Source: Promethearchaeota archaeon (GTDB lineage Archaea; Asgardarchaeota; Hermodarchaeia; Hermodarchaeales; Hermodarchaeaceae). Taken from it: 64,000 nt of DNA. The position numbers and the translations under genes were made by a program. This document shows, piece by piece, positions 1-64,000 of the stretch (positions are counted from its first letter, which is position 1; every line of letters starts with the position of its first letter). Location of the stretch: assembly GCA_048939625.1 (NCBI GenBank), contig JBHLPH010000002.1:32001-96000 (forward strand). The letters run 5' to 3'. The notes under the pieces were generated by a model that ran no database searches, had not been told where the DNA came from, and saw only the letters and a program-made list of their open reading frames with translations.

Positions 1-384
1 GCCCCCTTGTGTTGAGGGAAAGGAGAGGCTATTGAGGTCGCGCCCTAGTTTGATATCAAAAGTCATGATTGTAGCTTTCAATTCTTCAAGCTCAGTCATG
101 TAAGATTTCAGTAATTCGATATGAAGACGTAATGAACGTGATAAATCCTCATCAACTTTAGGAATGCTCTGATCGATTTGTTTTACAAGTCGGCGTTTCT
201 TGGGACTAAGAGACCAACTTGTTTTTGCGTCTCTATCAAAGCCTTCAAGGGCTACAAGCTCCCGCCCAGTATCCTCTAACGAGGTCTCGATTTCTGACGG
301 AAGACCGCCCATTATTGTTTGGCATTTAGCGCTAACATCTTTGAGCATAGAGTAGTACTTGCGAAGCTCTGCTAATGTCGTCAA
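1..384 (-). CDS. Hypothetical helical protein, partial (runs off the window start)
   Basis: Manually read open frame from TTG at 384 (MTTLAELRKYYSMLKDVS...SFPSTQGG) with no stop before base 1; absent from the ORF track. Confidence 0.6.
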   Translation of the reverse strand, partial: MTTLAELRKYYSMLKDVSAKCQTIMGGLPSEIETSLEDTGRELVALEGFDRDAKTSWSLSPKKRRLVKQIDQSIPKVDEDLSRSLRLHIELLKSYMTELEELKATIMTFDIKLGRDLNSLSFPSTQGG

Positions 385-562
385 ATTCGGAGCCCCCGAG
401 GTAAGTGGCTTACATCCACCTTCCTAACCATTGGAAAGTCTATTCTTAACTCTTTTGAGCCCAAGTCAAACATGGAGCAATAGCTAAATTAAAGTCAACA
501 GCCGATTTTAACTAGTACCCACCCTTTTTCTTGGGTAATTTGTCTGGTTGGATTGAAAAGAG

Positions 563-1498
563 ATGGCTGCTACGGAGAGACATGAAAAAGTCCGTGAAAA
601 GCTATTAGAGGCTGGTAAAATTGCCTCCCAAGCCCTTGCATTCACGTGTGAACTCGTGAAAGTGGGATCTTCGTTACTCACAATCGCTGAGGCAGGCGAG
701 AAGAAAATTCTGGAATTAGGAGGAAAACCAGCTTTTCCAATTAATATCTCAGTCAATCATCATGCTGCCCACTACACGCCAGGTTTGGAGGACACGACTG
801 AGGTACCTACACAGTCTCTTGTGAAAATTGATTTAGGAGCACATGTCGACGGGTATGTGGCGGATAACGCTCGAACCGTGCTCGTGGGAGATGATGAAGC
901 GCTCCAACAGCTTATTGTTGGGGCTGAAGCCGGATTACAAGCCGCTTTGGAAACGGCTCGATCGGGAATACGGATATGGCACTTATCGCAAGCCATCTCC
1001 AAAGCGATGCGCAAGGCAAACACCCGACCCATAGAGAACTTAACAGGCCATAGTATAGAACAATTTAATCTACATGCAGGGATTTCAGTACCCGCCGTAA
1101 CCCATTCAATTAGTCGAGTAGCGTCCCCAAGATTAGAGGAACACATGGTTGTCGCAATTGAACCTTTTTCTACTTATAGCCGAAACCCCTACGTTGAGAA
1201 TCTAGAACCCGGGCACATTTACGGTTTTACACCAAGGCGCAACCCCAAAGATGCTGAGTTGCGGATGCTTTTCAGTAAGATGAAGATTGAATTTGTACAA
1301 CTCCCCTTTGCCTCACGGTGGATGACAAAATTCGTAGAACCAAGTCAGATCACTCAAACACTTAACAAACTTAGAGACCAAGGGTGCATTCACAATTATG
1401 CTCTCTTAGGGCTTCGGGATGAAAATTCCATTGCTCAAGCAGAGCATACAATTATTGTAGAAAAGAAGGGATGTACAGTAACTACTACACGCCCTTAA
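563..1498 (+). CDS. map: Methionine aminopeptidase type II
   Basis: AFPINIS..AAHYT, KIDLGAHVDGYVAD, LTGHSI, AIEPF and AQAEHTI motifs, plus the type II helical insertion. Confidence 0.95.
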   Translation: MAATERHEKVREKLLEAGKIASQALAFTCELVKVGSSLLTIAEAGEKKILELGGKPAFPINISVNHHAAHYTPGLEDTTEVPTQSLVKIDLGAHVDGYVADNARTVLVGDDEALQQLIVGAEAGLQAALETARSGIRIWHLSQAISKAMRKANTRPIENLTGHSIEQFNLHAGISVPAVTHSISRVASPRLEEHMVVAIEPFSTYSRNPYVENLEPGHIYGFTPRRNPKDAELRMLFSKMKIEFVQLPFASRWMTKFVEPSQITQTLNKLRDQGCIHNYALLGLRDENSIAQAEHTIIVEKKGCTVTTTRP

Positions 1499-1516
1499 GA
1501 ATGGAGTGATCACTTT

Positions 1517-2854
1517 ATGGAGTATCAGAGCATTTTACAGAAACTCATTTCATTACCTACAGTCAATGATCCTGCGAAGGAGGTGCGTCCCACTCGAGAG
1601 TGCCCCGAATTCCTACATGAAAAGCTCTCTGAGATTGGCTTCAATTCGATAATTCTTGAAAAGAACGGCTTCTACTCTGTTTTAGGAATCTATGGAAAAG
1701 GTCGTCCCGTTACGTTACTTATTTCTCATTTTGATGTGGTGCCCATTGGTCCCGGATGGACGACTGACCCTTTTGAATTAACCGTGCGCGACAGATTTGG
1801 CTATGGACGAGGAACCGCAGATGATAAGGGAAATACGACTGCACTCCTCCTCTCAGCTGAGGAGATTCCTCATCAGAAAATTAAGGGTACCGTTGCTTTT
1901 GCGATGACGGGCGATGAGGAAATTGGTGGCACCAATGGAGCTACTGCAGTTCGTTCAAAACTCGAAAAACAGCACTTGTTTCCGAATTATTTGATTACTG
2001 CAGATGGGGTGGGTATGCAGATTGTTACTCGCCGTCGGAACACTGTCTCGGTCTCAGTTAGTGTTCCTCAACACCCTTTACAGTATGATGGAGCTGTTGA
2101 AACACACCGATTCACTACGGATTACGTTGGCCGAGCATCCCGTCATTCAGCTTACTTCATACCCGGAGTGGACCGACATGCCCTCCTTGCGGCATCGAAT
2201 TTTCTACTTCAAAATCCACACATGAGAGTCACCTCGACAGCGGGCAGTTATGTCAAAAGTAATGTTGTCCCAGACTGGTTTGAGCTCGAAGTTATCAACC
2301 CACAAGCTTCCGCCAACCAAGCAAACTATAAGATTGATCAAAATCTTACTACGCTTCTTCAAGCGTTACTTCCAATTTCACGAGTGCAGTTTACTACGAA
2401 TCTCAGTGATTATGGAATTACATTTTGTCCTAATTTGCTGTTTGAACGCGAAAATCGCTGGGAAGTTTATTTTGATGGACGTGCAATGACCAACGATGTC
2501 CAGGCAGTAAGGAAAGCATTGAACGCAGTGTTAGCAGAGAAGCTCGCTGGCATTGATTATCAAATGAAAGTTCGATTAGGAAAAGCTTTCATGAATACAG
2601 CCACTAATTCCCAATTAGTACGAGTTGCACAAAAGGTCGCACAGGAATTGGGTCAAAAGACAAGCCCAATTGAATTAGGGGGGGCTAGTGATACGCGGCA
2701 TTTTACAGACCGGCCCATTCAAGCTATCGACTTTGGTCCTATTGGGTATGGGATCCATGGTTCCGATGAACATGTTCTCCTTGAATCCATTCCTCAAACC
2801 GCAAAATTCTATACTTCTGTTGTTCGGGCCCTCCATTCATCTTTCAAACCTTAG
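1517..2854 (+). CDS. M20 family metallohydrolase (DapE/ArgE-like)
   Basis: SHFDVVP, GRGTADDKG, GDEEIGG and GGASD..IHGSDE metal-binding motifs. Confidence 0.9.
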   Translation: MEYQSILQKLISLPTVNDPAKEVRPTRECPEFLHEKLSEIGFNSIILEKNGFYSVLGIYGKGRPVTLLISHFDVVPIGPGWTTDPFELTVRDRFGYGRGTADDKGNTTALLLSAEEIPHQKIKGTVAFAMTGDEEIGGTNGATAVRSKLEKQHLFPNYLITADGVGMQIVTRRRNTVSVSVSVPQHPLQYDGAVETHRFTTDYVGRASRHSAYFIPGVDRHALLAASNFLLQNPHMRVTSTAGSYVKSNVVPDWFELEVINPQASANQANYKIDQNLTTLLQALLPISRVQFTTNLSDYGITFCPNLLFERENRWEVYFDGRAMTNDVQAVRKALNAVLAEKLAGIDYQMKVRLGKAFMNTATNSQLVRVAQKVAQELGQKTSPIELGGASDTRHFTDRPIQAIDFGPIGYGIHGSDEHVLLESIPQTAKFYTSVVRALHSSFKP

Positions 2855-4131
2855 GGAGCCCGTTCAGGTCCAGGAATTGGTGGCACCGTTGGAGCGGGGA
2901 CTTTTACAAGAGTCTCATTAATGGTGAGATACCCCATAGAAACAATGATTCGAATAACGACTATGGTTAGCATCATCGCTATAACAACACTTGCATAGGG
3001 AAGAAACGAGACCATGTAATCTAGCAAGAGACCAGAAACCATGGCAGCACAAAAAGCGCTGAGTCCCGTGAAGAAGTTGAATAGCGCAACGACAGTACCA
3101 CGATAGACCTTTGGAGCAGAATCAAGAAGCCATGCTGTGCTACTAACGATGAATAATCCTGTTAGAAAGCCACCGGCGATATTACTTGGTAAAAGAAACC
3201 AAAAATTGCCTGTGATTGCGCCTAGTGCATGAGAAAGAGGAGCAAGAAAGATGACTGATCGACTTACAATGATAATGGGTTTGCGACCATACCGATCAGT
3301 AAGGACACCTCCACTGAGTTGGGCGATTCCTGAACTGATACTGAAAATCGCAGTGAAAAAGGCGATGAAAAATAAATCGATATTTAGGATGCCTCGCGTT
3401 ATGATTGGGAAAAGTGGCCAAGCGGCACCCATTGCAGCAAAGAAGAGCGTGTTTACAATTAAAAATCGTCTGAAGTGTGGTGTGCGTTTGATTGAATCTC
3501 GAATCTGAAATAAGCGACGTTTTGAAGGTCGCACGGTTTCGCTGAGAACTAACACACAAATAACGGCGATAGCCATCGAAACAGCTGCAGTATACATAGG
3601 CACTTGATACTGGGCTAGGCCCGTCAATCCAATAGAAACAGCAACGAAGCCTACAGTGACTAGAGAAACTGCTGAGGCTATTGTTCCGATTGCTGTTATG
3701 ATTCCTACAAATCGCCCTCGCCCAGTTATTGTGGTAAGATCCCCGAGGAGACCATTCCAAGCGGGGATAGCAGCGCTTCCAATGATGGTCGGAACCAAAA
3801 GGAGTAGGATTAGGTGCCAGGCATTCGTAGCGAACGGAACCAGGGCTGCTGTCATGCCAATGGCGAGTAGCCCTAAGAATAGAAATGGTCGTCGTCCAAA
3901 GCGATCAGTTAGGCTCCCCCAAGCCCACTGCATGGAGGCGTTACCGAGGGTTTGAACACCAGTTACAGTGCTTTGTTGCACTCCAGTTGCACCAAGATCA
4001 ACGGCGAGAGCACCCGTATAAGCCCACAGGAGATTAGCGCCAACTTGCCAAGAGGACCAGAGTGTCGCCACTTGGATTGGTTGCTGACTTAGCGGCGTCT
4101 CTTCGGCAGTAGGGTTTTGGGTCAAAATCAT
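2851..4131 (-). CDS. MFS transporter
   Basis: About 12 TM segments; motif A appears twice (GSLTDRFGRR, GVLTDRYGRK). Confidence 0.92.
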   Translation of the reverse strand: MILTQNPTAEETPLSQQPIQVATLWSSWQVGANLLWAYTGALAVDLGATGVQQSTVTGVQTLGNASMQWAWGSLTDRFGRRPFLFLGLLAIGMTAALVPFATNAWHLILLLLVPTIIGSAAIPAWNGLLGDLTTITGRGRFVGIITAIGTIASAVSLVTVGFVAVSIGLTGLAQYQVPMYTAAVSMAIAVICVLVLSETVRPSKRRLFQIRDSIKRTPHFRRFLIVNTLFFAAMGAAWPLFPIITRGILNIDLFFIAFFTAIFSISSGIAQLSGGVLTDRYGRKPIIIVSRSVIFLAPLSHALGAITGNFWFLLPSNIAGGFLTGLFIVSSTAWLLDSAPKVYRGTVVALFNFFTGLSAFCAAMVSGLLLDYMVSFLPYASVVIAMMLTIVVIRIIVSMGYLTINETLVKVPAPTVPPIPGPERAP

Positions 4132-4248
4132 CGCCTGCAGTTAAGGTCAGCCTTCCGGTGTTAGTGTTGAAAAAGCTTGTTCAACCACATACATTCTAAT
4201 GAAAGGAATACCAGAAGTCCCAATGACCAGCTTTGGAGTCGATTAATC

Positions 4249-5442
4249 ATGTGTGCTGAAATTGCTGAAAAAATCCATTCAAGTATGCGCAAACATGAGG
4301 ACTGGCGGCAACATTGCTTGAACCTTATTCCCTCCGAGAATCTGACAAGCCCACAAGTCCGAGCCATGTTAGCATCAGATTTTGGCCATCGCTATGCTTG
4401 GGATGAGCCATGGTATGGTGGACAGAAATATTCAGTGGAAGTGGAAAAACTCGCCATCAATGCTGCAAAGAAACTGTTTCATGCACAATATGCAAATGTT
4501 CGGCCCCTATCAGGGCACCTTTCACTTATGGCCGTAATCATGGGAATATGTCGACCTAATGATCCCATTCTCATTTCGCATTTTGATAATGGTGGATATC
4601 CGCTAAACCTTCAGGCTCGGTTTCCGTTAGAGGTTCATTATCTCCCCTATCTTGCTGATAATTATTCGATGGATATTCAAGGGGCGATTCAACAGGTGGA
4701 ACAGATTCGTCCAAAGATCCTCATTTTAGGTGCGAGTATTATTCTAAAGCCACATCCGGTATCTGAGTTAGCAAAGATATGCCAAGAGGTAGGTACTATC
4801 TTGGTCTATGATGGTTCCCATGTTCTTGGGTTAATCGCAGGCGGGCAATTTCAGAACCCATTTCAAGAAGGCGCACAGATTATGCTTGGGAGCACACATA
4901 AGACCCTTTTCGGTCCACAGGGAGGAATTGTGCTAGTAAAAAACAATGCTGAACTCGCGGAACAGATTGATTTTACTTTGCGCCCAAATCCAGTCTTAGT
5001 TGATAATTATCACCACCATCGAGTGGCAGCGCTTGGCATTGCCCTAACAGAACTCCTTGCCTTTGGCAAAGATTATGCAAAGCAGGTTGTAAACAATTCA
5101 CAGCAGTTAGCGAAAGAACTAGCAGAAAGGCAAATTCCCCTTATTGGAGAAGCCTGGGGGTATACAAGATCCCATCAAGTTTTGTTACACACCGAGAATT
5201 TCAACCAAGGTGAAAAAATGTGTGCCAGATTAGAGGCTGCTGATATCATTGCTGATGCCGGGGTTCGTTTAGGATCTCAGGAGATAACTCGTCGAGGAAT
5301 GAAATCCGATCAGATGCCAATCGTTGCTAATTTAATCGCAAGATGTCTTCAAGGCGAGACACCGAAGACGATCAAAGCAGAAGTCCATTTGCTCACCCGT
5401 CAATTCCAAACACCAATCTATTGTTTTGATTATGAAGTGTGA
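4249..5442 (+). CDS. glyA: Serine hydroxymethyltransferase (archaeal type)
   Basis: LIPSEN, YDGSHVLGLIAG and STHKT (PLP Lys) motifs; start moved to ATG 4249, downstream of GGAG. Confidence 0.92.
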   Translation: MCAEIAEKIHSSMRKHEDWRQHCLNLIPSENLTSPQVRAMLASDFGHRYAWDEPWYGGQKYSVEVEKLAINAAKKLFHAQYANVRPLSGHLSLMAVIMGICRPNDPILISHFDNGGYPLNLQARFPLEVHYLPYLADNYSMDIQGAIQQVEQIRPKILILGASIILKPHPVSELAKICQEVGTILVYDGSHVLGLIAGGQFQNPFQEGAQIMLGSTHKTLFGPQGGIVLVKNNAELAEQIDFTLRPNPVLVDNYHHHRVAALGIALTELLAFGKDYAKQVVNNSQQLAKELAERQIPLIGEAWGYTRSHQVLLHTENFNQGEKMCARLEAADIIADAGVRLGSQEITRRGMKSDQMPIVANLIARCLQGETPKTIKAEVHLLTRQFQTPIYCFDYEV

Positions 5443-5558
5443 TTGAACCAGAAAATTGAGTATTTTGTGATACGCGAGATTTCGTTCTTCTCAAAGTGTT
5501 AGCCACAAAGTTTTTTGAATACGCTTCTTGATAGTCTAGTACTGATAGGGGAATTCTT

Positions 5559-6650
5559 ATGCCCACTGAGTTACCTGAGGAGCCAAGTAATTCTTCTGAA
5601 AAGAAATGGAGATTCCGCAGACCAGGAGAGCAAACCAAGGAGTCTGCAATGGAAACAGTTGAGGAGCCATCCATTGATGATTCTGAAACAATCGTGGAGG
5701 AGTCTTCTGAAGAAGCGGATTTTGAAATCGATGATGAATCCATAGAAGTAGAATCAGTCAGCCAAGAAGATGAAGTGATTATTGAACGGTCTGATGAGGA
5801 ACTAGTTGAGGAAAGCACCGAAGAAGAGGAAAGTCCTCTAGAGGAAGTTGAGGATACTTTCGTAGCAGCTGAGAGGGAAGAAGCCAGTGAAGAAAACCAG
5901 AAACTTACTCAACAGGTTGCTGATTTGCTTCAGCAAGTTGAGGAGATTAATACTAAGAAAATTGCTCTGTCAGATCAGGTTAAGGATCTGAGTGAGCAAC
6001 TGGACCAAGCGAACAATGATAATGCTGAACGCCAAGAACAAATATCTCAATTGCAAGAGAAACTCGATGAAATGATCGCCAGCGATAAGGAGAAATCCAA
6101 ACAGCTCAAAGACATGAGCACAAAATTATCATCAACAGAACAGACGAATATGAAATTAGAAGAGGACATTAAGACAGCAGAAAACACTGCAAAAGAAAGA
6201 GAAGAGCATCTGTTAACTCAACTGGAAGCCATGGCTGAACGCATGGGGAAATTACGCGAGGTCGTGAAAAAGCGTGATGAAGAGCTACTGGCTCTGCAAA
6301 AGGATATACTCGTGAAAAAAGATATTGCTCAAGATGCACAGGAAGAAGTGTCACAGCTCAGAACTGTGAGTATTGTACAACGTGAAGCAGTGCAGGACAC
6401 AACCGTCCTGCAGCGGCGAGTCACTGATCTGGAAGTCGAACTTGAGCGGTTGAAGAAAGCCCTCGAAAAAGATCCCAAGTACCGAATATACATGTTAGTA
6501 CGTGAAACAGGTCAGCGAACCCTCGAAGAACTCAGTAAAATCCTAGGTGTTGGTGTCTATGAGGCACGGCGTCGAGTCCAAGAGTTAGTTCGCGGGGGAT
6601 TATTGGAACTGAAAGACGAAACAGTCACAATTAAACGACGGGGCAAGTAA
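5559..6650 (+). CDS. Acidic N-terminal region + long coiled coil + C-terminal winged-helix protein
   Basis: Glu-rich first ~110 aa, heptad-like middle, C-terminal TLEELSKILGV..EARRRVQELVRGGLLELKDETVTI wHTH pattern. Confidence 0.7.
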   Translation: MPTELPEEPSNSSEKKWRFRRPGEQTKESAMETVEEPSIDDSETIVEESSEEADFEIDDESIEVESVSQEDEVIIERSDEELVEESTEEEESPLEEVEDTFVAAEREEASEENQKLTQQVADLLQQVEEINTKKIALSDQVKDLSEQLDQANNDNAERQEQISQLQEKLDEMIASDKEKSKQLKDMSTKLSSTEQTNMKLEEDIKTAENTAKEREEHLLTQLEAMAERMGKLREVVKKRDEELLALQKDILVKKDIAQDAQEEVSQLRTVSIVQREAVQDTTVLQRRVTDLEVELERLKKALEKDPKYRIYMLVRETGQRTLEELSKILGVGVYEARRRVQELVRGGLLELKDETVTIKRRGK

Positions 6651-6735
6651 ACAAAGGCAAGTTTTCAATCTTTTAATACCCCCTCCAATACATACATGAA
6701 CAACTCCTCCTAATCATCGGAGGGTTCGAAGCCAA

Positions 6736-7752
6736 ATGATCCAGGTGTATTACACACAAAAAGATGAGTTCCACAAACTGGCAAAAAGCGAGGATTTTCA
6801 AAAAATCTGGCGTGATACAGACTTCATTTGGCTTTCTGCAATAAATCCAACCGCAGAAGAATACAATCAACTCGGTTTGTTTTTATCCGTTGATTCCAAA
6901 AGCCTTTCACGGGTTTTTGAACGAACCCTTGAAGGTCGGTATCACCGTTTCTACGATTACTCAGCATTCCACGTCCCCACCGTAATTGCCAAACCAGTTC
7001 AACTTTTAGAACCCGTCTTAATCCTTTTAGGAGAGAAAATGGTTGCCACGGTTGGAAAGAACATTCCACCGGATGCCATTGAAGAAGTTGAACAAACACT
7101 GCGAAACCTTGTATCCGCTGGAATGGAAATTTCGCCTTCTTTGGTTTCCGTTCGTATTGTACAAGAGCTCATTGAAAGGAATACCCTCATCATTAACCAA
7201 ATTATTGAAGCAACAAAGGAACTGGAATCAAAATACGCTGACATTAACATTAACACATTATTAGCGGAGATTCAACGAATTCGCGCCCTTCAAAACGAAT
7301 TCTATCAACATCTTACAACCCAGCGACATTTTGTAGACATGATGCTACAACACGTTCCACGATACCTCCACCTCAATGATGAACTACGAGCACTCCTTGA
7401 CACAACTATTGGCGAATTAGAACGCCAACAACAGTCACTAGAAATCAATGCCCGTAACCTGACGGACCTAGTTTCATTGCATTCGATTTTACTCGCCAAT
7501 CGGTTGAACCGAATAATCGTCATCCTTACTGCAATCACAGTGACTGTGGCCGTACCCTCTCTGATAGCCAATATTTTAGGCATGTATAACATTTTTTGGC
7601 CATTCCCAATCCTCTATCTTCCAAATGGGATTCCAATCTATACATGGCAAATCCAATTATCAATCATGATTCCTGCAATCCTTATACCCATTGCGTGGGT
7701 AATAAGGAAAGGCTGGATTGGATTCTCAGCGCCTCCCCGGGAAAAGAAATAA
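6736..7752 (+). CDS. corA: CorA family divalent cation transporter
   Basis: Soluble N-domain, long stalk helix (ANRLNRIIVILTAIT..PSLIANILGM) and two C-terminal TMs; signature reads GMY rather than GMN. Confidence 0.85.
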   Translation: MIQVYYTQKDEFHKLAKSEDFQKIWRDTDFIWLSAINPTAEEYNQLGLFLSVDSKSLSRVFERTLEGRYHRFYDYSAFHVPTVIAKPVQLLEPVLILLGEKMVATVGKNIPPDAIEEVEQTLRNLVSAGMEISPSLVSVRIVQELIERNTLIINQIIEATKELESKYADININTLLAEIQRIRALQNEFYQHLTTQRHFVDMMLQHVPRYLHLNDELRALLDTTIGELERQQQSLEINARNLTDLVSLHSILLANRLNRIIVILTAITVTVAVPSLIANILGMYNIFWPFPILYLPNGIPIYTWQIQLSIMIPAILIPIAWVIRKGWIGFSAPPREKK

Positions 7753-7807
7753 GGAATCTCCAAAGCTCTCAGAATCTGAGATACCAAACATCAAGGTCGA
7801 ATGAATT

Positions 7808-8716
7808 ATGACTGAATCCAGTAAAATTACCTCGTTGGCTAATCTAATAGGTCAAAACATCACGGATGGATGTCACATCTATTTAGAGGGAATCCTAGCA
7901 AATCGATTACCCATGGCCGCAATCCATGAAATCATTCGTGCACAGGCTAAGAAGTTACGTATAGTAAGTGCACCTAACAGTATTGGTGTCGATCAGCTCA
8001 TTGGTGCAGGCTTGATTTCAGAACTTGAATTCTACTTCCTTGGCGTGATGACCAAGAACGGGTTTTCGACAATGCGGCGCTTTCGAGAGGCAGCTGAAAG
8101 TGGAATGATTGATGTGAAAGAAAGCATGGGTTATGCGATTTGTATGGCTTTACGAGCAGGAGCATATGGCATTCCCTTCATTCCACTACCAGATTTCAGA
8201 GGGTCCGATTTGCTTTCAAGCCGTGAGGATTATCACATTTTACCCTCTCCCTACAATTCAACAGAAACGGTCATTACAGTCCCAGCTCTGTGCCCTGATA
8301 TCTTGTTGCTTCATGCACATAAGGCTGATACAAAAGGAAATGTAGTCCTTGATGAACCGTGGACGGCCTTCACTCTAACGACAGCTCAAGCGTGTAAGAG
8401 AGTGCTGGTCACCGTTGAAGAAATTGTTGAGCCAGACACCTTAAATCCCAAGCATATCACCATTCCCCATTTCTTGGTCGATGCCATTGCGCATGTTCCT
8501 TATGGGGCAGCTCCTACAGCCCTAAATCAAAAATATGAAATCGATATGACTCACTTCGCTTACTATCAAGATATGGCCCAAACCAAAGAACAGTTTGCCC
8601 AATATTTACAGTCCTATGTGTTAGAATGCTCAAATCATGCAGCCTTTCTTGAGAAGGTAGGTTTACCACCTCCTTGGAAAACCACCTCAGAAATTAATTC
8701 GGGGGAAAATAAGTGA
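7808..8716 (+). CDS. GctA/AibA-like CoA-transferase-fold subunit A
   Basis: PMAAIHEIIR, LRAGAYGIPFIP, HAHKADTKGN, TVEEIV and PYGAAPT motifs. Confidence 0.85.
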   Translation: MTESSKITSLANLIGQNITDGCHIYLEGILANRLPMAAIHEIIRAQAKKLRIVSAPNSIGVDQLIGAGLISELEFYFLGVMTKNGFSTMRRFREAAESGMIDVKESMGYAICMALRAGAYGIPFIPLPDFRGSDLLSSREDYHILPSPYNSTETVITVPALCPDILLLHAHKADTKGNVVLDEPWTAFTLTTAQACKRVLVTVEEIVEPDTLNPKHITIPHFLVDAIAHVPYGAAPTALNQKYEIDMTHFAYYQDMAQTKEQFAQYLQSYVLECSNHAAFLEKVGLPPPWKTTSEINSGENK

Positions 8717-9501
8717 ACGCCCCAGCAAAAGACTACTCTTTTGATGAACTCATCATTTCAACGCTTGCCCGTCAGCTAAAGAATGGAGAGCGGGTCTTTA
8801 CTGGAGTGGCTAGCCCTGTCCAAATGATAGCAACACTATTAGCGCGGGCAACACATGCTCCCGATTTATTATATTTCACAATACTAGGCACTATTAATCC
8901 GAAACCCCAGGTGCTACCCTACTCCACAGGTGATCCCCATCTTTTTGATAGATGTGAAAATGCAATCACTTTTCCTGAAATATTCGATTTAGCGAATAAA
9001 GGACGCATGGATGTAGCTTTTTTGGGTGGAGTCCAGATTGACCAATTTGGCAGCTTAAACATGAGCATAATTGGTTCCGACCCTCACCACCCAAAGGTAC
9101 GATTACCTGGTGGAGCAGGAGGACCGCTCATGATCCGAAGTTTCCGTCGCATCATTTCATGGCGACCAAACCACAGTTCGAAAAACTTAGTTAAGGAAGT
9201 ACCATTCGTTACGAGCCCCGGGTGGATTCCTATAGCAAAGGGTCCACGTCATGGAGGACCAGATATTATTGTAACTGACCTATGTATTTTCCAGTTTGAT
9301 CGGAGCTCCAAACGTATTATTCTCAAATCTGTTCATCCGGGTGTAAAATTACAAGATGTTCTAGAAAACACTGGATTTCAATTCAAAATTTCTGAAAAGA
9401 TTGCTGAAACAGCACCCCCTTCAAAGCGGGAAATCGAGATTCTCTCATCACAAATTGACCCAGACAACATGCGGAGAACCTTGCTTTCCCCTCCCAAATG
9501 A
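8713..9501 (+). CDS. GctB/AibB-like CoA-transferase-fold subunit B
   Basis: ARATHAPDL, FLGGVQIDQFGSLN, RLPGGAG, VTDL and HPGV..V.ENTGF motifs; overlaps subunit A by 4 nt. Confidence 0.85.
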   Translation: MNAPAKDYSFDELIISTLARQLKNGERVFTGVASPVQMIATLLARATHAPDLLYFTILGTINPKPQVLPYSTGDPHLFDRCENAITFPEIFDLANKGRMDVAFLGGVQIDQFGSLNMSIIGSDPHHPKVRLPGGAGGPLMIRSFRRIISWRPNHSSKNLVKEVPFVTSPGWIPIAKGPRHGGPDIIVTDLCIFQFDRSSKRIILKSVHPGVKLQDVLENTGFQFKISEKIAETAPPSKREIEILSSQIDPDNMRRTLLSPPK

Positions 9502-9587
9502 GGTTAAAGAAACCGAGAGGACACAAATGTTTATAAGTTGTTTATCCACTGTCGCGAAGCGAGCGCGGGAAATCCATAACCTAGTTC

Positions 9588-10154
9588 ATGGTGAGAGTTG
9601 TGTTAACAGACAAGCAGTTTAGTTATCTCAAGCGGCTTATCGAACGGCGCGGGTATGAAATCACCAAACGTGTAGAAGGCGAAAAAGAAGGCATTGCTGA
9701 TGTTCATGCGAAATCAACCAAGAAACCCAAAGATACACTCCTCGTGCGTATTATTCTTGATACTCCAACAGTAGGAGTGGAAATTCTTCGAAATACCATC
9801 AAAGAGCGAGATAATGGCGAATTCACGCATGCCATCATCATAGGGGGCGAGCGGTACACTTACGCAGCGCGACGCGAAGCCAAAGAAATGGATGTTGAAC
9901 TGCTACACCGTCGTTTTCTCTCAATTGATTTGTTCCTTCATGATTTGGTACCCGAACATGACATCATTACAGAGAAAGAAATCGAAGAGATTGAAAAGAA
10001 ATACGGAATACACCGAGAGAAATTACCGAAAATTAAAGCTGGAGATCCGGCAGCGAAGGCGATTGGTGCCCGTCCCGGTGACGTGATTCGGATTGTTCGT
10101 GCAAAATCTGAAACAGCGGGTAACCATGAAGTGTACCGGTATTGTGTAGCCTAG
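9588..10154 (+). CDS. rpo5: RNA polymerase subunit Rpo5 with an RPB5-like N-terminal domain
   Basis: C-terminal HDLVPEH..LPKI..DP......A.PGDVIRI.R.SETAG..YR signature, preceded by a ~110-aa extra N-terminal domain. Confidence 0.92.
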   Translation: MVRVVLTDKQFSYLKRLIERRGYEITKRVEGEKEGIADVHAKSTKKPKDTLLVRIILDTPTVGVEILRNTIKERDNGEFTHAIIIGGERYTYAARREAKEMDVELLHRRFLSIDLFLHDLVPEHDIITEKEIEEIEKKYGIHREKLPKIKAGDPAAKAIGARPGDVIRIVRAKSETAGNHEVYRYCVA

Positions 10155-11143
10155 CCTTCAAGTTTCTCGAAGTCTTTTAGGAATTTTGTTAGTTCCATTT
10201 CTGTTGGAAGAGCAGTCATTGCACCCATTTTAGTGATTACCAACGATGCAACGGCAGTACCCCATAATACAGCTTTCTGAAAGGGTAACTGACGGACAAG
10301 GCCTGCTAATAGTCCAGCGTCATAGCCATCCCCAGCACCTGTAGTATCGACTACCTGAACCGGATATGGAGATTGAAAATATCCTTGCGTTTCACCACTG
10401 GAAGTTCTCTGAGAATTATAACTTCCTTGGCGCCCCCGTTTTACGCAGACAGTAGAAGGCCCATTTTCATGAGCAAGTAGAACCGCTGTATTAAGATCTG
10501 TTGTGTTCATTAGTATCGTCAATTCTTCTTCGGAGGGTAGAAAGATATCAGTATATTCAAGGAGTTCACGAATTGTATTCCGGCATTCCTTGATTCCTTT
10601 TTGCCAGAGAGCTAACCTGAGATTTGGATCAAAGGTGATTGTGGCACCATAATCGTGAGCAGTCTTTACGGCATACAAGGTTGCATCTCGGCTTGGTTGG
10701 CGAGTTAAACTTACACCTCCGACGTGAAGGTACTGGATGTTCTGTAACCAGTCGTGGGGTATATCGGTTTTCTGCAGGAGAATATCAGCACAAGGATTGC
10801 GATAAAAGAGAAAGTCTCGGTCGCCACTGGCAGACCGACTGACGAAGGTTAATGCCGTTGGGGCTTCGGTTGTCTGGGTAATCCCGTCCGTATTAACACG
10901 GTTTTGTTCTAATTGGGTTTTTACAAAATCCCCAAAGATATCAGTGCCGATTTTACCGATGAACCCAGTTGCCACATTTAAGCGTGCAAGGCCAACGGCA
11001 ACATTAGCTGGTGCCCCACCAGGATATTTATGGAAAGAACGAACAACGTTCAGGGTTCCGGTTTCTTTGGCGATGAAGTCGATAAGGGCCTCACCCAAGC
11101 AAGCGACGATGGGAGAACCTTTTTTTATGGAATAAGGAGTCAT
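10151..11143 (-). CDS. PfkB family carbohydrate kinase (fructokinase-like)
   Basis: GEALID, GGAPANVA, FDPNLR and DTTGAGD motifs. Confidence 0.93.
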   Translation of the reverse strand: MTPYSIKKGSPIVACLGEALIDFIAKETGTLNVVRSFHKYPGGAPANVAVGLARLNVATGFIGKIGTDIFGDFVKTQLEQNRVNTDGITQTTEAPTALTFVSRSASGDRDFLFYRNPCADILLQKTDIPHDWLQNIQYLHVGGVSLTRQPSRDATLYAVKTAHDYGATITFDPNLRLALWQKGIKECRNTIRELLEYTDIFLPSEEELTILMNTTDLNTAVLLAHENGPSTVCVKRGRQGSYNSQRTSSGETQGYFQSPYPVQVVDTTGAGDGYDAGLLAGLVRQLPFQKAVLWGTAVASLVITKMGAMTALPTEMELTKFLKDFEKLEG

Positions 11144-11169
11144 CAAAGGACCATTTCTTGTTTTATACA

Positions 11170-11940
11170 TTAAAATGTAAACTTCGTGTTATCTGAACCG
11201 ACATGAATCTCTCCCGCAAAATATCTTGCAGCTCCAGCGAATAAACTATGGTCATCTCGAGCCCGAGCGCGACTAGTATGGATTAAAACTAGCGTTTCTA
11301 CTCCTGCTTTAGCTGCATCCAGACCTGCACCTTCGGGACTGGAATGTCCTTTTGTGGCAGCGAAGTTATGGACAGCGGTGGGGAAAGTGGCGTCATGGAA
11401 TAGGGCCTTCGCGTCTTTGGCTAAAGCAAGGAGTGTTTTACAGTTTGGAGCTGTGTCTGGCACGATAACTACTTTTGTGTCACCCTGAATGATGCCGTAT
11501 CCCGCCGCCATTGTAGTATGACAAGCTGCTGCAGCCCACATTTCAGTGTTTGATTTAGGGAGCGTTATGAGATATTCTGGTTCATCAGGTGTAAAGGTTT
11601 CAAAATTAACGAAATCCGGAACCCCCGACGGATTATAGAACCGAATGAATCCGATAATATGATAAAATGCATTTTCAGGACAGAAAATCGTTAAAGGCTT
11701 TTTTCGGTGATTTCGTTTCATCCGACTAAGTAATGCACCTAGAAACATAATATGATCGGGGTGCCGATGTGTAATGAAGATATGACTTACTGAGAGAACA
11801 TCTTTTCGTCGTCCAAGTAGTCGCCGTGTCCCAGCATCGATAAGAATGCGATCGCCTTTTCCAAGGTTAATAAGGAAACTCGACCAGCTCCCCTTGATTG
11901 TGGGGATGAATGATGAGCTTCCTAAAACTTCAATTTGCAT
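11170..11940 (-). CDS. RNase Z-like metallo-beta-lactamase fold hydrolase
   Basis: LIDAG, THRHPDH, PDT, HDATF, GHSS and LIH motifs. Confidence 0.8.
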   Translation of the reverse strand: MQIEVLGSSSFIPTIKGSWSSFLINLGKGDRILIDAGTRRLLGRRKDVLSVSHIFITHRHPDHIMFLGALLSRMKRNHRKKPLTIFCPENAFYHIIGFIRFYNPSGVPDFVNFETFTPDEPEYLITLPKSNTEMWAAAACHTTMAAGYGIIQGDTKVVIVPDTAPNCKTLLALAKDAKALFHDATFPTAVHNFAATKGHSSPEGAGLDAAKAGVETLVLIHTSRARARDDHSLFAGAARYFAGEIHVGSDNTKFTF

Positions 11941-12027
11941 GGCGAATGGTCACAACCAGTTTATTTGAGTTCTAGCTCCGATGGGCAATAGGGGGTTTCT
12001 TATTCTAAAAGATTGAGGACTTACAGT

Positions 12028-12636
12028 TCAGTCATTTTCGGCTGAGTCATCCATTTCTGTCGGAATTTCCTCTGCTGAAATCGAGGGAGTTGCGGCGGTC
12101 TCCATCCGGGTAATTGTATAGAGGATACTTGCTAACAGCCATGTGGAATCTGAGTCAAGATGGCATTCAATTTGGTAGTGTAATGGCGCGGGTTTGTCTT
12201 TGAATCGAAGGCGACCAACAGAGGTTGTGGGTGTGCAGAGATGGACAATTTCGGGAGTGAGGGGGATGAAGCGGGCTATCACCTTCCGAGAAGATTCACG
12301 AACAAGAATAGTGGAAGAGGGGAGAGTTAGAAGAATGGATAATTGTTCTAGGTGACCTTTGTAGAGTGAGAATCGAGGAATACCATTAATAGAGGTTGAT
12401 TTGATTTTCATCGGAGGTGCTTTAGCCGGTTTGTAAGAGTGAAGCGTGTAAGAAATCGGTTTAGTAGGCTTTCTGGTCACTTTGTGAAATAGGGTTTGTT
12501 CCTTGTCCCTGACTTCAAGTTTCCAACCATTTGGATGCAGCAAAGGAGTCAGAATATACTGAAAGGGGCGTTGTGAGGCTGAGGAAGGTGGTGACACTTT
12601 CCCGAGTTCATCAGTATATGGCATAGAAGCAACCAC
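12028..12636 (-). CDS. Hypothetical protein (possible LURP-one/Tubby-like beta-barrel)
   Basis: Repeated short beta-strands ending in a hydrophobic helix (WLLASILYTI); co-oriented with neighbours. Confidence 0.45.
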   Translation of the reverse strand: MVASMPYTDELGKVSPPSSASQRPFQYILTPLLHPNGWKLEVRDKEQTLFHKVTRKPTKPISYTLHSYKPAKAPPMKIKSTSINGIPRFSLYKGHLEQLSILLTLPSSTILVRESSRKVIARFIPLTPEIVHLCTPTTSVGRLRFKDKPAPLHYQIECHLDSDSTWLLASILYTITRMETAATPSISAEEIPTEMDDSAEND

Positions 12637-12644
12637 AGAGGCTT

Positions 12645-14252
12645 TTAGGGGAGAGGTGGGGTGATTCTTTCACCTCGTGGATATTCAACCTGAAAGGAGT
12701 AGTTGATTTTGGTTTCTCCCTCTTTGGGGATTTCGATTTCCCAAGTGAGGATACCTAACTCATTTTTATTCGGTTGTGGGGAAAACTTCTGGTCCTCAAT
12801 TTTGATGATTTCTGAATCGCTGTGGGGGATCCGATCCATGATTTTGATTGCACTCATTTTTGAGCGGAAGTTTTTGATGGTTAATTCGTAAGCATAGTCT
12901 CGGGCTACATTGCCTTTCAGCAATCCCTTCTTTTCAGTACTCTTGGAAACGAGTTTCTTTTCCACTTTTAGATCGTAGGAGAAGCGCATGCCTACATCGA
13001 CTTTTTCGTTGGGTGCGATGAGTCCAAGATGAGTTTCACCGAGGTATTCATCTTGGAAGTAGATTCGAGCCCGTCCAGGGAGCAACACACTGGCACCATT
13101 TTCAATCGTAGTTACTTCAATGGCCTCAGCAAAATCTACCGCGTTCCAAAAGAATTTTCGTTCAGCTTCAAGAGTAAGTTGACTGGTTGGAAAAGCATGG
13201 GGCTCACCATCCGCTGCGACCTTCACAGGATCTGGTAATAAAAACACATAAACGCCACCTACTTCCATTGCAGTTGCAGTGACAGGTGGAGGCGCCATAT
13301 CGGGGAGTGGTTCTTCTGGTACCATTTCTAATTCGGCAACTTCAAATTCATCAGTTGCAGCTCCAGAGGCAGCAGGTGCAGCCATTTTCGCAGCCTTCAT
13401 CCTTTCCCGTCGTGGTGCCGGGGGTGGAGGATGATAGATTGAAACAAAGTAGGGTGAAGGCTCAGTGATTGATGCAGTACGTCTAGAGGCTGTTGATACG
13501 GTAAGATTCACTTTCTCCCAGTCTTCTTGAGTGTTATTCTGAACCACCGTGTACATGGTGACTTCGGTTGAGTCCTCAGAGAGAACGAAATCATATGTAG
13601 GCTCCCAGTAGGCATTACTGACAAAATAGGAGATGTTAAACTCACATTTACCTAACTTATGGGCATCAACATTTACGAACACGCTGTTGCTAATTTCGTA
13701 TTGATTCATTTCACTTCGAAACTTTTCGATTTCACGGTTCAGGATCGCGATTTCCTTCTGGATATCTTCCCGCTTTTCTTGAAGTTTCATTTGTGATTGG
13801 GTGAGTGAATCAACTTGTGTCGTCACCAAAGTTTCTAGCGAGCTAAGTTGGTCAACATTACTTTCGCCTGCAGGGATCCACCGGGAAAATTCACCTGCAG
13901 AGTTATCCAGAACTTGTGTATAGAAGTTCATCCGACGGGTTAATCGTTGGAGTTCACTTTGAATTGATGTAAGTTGCTTTTGTAAATTTTCACGTTTCTT
14001 GATGAGGGTGTCAAGTTTATCATAACCGCTTACCTCGACAGTTGTGTCAACCGTGTCGAAACTCACAATGGTGGCGTGGCCACGCCCGGATACTCGTACA
14101 CTTTCCTTGTCTAAAAAGCGGGTGAGATTTGCGATTTCAAGTTTATGGGCGCCGGGTTTTAATTCAATATGTCCTGTCCGTTCGATTTTGGCACCATTTC
14201 GATAAATCGTGACAGCTTTAATTTTGGTATCAAGTTTAGGTAATTTTGCCAT
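12645..14252 (-). CDS. DUF4140/DUF4139 (MuiA-like) protein
   Basis: IKAVTIYRNGAKIER, SVRVSG, coiled coil, YFVSNAYWEPTY, QNNTQEDW and DRIP motifs. Confidence 0.88.
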   Translation of the reverse strand: MAKLPKLDTKIKAVTIYRNGAKIERTGHIELKPGAHKLEIANLTRFLDKESVRVSGRGHATIVSFDTVDTTVEVSGYDKLDTLIKKRENLQKQLTSIQSELQRLTRRMNFYTQVLDNSAGEFSRWIPAGESNVDQLSSLETLVTTQVDSLTQSQMKLQEKREDIQKEIAILNREIEKFRSEMNQYEISNSVFVNVDAHKLGKCEFNISYFVSNAYWEPTYDFVLSEDSTEVTMYTVVQNNTQEDWEKVNLTVSTASRRTASITEPSPYFVSIYHPPPPAPRRERMKAAKMAAPAASGAATDEFEVAELEMVPEEPLPDMAPPPVTATAMEVGGVYVFLLPDPVKVAADGEPHAFPTSQLTLEAERKFFWNAVDFAEAIEVTTIENGASVLLPGRARIYFQDEYLGETHLGLIAPNEKVDVGMRFSYDLKVEKKLVSKSTEKKGLLKGNVARDYAYELTIKNFRSKMSAIKIMDRIPHSDSEIIKIEDQKFSPQPNKNELGILTWEIEIPKEGETKINYSFQVEYPRGERITPPLP

Positions 14253-14353
14253 GTCCGTCTACCTCGATATTCAAAGAATCTGAGACTGTCTTTCAGGCTA
14301 GGAATTCATCCGTAAAAACCTTCTGGGTCTTTTTCCTATTCTAAGAGAATCAG

Positions 14354-16783
14354 TTATTTCAGGAGGTGAAGTTCCCGTCGTTTACGTGTGTCAGGAAAAA
14401 CGACTCTGACTGTCTTGTCATGAGTCTGCCAGAACCAACCTTGAGTTGATTTCTTGAACGAGGTTTCATCAGAGATGGATGCAAGCATTTCTCCATCCAG
14501 CGTAATATGGTTTGGTGGTTGACTGAAGCACCGAAAGATTAAGACATAGATTCGGTTTGCTGGGGTAAAGCTTCCATCAGGCAATTGAATCGTAAAGATA
14601 ACTCCTTGGGGCTCTGTGTAGCACCAGTATTGCGTGGTAACGTAGTCACCATTTTGATAATCGAGGGAGTGATAGTCGTCTTCATAATGGCAGTACTCGA
14701 TTCCATCTTCACAGTCCAGACAAGGATAGATGTCCAACTGAATCTGATTCACGGCTTCATCCGAATGCTGCACCACGGGTTGAAGTGGTAGAATGCATCC
14801 ACGGCGAATAAAAATGGGACAGACCGTTAAGGGAGTTGGAACTGTGATTGTGGTTGGACCACGATAGGTCTCTTGGCTATGGGGATCAAACCAGTCACCC
14901 TCGGGAAGATAGACTTGTCGAGTAGTAAGACCCTGCTGAAGAACCGGTGCCACTAGGACCGAAGGCCCAAGTAAGAATTCGTCTTCGATGCTATGACAGC
15001 GATCATCTGAAGGAAATTCGAGAATAAGTGGCCGCATTATCGGAACGCCCGTTAGTGAGGCATCTCGAGTAATATCATAAAGGTACGGTAATAGCATATA
15101 ACGGAAAGAGATGAACCGTCGGCTGATTTCTTCGACTTCAGACCCGAATTCCCAAGGTTCCTGATTGGGAGTGCCGTTTGCAGTATGGTTGCGACAAAGT
15201 GGACTGAACACCCCTAGCTGGTTCCATCGTGTGAATAATTCGGGTGTTGGCGCCTGATAGAATCCCCCAATGTCACTGCCAATTAAGGGGATTCCAGCCA
15301 TTCCGAGATTCAATAATTGGGGAACTGTTTGTTCAAGATGTTCCCAAGTACTATGATTGTCGTGGGTCCACACAGCAGCATATCTTTGAATTCCCGCCCA
15401 TCCTGCTCGTGAGAGAATCCAAGGACGTGCATTAGGACGACCCTTCAACATCCCAGCATAGGTAGCCTGGGTCATGGCTAGCCCGTAGAGGTTGTGAACT
15501 TCAGCATTAGTGTAGGCGTGTTTTTCATCCGAGTGTATGATTTTAGCCATTTCCTCATATTCGGGTGTAAGAAAGACCTGGGGTTCATTTAGGTCATCCC
15601 AAATCGCTGCAATTCCGAAGTCAAGTAATGGTTTGTGGAGATTCGCCCACCATTCACGCACTTCGGGGTTGAGGAAATTCGGGAAAACAGATTGAGTAGG
15701 CCAAGTGGTTCCAATGAAGAGTTCGCCGTCTTGTTTACGAAGAAAATAATCGTGTTTAATGCCTTCTTGATAGACGGTGTACTGATCATCTACTTTTACA
15801 CCAGGATCGATAATGGTAATCACTTTGAAGCCATCATTCCTCAAATCATCAATCAAGGCTTGGGGGTCTGGGAAGCTCAGGGGATTCCAGGTGAATACTC
15901 GATACTCGTCCATATAGTCGATGTCAATCCATATTCCATCACATGGAATCTTGCGGTTGCGTAGTTCGGAGGCAATTTCTCGGACCCGTTTATCGGGGGT
16001 ATAGCTCCAGCGACATTGGTGATAACCTAGAACCCAACGAGGGGGCAAAGACATCTGGCCGGTTAGTTGACTATAGCTATAGAGGACTTGTTTCGGATCC
16101 GGACCAACGATAAAGTAGTAATCAAGTTCGGTATCATTAGCGGTAATGATGTAGTTTTTGGAATCAGTCGCCCCCATGTCAAAGATAGATTTTGCAGGTG
16201 TGTCCAGATAGATGCCGTAGGCGGTGCCATTTTGAATAGCGATGAAGAAAGGCACACAGGTAGAGAGAGGATCTGAGGTGAGATCATAAATTTGGTAATG
16301 ATTCCACATTTCCATGCGGGTGCCTCGTTTGTCAAAGCGACCCGTTTTGTGTCCGAAACCGTAGAAGTGTGATTTTTCTGAGAGTGTCTTCGAGAGCCGA
16401 ATCTGATTAGCAGAGAACAACATACCTGTCGGGTGACTATCTTCTACAATGGTAATTCCTTGAAGATCTAAGAAGCTAAGCCGACATGGACTCCGATACA
16501 CCTGAATATGCATGGTGGGTGATTGGATTTGCCAGCCTGATTTGGTTTCTTGGATTTCCAAGTGACCCACTATTTCTTTTGAAGGTGGAAGAACAATGAA
16601 GGAGGAAGTTTCCTTGAACGACGTCTGGGAAGTTGCTTGGATACGAAGTACATGTTTGTCATGTAATGATAACCTGAGGATGGCGTTGGTGCATTGAAAC
16701 GTGACAGCGGTTTCGTCGACATCAATCTGGGTAACATCCCCGATGGAAGTGAAAGTTGTTTGGAGTTCTTTATTGTGGGTCAT
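14354..16783 (-). CDS. Glycoside hydrolase family 31 (alpha-glucosidase-like)
   Basis: GYHQCRWSY, IDIDYMD, WDDLNEP (nucleophile), WTHDN (acid/base), GSDIGGF and PIMRPL motifs. Confidence 0.95.
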   Translation of the reverse strand: MTHNKELQTTFTSIGDVTQIDVDETAVTFQCTNAILRLSLHDKHVLRIQATSQTSFKETSSFIVLPPSKEIVGHLEIQETKSGWQIQSPTMHIQVYRSPCRLSFLDLQGITIVEDSHPTGMLFSANQIRLSKTLSEKSHFYGFGHKTGRFDKRGTRMEMWNHYQIYDLTSDPLSTCVPFFIAIQNGTAYGIYLDTPAKSIFDMGATDSKNYIITANDTELDYYFIVGPDPKQVLYSYSQLTGQMSLPPRWVLGYHQCRWSYTPDKRVREIASELRNRKIPCDGIWIDIDYMDEYRVFTWNPLSFPDPQALIDDLRNDGFKVITIIDPGVKVDDQYTVYQEGIKHDYFLRKQDGELFIGTTWPTQSVFPNFLNPEVREWWANLHKPLLDFGIAAIWDDLNEPQVFLTPEYEEMAKIIHSDEKHAYTNAEVHNLYGLAMTQATYAGMLKGRPNARPWILSRAGWAGIQRYAAVWTHDNHSTWEHLEQTVPQLLNLGMAGIPLIGSDIGGFYQAPTPELFTRWNQLGVFSPLCRNHTANGTPNQEPWEFGSEVEEISRRFISFRYMLLPYLYDITRDASLTGVPIMRPLILEFPSDDRCHSIEDEFLLGPSVLVAPVLQQGLTTRQVYLPEGDWFDPHSQETYRGPTTITVPTPLTVCPIFIRRGCILPLQPVVQHSDEAVNQIQLDIYPCLDCEDGIEYCHYEDDYHSLDYQNGDYVTTQYWCYTEPQGVIFTIQLPDGSFTPANRIYVLIFRCFSQPPNHITLDGEMLASISDETSFKKSTQGWFWQTHDKTVRVVFPDTRKRRELHLLK

Positions 16784-17565
16784 TTGTTTTCACTAGCCTC
16801 CATCGATGGGGGCCTTGGGGTGAGGAGTCCATAGTCCTGTATCAATGGTATTTCTGTTCGTGGGAGCAGGCGAAGCAGACTAAATCCCACCGTGATAGAA
16901 AATAGTGTTCCTAGAACGACTTTAGTGGGTGTGATTATCCCTGCGGTGATCCATATCCAGTAGAGGGCATCAGGAGTTAACCCATAAAAAAGCCAATAGG
17001 TCTGCCCGGGAACCAGTACAAATACACGAAATAGGATATCTGCTTCAAGCCCGATAATCGCTGCAAAAAGGAGCAGAAACCATACACTTGTCCAACGATT
17101 CGATGGCCACCAGCTGCGACTCATTAAAATAGAGAACAGAAGAAGAAGCCCAAAGGCAAGTAAAATATCCCAGATTCCGATGATCGGTAAAGTCCAAGAC
17201 ACAGGATACAGGAGATAACCACCCAGCAATATGGCGTATATGACGAGCACTGGTTTCCAGCGTCGTTGAAAAATGAGAGCGGCACATAAGGTTCCGACAC
17301 ACGCGCCTAGCATGAAAACTAGCTCAAAGGGATCTCGAAAATAGATGATGTGCCCAAGCAGACTGCCGAATCCTACTGCGAGGAATCCAAAGAATGGACC
17401 CAGTAATACCCCGATGAGGGGGCCAAACAGAAAAATCCAGGAATCCCAGATGCCCCCATAAAACCCAGGAAGCATGGGGATAACATCGAAGACTGTAATA
17501 AGCGCAATAAACACTGCGAGATAGGCGACTATACGACTCCGGATTTTTCCTATTTCGAGCACCAT
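16780..17565 (-). CDS. Integral membrane protein (ECF S-component-like)
   Basis: Multiple TMs with PLIGVLLGPFFG..A...G pattern. Confidence 0.55.
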   Translation of the reverse strand: MVLEIGKIRSRIVAYLAVFIALITVFDVIPMLPGFYGGIWDSWIFLFGPLIGVLLGPFFGFLAVGFGSLLGHIIYFRDPFELVFMLGACVGTLCAALIFQRRWKPVLVIYAILLGGYLLYPVSWTLPIIGIWDILLAFGLLLLFSILMSRSWWPSNRWTSVWFLLLFAAIIGLEADILFRVFVLVPGQTYWLFYGLTPDALYWIWITAGIITPTKVVLGTLFSITVGFSLLRLLPRTEIPLIQDYGLLTPRPPSMEASENK

Positions 17566-17625
17566 ATCGTCCGCTTACCCCTATCTTCGTGATTTAAGCT
17601 CTCGTCTCATTCTAGCGACTGATTG

Positions 17626-18324
17626 TTAAAGCACTTGCCGAGCAAATTGAAGCGATAGTTTGATTTCACGCTGCCCATCTTTCATCGCAATGCCCATGTG
17701 CCCGGGAAGCAGCATCTCAACGGGCAAACTTGCTAGACGTTCAATGGATTCTTTGAGAATCTGTCCGTTTCCTGTGGGAAAGTCGACTCTACCAAAGGAC
17801 CCATGACGAAATACCACATCCCCTGAAATCAACAACTTGTGTTTCGGTTCAAAGAAGCATAAACTGCCAGCACTATGTCCAGGCGTGAGCAATACTTCGA
17901 AGGAATATTGTCCGACTTCGATTTTATCCCCTTCGTGGAGTTTCTTGGCAACTGGGATTGGGGGCAGGCGTTGTCCCAACATACTCCCCAAAACAATAGT
18001 GTCATCGCCTTTCTCCAGAAGCGTTCCCTCCTCTTCTGACACCCACACTTTAAGATCTTTTAGTCGTCCTTTAAATTCGGGAACTGACCCTGAATGATCT
18101 AAATGTGTATGCGTCAAAATGAGCCGGTCCATCTGTTTGAGATCCAATCCTAACTCGTTAATCGCCTCAACGGTATCTTTGAAAAAATGATGAATTCCAG
18201 CATCAAATAACACAAACTGATCTCCATCTTTAACTAAGAAGATATTACTATCCGGTAGCATTCCTTCCCGCGCCATAATCCAATAAAAATCATCCAAGAC
18301 TTTTTGAACTGTTTTTGCAGCCAT
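17626..18324 (-). CDS. MBL-fold hydrolase (glyoxalase II-like)
   Basis: THTHLDH, TPGHSAGS, SGD and PGH motifs. Confidence 0.9.
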   Translation of the reverse strand: MAAKTVQKVLDDFYWIMAREGMLPDSNIFLVKDGDQFVLFDAGIHHFFKDTVEAINELGLDLKQMDRLILTHTHLDHSGSVPEFKGRLKDLKVWVSEEEGTLLEKGDDTIVLGSMLGQRLPPIPVAKKLHEGDKIEVGQYSFEVLLTPGHSAGSLCFFEPKHKLLISGDVVFRHGSFGRVDFPTGNGQILKESIERLASLPVEMLLPGHMGIAMKDGQREIKLSLQFARQVL

Positions 18325-18632
18325 CGCGATTAACACCACTGAGGTATGCATCAAGAAGTTGATTATTTCAGCTAGCGTTCCGTCTGCTGACCTTCATCAA
18401 AAGCTTTTGCCACTTGCCTCCTTGTCTTCGTCTTTAAATCCCCCGATAATATCCAGACCTAGAACCAGATGATATGCAGATACATACCAAAGGAGTACCC
18501 ACCCTTATACTCAAATCTGCGACAAGAACTGATGAGCTCTCCCAGATCCAAAACGGATCGTGAAGAGACTAACCTCTCTTCGTCCCAGTCCTTAAGGCCC
18601 GCAAGGGCCTTAACCTCTTTTTTGCGCGAATC

Positions 18633-19205
18633 TTATCGTTCAGCAAACCGCTGTTCAAGCCACGGATCTGCGCCTTGATGATAACCCCGTTTCTCCCAAA
18701 AGCCCAGTACAGCTTCTGTTAGAAAACTGATTCGCCGCACCCATTTCACACTTTTCCAAGCATAAAGCCGTGGAACAACGAGGCGAAGGGGCCAGCCGTC
18801 TTCAATGCGGAGTGGCTCATCATTACGGTTCCAAGCCAAGATTACGTCATCTTCCATCGCAACTTCCAAATTGATGCCTGATGTGTACTCGTGTTCCGCG
18901 TAAAAGAGAACAAATGTTGCTGAAGGTTTTGGCTTCACAATTTTAGTAATTTCTTTGAAAAGCACACCTTCCCACTTATTATCAGGCACCGACCAGGTCT
19001 CAACGCAATGGAAATCACTGAGCTGGGTTGTCACGGGAAGGGTCTTTAGTTCCTCGTAGGAGAAGGTATGGGGGTTTTTGACTTCACCATTGACGGTGAG
19101 AGTCCAAGTTTCGGGATTGAAGGGTTCTGGCATGCGTTCGGCAGTGCGGACAGGAAATCCGGTAATCCATCGTTGACCGGGTGGGAGGCGGGGTTTCCGT
19201 GACAT
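18633..19205 (-). CDS. Sulfite oxidase-like molybdopterin oxidoreductase
   Basis: LPPGQ, DFHCVETWS, GWPLRLVVP..YAWKSVKW and GFWEKRGYH motifs. Confidence 0.92.
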   Translation of the reverse strand: MSRKPRLPPGQRWITGFPVRTAERMPEPFNPETWTLTVNGEVKNPHTFSYEELKTLPVTTQLSDFHCVETWSVPDNKWEGVLFKEITKIVKPKPSATFVLFYAEHEYTSGINLEVAMEDDVILAWNRNDEPLRIEDGWPLRLVVPRLYAWKSVKWVRRISFLTEAVLGFWEKRGYHQGADPWLEQRFAER

Positions 19206-19354
19206 GGACGTGACCTCGGTAGATGTCTCGCACGGTTAGAGTTCATATAACCTTCGGATTATCCTTTGACTCTTCTATATTGAGTGGAGATGCCGCATTG
19301 AGTAGGAATAAAAAGTCTGCTGTCAGGATTCAAAGAGTTCTGGAGGCTTCACAT

Positions 19355-19585
19355 ATGAGAAGTTACTTGACAATATATGTGAGTAGCGAGGGTGCAGCGC
19401 CTAGCGAAGTCGTTGAGCGACTCATGCGGATGGGGTTTCAGCCTGTGGCAGGAAATTACGATTTTGTTATCGAGTGGGATGAGAACGGCACGGTGCAGGA
19501 TATGATTGAGGTGGCGAATCAGGTCCATGCTACGCTGAAGGGCTGCAAGGTTATTTTCAAGATGGAATCAGTCCCGTCGAAGTGA
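19355..19585 (+). CDS. Conserved small archaeal protein (ferredoxin-like fold)
   Basis: MRSYLTIYVSSEGAAPSEV..L..GF....G.YDF pattern; GGAGG upstream of ATG 19355. Confidence 0.7.
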   Translation: MRSYLTIYVSSEGAAPSEVVERLMRMGFQPVAGNYDFVIEWDENGTVQDMIEVANQVHATLKGCKVIFKMESVPSK

Positions 19586-19600
19586 GATTTAAGACCTTCA

Positions 19601-20710
19601 TTATTCGATGACTTTCCTGAGGAACTTACCGTTTTTGTAGAAGAGCTCATTATCCGCAAAGATCTTCCCGTCTTTAGTCATATCCGCGAGAATATCCCAA
19701 TGAATGGCTGATTCGTTTTTGCCACCACTTTCCTCAAAGCCATTACCAAGAGCGCAGTGGATTGTTCCAGTGAGTTTCTCATCGAAGAGAATGTTTTTCG
19801 TGAACTTTGTGATGCCAGGATTCGTTCCAATTGCGATTTCACCGAGTCGCTTCGCTCCATCATCAATACTCAGTATGTGATCGAGCAGGTCTTGTCCCTC
19901 CTCGGCAGTGGCTTTGGTGACTACTCCCTTCTCGAAGGTAAGGGTAATGTCTTCGACTTCTTTTCCCATGAAAATACCTGGATACGAAAACCGGATGGTG
20001 CCTTCGACACTATCTTCGATAGGAGATGTGAATACCTCGCCATCGGGCATATTCAAGTGTCCGTCGGCGTTGACCCAATTTCGACCAGTGACTTTGGCTG
20101 TGAGGTCGACGTCGCTACTTTCGAAGCGGATCGTGTTCTTGGTGTTGAGATAATTGGTGATTTTGGCTTGTTTTTTACTTAGTTGTTGCCAGAGTTTCAC
20201 AGGGTTAGGTTTGTCCACGAGGCACGCTTTGTAGACAAATTCTTCGTATTCCTCAGTGCCCATGTTACCCTCTTGAGCCAGGCTGGATGAGGGGTAGGGA
20301 ACGAGGGCGTACCAACCCTGTTTGAGTCGAGCAGTAAATCGTTTGTGGATTTCAGTTTGCGCTTTTGCTGCACGAGCTTGTTTTGCTGGGTCAACGTTAG
20401 CCATCGCTTTTCGGTTATCAGATGAGAAGACGACGAGGTAACTGTCGAGTTTGTCAATCATTTCGAGGATTATTGGATTAACGTAATCGAGTTGGTGGTC
20501 TTGGGCATATTTGAAAAAGATTTCTTGCGCACGGGGAAGATAAATCCTAGTAAAGGGGTGACCGCCAGCTTTCATGATTTCCCGGGATAATTCGAGGACT
20601 AAGGGTTCAGCAAAAGCAGGGGCGCTCACTCCGACTAAATCACCTTTTTTGACGCCGAGTGAGTATTCAACGGTGAGTTGAGCTAATCGTGAAATACGCT
20701 CATCAACCAT
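19601..20710 (-). CDS. M29 aminopeptidase (AmpS/AmpT-like)
   Basis: NMPDGEVF, LGEIAIG, LFDEK..GTIHCALG and SAIHWD motifs; start taken at MVDER. Confidence 0.93.
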   Translation of the reverse strand: MVDERISRLAQLTVEYSLGVKKGDLVGVSAPAFAEPLVLELSREIMKAGGHPFTRIYLPRAQEIFFKYAQDHQLDYVNPIILEMIDKLDSYLVVFSSDNRKAMANVDPAKQARAAKAQTEIHKRFTARLKQGWYALVPYPSSSLAQEGNMGTEEYEEFVYKACLVDKPNPVKLWQQLSKKQAKITNYLNTKNTIRFESSDVDLTAKVTGRNWVNADGHLNMPDGEVFTSPIEDSVEGTIRFSYPGIFMGKEVEDITLTFEKGVVTKATAEEGQDLLDHILSIDDGAKRLGEIAIGTNPGITKFTKNILFDEKLTGTIHCALGNGFEESGGKNESAIHWDILADMTKDGKIFADNELFYKNGKFLRKVIE

Positions 20711-20783
20711 AGTATGTTCACCTTGAAGGTGGTCGTGAATATGCGATGTTAATTGGAAAAAGGTTTGCATTAGAACCATACGC

Positions 20784-30402: not shown

Positions 30403-31254
30403 TCATGAGAAGGCTTTGGTCCAGGTGGTTTTGATTTCATCTGTTGTTATTTTTCTGATGGTGTTAGTTTTGGTTTCGATGACGGCGGCGTTGAGTTCGT
30501 CGGGTGTTCGGGTTTTGTCGCGGAGGAGGGATTTGATGGTAAGGGCGAGAGCCTTGTTAAAGGCGTGGTTGGGTGCGTATTCTTCGTTGAGAATGGTGTT
30601 GGTTTCGTTGCGGTGGGTACCTTCGCACCAGGTGAGGACTTCGCGGTATGTGCCACTGGGATCAAGAACATAGAGGTGGAGGCCGGTGTCGTCGATTCCT
30701 CCGATGAGGGCGAGAAGGCCGAGGGGGCGGATGTCTTTTTTGGTTGTATAGGAGTGGATGAAGAGAGCGAGACGGTTGGTAAGTTCTTCTACGGGGATTG
30801 GTGTTTCAGTTTCTCTTTGATAGGTTTGTGCTTCATGGATGGCTCTGTGTTTGAGGAGGAGAAAATCCCCAGAGAGGCCAGTTGGTACCATGCCGATATG
30901 GTCGGTGATTTGGAAGGTTTCCCAAGGCTGAGTGAGGATGGTGTGGTGTTTCTCCGTTTGGGAAGCTTGGGGACGTTCTTTGGCGAGGATAATGCCGCCT
31001 TTGTAGCGGAGGCCGAGGATGGTGACGCCACGGGGTGGAGATTCCATGGCGTATTCAATTTGGAAGATGCGTCCGTCAGGGGAGAAGAGGTTGGTATCGT
31101 CGTAGCCGCTGGGGACGCGGATGGGGAGGGTTTCGATGTAACGGATGAGGGCAGCGCGGATGAGTTCGGCTTTACTGCCAAACATGCCTTTCTGAACGAC
31201 GGTGTTCATATATCGGTCCAGCTCATTAGACACAACAACGCGTACTTCAGGCAT
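30403..31254 (-). CDS. Ribbon-helix-helix domain fused to a proteasome alpha-type subunit
   Basis: aa 1-43 RHH (VRVVVSNEL...V.KG.F.SKAELIRAAL), then GYD...FSPDGRIFQIEYA, G.TILGL....I.LA.E, GLSGD, RPLG and DPSG. Confidence 0.88.
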   Translation of the reverse strand: MPEVRVVVSNELDRYMNTVVQKGMFGSKAELIRAALIRYIETLPIRVPSGYDDTNLFSPDGRIFQIEYAMESPPRGVTILGLRYKGGIILAKERPQASQTEKHHTILTQPWETFQITDHIGMVPTGLSGDFLLLKHRAIHEAQTYQRETETPIPVEELTNRLALFIHSYTTKKDIRPLGLLALIGGIDDTGLHLYVLDPSGTYREVLTWCEGTHRNETNTILNEEYAPNHAFNKALALTIKSLLRDKTRTPDELNAAVIETKTNTIRKITTDEIKTTWTKAFS

Positions 31255-31272
31255 ACATGAAAACTCCTATTC

Positions 31273-31336
31273 AATGGATATATTACGGATACTTTTAAAT
31301 GCTCTGCGCATTACGGAGTAAATGGAGTAGCTCCAT
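31273..31336. promoter_or_regulatory. Divergent promoter / putative RHH operator
   Basis: TTTTAAA (31293-31299) flanked by ATTACGGA direct repeats (31282-31289, 31310-31317); palindrome ATGGAG-tag-CTCCAT (31322-31336). Confidence 0.45.
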
Positions 31337-31457
31337 GAAAAAGATTAGCTTACCCGAGGACAGTTATTGGAAACTAGTTGAGTTGAAAGGTAAATTCCGT
31401 TGCACAACATGGAAGGACCTGGTTGATCTGATTCACCAAAAATACCTGAACGACTGA
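31335..31457 (+). CDS. Small RHH-like protein (40 aa), absent from the ORF track
   Basis: MKKISLPEDSYWKLVELKGKFRCTTWKDLVDLIHQKYLND*; beta-helix-helix pattern; GGAG 7 nt upstream of ATG; fills the intergenic gap. Confidence 0.65.
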   Translation: MKKISLPEDSYWKLVELKGKFRCTTWKDLVDLIHQKYLND

Positions 31458-31463
31458 TTCCTG

Positions 31464-31676
31464 TTATCCAGTTACATTTGGTTCATCGTCGAAGAAGAAG
31501 ATGTCTTCGATTCGTTTCCCTAATTGTTGTGCTATGCGGTGGGCTAGTCGCAGGGAGGGGTTATAGGTTCCTTTTTCGAGGAAGAGGATGGTTTGGCGGG
31601 TGACACCAACAGCTTCAGCCAAGTCTTCTTGAGTTAAGTTATGTTGTTGGCGTAGTTCTCGGATCTTGGTCTTCAT
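31464..31676 (-). CDS. XRE/Cro-C1 family HTH transcriptional regulator
   Basis: [30 protein letters not shown]......IEDIF. Confidence 0.93.
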
Positions 31677-31682
31677 GGTGGT

Positions 31683-32051
31683 CTAGTCTCCGCGTTTGTC
31701 ATAGTACATCATTGAAGCCCCCCACATTGTATAGCCTACAACCATGATGAGGACAAGGGCAGCAAAGAAGAGCTCTTGGACTGGTGGTCCACCGATGGCA
31801 AGCCAGGCGATGGCGATTACAGCACCCATTAAGGTGATGAGGAACATCACGGCGATGAAGCCATTTCGGGAGGCTTTGACGAAGTTGTTGACCAGTCGCT
31901 CATCACCTCGTCCTTCGAAGCGAAAGAAGCTGAAAAACCCAAAAAAACCGAAGAAGCCAAACCAAGCCACAGAGCCAGTTAATAGATAGAGAAGCCCTAA
32001 GAATCCGAGGAACCCAAGAAAGCCCAAATAATACATTCTCACTTCTAGCAA
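31683..32051 (-). CDS. DUF3796/DUF2178-like membrane protein
   Basis: GFLGFLGFLG and FGFFGFFGF repeats, DER motif; typically paired with an XRE regulator. Confidence 0.8.
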   Translation of the reverse strand: MLEVRMYYLGFLGFLGFLGLLYLLTGSVAWFGFFGFFGFFSFFRFEGRGDERLVNNFVKASRNGFIAVMFLITLMGAVIAIAWLAIGGPPVQELFFAALVLIMVVGYTMWGASMMYYDKRGD

Positions 32052-32062
32052 CCCCGTTTGAT

Positions 32063-32094
32063 GTTAGAAATAATTAACGTTAGAAATATTTAAC
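32063..32094. promoter_or_regulatory. Tandem palindromic operator, putatively for the XRE regulator
   Basis: GTTAGAAATAATTAAC followed directly by GTTAGAAATATTTAAC (GTTA-N8-TAAC twice), just upstream of the DUF3796-XRE pair. Confidence 0.7.
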
Positions 32095-32124
32095 ATTTAT
32101 TGTTTGGCATCAAGAAGCCCCTTC

Positions 32125-32239
32125 TGTACGGATCGAACCATTCTCTCATACCCTGATGGAAAGTAGATAGTGCGTCCTTTGCCGTGGTTCCAGCAGAAGA
32201 GCCGAGAAGAACCGGGAACAGGTGAAAGTCTGGCGCTGA
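32125..32239 (+). pseudogene. Displaced copy 2 of the hydrogenase large-subunit 3' end
   Basis: Translates CTDRTILSYPDGK*IVRPLPWFQQKSREE(+1 nt)REQVKVWR* versus CTDRIILAYPDGSKEEKPWAWFQEKSREEREKVKAWRR*; many differences are synonymous. Confidence 0.9.
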
Positions 32240-32324
32240 TGATTGACTAGACTGCTGTAGTCGTGGTGTTTACTCCGGGTTGCTAGAGGAGAGTGGGTCT
32301 TTCAGGACAGTTGTTGTGGAACTG

Positions 32325-32735
32325 TTAGGCGAATTCCATTTCGAGGCGTTTGATGGCGTTTTGGAGGACCTCGATGGCTTCAGTATTTTTGGTTTGGATC
32401 ATGAGGAGTACGCCTTTTTCGAATTCGGCGAGGGATTTGGTGAAGTCGCGCCAGTATGGGTTTTGTTTCATGGAGAGGGCGATGTCGATAGGCATTTGGT
32501 AGCGGCGGTGGAGCCAGCCGATGACGGAGGCGAGGGGAATGTAGATGACGAGGAATACGAGGAGAAAGTAGAGGATGTTGGGGAAGAGGATTTGCATCCC
32601 AGGAATATTGACGAGGACGAGTGTGTACATGAGGATGCTGAAATTCATGAAAGCGAGGAAATAGACGAGGTAGGTTCCGTGTCCCGTGCGAAAGTCAGTC
32701 CAACGACGTTGGAAAAAACCTTTTTTCGTGGTCAT
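32325..32735 (-). CDS. Hypothetical 2-TM membrane protein
   Basis: ORF with two hydrophobic segments; FRTG..TY..Y....N and IFP....F......P....IGWLH pattern. Confidence 0.7.
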   Translation of the reverse strand: MTTKKGFFQRRWTDFRTGHGTYLVYFLAFMNFSILMYTLVLVNIPGMQILFPNILYFLLVFLVIYIPLASVIGWLHRRYQMPIDIALSMKQNPYWRDFTKSLAEFEKGVLLMIQTKNTEAIEVLQNAIKRLEMEFA

Positions 32736-32824
32736 AGTTGATGCATCTCGAAATTACTTTACTAGATTCTGCTTTTATTTCATTGCGGTATGGGATTATC
32801 CGGGGATATTAAGGGTAATCAATT

Positions 32825-32898
32825 GAAGAGAAGCCATGGGCGTGGTTCTAGCAGAAGAGCCCTAAAGAGCGGACCACGTGAAGGCGTGGCGTCGTTAG
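32825..32898 (+). pseudogene. Displaced copy 3 of the hydrogenase large-subunit 3' end
   Basis: Translates EEKPWAWF*QKSPKER(-1 nt)HVKAWRR*; 32877-32897 is identical over 21 nt to 29757-29777 in copy 1. Confidence 0.88.
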
Positions 32899-33068
32899 TG
32901 TGTTTTTCGTTCTTTGTATTAGAGCCCGCATGAGGTCGTAGTACGCGATAGTTGTAGATTTTGTCAGGGTGATTTGCCGTGTTCTAGATGAATTAGAATG
33001 CGGTAGAAAAGGCTTGTAAGGAAGTAAAGAGGGAGTTGTGTTCTAGCAGTTACAATCAAAACAGCGGG

Positions 33069-33542
33069 TCATGTTTTTAATAGCGTTGCGATTCGTTTTC
33101 CGAAATCTTTGCACTTGGGGAATTCGCCTTCTGTGACCGGTCCTTTCATGCCGTCAACTTGTATTGACAGGCCAGGTGTTATGAGCTTCAATTGAGGAGC
33201 CTTTTCGCGTATTCGCGTCTCTAGTTTCTTCACGGATTTTTCGAAGTCTTCTCCCAGATAGGTGTCGAACACCGCGGCCCATTTCGCTTTCAAGTCGAGT
33301 TTGCCAAGTTTATCAATGAACTTATTTATACCCCTAACTGGTCCTCCAAAATGCGTGGGTGACCCGATCAATATTGCGTCATAATCAGCTGCCTTTTTAG
33401 CATCGGTATCCTTGATATCACTGATAGCAGTTTCTATTTCCTTGACTTCATTGAGTCCCTCCACAATCTTTTCGGCTACAAGCTTTGTGTTTCCGTACTT
33501 TGTATCATAAACTACAAGCACCTTTACCATTTTGTTCACCAT
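33069..33542 (-). CDS. Flavodoxin-domain protein
   Basis: YDTKYGNTKLVAEKI, IGSPTH and AVFDT motifs. Confidence 0.9.
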   Translation of the reverse strand: MVNKMVKVLVVYDTKYGNTKLVAEKIVEGLNEVKEIETAISDIKDTDAKKAADYDAILIGSPTHFGGPVRGINKFIDKLGKLDLKAKWAAVFDTYLGEDFEKSVKKLETRIREKAPQLKLITPGLSIQVDGMKGPVTEGEFPKCKDFGKRIATLLKT

Positions 33543-33668
33543 TCATTACGCTTCTTTTCTGAGTTTTTATGACTTGTGGGAGTCAGCGTGCATGTTCTGA
33601 AGTACTCTGCAGTGCTAGTGATTGCGAAAAGCAATTAGTGATTAGCTGCAAGTAATTTACTGATTGAA

Positions 33669-34070
33669 ATGAACAAAGCTCGAGAAATGACCGAAGAAAA
33701 ATGGAAGAAGAAGTTGTCAAAGGACGAGTATCAAGTATTGCGGCAGAAGGGCACTGAGCGCCCTTTCACCGGGAAATATTGGAAGCATAAGGAGAAAGGG
33801 ACATACAAGTGTGCGGGGTGTGGTTTGGAGTTGTTCTCCTCAGAGGCGAAGTTTGAGTCGGGGAGTGGGTGGCCAAGTTTCTATGAGGCCCTGGATAAGG
33901 ACAAGATTGAGGAAAAAGTGGATCTGTCGCATGGGATGCGCCGAATCGAGGTTCTGTGCAAGAACTGTGGGGGGCATCTGGGTCATGTGTTCGATGATGG
34001 ACCAAGAGATAAGACCGGGTGCCGATACTGTATCAATTCCGTTGCACTCCAGTTTGAAAAGGATGAGTAG
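33669..34070 (+). CDS. msrB: Peptide-methionine (R)-S-oxide reductase
   Basis: GTERPF, Cxx[22 protein letters not shown] and RYCINS motifs. Confidence 0.97.
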
Positions 34071-34079
34071 TGCAGTGGC

Positions 34080-34331
34080 TTAGGCGATGGCTTTGTTTTT
34101 CAATTCGTGAGTCCGTAGAATAGCGCCCATGACGAGGAGAATTATCCCGCTTAGGATGAATGCAAGGCTGATCCATGGAGCAAGTGGATGGCAGGGACCA
34201 CAGAAATAGAATAGCGATGATCCGAGGACTGTGCCGATGCCAAGACAGACTACGCCAATGATGATTAAACCAGTTCCAAAGGGGACTTCAGGTTTGACTT
34301 CCTTTTCTACGTGTGCGTTTGGTTCCGTCAT
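34080..34331 (-). CDS. Small 2-TM membrane protein
   Basis: Two hydrophobic segments joined by a CGPCHP loop. Confidence 0.55.
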   Translation of the reverse strand: MTEPNAHVEKEVKPEVPFGTGLIIIGVVCLGIGTVLGSSLFYFCGPCHPLAPWISLAFILSGIILLVMGAILRTHELKNKAIA

Positions 34332-34472
34332 AGTATGATTCCCCTACCCATTGTACTTACTTTGCAGCGTCTTTTTTGAATTTTCCTGTTGAGAAAGGAA
34401 TTTGAGGGAAAACTTTGTGGTAGTAGAAGGCTTTTTTAGCAGAAGCGAATCATAAAGGAGACCCACTGGAGA

Positions 34473-35636
34473 GTGCGTCATGTGCAGGTACTGTTACCTC
34501 CTCCGTTGAACGCGATTGTCACGTTATTGATGATTATTATCTTTCCTGGGTTCCTATTCCTGACAGGCTATGCCTTCTATATGGAATGGGTAGACCGCAA
34601 ATTCTATGCCGACCAACACCACCGCATTGGCCCACTATACACGGGCTGGCGGGGAATCCTCCAACCCTTCGCCGACTTTGTCAAACTCATGGCGAAAGAA
34701 GATGTGACTCCTGCAGCCGTTGATAAGATTGGGTTTACTCTGACCCCTATCCTGGCGCTAGCTATTCCCATCACAGTGCTCATGTTGGTGCCGATTGGCA
34801 TTTCCCAGACTCCCTTCTTCGTGGTGACCGGTATCATGTACTTTGAAGGCGATCTACTCATGATTGGCTTCTTTAGTACCATGTTTACGTTGATGCTATT
34901 TATTGCTGGGTGGTCCTCATCGAACCGGTTTGGGTTTACAGGAGCTGTTCGGGGTATCGTACAGATGCTTGCATATGAAATTCCCCTTCTCCTAGCCCTC
35001 TTCGCTGCCGGTATGGTGGCTGGTAGCCTTAGCCTCACCGGCGTTGTCATCTACCAAGCCAACCTAGGCCTACCCCTCATCGTGAATCCGGCATTCATCG
35101 GACTCTTCATCGTCTTTCTGATTGCCGCGCAAGCAGAAGCCGAACGCATTCCCTTTGATGCCCCTATTGCGGAAACTGAAATCGTCGGGGGCTGGGAAAC
35201 CGAATTCTCTGGCAAGAAACTCGCCTTCTTCCGCCTCTCCAACAACTTCGAAGTGTTACTTGCCTCAGCACTCGGTGCTGCAGTCTTCCTCGGCGGCCCC
35301 CTCGGTCCCGAAGTCCTTATGGTGTTCCTTGCCAATGGTGGCTTCGTTCACAACATCACAATCAACTCTGGACAATACATGACCTGGGTCACCGCAAACA
35401 TGCCCTATCTCCTCATCCCAGGCATCGCCGCCATATACTATACCTTCTGGTTCATTGTCAAAACCACTATCATCGTTCTCATCTTGTCCAACATGAAGGC
35501 CCTTATGTCCCGTTGGCGCATCGACCAAATCGCTCACGATAGTTGGAAATGGGTCATCCCTATAAGCCTCCTCATGGTAGGTATCCTGTTAGCTTGGCCC
35601 TTAATCATGGACTTTATTATCGCCCTGCCCCCCTAG
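34473..35636 (+). CDS. NuoH/HyfC/MbhM-like membrane subunit of the hydrogenase complex
   Basis: DRK..A..HHRIGP, GILQPFADFVKL.AKE, YEIP and RIPFD...AETEIVGG..TEFSG motifs. Confidence 0.92.
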   Translation: MRHVQVLLPPPLNAIVTLLMIIIFPGFLFLTGYAFYMEWVDRKFYADQHHRIGPLYTGWRGILQPFADFVKLMAKEDVTPAAVDKIGFTLTPILALAIPITVLMLVPIGISQTPFFVVTGIMYFEGDLLMIGFFSTMFTLMLFIAGWSSSNRFGFTGAVRGIVQMLAYEIPLLLALFAAGMVAGSLSLTGVVIYQANLGLPLIVNPAFIGLFIVFLIAAQAEAERIPFDAPIAETEIVGGWETEFSGKKLAFFRLSNNFEVLLASALGAAVFLGGPLGPEVLMVFLANGGFVHNITINSGQYMTWVTANMPYLLIPGIAAIYYTFWFIVKTTIIVLILSNMKALMSRWRIDQIAHDSWKWVIPISLLMVGILLAWPLIMDFIIALPP

Positions 35637-35653
35637 GAGTGTGAAAAGAAAAC

Positions 35654-36049
35654 ATGCCACGACCTGGAGCAATGGAAGGCGAAATCCTCGGTACCGTCCT
35701 CCGACGGAAAACCGCCACGATTCGTTACCCCTTCCAAGAAGCTGTCCGCCCCGAACGCCTTCGCGGCAGCATCGAATACGATATCGAAAAATGCACTGGC
35801 TGCGGTCTCTGTAGTCGCGACTGCCCTGCCACCGCCATCGAAATGGTTCCCTCAACCAAAACTAAAACCCAAAAGAAGCCCCAATTCCGCTTCGACCGCT
35901 GCATATGGTGTGGAACCTGCGAAGCTGTGTGCCCAAAGAAAGCGATTACGTTGACAACGAAGTTTGAATTGGCAGCGTTTTCGTTGAAGGATGAGCATTT
36001 GTTCGTTGTGTCAGAGGATCCGGAGCCCACAGAGAAAGTAGAAGAGTAG
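35654..36049 (+). CDS. NuoI/EchF-like 2x[4Fe-4S] subunit
   Basis: T.RYP..RLRG, CTGCGLCSRDCP and CIWCGTCEAVCP motifs. Confidence 0.92.
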   Translation: MPRPGAMEGEILGTVLRRKTATIRYPFQEAVRPERLRGSIEYDIEKCTGCGLCSRDCPATAIEMVPSTKTKTQKKPQFRFDRCIWCGTCEAVCPKKAITLTTKFELAAFSLKDEHLFVVSEDPEPTEKVEE

Positions 36050-36144
36050 AGTGTGTACAAATTTGGGCTAATCGTTTCTTCAAGTGGAGAGTAGGGTCTT
36101 TTGTAGTCAGAAACAGTTAAAATTTTTAACCGTAGTTTTGTTTA

Positions 36145-36786
36145 TTGTTCTTGAACGTGGGGGTAGCAGTGGTTAGTTTTGTACTTCAAACTAATCCTTG
36201 GATAAATTGGTTAAACGGAATAGCACATTTGAGTGTGGTAATTCTAATTCTAATCGTGTCAATTGGTTTGCCACTTCTGTGTGGGCTGATTTGGTATGCG
36301 GTTCAGGAAGAACGCAGGCGGAGTTGGTTGAGAAGCAAGGGAGAGGTTCTGCCTGATTTGGTAAGTGAAGATAGTGTGCGGAATTTTTCTGATTCCTGCA
36401 TTGAAAGGATTGACCTGAGGGATTTTGTTATAAAAGGCCCAGGATTGTATCGGATGCGGGTGCATTTGCGGATGGACAGTGGAATTTCGTTTGAGTTAAC
36501 AGGTAAGAAGAGCGCTGCAGGAAAGGTGTATGAGCCGGGTGAAGGAGAAACTGGGATTGAGATAGTGGATCGTCATTTTTGGACTGAGAGCCCTGATTTA
36601 AAATCTGCGATTCGCGTGTTGGACACTCCGAAGGTTAAGAAGGTTTTGGCGAAGTTGAAAAAAGTATATTCTGTACATGTCATGGGGGATGAGATTGAGA
36701 TTGTGTGCGAAGCCAAAATCGAGTTGCTTGAGCCAATTTATGATTTCGTTACTGCATTAGCTCAGGAATTATTGGACAAGAGATGA
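36145..36786 (+). CDS. Hypothetical protein with N-terminal membrane anchor
   Basis: Long ORF with a TM near the N-terminus; start uncertain. Confidence 0.55.
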   Translation: MFLNVGVAVVSFVLQTNPWINWLNGIAHLSVVILILIVSIGLPLLCGLIWYAVQEERRRSWLRSKGEVLPDLVSEDSVRNFSDSCIERIDLRDFVIKGPGLYRMRVHLRMDSGISFELTGKKSAAGKVYEPGEGETGIEIVDRHFWTESPDLKSAIRVLDTPKVKKVLAKLKKVYSVHVMGDEIEIVCEAKIELLEPIYDFVTALAQELLDKR

Positions 36787-36793
36787 GTTGATA

Positions 36794-37660
36794 TTAGTGT
36801 TGTCCTTTTAATCGTTCTAACAGTCGCTCCACGATGTGTTGGAAGGCTTGAGCGACGGGTGTTTTGGCTTCGGCGACGATGAAGGGGGTGCCTTCATCCG
36901 AGAGGGTCATGACCCGTGGATCAAAGGGGAGATCGCCTAAGAAAAATATACTGAGGTCTTTAGCTGCATTCTTACCACCGCCTTTGCCAAATAGGTTGGT
37001 GACTTTATTACAGTGAGGGCAGTGAAAACCAGACATGTTTTCGATGAGGCCAAGGATTGGGATGTTCATGGTGCGGGACATGATAGCGGCTTTACGGGAA
37101 TCGAGTAAGGCGACTTCTTGCGGGGTGGTGACAATGATGACGCCGTCGAGGTCGGGGAGGAGTTGCATGATGCTGAGGGTTTCGTCGCCAGTGCCTGGTG
37201 GGAGGTCGATGATGAGGTAGTCGAGACTTCCCCAGTTAACTTTGGAGAGGAATTCGCTGATCACGCGCATTTTGAGGGGCCCGCGCCAGATGATAGGGGT
37301 ATCAGCGGATTGGAGGAGGAATTCCATGGAGACAGTGAGGATGTTGAGGGGACCGAGGACAGGTTCGAGTCCGGTGTCGCCACCGATCATGCGAGTGCCT
37401 TCGAGGCCGAGCATTTTAGGGACGTTGGGTCCAGTTATGTCGGCGTCAAGGATGCCGACGACGTTACCTTTCCAAGCGAGGGCAGTGGCGAGGTTGACTG
37501 CAACAGTAGTTTTGCCAACGCCGCCTTTACCAGAGAGGATGACGATTTTGTGTTTGACGTGTCGCATCTTTTCAGCGATTTCTTGTTCTGCGCTCGTTTG
37601 GGCGCCAACCATAAGATCTTTGGGAATTTTACCCGAGGATTTTGTTGTGTCTTTCGACAT
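36794..37660 (-). CDS. mrp: Mrp/NBP35 family Fe-S cluster carrier ATPase
   Basis: SGKGGVGKT, DADITGP, WRGP, DLPPGTGD, VTTPQ and ENMS...CPHC motifs. Confidence 0.95.
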   Translation of the reverse strand: MSKDTTKSSGKIPKDLMVGAQTSAEQEIAEKMRHVKHKIVILSGKGGVGKTTVAVNLATALAWKGNVVGILDADITGPNVPKMLGLEGTRMIGGDTGLEPVLGPLNILTVSMEFLLQSADTPIIWRGPLKMRVISEFLSKVNWGSLDYLIIDLPPGTGDETLSIMQLLPDLDGVIIVTTPQEVALLDSRKAAIMSRTMNIPILGLIENMSGFHCPHCNKVTNLFGKGGGKNAAKDLSIFFLGDLPFDPRVMTLSDEGTPFIVAEAKTPVAQAFQHIVERLLERLKGQH

Positions 37661-37803
37661 AGAAGTGATCACGACCAGAGACTAGTCGGTGGTTGGTGCT
37701 TTATGGGGAATACCTTTAATGTTACGCATCGGCAAAACATCAAAAATCCTCAGATCGATGGGTTTAGCAAGTATTGAATGTTGATACGTGTTAGGTGGAT
37801 TGT

Positions 37804-38502
37804 ATGGTAAAAGTGATAGCACATCGTGGGATGGGAGAAGGCTTACTTGAAAACACCCTCACAGCCTTTCAGACCGCAATATCGTGGGGAGTGGATTGCA
37901 TTGAGTGTGATGTTCGGAGTTCTCGTGATGAGGTTGCAGTCATTATTCATGATTTGTCATTGGAGCGGCTATCCAATGAACCTAGAAAAGTGGCAGAATA
38001 TTCATTGAGTGAACTGAAAGCAATAACGATTCACAATGGTGATCGAATTCCTTCTTTGGTCGAATTCTTGGAGTTAGTGAAACCGTACAGCAATCTAGAA
38101 ATCAATCTTGATGTCAAGGTCGTGGGTCTGGAAGCCCAGATAATGCAGCAGATCAGTGAATACGATTTAGTTTGTCGAACGATGATCTCGTCGTTTATTC
38201 AACCAGTTTTGAGAGAGTTTCGTAACCTCAATGATGAGATTGCAACAGCTCTATTATATGAGTACGATTTGCGAAACCCCACAAAGGTGGCTAAGGAGCT
38301 TGGATGTACTGCAATTAACCCACAGTTGCATTTTACTGATTCATCTCTTGTGCAAACTAGCCATCAAGAAGGATTGGAGATTAATCCGTGGGTAATTAAC
38401 GAGCCAGAGGAGATGCAGCTATTCATTGGCATGGAAGTAGATGGGATTATTACGGATTTTCCAACTCGTCTATTAAAGATACTCAATCGTGGAGGTGCAT
38501 GA
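37804..38502 (+). CDS. Glycerophosphodiester phosphodiesterase
   Basis: IAHRG, ENT, ECDV, IHD, ISSF and GIITDFP motifs. Confidence 0.93.
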   Translation: MVKVIAHRGMGEGLLENTLTAFQTAISWGVDCIECDVRSSRDEVAVIIHDLSLERLSNEPRKVAEYSLSELKAITIHNGDRIPSLVEFLELVKPYSNLEINLDVKVVGLEAQIMQQISEYDLVCRTMISSFIQPVLREFRNLNDEIATALLYEYDLRNPTKVAKELGCTAINPQLHFTDSSLVQTSHQEGLEINPWVINEPEEMQLFIGMEVDGIITDFPTRLLKILNRGGA

Positions 38503-38505
38503 GAG

Positions 38506-39567
38506 TTGCGTGATTTGCTGCGTGAATTAGTATTTGCTGATGCACCACCAGGCCATGAAAATGAAGTTCGTGACATTGTCATTCGGGAATTAGAACCACT
38601 TGTTGACGAACTGCAAGTCGATACATTAGGAAACGTGATTGCTACCAAAGAAGCAAAGGAAGAAACGACATTCATGTTAATCGCCCATCAAGACGAGGAT
38701 TGGGCACTGTTACTGACCCATATTAGCAACGAGGGATACTTACGGTTCAATCGGTTGGTTGGTCACCGATGGAATATTCTTGGGCAAAGGGTAACCATTC
38801 ACGGAACACAGAGGAAAATTCCTGGTATTGTGGGATTGAGTGCACCTCACACTATTCCGCTGAATGAGTATCAGCGAGGTTATCAGCCAAGATTTGATAA
38901 AATGTTCATAGATTGTGGGGCTCAAACTGCGGAAGAAGCACGAGCGATGGGATTAGAAATTGGTCAATATGTTACTGCTAAAAAAGATCTTGTTGAACTG
39001 AGCAATAATCGTCTGCTAGGCAACTGCTTTGATGACCGCGTGGGGCTTGTGGCAATGATTGAAACTTTTCGTCGAATCCGAAATCAGAAGCTGCCAATGA
39101 AGGTGGTGGGCGTGGCTTCAGTGCAAGAGGAGTTGGGGACTCGAGGTGCGGGGCCTGCATCATTTAGTGTAGAACCAGAATTCGCTGTAGCCCTTGATGT
39201 ATCACCAACTGGTGATCATCCCAACATCAAATCTGACCTCATACCTGTTAAACTTGGACATGGACCTGTGTTGTTAAAAGCCGATCAGTTTCATGTCACG
39301 TCAGATTTGATGAACAACTGGATTGTTAAAATCGCTGAGAAAAAGCAAATACCATTACAGGAAGCTGCATTGCGTGCTCCAATTCGCTTTGGAACCGATG
39401 CGGCTGCCGTTGAAATTACAAAATCAGGAAGCAGGGCAACATCGTTGCTTGTTCCTGCTCGCTACTTCCATACTGCAAATGGGGTAATTCAGTTTTCAGA
39501 TGTCGAATACACTGTTCACTTATTGATAGAATTAATCAAAGCCCTTAATCAACTGGGGAGTTGTTAA
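38506..39567 (+). CDS. M42 family metallopeptidase (TET-like)
   Basis: AHQDE, FDDRVG, QEELG.RGA, ALDV, GTDA and RYFHT motifs. Confidence 0.92.
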   Translation: MRDLLRELVFADAPPGHENEVRDIVIRELEPLVDELQVDTLGNVIATKEAKEETTFMLIAHQDEDWALLLTHISNEGYLRFNRLVGHRWNILGQRVTIHGTQRKIPGIVGLSAPHTIPLNEYQRGYQPRFDKMFIDCGAQTAEEARAMGLEIGQYVTAKKDLVELSNNRLLGNCFDDRVGLVAMIETFRRIRNQKLPMKVVGVASVQEELGTRGAGPASFSVEPEFAVALDVSPTGDHPNIKSDLIPVKLGHGPVLLKADQFHVTSDLMNNWIVKIAEKKQIPLQEAALRAPIRFGTDAAAVEITKSGSRATSLLVPARYFHTANGVIQFSDVEYTVHLLIELIKALNQLGSC

Positions 39568-39599
39568 TTTGTGTGAAATCCGCGAGACGGCATATTGTT

Positions 39600-40151
39600 C
39601 TACTCAATGAGACCGAGGTCGCGCATATGGTCGGCGAGGAGATAGATGGCTTTTCGGGTGATGGTTTCTTTGTTTGTACCAGCGCAAACAATACGTCCGC
39701 TGCTGAAGATAAGGAAGACGGCTTTTGGCGTTTTCATCCGGTAAATGAGACCAGGGAAGACTTCGGGTTCGTACAAACAGCGTTCTAAGGCCATCTGAGC
39801 CATATCGAGGTCTACACGACTATGGAGATCGCCCGAGGCGACGATGTTTTGGATGGTGATTTTGGGAACGCCAGAAACAGTGATGCCGGCTTTCCGGATT
39901 TTGGCGATTACGTTTTCGACGGCCTTCTCTGCTTCACTTTCGCGGCGTAACCCGGTGATGACCATTCGTCCACTGTTGAAGACGAGGATGGTGGCTTTGG
40001 GGTTTTTCACGCGGAGCATTAATCCTGGGAATTGTTCAGGATTATATTCGGCATCTCGTTGTTTGCGGGCAAGAAGATTGAGATCAATTTTGGCGTCGAC
40101 TTCGACGCTGGCAACGACATTTTCAATTTTATATTTTGGTCTCTTTGGCAA
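39600..40151 (-). CDS. tbp: TATA-box binding protein
   Basis: Two repeats: IENVVAS..YNPEQFPGL..LVFNSGRMVITG and IQNIVAS..YEPEVFPGL..LIFSSGRIVCAG. Confidence 0.97.
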   Translation of the reverse strand: MPKRPKYKIENVVASVEVDAKIDLNLLARKQRDAEYNPEQFPGLMLRVKNPKATILVFNSGRMVITGLRRESEAEKAVENVIAKIRKAGITVSGVPKITIQNIVASGDLHSRVDLDMAQMALERCLYEPEVFPGLIYRMKTPKAVFLIFSSGRIVCAGTNKETITRKAIYLLADHMRDLGLIE

Positions 40152-40279
40152 AAGAGGGACCTCCCAGTCCGTTGGAGTGTGCTTTATAACCTTTTTAAGG
40201 ACGGTTATAGAGTGGTTGATGCCCTTATAAACTTTTTATAGGTTTCCGAAAGTCCTTTAGAGAGGATAAAGAAGAAGGT

Positions 40280-40300
40280 TCCGGCTCGCATGGAGCCGGA
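40280..40300 (-). terminator. Hairpin downstream of cdc48
   Basis: TCCGGCTC-gcatg-GAGCCGGA, followed on the minus strand by a pyrimidine-rich tract. Confidence 0.35.
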
Positions 40301-40312
40301 TTGGTTGGCTTT

Positions 40313-42571
40313 CTATGTGTATGGACCCGGTGTGGTGTCAATGGCGTCGCGTTTAGTTGACATGGCATCGATATATTCTTTATAAGCTGTGAGCATCTCT
40401 GGGGTGATGCTGGGCTTGATTTTATCCAATGCAGCGTCAAAGTGTTTGCTGTTGACCGTTGTGAGTTTTTCTTCGTGGCGGATGGCATTCATTCCAGCTT
40501 CGCGAACGAGATTCGCAATATCAGCGCCAGAAAAACCTTCGGTAGCCTTGGCTATCTTTTCCAGGTTTACATCATCTGCAAGGGGCATGTTACGGGTGTG
40601 AACCTTTAGAATTTCTACGCGTGCCTCAGCATCGGGTGGTGGAACCAAGATAATTCGATCAAAACGTCCTGGTCGAAGGAGGGCTTTATCGATGATTTCA
40701 GGACGATTAGTCGCTGCGATGACGACGACACTTTTTAGCTCTTCCATTCCGTCCATTTCAGCAAGGAGTTGGTTTAAGACCGATTCGTAGACATGGCTGC
40801 CTTGCCATTGTCCGCGTGCAGGAGCAAGGCTGTCAAGTTCATCGAAGAAGATAATACTAGGAGCAACCTGTCGGGCTTTGCGGAAGATTTTTCGAATTCC
40901 CTTCTCAGATTCACCGACCCACTTGCTAAAAATCTCAGGTCCACGGATTGCAATGAAGTTGGCTTCACTTTCAGTGGCAACCGCCTTAGCGAGCAATGTT
41001 TTTCCACCGCCAGGTGGTCCAACGAGGAGAATGCCTTTGGGTGGTTGCACACCGACTTTTTCGAATTTCGCCGGATACTTCAAGGGCCATTCAACGGCTT
41101 CCCGCAGTTCGGCTTCAACTTCCTTTAATCCCCCTACATCGTCCCATGATACTTTAGGAATTTCGAGATAGACTTCGCGTAGAGCGGATGGTTCTGCACG
41201 TCTAAGAGATTCTTTAAAATCTTCAGCGGTGACTTCTAAATTCTCAATCACTTCTGGGGGAAGGGGTTGATCTTCTTCCAGATTGATTTGTGGAAGGAGT
41301 CGGCGAAGCGTATTCATCGCAGCTTCACGGGCAATTGCGGCAAGATCTGCTCCGACCATTCCATGAGTAGAATCTGCTAGAGCATCGAGATCGACATTCT
41401 TGGTGAGAGGCATTCCTCGCGTATGGATGAGAAGGACCTCTTTTCGTCCGTTGCGGGTGGGAACGGGAATTTCGATTTCCCGGTCAAATCGTCCTGGTCG
41501 ACGAAGGGCGGGATCGAGGGCGTCTTGACGGTTGGTGGCCGCGATGACAATAACACGTCCACGTCCTTGCAGCCCATCCATGAGCGCAAGGAGTTGTGCG
41601 ACGACACGTCGTTCAACTTCTCCCTGAACCTCTTCACGTTTAGGTGCGATACTGTCGATTTCGTCGATGAAGATAATGCTAGGAGCCCGTTCAGAGGCTT
41701 TCTCGAAGAGTTCACGAAGACGTTTTTCGGATTCACCATAGAACTTACTCATTATTTCGGGTCCATTGATGGAAATGAAGGTGGCATCAGATTCACTAGC
41801 TACGGCCCGTGCGAGTAGTGTCTTTCCGGTGCCTGGGGGGCCAAAGAGCAAAACGCCCTTTGGTGGATCAATTCCTAAACGGTCAAAGAGGACAGGATGT
41901 TTGAGGGGGAGTTCAATCATTTCTCGTACACGGTCGATTGCTTCATCGAGGCCGCCAATATCTTCGTATGTCACGATTGGGGTTTTTGCAGTGACTTCTA
42001 CGGCTTCAGGTTGGATTTGAATAATTGTGTCCTCGGTAATTTTCACCACTCCTTTCGGAGTGGTATTGGTTACGACGAACTTGATTTCGCCAAGGGCGAA
42101 AGGAGCACCGGTTCCGCGCATCATGGCTTCGAAGATTGAAGTTGAGTAGTCTCCACTTCGATATGCTCCGGATCCTGCAGTGCTAATGATATCGCCTGGA
42201 GCCACAGGTCGTTGGTTTAGGCTTGGTTTGACGGCATCACCTTCAGCGACGATGCGAACGCCGCGCTGTGCAGGAGCAAGTTCGACTCGTTTAGCAGCAG
42301 GGGGATCTATTCGTCTAACTTCGACGAATTCTCCGATTCCAGTGCTAGCATTACTGCGCACCAGTCCATCCATGAAGATTTTGCCTGATCCTGCGTGAAT
42401 GGATTGGCCACGCCAGACGCGGGCACCTGTGGACTTTTTTCCTGTAATTTCTATGATATCGCCAGATGTTACCCCGAGACGTTCCATGACTTTGGGGTCT
42501 ACACGGACAATGCCCCGTCCAGCTTCATCGCTGGGGAGGGAGACGACACGTAATTGGATTTTGCTTGACAT
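40313..42571 (-). CDS. cdc48: CDC48/VAT family AAA+ ATPase
   Basis: N-domain plus two AAA domains ([13 protein letters not shown] and [20 protein letters not shown]); C-terminal ..PYT resembles an HbYX tail. Confidence 0.97.
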
Positions 42572-42994
42572 TTAATCAAATTCCTCCGTCATTTCGGATA
42601 AGCGTTTACGAACAGTTTGGAACTCAGATGCCATTAACTGGAAGAGCGCTTCATAGGTATCAAAGTAGTGGTCGATCATTGCTTTTAGTAAGTGGTCACC
42701 ATCTTTGGTCAACCGGTAGTATCGGCGCATCGGACCTCGACCTTCGCTACGTACTTTGATATCGCCAACAATCCAGCCTTTTTCCGCTAGACGACTGAGT
42801 AAAGGGTAGATGGTTCCGGGTTCCATTTGAATCCGTCCCGTCGACATTTCATCGATTAAGGCGCTGATTCGCGCTCCATAAAGGCTTTCTTGTCGGAGTA
42901 GGGTGAGTACCCAGAACTCAAGAATGCCTCTGTTGATTTCACGCGTCCATTCGCGTAGTTTATCGTGAGTCTTATCGGTGGGGGATTCGTTCAT
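42572..42994 (-). CDS. PadR family transcriptional regulator
   Basis: RGILE..VL.LL....YG, GTIYPLLSRL..KGW and RRYYRLT..G motifs; stop abuts the cdc48 start. Confidence 0.92.
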   Translation of the reverse strand: MNESPTDKTHDKLREWTREINRGILEFWVLTLLRQESLYGARISALIDEMSTGRIQMEPGTIYPLLSRLAEKGWIVGDIKVRSEGRGPMRRYYRLTKDGDHLLKAMIDHYFDTYEALFQLMASEFQTVRKRLSEMTEEFD

Positions 42995-43009
42995 ATAATA
43001 TCGCTCCAA

Positions 43010-43034
43010 ATATATAGCGTGACTATATATAGTC
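43010..43034. promoter_or_regulatory. Overlapping palindromes, putative PadR operator
   Basis: ATATATAG-cgtga-CTATATAT (43010-43030) and perfect palindrome GACTATATATAGTC (43021-43034) upstream of padR. Confidence 0.55.
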
Positions 43035-43213
43035 TGACAAAGCAGTAATACTATCCTATTTAAACCTATCGAATATCGAAGCCAAAGCCCCCCATTAAAT
43101 TGCACACCATGAAAACTACATCGTTCCAATACTTCCTATGCAGAAAGACTTTAAAAGACGCATCTGACATTGGCTCTGAGCCCAAAGAACAGTAACTGCA
43201 AGGTGGCCAACTA

Positions 43214-44065
43214 GTGAAACTGTCAGTCCGCATTTGTACTTTACTGATTGCCGTGTTGTTCCTTACCACAATTGTGGGTTTGCAGAGCTTCACACCTATC
43301 AGAGCAGATCCTGACATCCAGGTCACTGATGTTCAGGTTCCTTCTGAAGTGGTCCAAGCTTATAGGGGCCAAGTCCAAGCAACAGTTCGCAATTTATTAA
43401 ACACTTCCTTTGATGGATATGCGCAGTTTTCAGACGAATCGGGCGAAATTCGCAGTATTAATCCAATTAATCCGCTAAGTGATGTAGTGAACTTCACGAT
43501 TGGACCAGAAGAGTCAATCACCGTGATCGTTGACTATGAAGTAAACGAATCCGCAACAATTGGTCTTCATATTGCCACCTTTGAGATTGTTGTAGGCGGG
43601 TTTTCATTCTTATTTAACCAATACCAGATTACCGTTTCACCTGTCGCGACAATTACCAGTGTTGTGCCCGGAGCCGTCTTTTCCCAAGGACAACCTGGTC
43701 TACTTCTGATCTCAATAGAAAATCGAGCGGACCGAACACGATCAGTTCGAGTTGAGGTTTTTGGACCAAAATTTGTAAATTCTACGCAGGATGTGGAGCT
43801 AGCCCCAGGAAATAACCAGCTGGCAATACCGCTGATGCCGAATGTCTCCCATGTGTATGATTTTGGAATGTTTCCAGCAAACGTTTCTATCTACTATTTT
43901 GACGAATTAATCAGCAGCGAAGATGTCATTGTCCCGGTTGATATGTTGCTCCTCAACAAAGTTGTCGCTGTTATCCTTCCAGCGGGCCTATTTCTTGTCT
44001 TGGTCCTCTTTTACGCTGTTCGGAAACGAGGTCGACTTCGCGCTGCTACTATTGAAAGTGAATAG
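43214..44065 (+). CDS. Secreted, C-terminally anchored protein with Ig-like domains
   Basis: Signal peptide, two beta-sandwich-like repeats, C-terminal TM followed by RKR. Confidence 0.7.
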   Translation: MKLSVRICTLLIAVLFLTTIVGLQSFTPIRADPDIQVTDVQVPSEVVQAYRGQVQATVRNLLNTSFDGYAQFSDESGEIRSINPINPLSDVVNFTIGPEESITVIVDYEVNESATIGLHIATFEIVVGGFSFLFNQYQITVSPVATITSVVPGAVFSQGQPGLLLISIENRADRTRSVRVEVFGPKFVNSTQDVELAPGNNQLAIPLMPNVSHVYDFGMFPANVSIYYFDELISSEDVIVPVDMLLLNKVVAVILPAGLFLVLVLFYAVRKRGRLRAATIESE

Positions 44066-44120
44066 CATTAAGAGGAAGAAAAGCACTCCCTACCGTGTAG
44101 TGCACAGTAGATGGTGAACC

Positions 44121-44735
44121 ATGGCAGCACCCGAATGGACTAAGATTAGACAAGAAATCCTTGACTGCCAGAAATGCCGATTAGCTGAATCCCGAACCCA
44201 GGCAGTGCCTGGAGTTGGACCCCAAAGTGCTCAATTGGTAATTATCGGAGAAGCCCCTGGACGCCATGAGGATCTTCAAGGAGAACCCTTTGTTGGAGCT
44301 GCTGGTAAATTACTTACAAAGTTGCTTGAAGAGGCAGGGATTCCTCGAAGTTCAGTATTCATCACCAACATCGTGAAGTGTCGTCCTCCGGAAAATCGAC
44401 AACCCTTAGCCGATGAACGAAGGGCGTGTTATCCGTATCTCATTCGTCAATTGGATCTCATCCAACCGAAAATTATTGCATTGGTTGGACGTGTACCTGC
44501 TGAGACTATTCTGGAGACCACCGTGCGTATGGGAGCGATGCATGGAAAAACGTTCCACCATGGTGGACGAACGTATATTGTGATGTACCATCCTGCTGCA
44601 GGATTATATAATCAGGATCTGGTTTCTGAGCTCCAAGTCGATATGCAAAAACTAAAACAAGTACTCGATTCAGGAGACCAGTCAAAGCCTGAGAGTGGAC
44701 AACAAGACTTGAGTAAGTTCTTTGAGAAGAAATGA
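44121..44735 (+). CDS. udg: Family 4 uracil-DNA glycosylase (Fe-S)
   Basis: CxxC, GEAPG..E...G.PFVG.AG, TNIVKCRPP.NR and YHPAA motifs. Confidence 0.95.
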   Translation: MAAPEWTKIRQEILDCQKCRLAESRTQAVPGVGPQSAQLVIIGEAPGRHEDLQGEPFVGAAGKLLTKLLEEAGIPRSSVFITNIVKCRPPENRQPLADERRACYPYLIRQLDLIQPKIIALVGRVPAETILETTVRMGAMHGKTFHHGGRTYIVMYHPAAGLYNQDLVSELQVDMQKLKQVLDSGDQSKPESGQQDLSKFFEKK

Positions 44736-44748
44736 ATTGCTCTATGAG

Positions 44749-45213
44749 CTAGTCCTCGTTTTCCATCATTGATTCAAGTGCCGCCCGGCGTCGAGCGAGG
44801 AATGATTGGAGTTCACCCTGCATTTGAGCCCGAATTCCAAAGCCACCTGATGCTGCCGCACCCATCGGAGAAGTAGGTGTTTGCGGAGGAGGTGCTGCAA
44901 GACCAGGTGAGGAGCTAGGTCCAGAGGGTGCCGGTGGCAGCCCAGGACTTGCCGGAGTATCTGCTGGCGTGGGTGGAGTTGACAAAGAGGGTGCAGAAGG
45001 AGCTGTGCCTTTTGGCCCTCCCATTCGGAGAACAGTATCAACTTGTGTTTCAATTTTCGAGAGGCGGGTTCGTAGTTCTTCCATTTGTTTTTCGAGAGAT
45101 CCCACACCATTCAAAAAGATGGTTGCAACCCGTTCGAGGACTTTTGCGAGCTCCTCGATTTTTTTAGTCGTATCTTTTTCTGCTGCTAGAAAGTCGAATC
45201 CGCCGAATGCCAT
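44749..45213 (-). CDS. Coiled-coil + proline-rich + C-terminal basic amphipathic helix protein
   Basis: Heptad region aa ~14-63, Pro/Ser/Ala-rich linker, C-terminal IRAQMQGELQSFLARRRAAL. Confidence 0.75.
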   Translation of the reverse strand: MAFGGFDFLAAEKDTTKKIEELAKVLERVATIFLNGVGSLEKQMEELRTRLSKIETQVDTVLRMGGPKGTAPSAPSLSTPPTPADTPASPGLPPAPSGPSSSPGLAAPPPQTPTSPMGAAASGGFGIRAQMQGELQSFLARRRAALESMMENED

Positions 45214-45332
45214 ACTGTTTCAGGTTCAAGTTAGACTGTATGGTTTAAAACCTTGTGGGGCATCAGCTCTGTTCTCAGAAGATTTAGGGGAAAACTAAAC
45301 AATTATCCTTTTAGAAGCTGAAATGCTGTGAG

Positions 45333-46010
45333 ATGACGCAATCGATCTTGTCGCAGTCCCAATATCCACGGGTAATTACGTGGATATTACAACTATTGCA
45401 TCGCCGAACCCAGAAACCTAGTATTCGTAAGATGAATGGATTACTGGTTCAGATTTGCCCGCAGGTCTTTAATCCGATTACGGGTCGAACTACACAGTTC
45501 TTCATTCAGCACATGCAAATTAAACCGGAAAATCGAGTATTGGAGATTGGGACTGGCTCAGGAGCTATTGCGGCAGCAGCCGCTTCTTGCGCACAGTCAG
45601 TGACGGCCACTGATGTGAATCCATATGCTGTTCAGTGTGCCCAAACCACAATGCGATTGAATGATCTGGAAAAGAAAGTCCGTGTCCTGTTGGGAGACTT
45701 GTTTGCTCCTGTGGATGGAGAGAGATTTGATGTGGTCTTATTCAATCCTCCATATTTGGCATTTCAGCCGCGAAGTTGGCTAGCCCAGGCATGGTCTGCA
45801 GGTCCGAATTTTGAACTTCTTGAAAAATTTTTAGATGGAGTGCGAGAGGTGCTTAAAGATGAGGGTAAGATTCAGATTTTACTAAGTTCTGCAACAGTCC
45901 TATCAGAGATTTTCAAGTTAATCAGAAATGCAGCATTTGGAATTCGAGTGATAGCGGAAGGACGGATGCTGGGTTTTATGGAGCGGATTTACTTATTACA
46001 GCTCTCATGA
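45333..46010 (+). CDS. HemK2/PrmC-like SAM-dependent methyltransferase
   Basis: VLEIGTGSG, TDVN, GDLF and FNPPY motifs. Confidence 0.88.
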   Translation: MTQSILSQSQYPRVITWILQLLHRRTQKPSIRKMNGLLVQICPQVFNPITGRTTQFFIQHMQIKPENRVLEIGTGSGAIAAAAASCAQSVTATDVNPYAVQCAQTTMRLNDLEKKVRVLLGDLFAPVDGERFDVVLFNPPYLAFQPRSWLAQAWSAGPNFELLEKFLDGVREVLKDEGKIQILLSSATVLSEIFKLIRNAAFGIRVIAEGRMLGFMERIYLLQLS

Positions 46011-47033
46011 GATTCCTCGTAATTTCCGAAGGAGTGATTCCCAAGGTAAAAAGAACAAACCAATCAAGGCTATGCCAATGATAAGGTAAACGGTATCCAT
46101 GATGGGGTCGGACCCACCACCAAAGATTTGGAGTAAAATGGGTTGAAGGAGAGGATTTAACGCTCCTAAGGTTATGATCAGGGCCAATGCTACTTTTCCA
46201 AAGAAGCAGAAGAGAACTGCTTTCCAAAGGGGATACTTTGTAGCTCCAAGGGCGATGAGGAGAATATCATCAGGTAGGGGTGTCGCAGCGTAAATAAAAA
46301 TGAAGAATCCGCCATAGCCACGTTCAATTTGCTCGCGGAGTTTGAGGATTCGCTGTCCGGTTGGGGATTCTTCTAAGGATTCACTTTGGGTTCGTCCCAG
46401 GAGCCAAGCTACGGTCTCACCGATGGCTGCACCTGCACCAGCAATTATGCCGAGAAGTAGTGCGTCGAGGAGGGTGAAACCAGGCTGGAGTGCGATGAGG
46501 AGTAGAATAAACAAATAGGGAATGGGAAAAATTACGGTGAAGTTGCCAAAGATGCTGATGATGAAGACACCAAGGTATATACCCAAGGGACCAAAAACCG
46601 CGATTGCCCATTCGATAATGGTGTTCATGATGTCAAGAATAGAGAGACCAAGTAGGACTGGGACGACTAAGAGAATTACAAAGAATGTTACGAAAACGAG
46701 GAAGCGGAGTGTTCGTTTGACATCAGATCGTTGGATGCGGGCTTGCCAAACTTGCTGAAATGTCAAATCTTTGCCACGATAGACTTTTCCGAGCCCCCAC
46801 ATGAAGAGCACAATTCCAGGGAGGAGATAACCTAAACCCGCAATGAGGGAGGCTAGAGCAATGTTAGGAGCGAAGAGGAGGACGCCGAGTGAGGTAACCA
46901 GGAATGGAAGGAGAAGAAGGATCCCTAAAAAAATAAAAGTCCCGCTACCGAGTGATAAAAAGAACTTGGCATCACCAGCTCTTTCTTCCAACGAACTTGT
47001 ATCTTCAGATGGTGTGGAGGATATCTCCGACAT
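46005..47033 (-). CDS. DedA/VTT superfamily membrane protein
   Basis: FPIPY, GAGAAIGE...WLLGR, FIYAATPLPDD..G and GK motifs; extra N-terminal TMs. Confidence 0.85.
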   Translation of the reverse strand: MSEISSTPSEDTSSLEERAGDAKFFLSLGSGTFIFLGILLLLPFLVTSLGVLLFAPNIALASLIAGLGYLLPGIVLFMWGLGKVYRGKDLTFQQVWQARIQRSDVKRTLRFLVFVTFFVILLVVPVLLGLSILDIMNTIIEWAIAVFGPLGIYLGVFIISIFGNFTVIFPIPYLFILLLIALQPGFTLLDALLLGIIAGAGAAIGETVAWLLGRTQSESLEESPTGQRILKLREQIERGYGGFFIFIYAATPLPDDILLIALGATKYPLWKAVLFCFFGKVALALIITLGALNPLLQPILLQIFGGGSDPIMDTVYLIIGIALIGLFFLPWESLLRKLRGIS

Positions 47034-47148
47034 GCATGTTCACTTCACTCGAAATGGATGAGGGTTTGAATACCATGCGGTAGTACTTCCTGTGAAAAGA
47101 GATGATAAAAATAAGCTGGTTGAGAGCAAGAGGCTAGAAGGAGGTAAA

Positions 47149-47379
47149 TTATCTCGTAATGAGCGTTGAAGTCCGCTCTACATTTCGAAGAGCACGGATT
47201 CTTTCTACAAGAACGTAGAGGTCTTCCATTGATTCAGATTCCACAGAAGTAATGATATCCCAGGAGCCTAAGGTTGTACGTGCTTCTTTGACTTGTTTGA
47301 ATTCTTTCAGACTTTCAATGATGTCATATTCTCGTCCGGATTTTGCTAGAATGAGAACATATGCTAGAACTACGGCCAC
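47149..47379 (-). CDS. Lrp/AsnC ligand-binding domain protein
   Basis: AYVLI.A..G, G.WDII and IR....V.RTST motifs. Confidence 0.88.
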   Translation of the reverse strand: MAVVLAYVLILAKSGREYDIIESLKEFKQVKEARTTLGSWDIITSVESESMEDLYVLVERIRALRNVERTSTLITR

Positions 47380-47416
47380 TCCGTGTCACCGAGTGGGAGG
47401 GAAACCTTAGAAGCCT

Positions 47417-48715
47417 TTAAGTCTTTTTCTCCTTTGTGGGACCTAATTCACGGAATGCGACTTGATGAGTGGTTTTTGCTTCTGTGTTAGCAGGCACATC
47501 CGCGGACAGAATTGTACCCGGAAGGACGATTGAGTTTACTCCGATTTTGACTCCAGGATAAACAGATACATTTGGACTCAAGATGGCGCCGTCTCCAATG
47601 ACTGCACCATATTTAATGCGGGGAACAACCTCCCCCTTTCCTTTAATAACAGAGGTGATAGTTTCTCCGGCAAGTGAACGATTAACAAGCTGTGCACCAG
47701 CACCAATATCCACATTTCGTCCAACAACGCTATCACCGACAAAGCAAAGTCGACCAATTTTTGTTTCGTCAAATATGAGGCTTTCTTTGATTTCCACACC
47801 AAACCCAACTAAGACATTTGATCCTAATGCTGTATATTCACGGACAAGCACATTATTTCCAATGTAGGTGTTGGGTCCGATGTACGTGGGTCCACGTATA
47901 GTTGAATGAGGGCGAATCACGACTCCTTCTGAGATATGAACGGAGCCTTCAATGCTGCTTGGTTGTTGAATATCCGCAGAAGATGCGATGAAAGAGCCTT
48001 TACCAGTTAGAACCTTATCGAGGACGAATCGATTTGCTTTAATTAGGTCCCAAGGATACGAGATTTCAACCCAATCTCGTTCCCAGACTGACCCATAGAT
48101 GTCTTTTCCATCTTTGATAAGTTGTTGAAAGGCGCTGGTCAGATCCTTTGTATTTTCCAGGAGATCGAATATGGTGGATTGAACAATGTAGATTCCTGCG
48201 ACAGCGTAACGGCTTTGAATTTCAGTGGGTTGGGGCTTTTCCACTAATTGCTTAATACGAGCTCTTTCGTCAATATCAGCGATTCCATAAAATTGGGGTG
48301 TATTCGTGAGGGTAAGACTGACTACAGCTTCAGCACTTAGATCCTTGAAGTGTCGTTGGGCCCTGCGGAACATGGTGGGTTCACCAAGAATATCGGCATT
48401 GACAATGAAGAAAGCGTCCTCTCCTTGCAATTCTTCCTTGGCAACTAAAATGGAATCAGCAATCCCTCGCTGTTTCTTTTGAACAGCGTACTCGATTTTT
48501 GCCCCTAAATGATGACCGCGACCAAGAAAATCGTGAATTTGGTCCCCACGATATCCAATGGATACAACAATATCTCGGATACCAGCCGCACACATGTCCT
48601 CGATAATCCATTGGATGACTGGTTTTCCACCGATTGATAGAAGTGGTTTGGGAGTTGTGTCGACGAGTGGCCACATTCGTTGACTTTCACTACCAGCTAA
48701 AAGGAGCGCTCGCAT
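47417..48715 (-). CDS. Sugar-1-phosphate nucleotidyltransferase/acetyltransferase (archaeal GlmU-like)
   Basis: PKPLL..GKP, EKP and WDL motifs; hexapeptide beta-helix; KYGAVIGD. Confidence 0.85.
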   Translation of the reverse strand: MRALLLAGSESQRMWPLVDTTPKPLLSIGGKPVIQWIIEDMCAAGIRDIVVSIGYRGDQIHDFLGRGHHLGAKIEYAVQKKQRGIADSILVAKEELQGEDAFFIVNADILGEPTMFRRAQRHFKDLSAEAVVSLTLTNTPQFYGIADIDERARIKQLVEKPQPTEIQSRYAVAGIYIVQSTIFDLLENTKDLTSAFQQLIKDGKDIYGSVWERDWVEISYPWDLIKANRFVLDKVLTGKGSFIASSADIQQPSSIEGSVHISEGVVIRPHSTIRGPTYIGPNTYIGNNVLVREYTALGSNVLVGFGVEIKESLIFDETKIGRLCFVGDSVVGRNVDIGAGAQLVNRSLAGETITSVIKGKGEVVPRIKYGAVIGDGAILSPNVSVYPGVKIGVNSIVLPGTILSADVPANTEAKTTHQVAFRELGPTKEKKT

Positions 48716-48759
48716 CGTTGGTAACCCCTACTATAAGTGATTGCGGGTCAGCCAGCACA

Positions 48760-50040
48760 TTAATCTTTTTCCTTTCGAACCCGTGGCAGTATTTCAACGG
48801 AAAACTTGCTTTCAACTTTCTGGCTTTTTCCACTAGGTCCCAGATAGTTACAGGTCATTTCTCCTTCATGGGTCCCAGCTTTGGTGGCAATTAAGTAGAG
48901 AGGGAATTGTACATGTTGTTGGGATGGGAGACTGATAATTTGCTTCTCAAGGGTTCCAGTTTTTAGTAAAAGGGTTGGTGGGAGAGTCACCTTGATGACA
49001 ACATCTGATGCATCTCCATGACTATTATTTTCAACTCGGAGAATTAGTTCGAATTCTTCTTGAGAGTGTGGGGGCGTGACAGAATCAATGACGAGGTTGA
49101 TTTTCGGTGTAGCCGCGGTAATTTCTAGCGGAACAGGATTTGATTTGAATTGAAAATGCTGGCCGTCAATTTGAAGAAGAAGCACCATAGGGCCCACCTC
49201 AAAAGTTCCGGGCAATCGGGGATCCAAGATGAAGCGTATTTTTAACTTCTTTTTGGGGTCATGAGGAAAGGCGATTTCTTCTAGAAGGGCGATATTTGAG
49301 GGAAGGGATAGTTGGATATCAAGGACCTGCGTTGGAACCGGAAATGAGATCGTTCCGTATCCCGAGATCTGTTCCTTGATTTTTACTTCGTTCTTGTCTA
49401 ATTTCAGTGTTAGGGAAGAGGATTGTGTATTTTGAAAGAGGGCAAGAAGTGTCGTAATTAGCTGATTAATGGTTTCTGACTCATTTATTCGAGAAGGAAG
49501 TTCCAGATCGGCGGGAACAACTCCACCTTCTATGAATCGGTTTACAAGGATAGAGGCAATCAAGTAAGTGTGTGTTTTGACTTTCTTTCGCCCAAAGCGT
49601 TTCTCGATTTTTTCAGCTTCTCGGTAGGTTTGTTTTGTTCTTGCCAAGTCATTTCCGGCCAGAAAAAAAATAGATTGTAAAGAATAAGTGCGAACCAATA
49701 ACTCATCATCTTTATTCCGTGTGCCAATACGTATGACTTGTTCTAATGCGGCTGATGCGGAAGAGAAATCGTGGCTTGCTATTGCAACATCTGCAGCATC
49801 GAAGAGGATGGCTGTTTCCCGTTTATCGTCTCGAATGGCCAGATAAAATTGGGAGGCTTGTAAAAATGCATCATAAGCTCGTTGATGGTCAGGAATCTTT
49901 GCGTATTCACGACCAGCCGCCGCCCAAGAATCCGCGGCTTTGACTTCATTACCTTCCGCTTGGTGTTCTCGGGCTCGCTTCTCATGTTTGGCAGCGGATT
50001 TTGCTGGGTCACCGGAGAGAATTCCTTTAAGAAAAGACAT
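48760..50040 (-). CDS. SNAP/TPR-like alpha-solenoid + two Ig-like domains
   Basis: Helical repeats (KAADSWAAAGREY, RAYDAFLQASQFY), followed by beta-sandwiches (LILRVENN..GDASDV.I...LP; P...G.F.VGP). Confidence 0.65.
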   Translation of the reverse strand: MSFLKGILSGDPAKSAAKHEKRAREHQAEGNEVKAADSWAAAGREYAKIPDHQRAYDAFLQASQFYLAIRDDKRETAILFDAADVAIASHDFSSASAALEQVIRIGTRNKDDELLVRTYSLQSIFFLAGNDLARTKQTYREAEKIEKRFGRKKVKTHTYLIASILVNRFIEGGVVPADLELPSRINESETINQLITTLLALFQNTQSSSLTLKLDKNEVKIKEQISGYGTISFPVPTQVLDIQLSLPSNIALLEEIAFPHDPKKKLKIRFILDPRLPGTFEVGPMVLLLQIDGQHFQFKSNPVPLEITAATPKINLVIDSVTPPHSQEEFELILRVENNSHGDASDVVIKVTLPPTLLLKTGTLEKQIISLPSQQHVQFPLYLIATKAGTHEGEMTCNYLGPSGKSQKVESKFSVEILPRVRKEKD

Positions 50041-50101
50041 AATGAGGCACGCTTCCTGTGAACCTGCTAAAATCTATTTCGGGTATTAAAGAAAATGCGG
50101 G

Positions 50102-51475
50102 TTACGCAGGGAATTTCATTGTCACGCCAGGTGTGGGGATTTGTACGGGGATATTGGTGGCTTTGATGAAATTTTTGAAGAGTGCGGGGGCTTCTGTATG
50201 AATTGGTATGACTCGTTTTGGTTGAATTTCTTCCAGGGTTTGTGACAGTTGGAGTGGATGGATGTGGCCTGAACAGTGGGCGGAATACATTGCAAGCCCA
50301 GATAACGCAAGCCAATTGAGTAGTTTTTCAAAGCTAATCTCGCTTTCTTCATTGAACGGCTCTGAAGCGCTCAGCAAGTACACTCCGGATTCAGGGGGTT
50401 TGATTTGCTGAATGGTGCTAATACTGGCAAAACTGCTGCAGAAGATGTATTTGGTTGGGTATTTGTGAAGCTCTTTAGTTGTAACACTTCGATCAGAGAG
50501 CTCTTTAATAGTAGGATCTGCTTCTTTCATTAGTCTTTCATATTTGGAGATACGCTTTTTCTCTCCATCAAACCATCGGATTTCAGTGTCTGTTGCAATG
50601 TTTGGCATGTGGAGGTCACGACATTTATTGATGGCATGAAGAATCCACATTCTTCGAGGGTCAAGCACTAATTGACGATTATTAGCCTTTGCTGCTGTTT
50701 GCATGGTTCGGAAGCGGTCAAAATCTGGTTCAGAAAAATCAGCGATTGCGAGGCTTTTACATCCTTGAATAATCGTAGTAGCTTTTTCGAGTACTTCGTT
50801 TTCAGTGGCTAATTCTGCTTTTGCGATATTAGTTCCTTCACTGAGCACAACGTCTGGTGAACCACCTTTCTGTATCTCATGAACGAAATCTGCGGTGAGA
50901 TGAGGTACAGTTCCATGACGGCGAAAATCGCCTGTATACACGATACTAAGTTCAGAACAGTGAACAATGAAGCCATAAGCTGCGGGGATACTATGATCAA
51001 CATGAACCGGTCGGATGTCTACTCCACCGATTTTCACAGTGTCTCCTGTTCGGAAGGTTTTGATTGTTTGCCCTTCAATATCACAGTCAAAGGTCTTCCG
51101 TGAGCCTTCAAGGCGTGCTTCAAAGATAGTTCTGGTACATTCACCCATATGGATCGGAATGCTTCGGTTCAGTAATGGGAGATAGCCACAGTGATCTGTG
51201 TGGGCATGGGATAATACTACTGCATCAATATCAGAAGTAGGCTGGGTTTTTTTCGATGGTTGATGATAGAGGTTGGGTATGTCAGGTGTAGCGCCAACTT
51301 TGATTAATTCATCAAGGGACCGCGGGGCGATAGGAAAATCATAAAATTCACGCATCGTATCAAAGGATTTCCCGAAGTCGAGAAAGAACTTTACATCATG
51401 ACCTTGATCTTCGATGAGTATTTTATTGGCGCCGATTTCGCCCGCGCCTCCATAGATGGTTATCAATACACTCAT
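50102..51475 (-). CDS. RNase J-like beta-CASP metallo-hydrolase
   Basis: GG.GEIGAN, SHAHTDH, VDHSIP, YTGDFR, SEGT, HCSGH and IPIHTE motifs. Confidence 0.88.
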   Translation of the reverse strand: MSVLITIYGGAGEIGANKILIEDQGHDVKFFLDFGKSFDTMREFYDFPIAPRSLDELIKVGATPDIPNLYHQPSKKTQPTSDIDAVVLSHAHTDHCGYLPLLNRSIPIHMGECTRTIFEARLEGSRKTFDCDIEGQTIKTFRTGDTVKIGGVDIRPVHVDHSIPAAYGFIVHCSELSIVYTGDFRRHGTVPHLTADFVHEIQKGGSPDVVLSEGTNIAKAELATENEVLEKATTIIQGCKSLAIADFSEPDFDRFRTMQTAAKANNRQLVLDPRRMWILHAINKCRDLHMPNIATDTEIRWFDGEKKRISKYERLMKEADPTIKELSDRSVTTKELHKYPTKYIFCSSFASISTIQQIKPPESGVYLLSASEPFNEESEISFEKLLNWLALSGLAMYSAHCSGHIHPLQLSQTLEEIQPKRVIPIHTEAPALFKNFIKATNIPVQIPTPGVTMKFPA

Positions 51476-51957
51476 GGCTTTTTTCCACCGGACTGATCTT
51501 TTTTACGATTTAATCGACGAATTTTGGGTACATAGCTGCGGAGGATGCCGTGGGAGAGACTTCCGCAGCCTAGGATAGTGTCGTTGTGGGTGACAATTAC
51601 ATATCCTCTTCGGTCGTCTTCATAATTAACCGATTCCCCTCTGAGCCAAGTTTCTGCCTGCAATCTAGTTAATTGGACGATTTGCTTTGTAGCATGAGTA
51701 CCAAGTAGTTGAGCACCATCCATGGAGAGCCGAAATGCTGTGGGCGAGTATTCACCGATGTATAGTCCGGTTGTGCCAGTGTATGGTAATTCCGAAAGGA
51801 GTGCAAATGCTGCATCACTAATAAGGCGAATCCGTTTGCGTCCTGACTTGAGAAACCTAAATCCAGCAAGTTTTGGAATGCCAAATTGGCTATAGAGTAG
51901 TTGCCAGATGTGGGTTTCCCGCGCAGAATCAATGGTCAGTGTTTGGCCGTGAGACAT
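51472..51957 (-). CDS. NOL1/NOP2/Fmu-associated PUA-like protein
   Basis: GLYIG, RLSMDG, A..WLRGE, GYVIV....ILGCG and YVPK.RR motifs; coupled to the m5C methyltransferase. Confidence 0.8.
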   Translation of the reverse strand: MSHGQTLTIDSARETHIWQLLYSQFGIPKLAGFRFLKSGRKRIRLISDAAFALLSELPYTGTTGLYIGEYSPTAFRLSMDGAQLLGTHATKQIVQLTRLQAETWLRGESVNYEDDRRGYVIVTHNDTILGCGSLSHGILRSYVPKIRRLNRKKDQSGGKKP

Positions 51958-52898
51958 TAGGCGTCCTTCCTGATCAAGGCTATGAAGAAGCCGTCTGTAT
52001 CATTATCCTGTGGATAAATTCGAAGACAGTCTTTGAGAGTTTCATGGTAGTGCGTTTTATTCCAGTAGGTGATTCCGGGATGGTAACGAAGGTTTGCGGG
52101 TTGTGGGGATTCAATGGAAGCCAAAGGAAAAGCACCAAGGAGGTGGTCGACCACCGCTTCATTTTCTTCCGGATGCAGACTGCAGGTTGAATAGACTAAC
52201 AGACCTCCCGGTTTGAGTAAGCGGAATGCTGCTGTTAGAAGTCCTTTTTGGATAGTCTGGATGCCGAGAATACGTTGAAGATTAGTAACCTCATATTGAG
52301 GTGATTTACTGCGAAGATGTCCAGACGCGGTGCATGGGGCATCAACAAGGACGCGATCGAATTGAAGAGGGATTCGTGTGGATAGGTGTCGACCATCTTG
52401 GCAAAGTGTGATAGTATTGATGACGCCACACACCTGTATATTGTGACCTAGGCTGGTAAGCCGTCGGAAAGATCTGTCGTTCGCAATTAGTGCGCCTTCG
52501 TTTTTCATCATCTGAGCGATCTGAGTGGTTTTCGATCCGGGAGCGGCACATAAATCAAGAACAACATGGTGTGATTGTGGGTCTAAAATTACGGGAGGAA
52601 CCATACTTCCTCCTTCTTGAATATAGAATAGCCCTAGCGAATATTCTTGGGTAAAGGGGAGTCGCTCATAGTCCCCAGTGATGCGGAATCCATCTGAATA
52701 CCAGGGAAGTGGAACGGGATTAACATTGAGGGCTTCTAATCGAGCGAGACCTGCTGTGAGGTCGGTTTTGATTGTGTTGATGCGGATGAAGTGAGTGGGA
52801 GGTTGGGAAATTGAAGCGAGGAAGCTTAGGTATTCATCTCCAAGAAGGATTTGGAATCGTTCTTCGAAAGCCGATGGGAGAGATTTAGATTTGTTCAT
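51957..52898 (-). CDS. RsmB/NOP2 family RNA m5C methyltransferase
   Basis: DLCAAPGSKT, DAPCT, YSTCS..PEENE and DGFF motifs. Confidence 0.95.
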   Translation of the reverse strand: MNKSKSLPSAFEERFQILLGDEYLSFLASISQPPTHFIRINTIKTDLTAGLARLEALNVNPVPLPWYSDGFRITGDYERLPFTQEYSLGLFYIQEGGSMVPPVILDPQSHHVVLDLCAAPGSKTTQIAQMMKNEGALIANDRSFRRLTSLGHNIQVCGVINTITLCQDGRHLSTRIPLQFDRVLVDAPCTASGHLRSKSPQYEVTNLQRILGIQTIQKGLLTAAFRLLKPGGLLVYSTCSLHPEENEAVVDHLLGAFPLASIESPQPANLRYHPGITYWNKTHYHETLKDCLRIYPQDNDTDGFFIALIRKDA

Positions 52899-52926
52899 AT
52901 CTTATAGTGCTTCCTTGAACCCCACA

Positions 52927-54066
52927 TCATGGCGGGGAAGAACTAAGCCGATTCCGATGAATTGACCAGGTGGATATAACGCGATTGCCATCAACAACGT
53001 AATAATGAGCAAAAAGGTTAGCTGTCAGGCATGAATGGTTTGGAATTATACGAAGATGATCACCGGGCGAGAGCGCCTTATGTTGTGTTTTGTCAGCAAA
53101 CGTGATTTTCCCATGTTCCTGAGATAAGCTCGTTATTATTGCCTGATGTGTGGTGTTATTTTCATCCGGATTAAGAACCACTCCATATCCTTGGTTTGAT
53201 GGAATATGTGCTGCTCCGGTATCCTTGGATAAGGCAGTGGCACCGGCGTCGACCACCACATGCGTATCTTGGACACCAACTACGCTGGTAAGCACTGATA
53301 GAGCACAATCGGTGAACCGGCACACGCCAAGTGCGACTTGAGTATTATCAAAAAAGACATAGTTGCCAGGTCGAATTTCGGTTATTCCATCTTTAAATCG
53401 AGTTGCCAGCTTGGCGGTGGGTGTTGAACCTATCGAAACAACCTCAGAAGCTAGTCCATGAGATTGCAAGCTGTCAGAGAAGTGGAGCATTATATCTTGT
53501 TCATGATTAGCAATTGCCTGGATTTCCTGTGGGGATTGAGCAGTGTATGCATGACCCGCATGAGTGAGGATTCCTCCAAAGGTCAGGTTAGACGCCGCAT
53601 CAATTTGCTTTGCAAGAGAAATCGCACGGGAGTCTTGAGGGTCAATCCCACATCGATGATATCCACAATCCACCTTAACTAAGACGGTGAGCTGGAGATC
53701 TGCCGCAATGGAATAGGCTTCCAAGAGGGGAATCATTGCGGAATGATCAGTGACGATATTGAGTTGAGCTTGTTGAGCAAGTTCACCTAGACGAGGAAAT
53801 TTATCAGGAATAATAGGATATGCAAGTGTCACATCCATAAACCCATGATCAATGAACGTACCAGCTTCCCCCAAAGTCGAGACAGTGATGCCGTTTGCGC
53901 CGTATTCACGTTGGAGATTCGCGATTTCCATACATTTGTGTGTTTTAATGTGAGGGCGAAGACAAACCTTGTTTTGATGAGCCTTATCTGCCATGTTCTT
54001 TATGTTTCGGAGAAGTCTACTTTTCTCAATGAGCAAAGCAGGAGTGATTAGGTCATCAATTTTCAT
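52927..54066 (-). CDS. DSD1/D-threonine aldolase-like fold-type III PLP enzyme
   Basis: TPAL, RPHIKTHK, GSTPT, EIRPGNYVF.D, QEHG and PNHSC motifs; start taken at MKIDD. Confidence 0.9.
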   Translation of the reverse strand: MKIDDLITPALLIEKSRLLRNIKNMADKAHQNKVCLRPHIKTHKCMEIANLQREYGANGITVSTLGEAGTFIDHGFMDVTLAYPIIPDKFPRLGELAQQAQLNIVTDHSAMIPLLEAYSIAADLQLTVLVKVDCGYHRCGIDPQDSRAISLAKQIDAASNLTFGGILTHAGHAYTAQSPQEIQAIANHEQDIMLHFSDSLQSHGLASEVVSIGSTPTAKLATRFKDGITEIRPGNYVFFDNTQVALGVCRFTDCALSVLTSVVGVQDTHVVVDAGATALSKDTGAAHIPSNQGYGVVLNPDENNTTHQAIITSLSQEHGKITFADKTQHKALSPGDHLRIIPNHSCLTANLFAHYYVVDGNRVISTWSIHRNRLSSSPP

Positions 54067-54114
54067 CAACATCAACTCGTAAATGAACGGATCAACTGCT
54101 GAGAATGTGAAAGG

Positions 54115-54200
54115 TGTGGCTCCGCCTTGACTGAACCCACTTTCCTCGCAGCTCCTAACGGAGGCCTCGGTGGGTTTAAGATAGCCGTGTCGACGGAGCC
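54115..54200 (-). ncRNA. Candidate H/ACA box guide sRNA (predicted LSU rRNA helix 69 target)
   Basis: 9-bp basal stem GGCUCCGUC/GGCGGAGCC followed directly by ACA; internal pocket GGCUAUCUUA(A)/CAGUCA; upper stem AACCCAC/GUGGGUU; K-turn-like CCGAG/CUGCGAGG. Confidence 0.65.
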
Positions 54201-54302
54201 AACTATGCTTTCTGTTCAGCACCTGAAAAAAGCTCCCGTAGAGCGACAAGTGCAACCTTTTTTAACCGCAACAAGCAAAACCCCGTAGTCGAGGGACGCT
54301 TT

Positions 54303-55250
54303 ATGGTGAGCCTAAAATCGTATGAAAAGGTCCGGAAAGCTCTTGAAAAAATCGGGTTACCCGGACAAGATGCCTATGATTTACCAACCAGCGACCACCG
54401 GTTTCCAGATGGAGCCGGCTATCGGATTGAAATCTCGGGCGTTGAACGCCCGGAAGTCTTAGAAGCACTAATTGATGAATCGGATAAACGCGATGTGCCA
54501 GTTCATCGCCTCATTAGTGTCGTCATGGGAGCAACGCTTCTTGACGATAAAGAACTGAAGAAATTTGCCCAACTAGCCCATGATGCACAAATGGAAGTGA
54601 TCCTTACCCCTGGCCCACGAACCAGCTGGGATGTGGGTCGACAACTTGTTACATCTGAAGGTGTCCTGTCAGGAATGCGCTTTCGCGGCGCTGATAAGCT
54701 AGTAGAAGTTATTAGCGATATCAAAAGGGGCATTGAACTAGGCTTCCGAGGTTTCTTAGTCATCGATGAGGGACTACTCTGGGCTTTGAACAAGCTCAAA
54801 GAAATCGGTGAAATCCCGAAGGATATTACCTTCAAGGTAAGCATCTTTGCTGGCCACGCTTCCCCAGCGGGTGGTAAACTGCTAGAAGAATTAGGCGCAG
54901 GTAGCTTCAATCCAGTTGCCGATATGACCGTGCCCCAACTAGCAGCTATTCGCCAAGCAACAAAGCTGCCAATTGACATTCACATCATGCTCATGCCCAG
55001 CTTTGGTGGATTCAATCGATTCTATGAAGCAGCCGAAATTACACGATGCGTCCAACCAGTGTACTACAAATTTGAACCCGGACCGAGTATGGCCTTGTAC
55101 ACACCTTGGTCCTCGATTGACGGCCTAAGTTTCCTTGCCCGTGAAAAAGTCAAATGGGCTGAAATTGTACGAAACTTGATCCAAGATAATTATCCAGAAG
55201 CGAAATTATCAAAACTCGGAGTCAAGGACTTAGCGATCCCTCAACCCTAA
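54303..55250 (+). CDS. Conserved TIM-barrel protein (U32-like)
   Basis: FPDGA.YRIEI.GVE and G.RGFLV.DEGLL motifs; co-oriented with the downstream aldolase fusion. Confidence 0.5.
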   Translation: MVSLKSYEKVRKALEKIGLPGQDAYDLPTSDHRFPDGAGYRIEISGVERPEVLEALIDESDKRDVPVHRLISVVMGATLLDDKELKKFAQLAHDAQMEVILTPGPRTSWDVGRQLVTSEGVLSGMRFRGADKLVEVISDIKRGIELGFRGFLVIDEGLLWALNKLKEIGEIPKDITFKVSIFAGHASPAGGKLLEELGAGSFNPVADMTVPQLAAIRQATKLPIDIHIMLMPSFGGFNRFYEAAEITRCVQPVYYKFEPGPSMALYTPWSSIDGLSFLAREKVKWAEIVRNLIQDNYPEAKLSKLGVKDLAIPQP

Positions 55251-55268
55251 AGCGAGGAGCGTTAACAT

Positions 55269-56753
55269 ATGGGATTTAAACCTAGCGGCGTGAATCCAGC
55301 ACTGGTTACGCCGTTTACCAAAGATGGATCGAAAGTTGATGTCACGGCCTTCCGTCAGCTAATTCGCCATTGCATCGATAATTTGGGGGTCACCGGTCTT
55401 GTTCCAGCAGGCACAACTGGAGAATTCACAAGTCTGACATTGACCGAGCACAAGCAAGTAGTAAAGCTTGCAGTTGAAGAAGCAGCAGGTAAGGTGCCAG
55501 TAATTGCAGGAGCCGGAGCGAGTAACACCAAAACAACCATCGAGCTAGTCAAGGCAGCAGAAAAGGCGGGAGCAGATGCGTGTCTGGTGGTCACACCGTA
55601 TTATATGCGTCCAACACTTCGTGGGCTCTATGAGCATTACCGTCAAGTGAGTGAAGTCGGTCTTCCAATTGTTCTGTATAATATCCCTCAATGTACCGGT
55701 CTTGATATGCCGTGGCAAATTGTTGAAGACCTTGCAGATCTTGAAAACATCGTCGGCATCAAAGATTCTAGTGGACAACTAAAGCTCATCCTAGCGGTCT
55801 TGGAGAAAGTTGGTTCGAAAATCAATGTGCTGGTGGGGCATGATGAAGTCGTATTCCCTGCTCTTGCATCGGGTTGTTCGGGGGCTATTCTTGCGAGTGC
55901 CCAATTGATTGGGGATATTTGGTTAGATATGCTCAAGAAGGTACAAGCGAAGAAATTCGATGAAGCCGTTGCACTCCAGTTGAAGGTCCAAAAACTCACG
56001 CGATTGATTGTGGGCTCAGGAGCTGCAGGAACAAAGGCTGGTCTCAAAATGATGGGTGTTCCAGTCGGTAAACCTCGACTACCCTTAACCTTTGGCGGAG
56101 TTCTTACGTATGAGAATCGGGAAGAAATTCGAATCGAACTAGAAAAACTCGGTAAAATCAAGCCCAAAGATGTGATAATTGAAGTCGAACCCAAAGAACC
56201 TCTTAAAGCACGATTTGGGGCATTTGGTTTCTCACCCGACCAGGTTAAAGATTTCTCATTGAAGATTGGTGAAGGGCTCTCTGGGGGTGGAGCTGAAGTC
56301 GCACACATCGACTTGATGATTGGACGTAAGGACGGTCCTGTTGGTTTTGCCTTTGCGCAAGCTAAGGCGGCACCCAAAGAGCGCATGGAACCTCTTCTCG
56401 CCATTCTGGAACCCAACCTCATGGTGAAGCCTGAAACACTGCTCGTTCCAACTGTTGCCAACCGTAGTATGCATCAAGCCAGCCTCTTTGGAGGTCCCGC
56501 ACAAACAGGGTGTGCCAAAGCCGTCATGGATTCCGTTGAAGAAGGTTTTATCCCCAAGTCAGCAGTCGACAAATTAGTAATAATTGCCACAGTCTTTGTC
56601 CATCCCACAGCAGTCGACCGGAAGCGCATCCAAATTAACAACTATAAAGCAATGCGACACGCCATCCGACGAGCCATTGAAGGCCGCCCAAGCATCGAAG
56701 AATTACTCCGCGACAAAGAATTTGCGAAACATCCGTTTCGCTGGGGACCCTGA
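55269..56753 (+). CDS. DapA/NAL-family aldolase fused to formaldehyde-activating enzyme (Fae)
   Basis: N-terminal ALVTPF, GTTGE, PYY, LYNIP and IKDSSG; C-terminal IGEGL....EVAHIDLMIG..GPVG, LLAIL.PN, GPAQ...AKAV.D.V.EG.IP and NY.A...AI.RA. Confidence 0.92.
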   Translation: MGFKPSGVNPALVTPFTKDGSKVDVTAFRQLIRHCIDNLGVTGLVPAGTTGEFTSLTLTEHKQVVKLAVEEAAGKVPVIAGAGASNTKTTIELVKAAEKAGADACLVVTPYYMRPTLRGLYEHYRQVSEVGLPIVLYNIPQCTGLDMPWQIVEDLADLENIVGIKDSSGQLKLILAVLEKVGSKINVLVGHDEVVFPALASGCSGAILASAQLIGDIWLDMLKKVQAKKFDEAVALQLKVQKLTRLIVGSGAAGTKAGLKMMGVPVGKPRLPLTFGGVLTYENREEIRIELEKLGKIKPKDVIIEVEPKEPLKARFGAFGFSPDQVKDFSLKIGEGLSGGGAEVAHIDLMIGRKDGPVGFAFAQAKAAPKERMEPLLAILEPNLMVKPETLLVPTVANRSMHQASLFGGPAQTGCAKAVMDSVEEGFIPKSAVDKLVIIATVFVHPTAVDRKRIQINNYKAMRHAIRRAIEGRPSIEELLRDKEFAKHPFRWGP

Positions 56754-56761
56754 GTCTCCTG

Positions 56762-57745
56762 TTAGAGGATAGATTTGATATTTCCAAGGAATAGGGCAAG
56801 AAAGAGTGCAGCTGAAAGTATGTCAGCAGTGGTTCCTGGATTCAGTTGAGAACCTTGTGAACGGAGGTACTCGTCGAAAGGTTCAGTTTGTGTCGCCCAG
56901 CTCGTTTCTTGCATTTTCATAATTCGTGTATACACTTTCTGGGCACGTTGCATGACATCTTGTGCAACCTCGGCGCCATTTTTCCGTTGGATAAAGGAAT
57001 CGGGGCGATTACTTAGAGCCCAAAGATAGGAGGCAAGGACAGCGTCTTCTGTGCGTGGATGCTGGTTCAGCGCCTTGGTCACTTGAGGGTAGAGCGTATC
57101 AAAGGTGTAAGCGAAGTTCGTGGTATATTCATGGGCAACGGAATCATAACTTGCTGCTAAAGCTTGTAAGTCACAGAGTGTATATTTTTCGCGACGAATC
57201 AACTGAATGGTATGAGGTGATTGGAAATCAAAAGCCTGAGATTGTGGTTTCCATTTGGCTGTTTTAGGAATGGCGCCACCGGGACTAGCTGCCTGTAGGG
57301 CGTGAATAAGTTCAATGGCATCTTCAACAGTAGTATTTGTTAGAATCCGTTTGAGGCTTTGCTGCAATGTTGTTTTTGTGGATCGAGGTCGTGTGATTTC
57401 ATGTCCAGCAGCGGCAGCGAGTGGAACAAGGAGTAGAATTGTGCCAAGTAATGTGTTCTTTCCATGGGGCTCCATTGAGGTTTGGACTGCGAATCTGATG
57501 AGTTTCCCAAGGCGCGAAGGTGTATAATCTGTCGTGCTAAACTCATAGCCCCACTCCGCACTTTGATGAAGGGGATATCCCAAGCTGTTGATGCTGGCAA
57601 CAAAATGGATAAACCGAGTATCAGGGTGGTCCTTGTACCTATGCACATTGCCGGGTTTGGGAGTGAGAATGTCTAAGAACATGGCAAATTGTGCCTTCTC
57701 AGAAATGTCACACAGTTGCTCCTCAACCTTAACTCCCGGAACCAT
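56762..57745 (-). CDS. citG: Triphosphoribosyl-dephospho-CoA synthase family protein (CitG-like)
   Basis: PKPGNVHR, NT.LG.ILLL.PL, PDSFI.RK.G and NPGTTAD motifs. Confidence 0.88.
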   Translation of the reverse strand: MVPGVKVEEQLCDISEKAQFAMFLDILTPKPGNVHRYKDHPDTRFIHFVASINSLGYPLHQSAEWGYEFSTTDYTPSRLGKLIRFAVQTSMEPHGKNTLLGTILLLVPLAAAAGHEITRPRSTKTTLQQSLKRILTNTTVEDAIELIHALQAASPGGAIPKTAKWKPQSQAFDFQSPHTIQLIRREKYTLCDLQALAASYDSVAHEYTTNFAYTFDTLYPQVTKALNQHPRTEDAVLASYLWALSNRPDSFIQRKNGAEVAQDVMQRAQKVYTRIMKMQETSWATQTEPFDEYLRSQGSQLNPGTTADILSAALFLALFLGNIKSIL

Positions 57746-57857
57746 TTGGGGATATCACCTGTTATGAGAAAAGGGGGATTTGAGTGGTATAAGATGTTTG
57801 GTTGAATCCTTGGAACACCCTCAAGGTTTTTCTCCGGCAACAGAATAATGTCGCTTT

Positions 57858-59201
57858 GTGATGCCGATGCCTCCAAATGAATGGGAACAAAAGGTGCTTT
57901 CCCGGGTTGATGAGTTACGAGATGAGCTCGTAAAATTGTGTCAGGATATTATTCGCATCCCGAGTTGGGATCGCGAGACCAGGGGTGAAGCGGAGGTAGC
58001 TCACCGGGTTGGGAAGACAATGGAAAAGAGGGGAATTCAAACTGAATATGTCACATCTCATCCGAGTATCGATAACCTTGTAGCAACTTGGGCAGCAAAG
58101 AATGGCAAACGCTTACTGTTTAATGGTCATGTAGATGTAGTGCCACCTGGCGAGGATTGGACGGTCGATCCCTTTGCTGCAGAAATCCGCGAGGGTCTCA
58201 TTTATGGACGCGGTGCCATGGACATGAAAGGCGGAGTGGCCTGCATGACGATGGCTATGAGCGCATTACATGATCTTGAGGTGCCATTGAAAGGATCCCT
58301 AATCGTTAATGCAGTTGGCGATGAAGAGCGGCAGGGGAAATTGGGAACAGCATATTGTATTGAAAACGCTTGGAAGAAGATTAAAGCAGATGCAGCAATT
58401 GTTGCTGAGCCTTCAGGAATTGGGCAGTTCGGACACGCTGTTAATATTGGTGAGAAGGGGCCGGTGTGGATGAAGGTTACGACAAAGGGTGAGAAAGCAC
58501 ATGGCAGTATACCATCAGCCGGAAAGAATGCCATTATCATGATGTTTGAGTTGCTTGAAGCCCTCCGTCAAGCTAAACCTCCAACAATTCCACCTCCCAT
58601 AACCCGTAAAGCAATTATTCACCAGTTCGCTGCCAGTTTAAACCTTGAACCAGAAGTGATGGAGTCATTTATTGAAAAGGGAGGTGAATCTAATCCGTTC
58701 TCCGCAGGATTAGAGGGACTTACAGCAAGTACGATGAACATCGGAACAATAAACGGAGGAGTCGCTGCCAATGTAGTACCTGACCGCTGTAATGCCCAAA
58801 TAGATTTTCGGATTCTCCCAGGCCAAACACCGCAGGAGATGGTTGAGTTCATTCAACACTATGCGGAGAAGCTGGGAATCTCAGAGGTCTGTGACATCGA
58901 AATCATTGAAGCATTTGAGGGCAACTCCATTCCCAATTATGAACAAAACAAAATCGTAACCACCATGTTTGATGCCTCAAAAGAAATCGCAGGACCTACT
59001 GTATATTTCCTAGTACCATATGCTACAGATGGTCGCCTTCTCCGCCGCGCGGGCATCGAGTCAACAGTGGTCTATGGACCCGGAAATTTATTCTTAGCGC
59101 ATACAGCAGACGAAAACGTTGCTATTGAGGACTTGGTTAAAGTGACCAAAGTCTTTGCACTGACTGCAATCCGCTATCTGGGAGTGAAGGACTATCGATA
59201 A
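57858..59201 (+). CDS. M20 family metallohydrolase (ArgE/DapE-like)
   Basis: NGHVDVVP, GRGAMDMKGG, DEE, AEP, AHGS, N.G...GG..NVVP, TDGR and AHT.DE motifs. Confidence 0.92.
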   Translation: MMPMPPNEWEQKVLSRVDELRDELVKLCQDIIRIPSWDRETRGEAEVAHRVGKTMEKRGIQTEYVTSHPSIDNLVATWAAKNGKRLLFNGHVDVVPPGEDWTVDPFAAEIREGLIYGRGAMDMKGGVACMTMAMSALHDLEVPLKGSLIVNAVGDEERQGKLGTAYCIENAWKKIKADAAIVAEPSGIGQFGHAVNIGEKGPVWMKVTTKGEKAHGSIPSAGKNAIIMMFELLEALRQAKPPTIPPPITRKAIIHQFAASLNLEPEVMESFIEKGGESNPFSAGLEGLTASTMNIGTINGGVAANVVPDRCNAQIDFRILPGQTPQEMVEFIQHYAEKLGISEVCDIEIIEAFEGNSIPNYEQNKIVTTMFDASKEIAGPTVYFLVPYATDGRLLRRAGIESTVVYGPGNLFLAHTADENVAIEDLVKVTKVFALTAIRYLGVKDYR

Positions 59202-59204
59202 AAT

Positions 59205-59621
59205 CTAGGCAGGACGGAAAACCAGCCGCATCACCGCTTCACTGTCAGCAGATCCAGGGAATTCCTCAAAATCAGCTACTACCGCATCACCCACATGAAT
59301 TTCTTCGGGTTTGAGGGGATCAACTCCTACTAACCGAGTACAGACAGATGGACCTTCCTTGAGTGCCACAATAGCAACGATATAGGGAACATCCTCCGAG
59401 TACTTGATTCCAGCAATGTGAATCACTGTAAAGGAACGAAGTGTCCCTTCTCCACTGAGTTGAGTCCAATCAGTAGTTTTACTATTACAATTTGGACAGA
59501 ACAATCGTGGAGGCAGATGAAGTGCATCACAGCTCGAACAATGGGCTGCACATAGTTTCTGTTCATTGATTAACTCAAAGAATTTCTTGATAGTTGTTTC
59601 TTCACTCATCTCGATTACCAC
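59205..59621 (-). CDS. DUF35 Zn-ribbon/OB-fold protein (thiolase partner)
   Basis: C..C....PPR..CP.C, G.L.SFT.I and PY....V.L.EGP motifs. Confidence 0.92.
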   Translation of the reverse strand: MVIEMSEETTIKKFFELINEQKLCAAHCSSCDALHLPPRLFCPNCNSKTTDWTQLSGEGTLRSFTVIHIAGIKYSEDVPYIVAIVALKEGPSVCTRLVGVDPLKPEEIHVGDAVVADFEEFPGSADSEAVMRLVFRPA

Positions 59622-60775
59622 CGTTCACAAATATGCACAACTGCCGTCGCTCCCGATCCACCAACATTATGAGCTAATGCCAAGTTAGGTGAATCAATTT
59701 GACGTTTACCAGCTTCGTTTCGAAGCTGATGGTATAATTCGATGATTTGAGCGACACCAGTAGCTCCGACCGGATGGCCTTTAGCTTTGAGACCACCACT
59801 AGGATTAATCGCAAATTCGCCATCGAGCGTAGTGTATTCTTCTTCGACGGCTTGTCCGCCCATGCCGGGGTTGAAGAAGCCGAGGTCTTCGGTGGCGATG
59901 ATTTCAGCGATGGTGAAGCAGTCGTGGACTTCAGCAAAGTCAATGTCTTTTGGTCCGATTTTAGCTTGCTTATAGGCATGGTAGGCTGCTGTTTTAGCGG
60001 AGTATAGTGTGGTGAGGTCGGTGCGGTCAGACATGTCCATATTGTCATTGGCTTGTGCGGAAGCGATAATTTTCACAGGGGCATCTGTAAATTTCTTAGC
60101 GTGTTTGTTACGGGTGAGAATTACGGCAGCAGCTCCGTCAGTGATTGGGGAGCAATCATAGAGACCTAGAGGCCAAGCGACCATGCGGGCAGATAAGACT
60201 TGGTCTAGGGTGATAGCTTTTTGATATTGGGCTAAAGGATTATGGACGGCGTTGGCATGGTTTTTGACAGCGACAGCTGCAAGTTGTTCTTTGGTGGTAC
60301 CGTATTTTGCCATATGAGCAGTTGCGAAGAGAGCGAAGATTCCGGGGAAAGTGATGCCGGGTTCAGCTTCGAATGGCTGGTCCGCGGCCATGGCTAAAGT
60401 CTCAATGACACCGGGCGTTCTGAGATCGGTCATCTTCTCTACACCGGCAGCCATCACAACGTCGTGTTGTCCGGATTCGATGGCAAGAATAGCAGCGCGT
60501 AATGCTGTAGCAGACGAAGCACATGCCGCTTCACATTTGGTTGCGGGAATGCCTTTCATTCCAGCAGCATCCACCATCATCGGTGCAATGTGGGTTTGTC
60601 GATTGAATTGGTCGGCGGAAAGGTTACCGATAAATGCGGCTTCAACATCTTTGGGAGTGATACCCGCATCTTCGATGGCTTCATGGGCTGCAAGTGCAAA
60701 GAGCTCGCGCAAATTGTAATCGTCATGGCGTCCGAATTTAGTCTGTCCGGCGCCTACAATGCTTACATTGATCAC
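59615..60775 (-). CDS. Thiolase (archaeal/SCP2-type acetyl-CoA C-acyltransferase)
   Basis: EAACAS, GVEKM, KNH.N...NP.A, DGAAA, EVHDCF, GHPVGATG and HNVGG motifs. Confidence 0.95.
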   Translation of the reverse strand: MINVSIVGAGQTKFGRHDDYNLRELFALAAHEAIEDAGITPKDVEAAFIGNLSADQFNRQTHIAPMMVDAAGMKGIPATKCEAACASSATALRAAILAIESGQHDVVMAAGVEKMTDLRTPGVIETLAMAADQPFEAEPGITFPGIFALFATAHMAKYGTTKEQLAAVAVKNHANAVHNPLAQYQKAITLDQVLSARMVAWPLGLYDCSPITDGAAAVILTRNKHAKKFTDAPVKIIASAQANDNMDMSDRTDLTTLYSAKTAAYHAYKQAKIGPKDIDFAEVHDCFTIAEIIATEDLGFFNPGMGGQAVEEEYTTLDGEFAINPSGGLKAKGHPVGATGVAQIIELYHQLRNEAGKRQIDSPNLALAHNVGGSGATAVVHICERW

Positions 60776-60890
60776 AATAGTACACCTCTGTTTAATGAGG
60801 AACGCTGAATGAGGCAACGGTAACCTCAAGGAATTATAAACTGTACCGTTGTCCAAGCTTGGTTGAAAAAGAGGTGGGGTATTTTGATTA

Positions 60891-62288
60891 TTATCGATTA
60901 TGCCCTTTATGCAAATGTTGCCCGTATTCCACTAAGGCCCAAACAGCCTTTGCTGCCCTGGCAGGTGTGGGTAAAGCAGGAATTCCAGCTTCTTCAAGGA
61001 GTTGGGCACCTTTCATTGTGAAACGTCCTCCAGCTGTAAGGGCGACGAGAGGTTTCTGATATTTCCGGACTACGGCAACTAATCGGTCAATGATATCTAG
61101 ATTTAGTAAGGGGACCTGCATCATCACGATAGCAATTGCAGCATCATAATGGGGAGTGCCAAGTAGTGTATCGAAAGCTGTTTGGTATCGCTCGGCATTA
61201 GTGTCGCCGGTTAGATCAATGGGATTGTGGACACTACAATATCCAGGGAAGGCATCTCGTAGAACGCGTTTGAGTTTTTCTGGTGGCTCGGGAACAGTTA
61301 AGCCTAAGGCTTCGCAGGCGTCGACTGTCATTACTCCTGCGCCACCAGCATCGGTTACAATAAGGATACGGTTCCCTTCAGCGGGAGGTTGAGAGGCGAG
61401 AGTTTTTGCCATTTCGAAACCATCTTCAAAGTCACGCGCAGACAGAATACCGGCTTGACGGAAGGCAAAATCATAAAGTCGCGCGTCACCAGCAAGAGCC
61501 CCGGTGTGACTGGCAGCAGCGGCAGACCCACGTTTTGATCGACCCGATTTGACAACGATGATGGGTTTTTGTTTGGTGACTCTTTGAGCCGTTTCGATAT
61601 ATGTTCCACCGGTACTTGGTGAGAGCCCTTCCAGATATTCGACGATTACACGCGTTTCGGGGTCGTCGCCGAGATAAGTGATTAGATCAATTTCGTTGAC
61701 ATCGGCTTTATTACCGAAACTGACGACACGACTGACTCCGAGACCTGATTGGGCATTCATATCTAAAACGGCAGCTGCAAAAGCACCACTTTGGCTGATG
61801 AAACTGATGTAACCTTTTTCAGGCCGTCCCATTCGGGAAGCTGGGAGGAATGTGGTGTCGACGCCAGTATTTGTATCGTAGATTCCGACACAGTTCGGTC
61901 CAATTACACGGATCCCACTTCGTTTAGCGATCTCTACAACTTGTTGTTCAAGATAGGCGCCTTCAGGACCAGTTTCTTTGAATCCCCCACTAACTATGAT
62001 GACCGCTTTCACGCCTTTTTTTTCACAATCTTTCATGATATTAGGAACAAGTCCTGCAGGAACAGCAATGACGGCGAGATCGACTAGTCCAGGTAAATCG
62101 GAAACTCGTTCATAACTTGGAATCCCGAGGACGTCAGTGGCACGGGGATTGATGGGATATACTGAACCTTTGAAGGCGGGTTTGAGGAAGTTTCGAAAGA
62201 TAACTCCGCCTACGCTTGCTTTGCGTGCTGATGCTCCGACAACGGCGACCGTTTGAGGATTGAAGAACGATTCCAAGTCAGACTTCAT
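60891..62288 (-). CDS. ADP-forming acyl-CoA synthetase alpha subunit
   Basis: VGAS, YPINP, GF.E.G, GPNCVG, SQSGA, SHTG (phospho-His), AGG.GV and NPIDLTGD motifs. Confidence 0.95.
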   Translation of the reverse strand: MKSDLESFFNPQTVAVVGASARKASVGGVIFRNFLKPAFKGSVYPINPRATDVLGIPSYERVSDLPGLVDLAVIAVPAGLVPNIMKDCEKKGVKAVIIVSGGFKETGPEGAYLEQQVVEIAKRSGIRVIGPNCVGIYDTNTGVDTTFLPASRMGRPEKGYISFISQSGAFAAAVLDMNAQSGLGVSRVVSFGNKADVNEIDLITYLGDDPETRVIVEYLEGLSPSTGGTYIETAQRVTKQKPIIVVKSGRSKRGSAAAASHTGALAGDARLYDFAFRQAGILSARDFEDGFEMAKTLASQPPAEGNRILIVTDAGGAGVMTVDACEALGLTVPEPPEKLKRVLRDAFPGYCSVHNPIDLTGDTNAERYQTAFDTLLGTPHYDAAIAIVMMQVPLLNLDIIDRLVAVVRKYQKPLVALTAGGRFTMKGAQLLEEAGIPALPTPARAAKAVWALVEYGQHLHKGHNR

Positions 62289-62332
62289 GACAGGCCTCCA
62301 GATGATCTCGATGTTTTTGTTTTATTTCTGGT

Positions 62333-62590
62333 TTAGAGAGGCGCTCCATGGACATCCATTTCGAAATCCGCTACGAGGTTGGTTATAGTATCGAGGACGC
62401 CTTTGATGGCGCGGATTTTCCCAATTGTTTCCATGATATCGCGCATGCCTTTTCGTTCGATTTCAACAATCACATCATAAAGGCCGAATAGCTTGTGCGC
62501 TTCTGAGATAGCCGGGAATTTACTAATTTCGCGTAGGATTGTGTCTTCTTGTTGAGGGGCGACTTTGATGAGGACATATGCTTTGTAAAT
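62333..62590 (-). CDS. Lrp/AsnC ligand-binding domain protein with no ATG/GTG/TTG start, absent from the ORF track
   Basis: Reads IYKAYVLIKV..AHKLFGLYDVIVEIE..KIRAIKGVLDTIT..*; ATT lies 9 nt after AGGAG; same frame as the upstream gene's TAG. Confidence 0.8.
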   Translation of the reverse strand: MYKAYVLIKVAPQQEDTILREISKFPAISEAHKLFGLYDVIVEIERKGMRDIMETIGKIRAIKGVLDTITNLVADFEMDVHGAPL

Positions 62591-62602
62591 TGTTATCGAC
62601 TC

Positions 62603-63985
62603 CTAAGTATTGGATTTAAGCAGAGTGTGAAGGTGATACGCATTTTCTAACGTGGTTACTGCTCGGTGGGAATTGGAGAATACAGGAATGTTCAGCCGCT
62701 CAAGGCTGTCGATAAGGAGATTGTCTCGTTCAGTAGCAGGTATGATTCCGATAATTGTTTTTGGTGATTTCAACGTTTTCAAACGTTGACGCAACATGAC
62801 ATAGAGGTAATCAGGATCGATATTAGGTGAATCAGGTAGGAGACTGATTAGGATACTATGGGCAGTAGGATCAGCAAGTACAATGCGAAGAGCAATGTCT
62901 AGTCGTTCTTCATCAGCATTCGTGTATAACCCGATGGGATTTGCACTGCGGCAGTAAGGAGGAAGATTTTCTTTGAGAGTAGCAATCGTGTCTGGAAGCA
63001 ACTTGGCTAGCTCCATTGGCGAATCATGGAGGGCGCTTGCAGCATATACACAGTACGCTCCGAAGTTTGAGATTGCTACAACACCTTTGCCTTCAGGGAG
63101 GGGTTGGTTCTGACAGAGAAGGGCTAAATCGACGGCACGCCCCCAAGAGGAAGTGACCATAAGGTTGTGTTCTTTCGCTAGTGCAGCGGTAAGGGGTTGG
63201 ATAGCTTTTCCCGTTCGTCGGTGTAATCCAAGTTGGTTGGTAATATTTTGCGGCCATAAGGATATGATGATTGGTTTCTTGACACGGTGGGCTTTTCGTA
63301 CAGCGGTTCGGAATTTGGTAAGATTTGTAATCTGACCTACTCCGAGGAGAATCACGCGGGTTCCAGTATCTTGTGTAAGAAATGCAAGGAAGTCTGTTTC
63401 AGTAGTTCCAAGTGTTTCGCCAAGATCCATGAAAAGGGAAACGCCGCATCGGTATTTGGTGACTTGTTCGAGTAAGCCATATGCTACATCCCGATTATCT
63501 GTGATTACTCCTGTTGCCCCATTTCGGGGGCGAGGGAGGACTTCGGTAGGAAGTGGTATCATGTCGATATTTGTTGAGGAACTGTAGAATCCGGCACTGC
63601 GGGGACCAATCACTGGTATAGATAGTTTTGCGATGGTCTTTCGCGCTGCGTCGAATTCAGTGGATTGAAGCTCAAAGAGTAAGAGGATTCCTACAGGTTG
63701 GCGTTTCCCAATGATTCGAAGCGTCTCTGTAAAATCTCTTGTAGGTGAAGCGATGATCCAAAGATGGCTTCCTTCCGGAACTTCATTGATGGTTGCAAAG
63801 GTTGGATATCCAAGAACTCGTGCTTCAGTTGGGTTTACATAGTGGACTGGACCTTCAAAATCTCGGATAAGAGAGCGGGCCACTTGGAACCCAAAGGAGA
63901 GTGGATTATCACTAGCACCAATTAGAACAATAGATGAGGGAGCCAAAAGTGATTGGATTTGTTCGTGGGCGCTCTTTGAGACCAT
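62603..63985 (-). CDS. Divergent ADP-forming acyl-CoA synthetase alpha paralogue (probably catalytically degenerate)
   Basis: Collinear with 60891-62288 (IGAS, VNP, IGP, LP.YC..NPI.L), but the SQSG and SHTG motifs are replaced. Confidence 0.75.
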   Translation of the reverse strand: MVSKSAHEQIQSLLAPSSIVLIGASDNPLSFGFQVARSLIRDFEGPVHYVNPTEARVLGYPTFATINEVPEGSHLWIIASPTRDFTETLRIIGKRQPVGILLLFELQSTEFDAARKTIAKLSIPVIGPRSAGFYSSSTNIDMIPLPTEVLPRPRNGATGVITDNRDVAYGLLEQVTKYRCGVSLFMDLGETLGTTETDFLAFLTQDTGTRVILLGVGQITNLTKFRTAVRKAHRVKKPIIISLWPQNITNQLGLHRRTGKAIQPLTAALAKEHNLMVTSSWGRAVDLALLCQNQPLPEGKGVVAISNFGAYCVYAASALHDSPMELAKLLPDTIATLKENLPPYCRSANPIGLYTNADEERLDIALRIVLADPTAHSILISLLPDSPNIDPDYLYVMLRQRLKTLKSPKTIIGIIPATERDNLLIDSLERLNIPVFSNSHRAVTTLENAYHLHTLLKSNT

Positions 63986-64000
63986 CTATGACACCGAGTA

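Follow-up and report, generated by a model that had tools for sequence, protein, structure and literature searches.

An open reading frame on the minus strand of a Promethearchaeota archaeon contig encodes a protein, RHH-alpha, in which a predicted ribbon-helix-helix (RHH) domain is fused to a complete alpha-type proteasome domain. The frame lies within a 64,000-nucleotide stretch of DNA, which we refer to as the window. RHH-alpha is clearly a homologue of alpha-type proteasome subunits and its parts are known folds; as a family it is undescribed. What is new is the conserved fusion itself, together with its family-level divergence and its genomic contexts, which are absent from the literature searched. 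No publication on an RHH-proteasome alpha fusion was found there, in line with the preliminary description of this DNA, whose author was not aware of any characterization, and a survey of proteasome homologues (PMC8665760) makes no mention of it. The gene and its parts are located as follows:

30403 to 31254, minus strand: RHH-alpha gene (283 amino acids plus stop), based on the translated reading frame, Pfam, orthologues and dN/dS
31120 to 31254, minus strand: codons 1 to 45, predicted ParD/CopG-like RHH domain, based on alignment, AF2, Foldseek and sub-threshold ParD and RHH_1 matches
31105 to 31119, minus strand: codons 46 to 50, core of a short Pro-rich linker, based on the N-termini of 26 loci
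31042 to 31098, minus strand: codons 53 to 71, alpha N-terminal signature and helix H0 (D..FSPDGRIFQIEYA) with the gate cluster, based on PF10584
30520 to 31032, minus strand: codons 75 to 245, alpha-type proteasome (Ntn-fold) domain, based on PF00227 and Foldseek
30925 to 30927, minus strand: codon 110, a Glu where canonical alphas have the HbYX-pocket Lys (K66 in Thermoplasma), based on HMMER and MAFFT

Along the protein, the RHH domain (residues 1 to 45) is followed by an 8-residue linker, LPIRVPSG (residues 43 to 50), and by the complete alpha-type proteasome domain. Pfam assigns residues 53 to 71 to Proteasome_A_N (PF10584, E = 5.8e-10) and residues 75 to 245 to Proteasome (PF00227, E = 1e-30). 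The AF2 monomer model of the full-length protein has a pLDDT of 86 and places H0 at residues 59 to 75, with the linker below a pLDDT of 50. Alpha subunits from A. fulgidus and human were the best Foldseek matches of the body (TM scores of 0.8 to 0.9 by target). The length of the linker is constant within one residue across three phyla, the Tyr of the YD motif standing at position 50 or 51 in 26 loci. All fused proteins begin with M-[PAS]-E-[VIL]-R. The start is fixed at Met1: many loci have a stop one codon ahead of it, which rules out a translation start downstream of the RHH domain. The fusion claimed in the preliminary description is real: the reading frame is intact, the alpha domains are found by Pfam, AF2 and Foldseek return an RHH fold, and the architecture recurs in dozens of genomes.

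By Pfam, the N-terminus of RHH-alpha scores below threshold, with 18 bits for ParD_antitoxin (cut-off 21) and 13 for RHH_1 (cut-off 20.5, E of about 0.1). Sub-threshold matches were likewise obtained for 10 of 25 fused members with ParD_antitoxin and for 6 of 25 with RHH_1, and a profile built from these 25 members retrieved ParD proteins as its top two matches among PDB sequences (E = 0.05 to 0.07). The AF2 model of the isolated domain (pLDDT 91) consists of a strand (residues 1 to 9) and two helices (10 to 21 and 28 to 41/42). Its Foldseek list is almost purely made up of RHH proteins, with probabilities of up to 0.97 and, the domain being so short, E-values of only 0.3 to 5. ParD antitoxins superpose on it with an rmsd of 0.8 to 1.7 Å over 39 to 42 residues, followed by NikR, ArtA, CopG and Arc. 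Sequence matches and predicted structures agree in placing the N-terminal domain within the RHH topology despite the sub-threshold Pfam scores. The strand-helix-helix topology is common to the RHH domains of ParD, CopG and Arc, ParD antitoxins being the closest structures. RHH-alpha also resembles them in the motif G-x-x-G-[SN]-K-A-E-L-x-R at the start of helix B, and is set apart by its scores below the Pfam thresholds and by a C-terminal proteasome domain in place of a toxin-binding tail. No ParE-type or other toxin family was found by Pfam among the neighbours of the gene in the window. Across 25 members from three phyla, residues E3, R5, G23, K28, A29, E30 and R33 of the RHH domain are invariant; they include the strand Arg and the first part of helix B, which touch the DNA in RHH complexes of solved structure. 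The RHH domain is also the best-conserved stretch in an alignment of about 45 Asgard orthologues.

These orthologues, about 45 full-length Asgard proteins with 53 to 87% identity, were recovered by a word-indexed search, and their named sources are Hodarchaeota or Promethearchaeota. With one genome per species, the same architecture, matching from residue 1, was found in four Bathyarchaeia records (37 to 39% identity) and in about 16 records labelled Thermoplasmata or ‘Methanomassiliicoccales’ (33 to 36%). In a profile-free search of 1.8 billion representatives (50%-identity clusters), about 24 of the best 150 aligned from residue 1. The representatives also include longer alpha fusions (with RING, kinase, remorin or lipase domains), which were set aside, since they carry eukaryote-type domains and are unrelated to RHH-alpha. 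Using the first 62 residues as query, we detected the fusion in 4 of 301 Asgard genomes (for the source genus, 2 of 15), in 3 of 201 Bathyarchaeia genomes and, within one Thermoplasmata order, in 18 of 22. No relatives were found in viral contigs. The fusion is thus not confined to the source genome and is carried by Hodarchaeota/Promethearchaeota, Bathyarchaeia and Thermoplasmata. Pairwise Nei-Gojobori estimates gave dN/dS ratios of 0.01 to 0.05 for the RHH codons, 0 to 0.065 for linker and signature and 0.09 to 0.18 for the alpha core. Judged by these ratios, every part of RHH-alpha is under strong purifying selection, most of all the RHH domain, and the relaxed selection that the preliminary description had considered is not seen. 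Because the fusion recurs in dozens of genomes at such low ratios over these codons, it goes beyond a chance joining of two domains.

With respect to the alpha body, residues Y51-D52, S58-P59-D60-G61 and E67-Y68-A69 are present, and the gate cluster Tyr-Asp..Pro..Tyr is therefore retained, as had been noted from the sequence at first sight. These Y-D, P and Y residues are known for their role in the gate of the assembled ring. In at least 80% of the fused proteins, 14 of the 19 columns conserved in canonical alphas are retained within the signature and H0, while in H1, the H1-H2 loop and H2 only 6 of 22 such columns are retained and 8 are lost. H1 and H2 presumably face the beta ring, as in the Thermoplasma 20S structure. 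The canonical motif A-x-A-I-G reads T-W-C-E-G in RHH-alpha, which bears out the earlier observation that it is altered. Canonical archaeal PsmA (Thermoplasma, M. jannaschii 3h4p, A. fulgidus 1j2p) has the same fold, signature and helix H0, and shares with RHH-alpha the Y-D, P and Y gate residues and an R-P-x-G loop. It differs in that it has a gate tail of about 10 residues where RHH-alpha has a 45-amino-acid RHH domain, in that the pocket Lys is replaced by Glu in the Asgard clade of the fusion and many H1/H2 invariants are gone, and in that RHH-alpha is accessory and rare, not universal.

The pocket position deserves a closer description. HMMER aligned EKIFQ of the M. jannaschii alpha (3h4p) to WETFQ of RHH-alpha, which puts E110 at the pocket Lys, a charge reversal. 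The preliminary description had reported the EKIF motif and its Lys as lost; the loss holds, but the register was off by one, the Lys aligning to E110 and not to T111. All 41 canonical alphas in a MAFFT alignment have the Lys. Among the fused proteins, every Asgard member has Glu here, three Bathyarchaeia members have Gln and one Thermoplasmata subclade has Cys or Gly, and Lys is retained in the remaining Thermoplasmata subclade and in a single Bathyarchaeia member. The Asgard clade thus lacks the Lys, but the earlier term ‘activator-blind’ does not extend to the family: since one Thermoplasmata subclade and one Bathyarchaeia member retain the residue, loss of HbYX docking is not a family trait.

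The source genome (2.3 Mb, 88% complete) also codes for two canonical alphas, one of them adjoining an SBDS gene, and for two betas, all on other contigs. No beta gene is found near RHH-alpha, as the preliminary description had stated for the stretch at hand. Six fusion-bearing genomes were checked, the source genome and five others, and all have canonical alpha and beta genes; in those five, further proteasome-family genes score higher than the fusion. Against the NCBIfam models for PsmA, RHH-alpha reaches 144 bits for TIGR03633 (cut-off 287) and 159 for NF003075 (cut-off 219). In a maximum-likelihood tree, which was obtained by a quick search and contains long branches, all 41 canonical alphas group together in a single clade (SH-aLRT 97), and each of the 24 fused proteins is placed outside it. 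The fused proteins fall into a group of Asgard and Bathyarchaeia proteins and a long-branched Thermoplasmata group; the shared RHH domain suggests a single origin of the fusion. The second alpha of the source genome (L001 or L004) falls within the canonical clade and retains the pocket Lys. By sequence and tree position, RHH-alpha is a third, divergent, accessory alpha paralogue of the source genome, and its accessory status is supported by the two canonical alphas and two betas encoded beside it. Haloferax alpha2 and the seven eukaryotic alpha types are likewise extra alpha-type genes, with which rings of mixed composition are possible. Archaeal second alphas and the eukaryotic alpha types, however, keep the pocket Lys and are not known to carry an added domain of a DNA-binding type.

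Upstream of RHH-alpha, a small gene is transcribed in the opposite direction, and the region between the two has the features of a shared promoter:

31335 to 31457, plus strand: divergent gene of 40 amino acids (MKKISLPE..YWKL..), RHH-like by residue pattern, at 8 of 8 Asgard loci
31255 to 31334, no strand assigned: 80-bp divergent promoter region, based on conservation across Asgard loci
31292 to 31301: TATA-like CATTTAAAAG in this region
31276 to 31291: TATCC-N6-TATCC in this region
31315 to 31328: ACTCC-N4-ACTCC in this region
31264 to 31267: GGAG ribosome-binding site in this region

In all 8 Asgard loci, the fusion is accompanied by a head-to-head RHH-like gene of 38 to 41 amino acids at a distance of 79 to 82 bp (53 amino acids to the stop in locus L013). 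The 40-amino-acid partner has no Pfam match, and its matches in the Atlas are small antitoxin-like clusters, which we treat as leads only. The four Bathyarchaeia loci all have a head-to-head gene as well, of the AbrB/MazE type (64 to 79 amino acids, 56 to 91 bp away), and the Thermoplasmata fusions are without a small divergent DNA-binding partner. Other neighbours vary from locus to locus in Asgard and Bathyarchaeia, which leaves the small divergent gene as the sole constant there. The preliminary description had pointed to pairing with the 40-amino-acid RHH protein. As a general mechanism, such a heterodimer is ruled out by the AbrB-type partner in Bathyarchaeia and by the lack of a partner in Thermoplasmata. 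A co-transcribed cognate toxin, as expected for a ParDE-type system, is absent; the partner is divergent and only 40 amino acids long.

Across six Asgard loci, the intergenic region has a mean column identity of 77%, compared with 57 to 66% identity of their proteins. Its layout comprises a central TATA-like element, two CTCC boxes on one side and, on the opposite side, two ATCC boxes 11 bp apart, with GGAG ribosome-binding sites at both ends. The promoter elements recur in loci L104 and L106. The repeats might just as well be bound by the small partner protein. Genome-wide scans for operator-like motifs gave counts at chance level, with none next to psmA, psmB or PAC2 genes, and therefore show no sign of a proteasome regulon.

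The gene lies in a variable setting, bounded on both sides by copies of the end of a hydrogenase gene:

29656 to 29786, plus strand: copy of the hydrogenase gene 3' end, one boundary of the RHH-alpha block, based on repeat families D4, D7 and D8
32119 to 32245, plus strand: following copy of this 3' end, opposite boundary of the RHH-alpha block, based on repeats and alignment

Downstream of the hydrogenase large-subunit gene, its last 70 to 120 nt are found three more times. If the hydrogenase's own 3' end is counted as copy one, the RHH-alpha module is placed between tail copies two and three. The same layout surrounds an orthologue in another genome, behind a different hydrogenase type, and in a third locus a tail-like stretch comes immediately after the small partner gene. 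Within the genus, three genomes retain the hydrogenase, with other or reshuffled cassettes and without RHH-alpha. Additionally, a contig from a sediment metagenome joins position 27532 straight to 32238 and thereby omits exactly the first two blocks. The repeats, the variability within the genus and the shortened contig uphold the mobile block proposed in the preliminary description.

Codon usage in the block is unusual. Third codon positions of RHH-alpha are 55% C and 6% G, the second highest C3 value of 1186 long open reading frames, and the C3-rich usage is common to the hydrogenase and other cassette genes. High expression is a doubtful cause, since the other extremes (hydrogenases, Arf/Roc GTPases, PFOR and unknowns) are not obviously a classical high-expression set. 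A LAGLIDADG identity considered for a neighbouring 670-amino-acid reading frame was dropped because no third of the protein had Pfam or PDB support, and this frame showed no homology to the 578-amino-acid neighbour in locus L007. None of the PADLOC defence models matched the fusion, its small partner or the uncharacterized neighbours, and a nearby HTH_3 gene was recognized as a generic HTH only.

In the Thermoplasmata order in which 18 of 22 genomes carry the fusion, the surrounding genes keep a stable order, and purA lies upstream in divergent orientation. A gene for a PAC2-family chaperone overlaps the stop codon of the fusion or starts at most 12 nt downstream in nine Thermoplasmata loci. 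The linked PAC2 proteins end in M-Y-G, an HbYX-type tail, and tails of this type dock into the pockets of alpha rings. PAC2 and PbaA-PbaB chaperones are linked to the fusion by genomic position in these nine loci, and their fold is unrelated to RHH-alpha. The linkage is found in one Thermoplasmata subclade only and could be inherited gene order. The source genome has four PAC2 genes, all on other contigs, and none lies near the fusion in the window.

We tentatively propose that RHH-alpha is a ring-forming accessory alpha subunit that would also bind its own promoter, a dual role of the PutA/NikR type; we hold this reading to be plausible, if somewhat short of probable. The preliminary description had put forward three candidate mechanisms, namely an assembly sensor, an activator-blind modulator and a DNA-tethered ring, and we treat all of them as hypotheses. 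Because the N-terminal signature and H0 are retained, the alpha body may have kept ring-type alpha-alpha contacts. The preserved gate and H0 signature, together with the fixed linker, suggests that the body would still be part of a ring, with the RHH domain positioned directly over the pore. The surface that contacts beta rings and HbYX activators would be altered, since many H1/H2 invariants are lost and the pocket Lys is Glu in the Asgard clade. DNA binding, most simply autoregulation, is suggested by the retention of the DNA-contact residues and by the conserved promoter with its repeats: paired RHH domains may bind the repeated TCC boxes that flank the TATA element in the divergent promoter from which the gene itself is transcribed. 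The protein would then act as a repressor when free or paired, and its DNA binding would be set by the state of the large C-terminal body, that is, free or assembled into or onto alpha rings. In its assembled form, the protein would be a bulky cap over the pore, where, in the Asgard clade, HbYX activators would be unable to dock.

RHH domains fold only as dimers and an alpha ring has seven subunits. Therefore, full pairing of the RHH domains within one homo-heptamer would be impossible, which leaves mixed rings, ring-to-ring pairing or a free dimer that competes with assembly. A homodimer prediction for full-length RHH-alpha gave a score of 0.13 against a mark of 0.42, which speaks neither for nor against binding. 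In PutA and NikR, DNA binding of the N-terminal RHH domain is governed by the state or location of the C-terminal body. Both carry this domain on an enzyme or sensor body, whereas the body of RHH-alpha is a proteasome ring subunit; the likeness lies in the possible mode of action and not in membership. A more specific version of the proposal, to which we give a small chance, is a PutA-like sensor of proteasome assembly: free subunits would repress through their paired RHH domains, and incorporation into a ring would change the pairing geometry and release the DNA. The promoter repressed in this way would be the protein's own, perhaps along with further targets.

Among the alternatives, a pure transcription factor survives best, and we still consider it unlikely. 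The alpha-like body would have left the proteasome to serve only as a scaffold for oligomerization or sensing, never touching beta rings or the 20S particle, with NikR- or MetJ-type regulators and their C-terminal scaffold domains as model systems. The loss of 8 of the 22 H1, H1-H2 loop and H2 columns, with 6 retained, is in keeping with such a role, as are the branching of the protein outside all canonical alphas, its rarity in Asgard and Bathyarchaeia, which would suit an accessory regulator, and the small DNA-binding gene always paired with it there over a conserved promoter. A protein that had left the ring, however, would hardly be expected to keep the gate and H0 signature almost perfectly, including Y-D, P and Y, at a dN/dS of 0 to 0.065. 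The fixed length of the linker suggests a defined geometry on a ring, and the PAC2 chaperone gene co-oriented with the fusion in nine loci, overlapping it or at most 12 nt away, likewise argues against a body detached from the proteasome.

The opposite possibility, which we rate as distinctly improbable, is that RHH-alpha modifies the cap or gate of the proteasome and does not bind DNA at all. The RHH domain would be a protein-protein dimerization module that closes the pore, blocks activators or stacks particles, with pairs forming between neighbouring subunits or between two facing rings (seven dimers, D7 symmetry). Ring-to-ring pairing of this kind would solve the odd-number problem of a domain that exists only as a dimer. 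The RHH domain is separated from the YD gate motif by only 8 residues at a fixed spacing, the pocket Lys has become Glu, Gln, Cys or Gly in most clades, and the PAC2 linkage fits a role on the particle. The invariant residues, in contrast, are those typical of DNA-contacting RHH domains (the strand Arg and S/N-K at the start of helix B), and a conserved promoter with repeats lies directly upstream; both favour an RHH domain that meets DNA.

We further considered that a mobile element uses RHH-alpha as a weapon or addiction module: as a decoy alpha, it would poison or retune the host proteasome, for instance to shield proteins of the element or to arrest the cell, and would be tightly repressed by the small RHH or AbrB protein. 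RHH and AbrB are classical antitoxin folds, and the antitoxin-like fold of the partner, the cassette array in Hodarchaeales that varies among genomes of one genus, the great rarity of the fusion in Asgard and Bathyarchaeia and the extreme codon usage for the genome (C3 second of 1186 long reading frames) would all be compatible with such a module. The two genes are divergent, unlike co-transcribed toxin-antitoxin pairs, and no ParE-type or other toxin gene is found nearby. Known defence families gave no match, no relative was found in viral contigs, and in one Thermoplasmata order the fusion behaves as a core gene in a stable gene order. On this balance, we regard a decoy as very unlikely. An artefact of assembly or annotation, or a decaying gene, can be rejected as having a negligible chance, since the same stretch is present in sediment metagenomes from several studies, dozens of genomes have an unbroken frame that is under strong purifying selection, and nothing was found in its favour. 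No RNA run is listed among the data sets that contain the stretch.

Archaeal 20S proteasomes are regarded as simple particles with one or two types of alpha and beta subunits, and to our knowledge their regulation in archaea is largely unknown. RHH-alpha is a conserved alpha-type subunit with a domain of the DNA-binding type exactly where gate and activators meet. This would make it either a cap or gate of a novel type or a means of coupling ring assembly directly to transcription. As a small protein with a defined candidate DNA site, it makes both ideas testable at the bench, and it should be of relevance to specialists in proteasomes and in archaeal regulation. Its presence as cassette cargo in Hodarchaeales points to horizontal movement of proteasome parts between archaeal phyla. 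If the assembly-sensor reading is true, RHH-alpha would be the first archaeal transcription factor built from a proteasome subunit and would represent a prokaryotic counterpart to the eukaryotic Rpn4/Nrf1 feedback, in a fusion found, among other lineages, in the closest relatives of eukaryotes.

The gene for the RHH-alpha fusion protein (a ribbon-helix-helix domain joined to a proteasome alpha-type subunit) lies within a variable cassette array downstream of a [NiFe]-hydrogenase large-subunit gene, and a corresponding array was found behind a [NiFe]-hydrogenase large-subunit gene in another genome.

Features of the cassette array (window coordinates unless a locus is named)
27415-32905: variable cassette array
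27555-29567 (-): ORF of 670 aa with a high content of His, Thr, Leu and Pro
29656-29786, 32119-32245 and 32775-32905: hydrogenase-tail copies
31464-32051 (-): HTH_3 (Xre-type) regulator gene, then DUF3796 membrane protein gene
L007:1925-7433: corresponding array in the other genome

Every array block is terminated by a divergent repeat of the hydrogenase gene's 3' coding end, and the blocks differ or are reshuffled among genomes of the same genus. In one metagenome contig, position 27532 is fused to 32238. No integrase was seen near the array. The HTH_3/DUF3796 pair shares an inter-repeat block with RHH-alpha; in metagenome run X7, the pair is present at 100% identity and 29010-31519 is without cover. 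In the other genome (L006/L007, 2424-3617), the same kind of hydrogenase-tail cassette carries Arf/Roc-type small GTPase genes.

The 670-aa ORF is kept in two same-genus genomes, where it adjoins the hydrogenase on its downstream side (DNA identity 74-87%). A search with all parts of the protein gave no Pfam or PDB match, and an assignment to LAGLIDADG proteins, for which motifs had been spotted by eye, was not confirmed.

Both in window 27555-31254 and across its own genome, we observed a small class of genes with extremely C-rich, G-poor third codon positions (C3 of at least 0.5; median, 0.22) and an A+C-rich coding strand. Its members are RHH-alpha, the hydrogenase large subunit, PFOR alpha, two Arf/Roc GTPases, the 670-aa ORF, an ORF of 292 aa at window 36794-37672 and an unknown of 587 aa. 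The skew is common to RHH-alpha and its close orthologues and is absent from distant ones. The Arf/Roc-type small GTPase genes of this genome (C38:1874-2791 and C60:4545-5411) rank among its most C3-rich.

In Thermoplasmata, the RHH-alpha stop codon is overlapped or abutted by a PAC2-family chaperone gene at nine loci: L041 and eight further ones.

L041:8723-9508: PAC2-family chaperone gene, overlapping or abutting the RHH-alpha stop codon

The PAC2-family proteins beside RHH-alpha have the C-terminus M-Y-G, which is of the HbYX type. The Thermoplasmata subclade whose RHH-alpha keeps the HbYX-activator pocket Lys has no adjoining PAC2 gene, and the adjacency coincides exactly with the subclade having Cys or Gly in place of this Lys.

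Follow-up and report, generated by a model that had tools for sequence, protein, structure and literature searches.

Genomic context and architecture of the hairpin

The window, by which we mean the whole 64,000-nt stretch of Promethearchaeota DNA analysed here, contains two divergently oriented protein-coding genes and, between them, a hairpin on the minus strand at positions 54200-54115. The gene that follows the hairpin on the same strand encodes a PLP enzyme with Ala_racemase_N and D-ser_dehydrat domains, and its ATG lies 48 nt downstream of the hairpin; just downstream of it we observed a gene for an RsmB/F-type rRNA cytosine methyltransferase (51957-52898, minus strand). The divergent gene (54303-55250, plus strand) codes for a protein of 315 aa that retains 81-97% amino acid identity across the family and is always linked to the sRNA gene. 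This protein has no match in Pfam or NCBIfam, and its nearest ESM-Atlas clusters are peptidase-U32-like (score 0.98). The peptidase U32 family includes RNA hydroxylases, and it is conceivable that the product of the divergent gene is linked to RNA modification. Adjoining it on the plus strand (55269-56753) is a gene for a DHDPS-family aldolase fused with a formaldehyde-activating enzyme (Fae).

All elements that an earlier sequence-only reading had described at this place, namely a basal stem, an ACA, a bipartite pocket, an upper stem and a tandem G·A motif, are present in the sequence (Table 1). The lower stem comprises 9 bp, one of them G·U, and is followed directly by the ACA; the upper stem comprises 6 bp, to which A54176-U54134 may add a seventh, pocket-closing pair. 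Above it, the GA at 54168-54167 and the GA at 54144-54143 are able to form tandem sheared pairs. The hairpin has a minimum free energy of -37.2 kcal/mol and folds better than shuffled sequences (z = -2.7). The 5' end of the RNA would lie near 54200-54202 and its 3' end ~3 nt past the ACA.

Table 1. Predicted H/ACA sRNA gene and putative promoter elements, in window coordinates
Feature	Position	Strand	Remarks
Whole predicted H/ACA sRNA	54112..54200	-	Conservation runs from the initial G of the lower stem to the ACA
Lower stem, 5' strand (9 nt)	54192..54200	-	9/9 positions paired in all 16 sequences; double-sided change in 6/9 pairs
Lower stem, 3' strand	54118..54126	-	Partner of 54200-54192
ACA box	54115..54117	-	Same in all 16 aligned copies; abuts the lower stem without a gap
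5' guide arm (16 nt)	54176..54191	-	11 pocket-proximal nt (54186-54176) complementary to 23S UUAAGGUAGCC
3' guide arm (8 nt)	54127..54134	-	AGUCA (54132-54128) complementary to 23S UGACU; GUC invariant
Upper (GA) stem, 5' strand	54170..54175	-	100% paired; one pair is CG, UG or UA; G·U variants at two others
Upper stem, 3' strand	54135..54140	-	Partner of 54175-54170
K-turn, non-bulged strand (C-G-A-G)	54166..54169	-	Unchanged in all 16 copies; GA faces GA 54144-54143
K-turn, bulged strand (C, 3-nt loop R-A-G, G-A, N-A)	54141..54148	-	Conserved; one extra nt before the stem
Apical hairpin (4-5-bp stem)	54149..54165	-	Stem invariant; loop variable in sequence and length; replaces most of the K-turn C-stem
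T-run, likely TATA box of the sRNA gene	54226..54231	-	-26 to -31, centre ~28 nt upstream of the hairpin; putative promoter
TTTTTTAA, likely TATA box of the divergent gene 54303-55250	54258..54265	+	Putative assignment

Upstream of the hairpin, a T-run is found at the same distance in all 14 genus copies (G000 included), and in the sister genus TTTTATCA or TTAATTTA stands in its place. Its spacing is that expected of an archaeal TATA box, and it is likely the better promoter for the sRNA than TTAAAAAA, the TATA-like box singled out by the sequence-only reading. That box is indeed present (minus strand, 54265-54258), but it lies 58-65 nt upstream of the hairpin and reads as TTTTTTAA on the plus strand, where it ends 38 nt ahead of the ATG of the divergent gene and is conserved genus-wide together with the spacer block. 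The whole stretch from 54226 to 54265 forms a conserved block of ~40 nt between the divergent genes, made up of the T-run on the minus strand, TTTTTTAA on the plus strand and a conserved spacer of 26 nt, and suggests a compact bidirectional promoter, perhaps with a regulator site as well.

Synteny separates the hairpin from the gene behind it. The divergent gene is present at every orthologous locus with enough flank, whereas the PLP gene follows the hairpin in only about half of these loci. Since the hairpin persists where the PLP gene is absent, the RNA is to be read as an independent gene, and the earlier placement in the leader region of the PLP gene holds for its position but not for a leader role.

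Conservation and covariation

By BLAST, the hairpin is kept in 16 of 18 family relatives (Hermodarchaeota MAGs). Of the 14 relatives from the same genus 13 carry it, as do 3 of the 4 from the sister genus; identity in these 16 genomes is 83-94%, and their 3' flank cannot be aligned. The relatives that carry both the RNA and its neighbour genes are mostly labelled Candidatus Hermodarchaeota or Promethearchaeota. We scored the structure on an alignment of 16 sequences; in a seventeenth copy (G004), the contig ends just before the ACA. Over these 16 sequences, 98.5% of the stem cells are paired, a value equalled by none of 500 shuffles and far from the 30-44% of controls in which the partner strand was slid. 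Both sides have changed in 8 of the 21 stem pairs, 6 of which belong to the lower stem, and the stems contain many G·U pairs that are valid only in the minus-strand reading, so that the strand of the RNA is determined. In fold z-score, conservation and stem pairing alike, the hairpin is far beyond chance.

Conservation is distributed unevenly over the unpaired parts. The segment GGCUAUC of the 5' guide arm is without change in 16 genomes, and outside the stems conservation is highest at the nucleotides complementary to rRNA, with free variation in the apical loop. This is the pattern of a guide RNA and not that of an RNA centred on its loop. As a separate observation, in three genomes a change of G to A at 54147, the first position of the K-turn loop, goes together with a change of A to C or A to U at 54142, five nt downstream; this co-change reflects either shared ancestry or a contact beyond the standard K-turn model.

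Among the Asgard genomes searched, the RNA was found only within the family. A covariance model built from the alignment (CM R1) scored 97-116 bits in 17 family genomes (G000 included) and gave no match outside the family in a search of 132 other Asgard genomes, and a pattern search with the guide arms in 400 Asgard genomes returned only family members and chance-level matches. A regular expression for the apical K-turn domain found nothing above chance in the host genome, and a pattern for the apical domain run across genome contigs recovered one copy per genome in 15 MAGs, again mostly labelled Hermodarchaeota or Promethearchaeota; the pattern thus revealed no paralogues with other guides. 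At gathering score, Rfam matched no family in the whole window, H/ACA families such as HgcE, HgcF, HgcG and snR84 included, and at E <= 10 it returned no H/ACA family for positions 53900-54450, only four chance-level matches.

The host genome, a MAG of 83 contigs with 87.6% completeness, encodes the proteins that an H/ACA RNP would need. Cbf5 scored 427 bits against an NCBIfam equivalog cut-off of 242, Nop10 was found, two genes belong to the L7Ae family, and a Gar1-like ORF falls 0.6 bits under the Pfam cut-off (28.7 versus 29.3). The genes for Cbf5-Nop10, Gar1 and L7Ae lie on contigs C19, C42 and C12. A strict H/ACA descriptor (lower stem of at least 7 bp, ACA, 14-17-nt spacing, upper stem of at least 5 bp, GA/GA) matched 7 times in the whole genome compared to 7 times in reversed controls; only the present locus was convincing, and the descriptor revealed no sibling guides. 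We rejected an HgcG candidate (RF00064) that had given one weak match in the genome (contig C63, E 0.03), as it folds no better than shuffled sequences (z = -0.47).

Predicted target in helix 69 of 23S rRNA

Rfam LSU and SSU models found no 16S or 23S rRNA in the host assembly, and the host target is inferred from the 23S of three relatives, two of the same genus and one of the sister genus. At helix 69, the 23S of these three relatives reads ...ACUAUGACUCUCUUAAGGUAGCCAAAUGCC..., and around the target UGACUC-U-C-UUAAGGUAGCC; if the assignment to helix 69 is true, the host 23S would read UGACUCUCUUAAGGUAGCC there. We scanned every U of the relatives' 23S and 16S, permitting a single mismatch in each arm and slight offsets at the top of the pocket. 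With a score of 15.5, the site on the 3' strand of helix 69 is 5.5 score units ahead of the runner-up, which reaches 10, and none of 300 shuffled guides reached 15.5 (mean 9.8, sd 1.05, maximum 15.0). Among the 13 tRNAs parsed from aragorn output, the best score was 7.

At this site, the 3' arm forms 5 bp (UGACU with AGUCA) and the 5' arm 11 bp with UUAAGGUAGCC, including one G·U. The complementarity of the pocket arms to the strings proposed in the sequence-only reading is thus borne out, with one correction: the rRNA had been predicted to read UGACUG, which would give a 3' arm of 6 bp, whereas the 23S of the three relatives has UGACUC. The nucleotide 5' of the target U is a C that faces C54133 of the guide in a C·C mismatch. 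Either the C-U-C of the rRNA is unpaired throughout, or A54176-U54134 closes the pocket over a spacer U-C-U of the U-N-N type, which is functional in Pyrococcus (PMC2377435).

Guide variation across genomes supports the assignment to helix 69. Changes of A to G at both ends of the 3'-arm duplex keep the pairing as G·U, and part of the genus adds a 12th pair to the 5' arm. In the sister genus, one or two pocket-proximal pairs are lost and three distal ones gained (UUU with AAA), with 9 contiguous pairs kept. The changes in the guide, then, either maintain the pairing or move it.

The unpaired U corresponds to position 1923 in Escherichia coli, 2266 in yeast, 3749 in human and 2066 in Sulfolobus islandicus. 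The same position in the helix 69 stem is a pseudouridine in yeast (Psi2266, snR84) and in human 28S rRNA (Psi3749) (PMC2794176), which confirms the proposed equivalence to the snR84 site. It is also Psi2066 in the 23S of S. islandicus, where its formation depends on the atypical H/ACA RNA sR148 (PMC11077068), and the description of the site as eukaryote-shared is correct only if it is not taken to mean that it is confined to eukaryotes. We consider it somewhat more likely than not that this exact U is the target.

rDNA introns at the predicted target site

Members of the same genus carry 23S rDNA introns inside the guide footprint in helix 69. One of them, 696 nt long (L012:453-1148, contig C60 of G005), separates the predicted target U (Ec1923) from the C that directly follows it in the exon sequence, and contains a LAGLIDADG_1 ORF (Pfam 1e-18). 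Introns of ~300-322 nt (L011 and L013, on contig C17 of G005 and contig C20 of G007) follow AAGGU (Ec1931), and both types share a 24-nt block near their 5' ends. Genome G005 apparently has two 23S variants at contig ends. Its 16S gene (L048, contig C71:619-4212) spans ~3.6 kb compared to a model of 1.48 kb, indicating several insertions or introns.

In the intron-bearing members of the genus, the full pairing of 5 + 11 bp exists only on the ligated exon junction. We speculate that the RNP could mark or help hold correctly spliced helix 69, with pseudouridylation depending on splicing or the RNP serving as a chaperone or check on splicing; we rate this link as quite unlikely, though if it were true, the long 5' arm and the slack in the pocket would be adaptations to an intron-split target.

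Geometry and comparison with known H/ACA RNAs

The RNA shows most of the defining features of archaeal H/ACA guides that can be tested in silico; in its K-turn and its spacing, the agreement is partial. The lower stem of 9 bp has the usual length (PMC4652768), archaeal guides having 7-9 bp directly before an ANA, which is mostly ACA. The distance from the upper stem to the ACA is 17 nt, or 16 nt if A54176-U54134 pairs, matching the 16-17 nt given in the sequence-only reading. Productive guides of Pyrococcus have 14-15 nt between the closing pair and the ACA, and predicted interactions at 17 nt were inactive (PMC2377435); the general range from closing pair to ANA is 14-16 nt (PMC4652768). The spacing found here therefore lies at the top end of the general range and exceeds what is productive in Pyrococcus; A54127, which stays unpaired between the lower stem and the duplex with the target, may take up one position. 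In productive archaeal folds, the stack that begins with the pocket-closing pair and ends with the second G·A pair must further comprise 10 layers (PMC4652768); the GA stem provides 10 if the invariant A54176-U54134 closes the pocket, and 9 otherwise.

The K-turn reads C-GA-G on the 5' strand and C-(RAG)-GA-N-A on the 3' strand and thus combines tandem G·A pairs with a 3-nt loop whose polarity is correct. It is non-canonical in two respects: its C-stem is reduced to one invariant C-G pair beside the loop, beyond which come an internal loop and the apical hairpin of 4-5 bp, and an additional nucleotide is inserted directly 3' of the GA pairs, before the stem. We discarded two alternative registers, the CC/GG pairing around the G·A with a 4-nt bulge proposed by RNAalifold and the reversed orientation, as neither has the strand polarity of a K-turn.

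We compared the RNA with the classic single-hairpin sRNAs of archaea, namely Pab91 and Pab160/Pf9 of Pyrococcus, sR115 and sR435 of S. islandicus, and sR201 and sR202 of Pyrobaculum. It shares with them a 9-bp lower stem followed by ACA, a bipartite pocket, an upper stem with tandem G·A pairs and an rRNA target, and its genome, like those of their hosts, has genes for Cbf5, Nop10, Gar1 and L7Ae. Unlike them, it has (i) no detectable homology in sequence or Rfam models; (ii) a 3' guide of 7-8 nt, which accounts for an ACA distance of 16-17 instead of 14-15; (iii) an unusually long 5' duplex of 10-11 bp; and (iv) a K-turn C-stem reduced to one C-G pair and an internal loop, with an extra nucleotide 3' of the GA.

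Three further systems resemble it in part. The atypical sR148 guides both Psi2060 and Psi2066 in the 23S of S. islandicus, where the archaeal helix 69 has the same eukaryote-like sequence (PMC11077068), and hence targets the same rRNA position; in contrast, the Hermodarchaeota RNA is a classic two-armed hairpin with ACA, for which a single site is evident. Yeast snR84 and the guide of human 28S Psi3749 have the same target uridine (PMC2794176), and a spacing of ~16 nt is usual in eukaryotes (PMC2377435), yet the H/ACA snoRNAs that serve as guides in eukaryotes have two hairpins and no K-turn, whereas the Hermodarchaeota RNA has one hairpin, and Rfam models detected no similarity that would speak for shared ancestry. 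Finally, the H/ACA-like sR204 and sR208-210 of Pyrobaculum carry a single-nucleotide bulge, placed one base pair 3' of both K-turn G·A pairs (PMC4652768), as A54141 or N54142 would be here, but lack the lower stem and ACA that are both present in our RNA.

Discussion

In this study, we examined a hairpin between two divergent genes of an Asgard archaeon and found that its architecture, its conservation and covariation, the RNP genes of its host and a target scan against shuffled controls agree with the earlier proposal of an uncatalogued H/ACA guide whose pocket fits LSU helix 69. Structure, conservation, strand, complementarity and the RNP genes are observations on the sequences, and they point very probably to a conserved gene for an H/ACA-type guide RNA of Hermod-type Asgard archaea. 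Our best explanation, to which we assign a probability of roughly 70%, goes further and holds that this independent gene of ~90 nt encodes a classic single-hairpin box H/ACA sRNA that guides pseudouridylation of helix 69.

From these observations we infer transcription, assembly of the RNP and the modification itself, as follows. The sRNA would be transcribed from its own T-rich promoter and fold into the lower stem, pocket, upper stem and K-turn-like motif, followed by the ACA. The PUA domain of Cbf5 would bind the ACA and the lower stem, and L7Ae the tandem-G·A kink of the upper part, with Nop10 and Gar1 completing the RNP. The arms of the pocket would then pair with the 3' strand of helix 69 in 23S, the 3' arm through 5 bp with UGACU and the 5' arm through 10-11 bp with UUAAGGUAGCC, leaving the U of C-U-C unpaired at a three-way junction, where Cbf5 would isomerise it to pseudouridine.

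The alternative that survives best accepts a genuine H/ACA-type RNP RNA but supposes that the U of helix 69 is not isomerised, the RNP acting instead as a folding chaperone of rRNA or modifying another RNA. Several features fit this view: the ACA spacing of 16-17 nt, the C·C mismatch beside the U, and a 3' duplex of only 4-5 bp on the arm said to matter most, as well as the mismatches beside the pocket in the sister genus and a host rRNA that is not assembled. Against it, the helix 69 site stands far above all other sites in 16S, 23S and the scanned tRNAs; in S. islandicus, Psi2066 is H/ACA-guided with a duplex of only 6 bp (PMC11077068); and archaeal guides that have been tested tolerate mismatches as well as U-N-N spacers (PMC2377435; PMC11077068). 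We therefore regard this alternative as unlikely, though not negligible. That the RNA belongs to a different, undescribed class of L7Ae-binding or otherwise structured sRNAs and is H/ACA-like only in looks we consider improbable, since the non-canonical K-turn, the missing Rfam match and the missing genome sibling under the strict descriptor are set against an invariant ACA that abuts a covarying 9-bp stem and against the concentration of conservation in the rRNA-pairing nucleotides and not in the apical loop. Least probable is a role in cis, either as leader or attenuator of the PLP gene or within the bidirectional promoter of the divergent gene, for although the hairpin lies so close to the PLP ATG on the same strand and always adjoins the divergent gene, it is unchanged in at least 6 loci without a downstream PLP gene, has its own T-run, is not covered by the transcript inferred for the divergent gene and covaries in its stems with G·U pairs, that is, at the level of RNA and in a strand-specific manner.

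Reading the hairpin as a helix 69 guide reveals no new mechanism. A crenarchaeon and eukaryotes are already known to carry an H/ACA-guided pseudouridine at the target site; the guide itself belongs to no curated family. To our knowledge, neither Rfam nor routine annotation covers the guide RNAs of Asgard archaea, and we came across no catalogue of Asgard H/ACA guides among the papers that could be searched. As a classic ACA-bearing guide with a spacing of 16-17 nt and a reduced K-turn, the RNA should be useful for better descriptors of archaeal H/ACA RNAs.

Eukaryotes have their closest known relatives in the Asgard archaea. The RNA described here would provide them with a testable guide for a position in the helix 69 stem that is pseudouridine in yeast, humans and Sulfolobus, and may thereby add a data point to the view that some of the pseudouridine pattern in eukaryotic rRNA, together with its RNA-guided origin, is older than eukaryotes.
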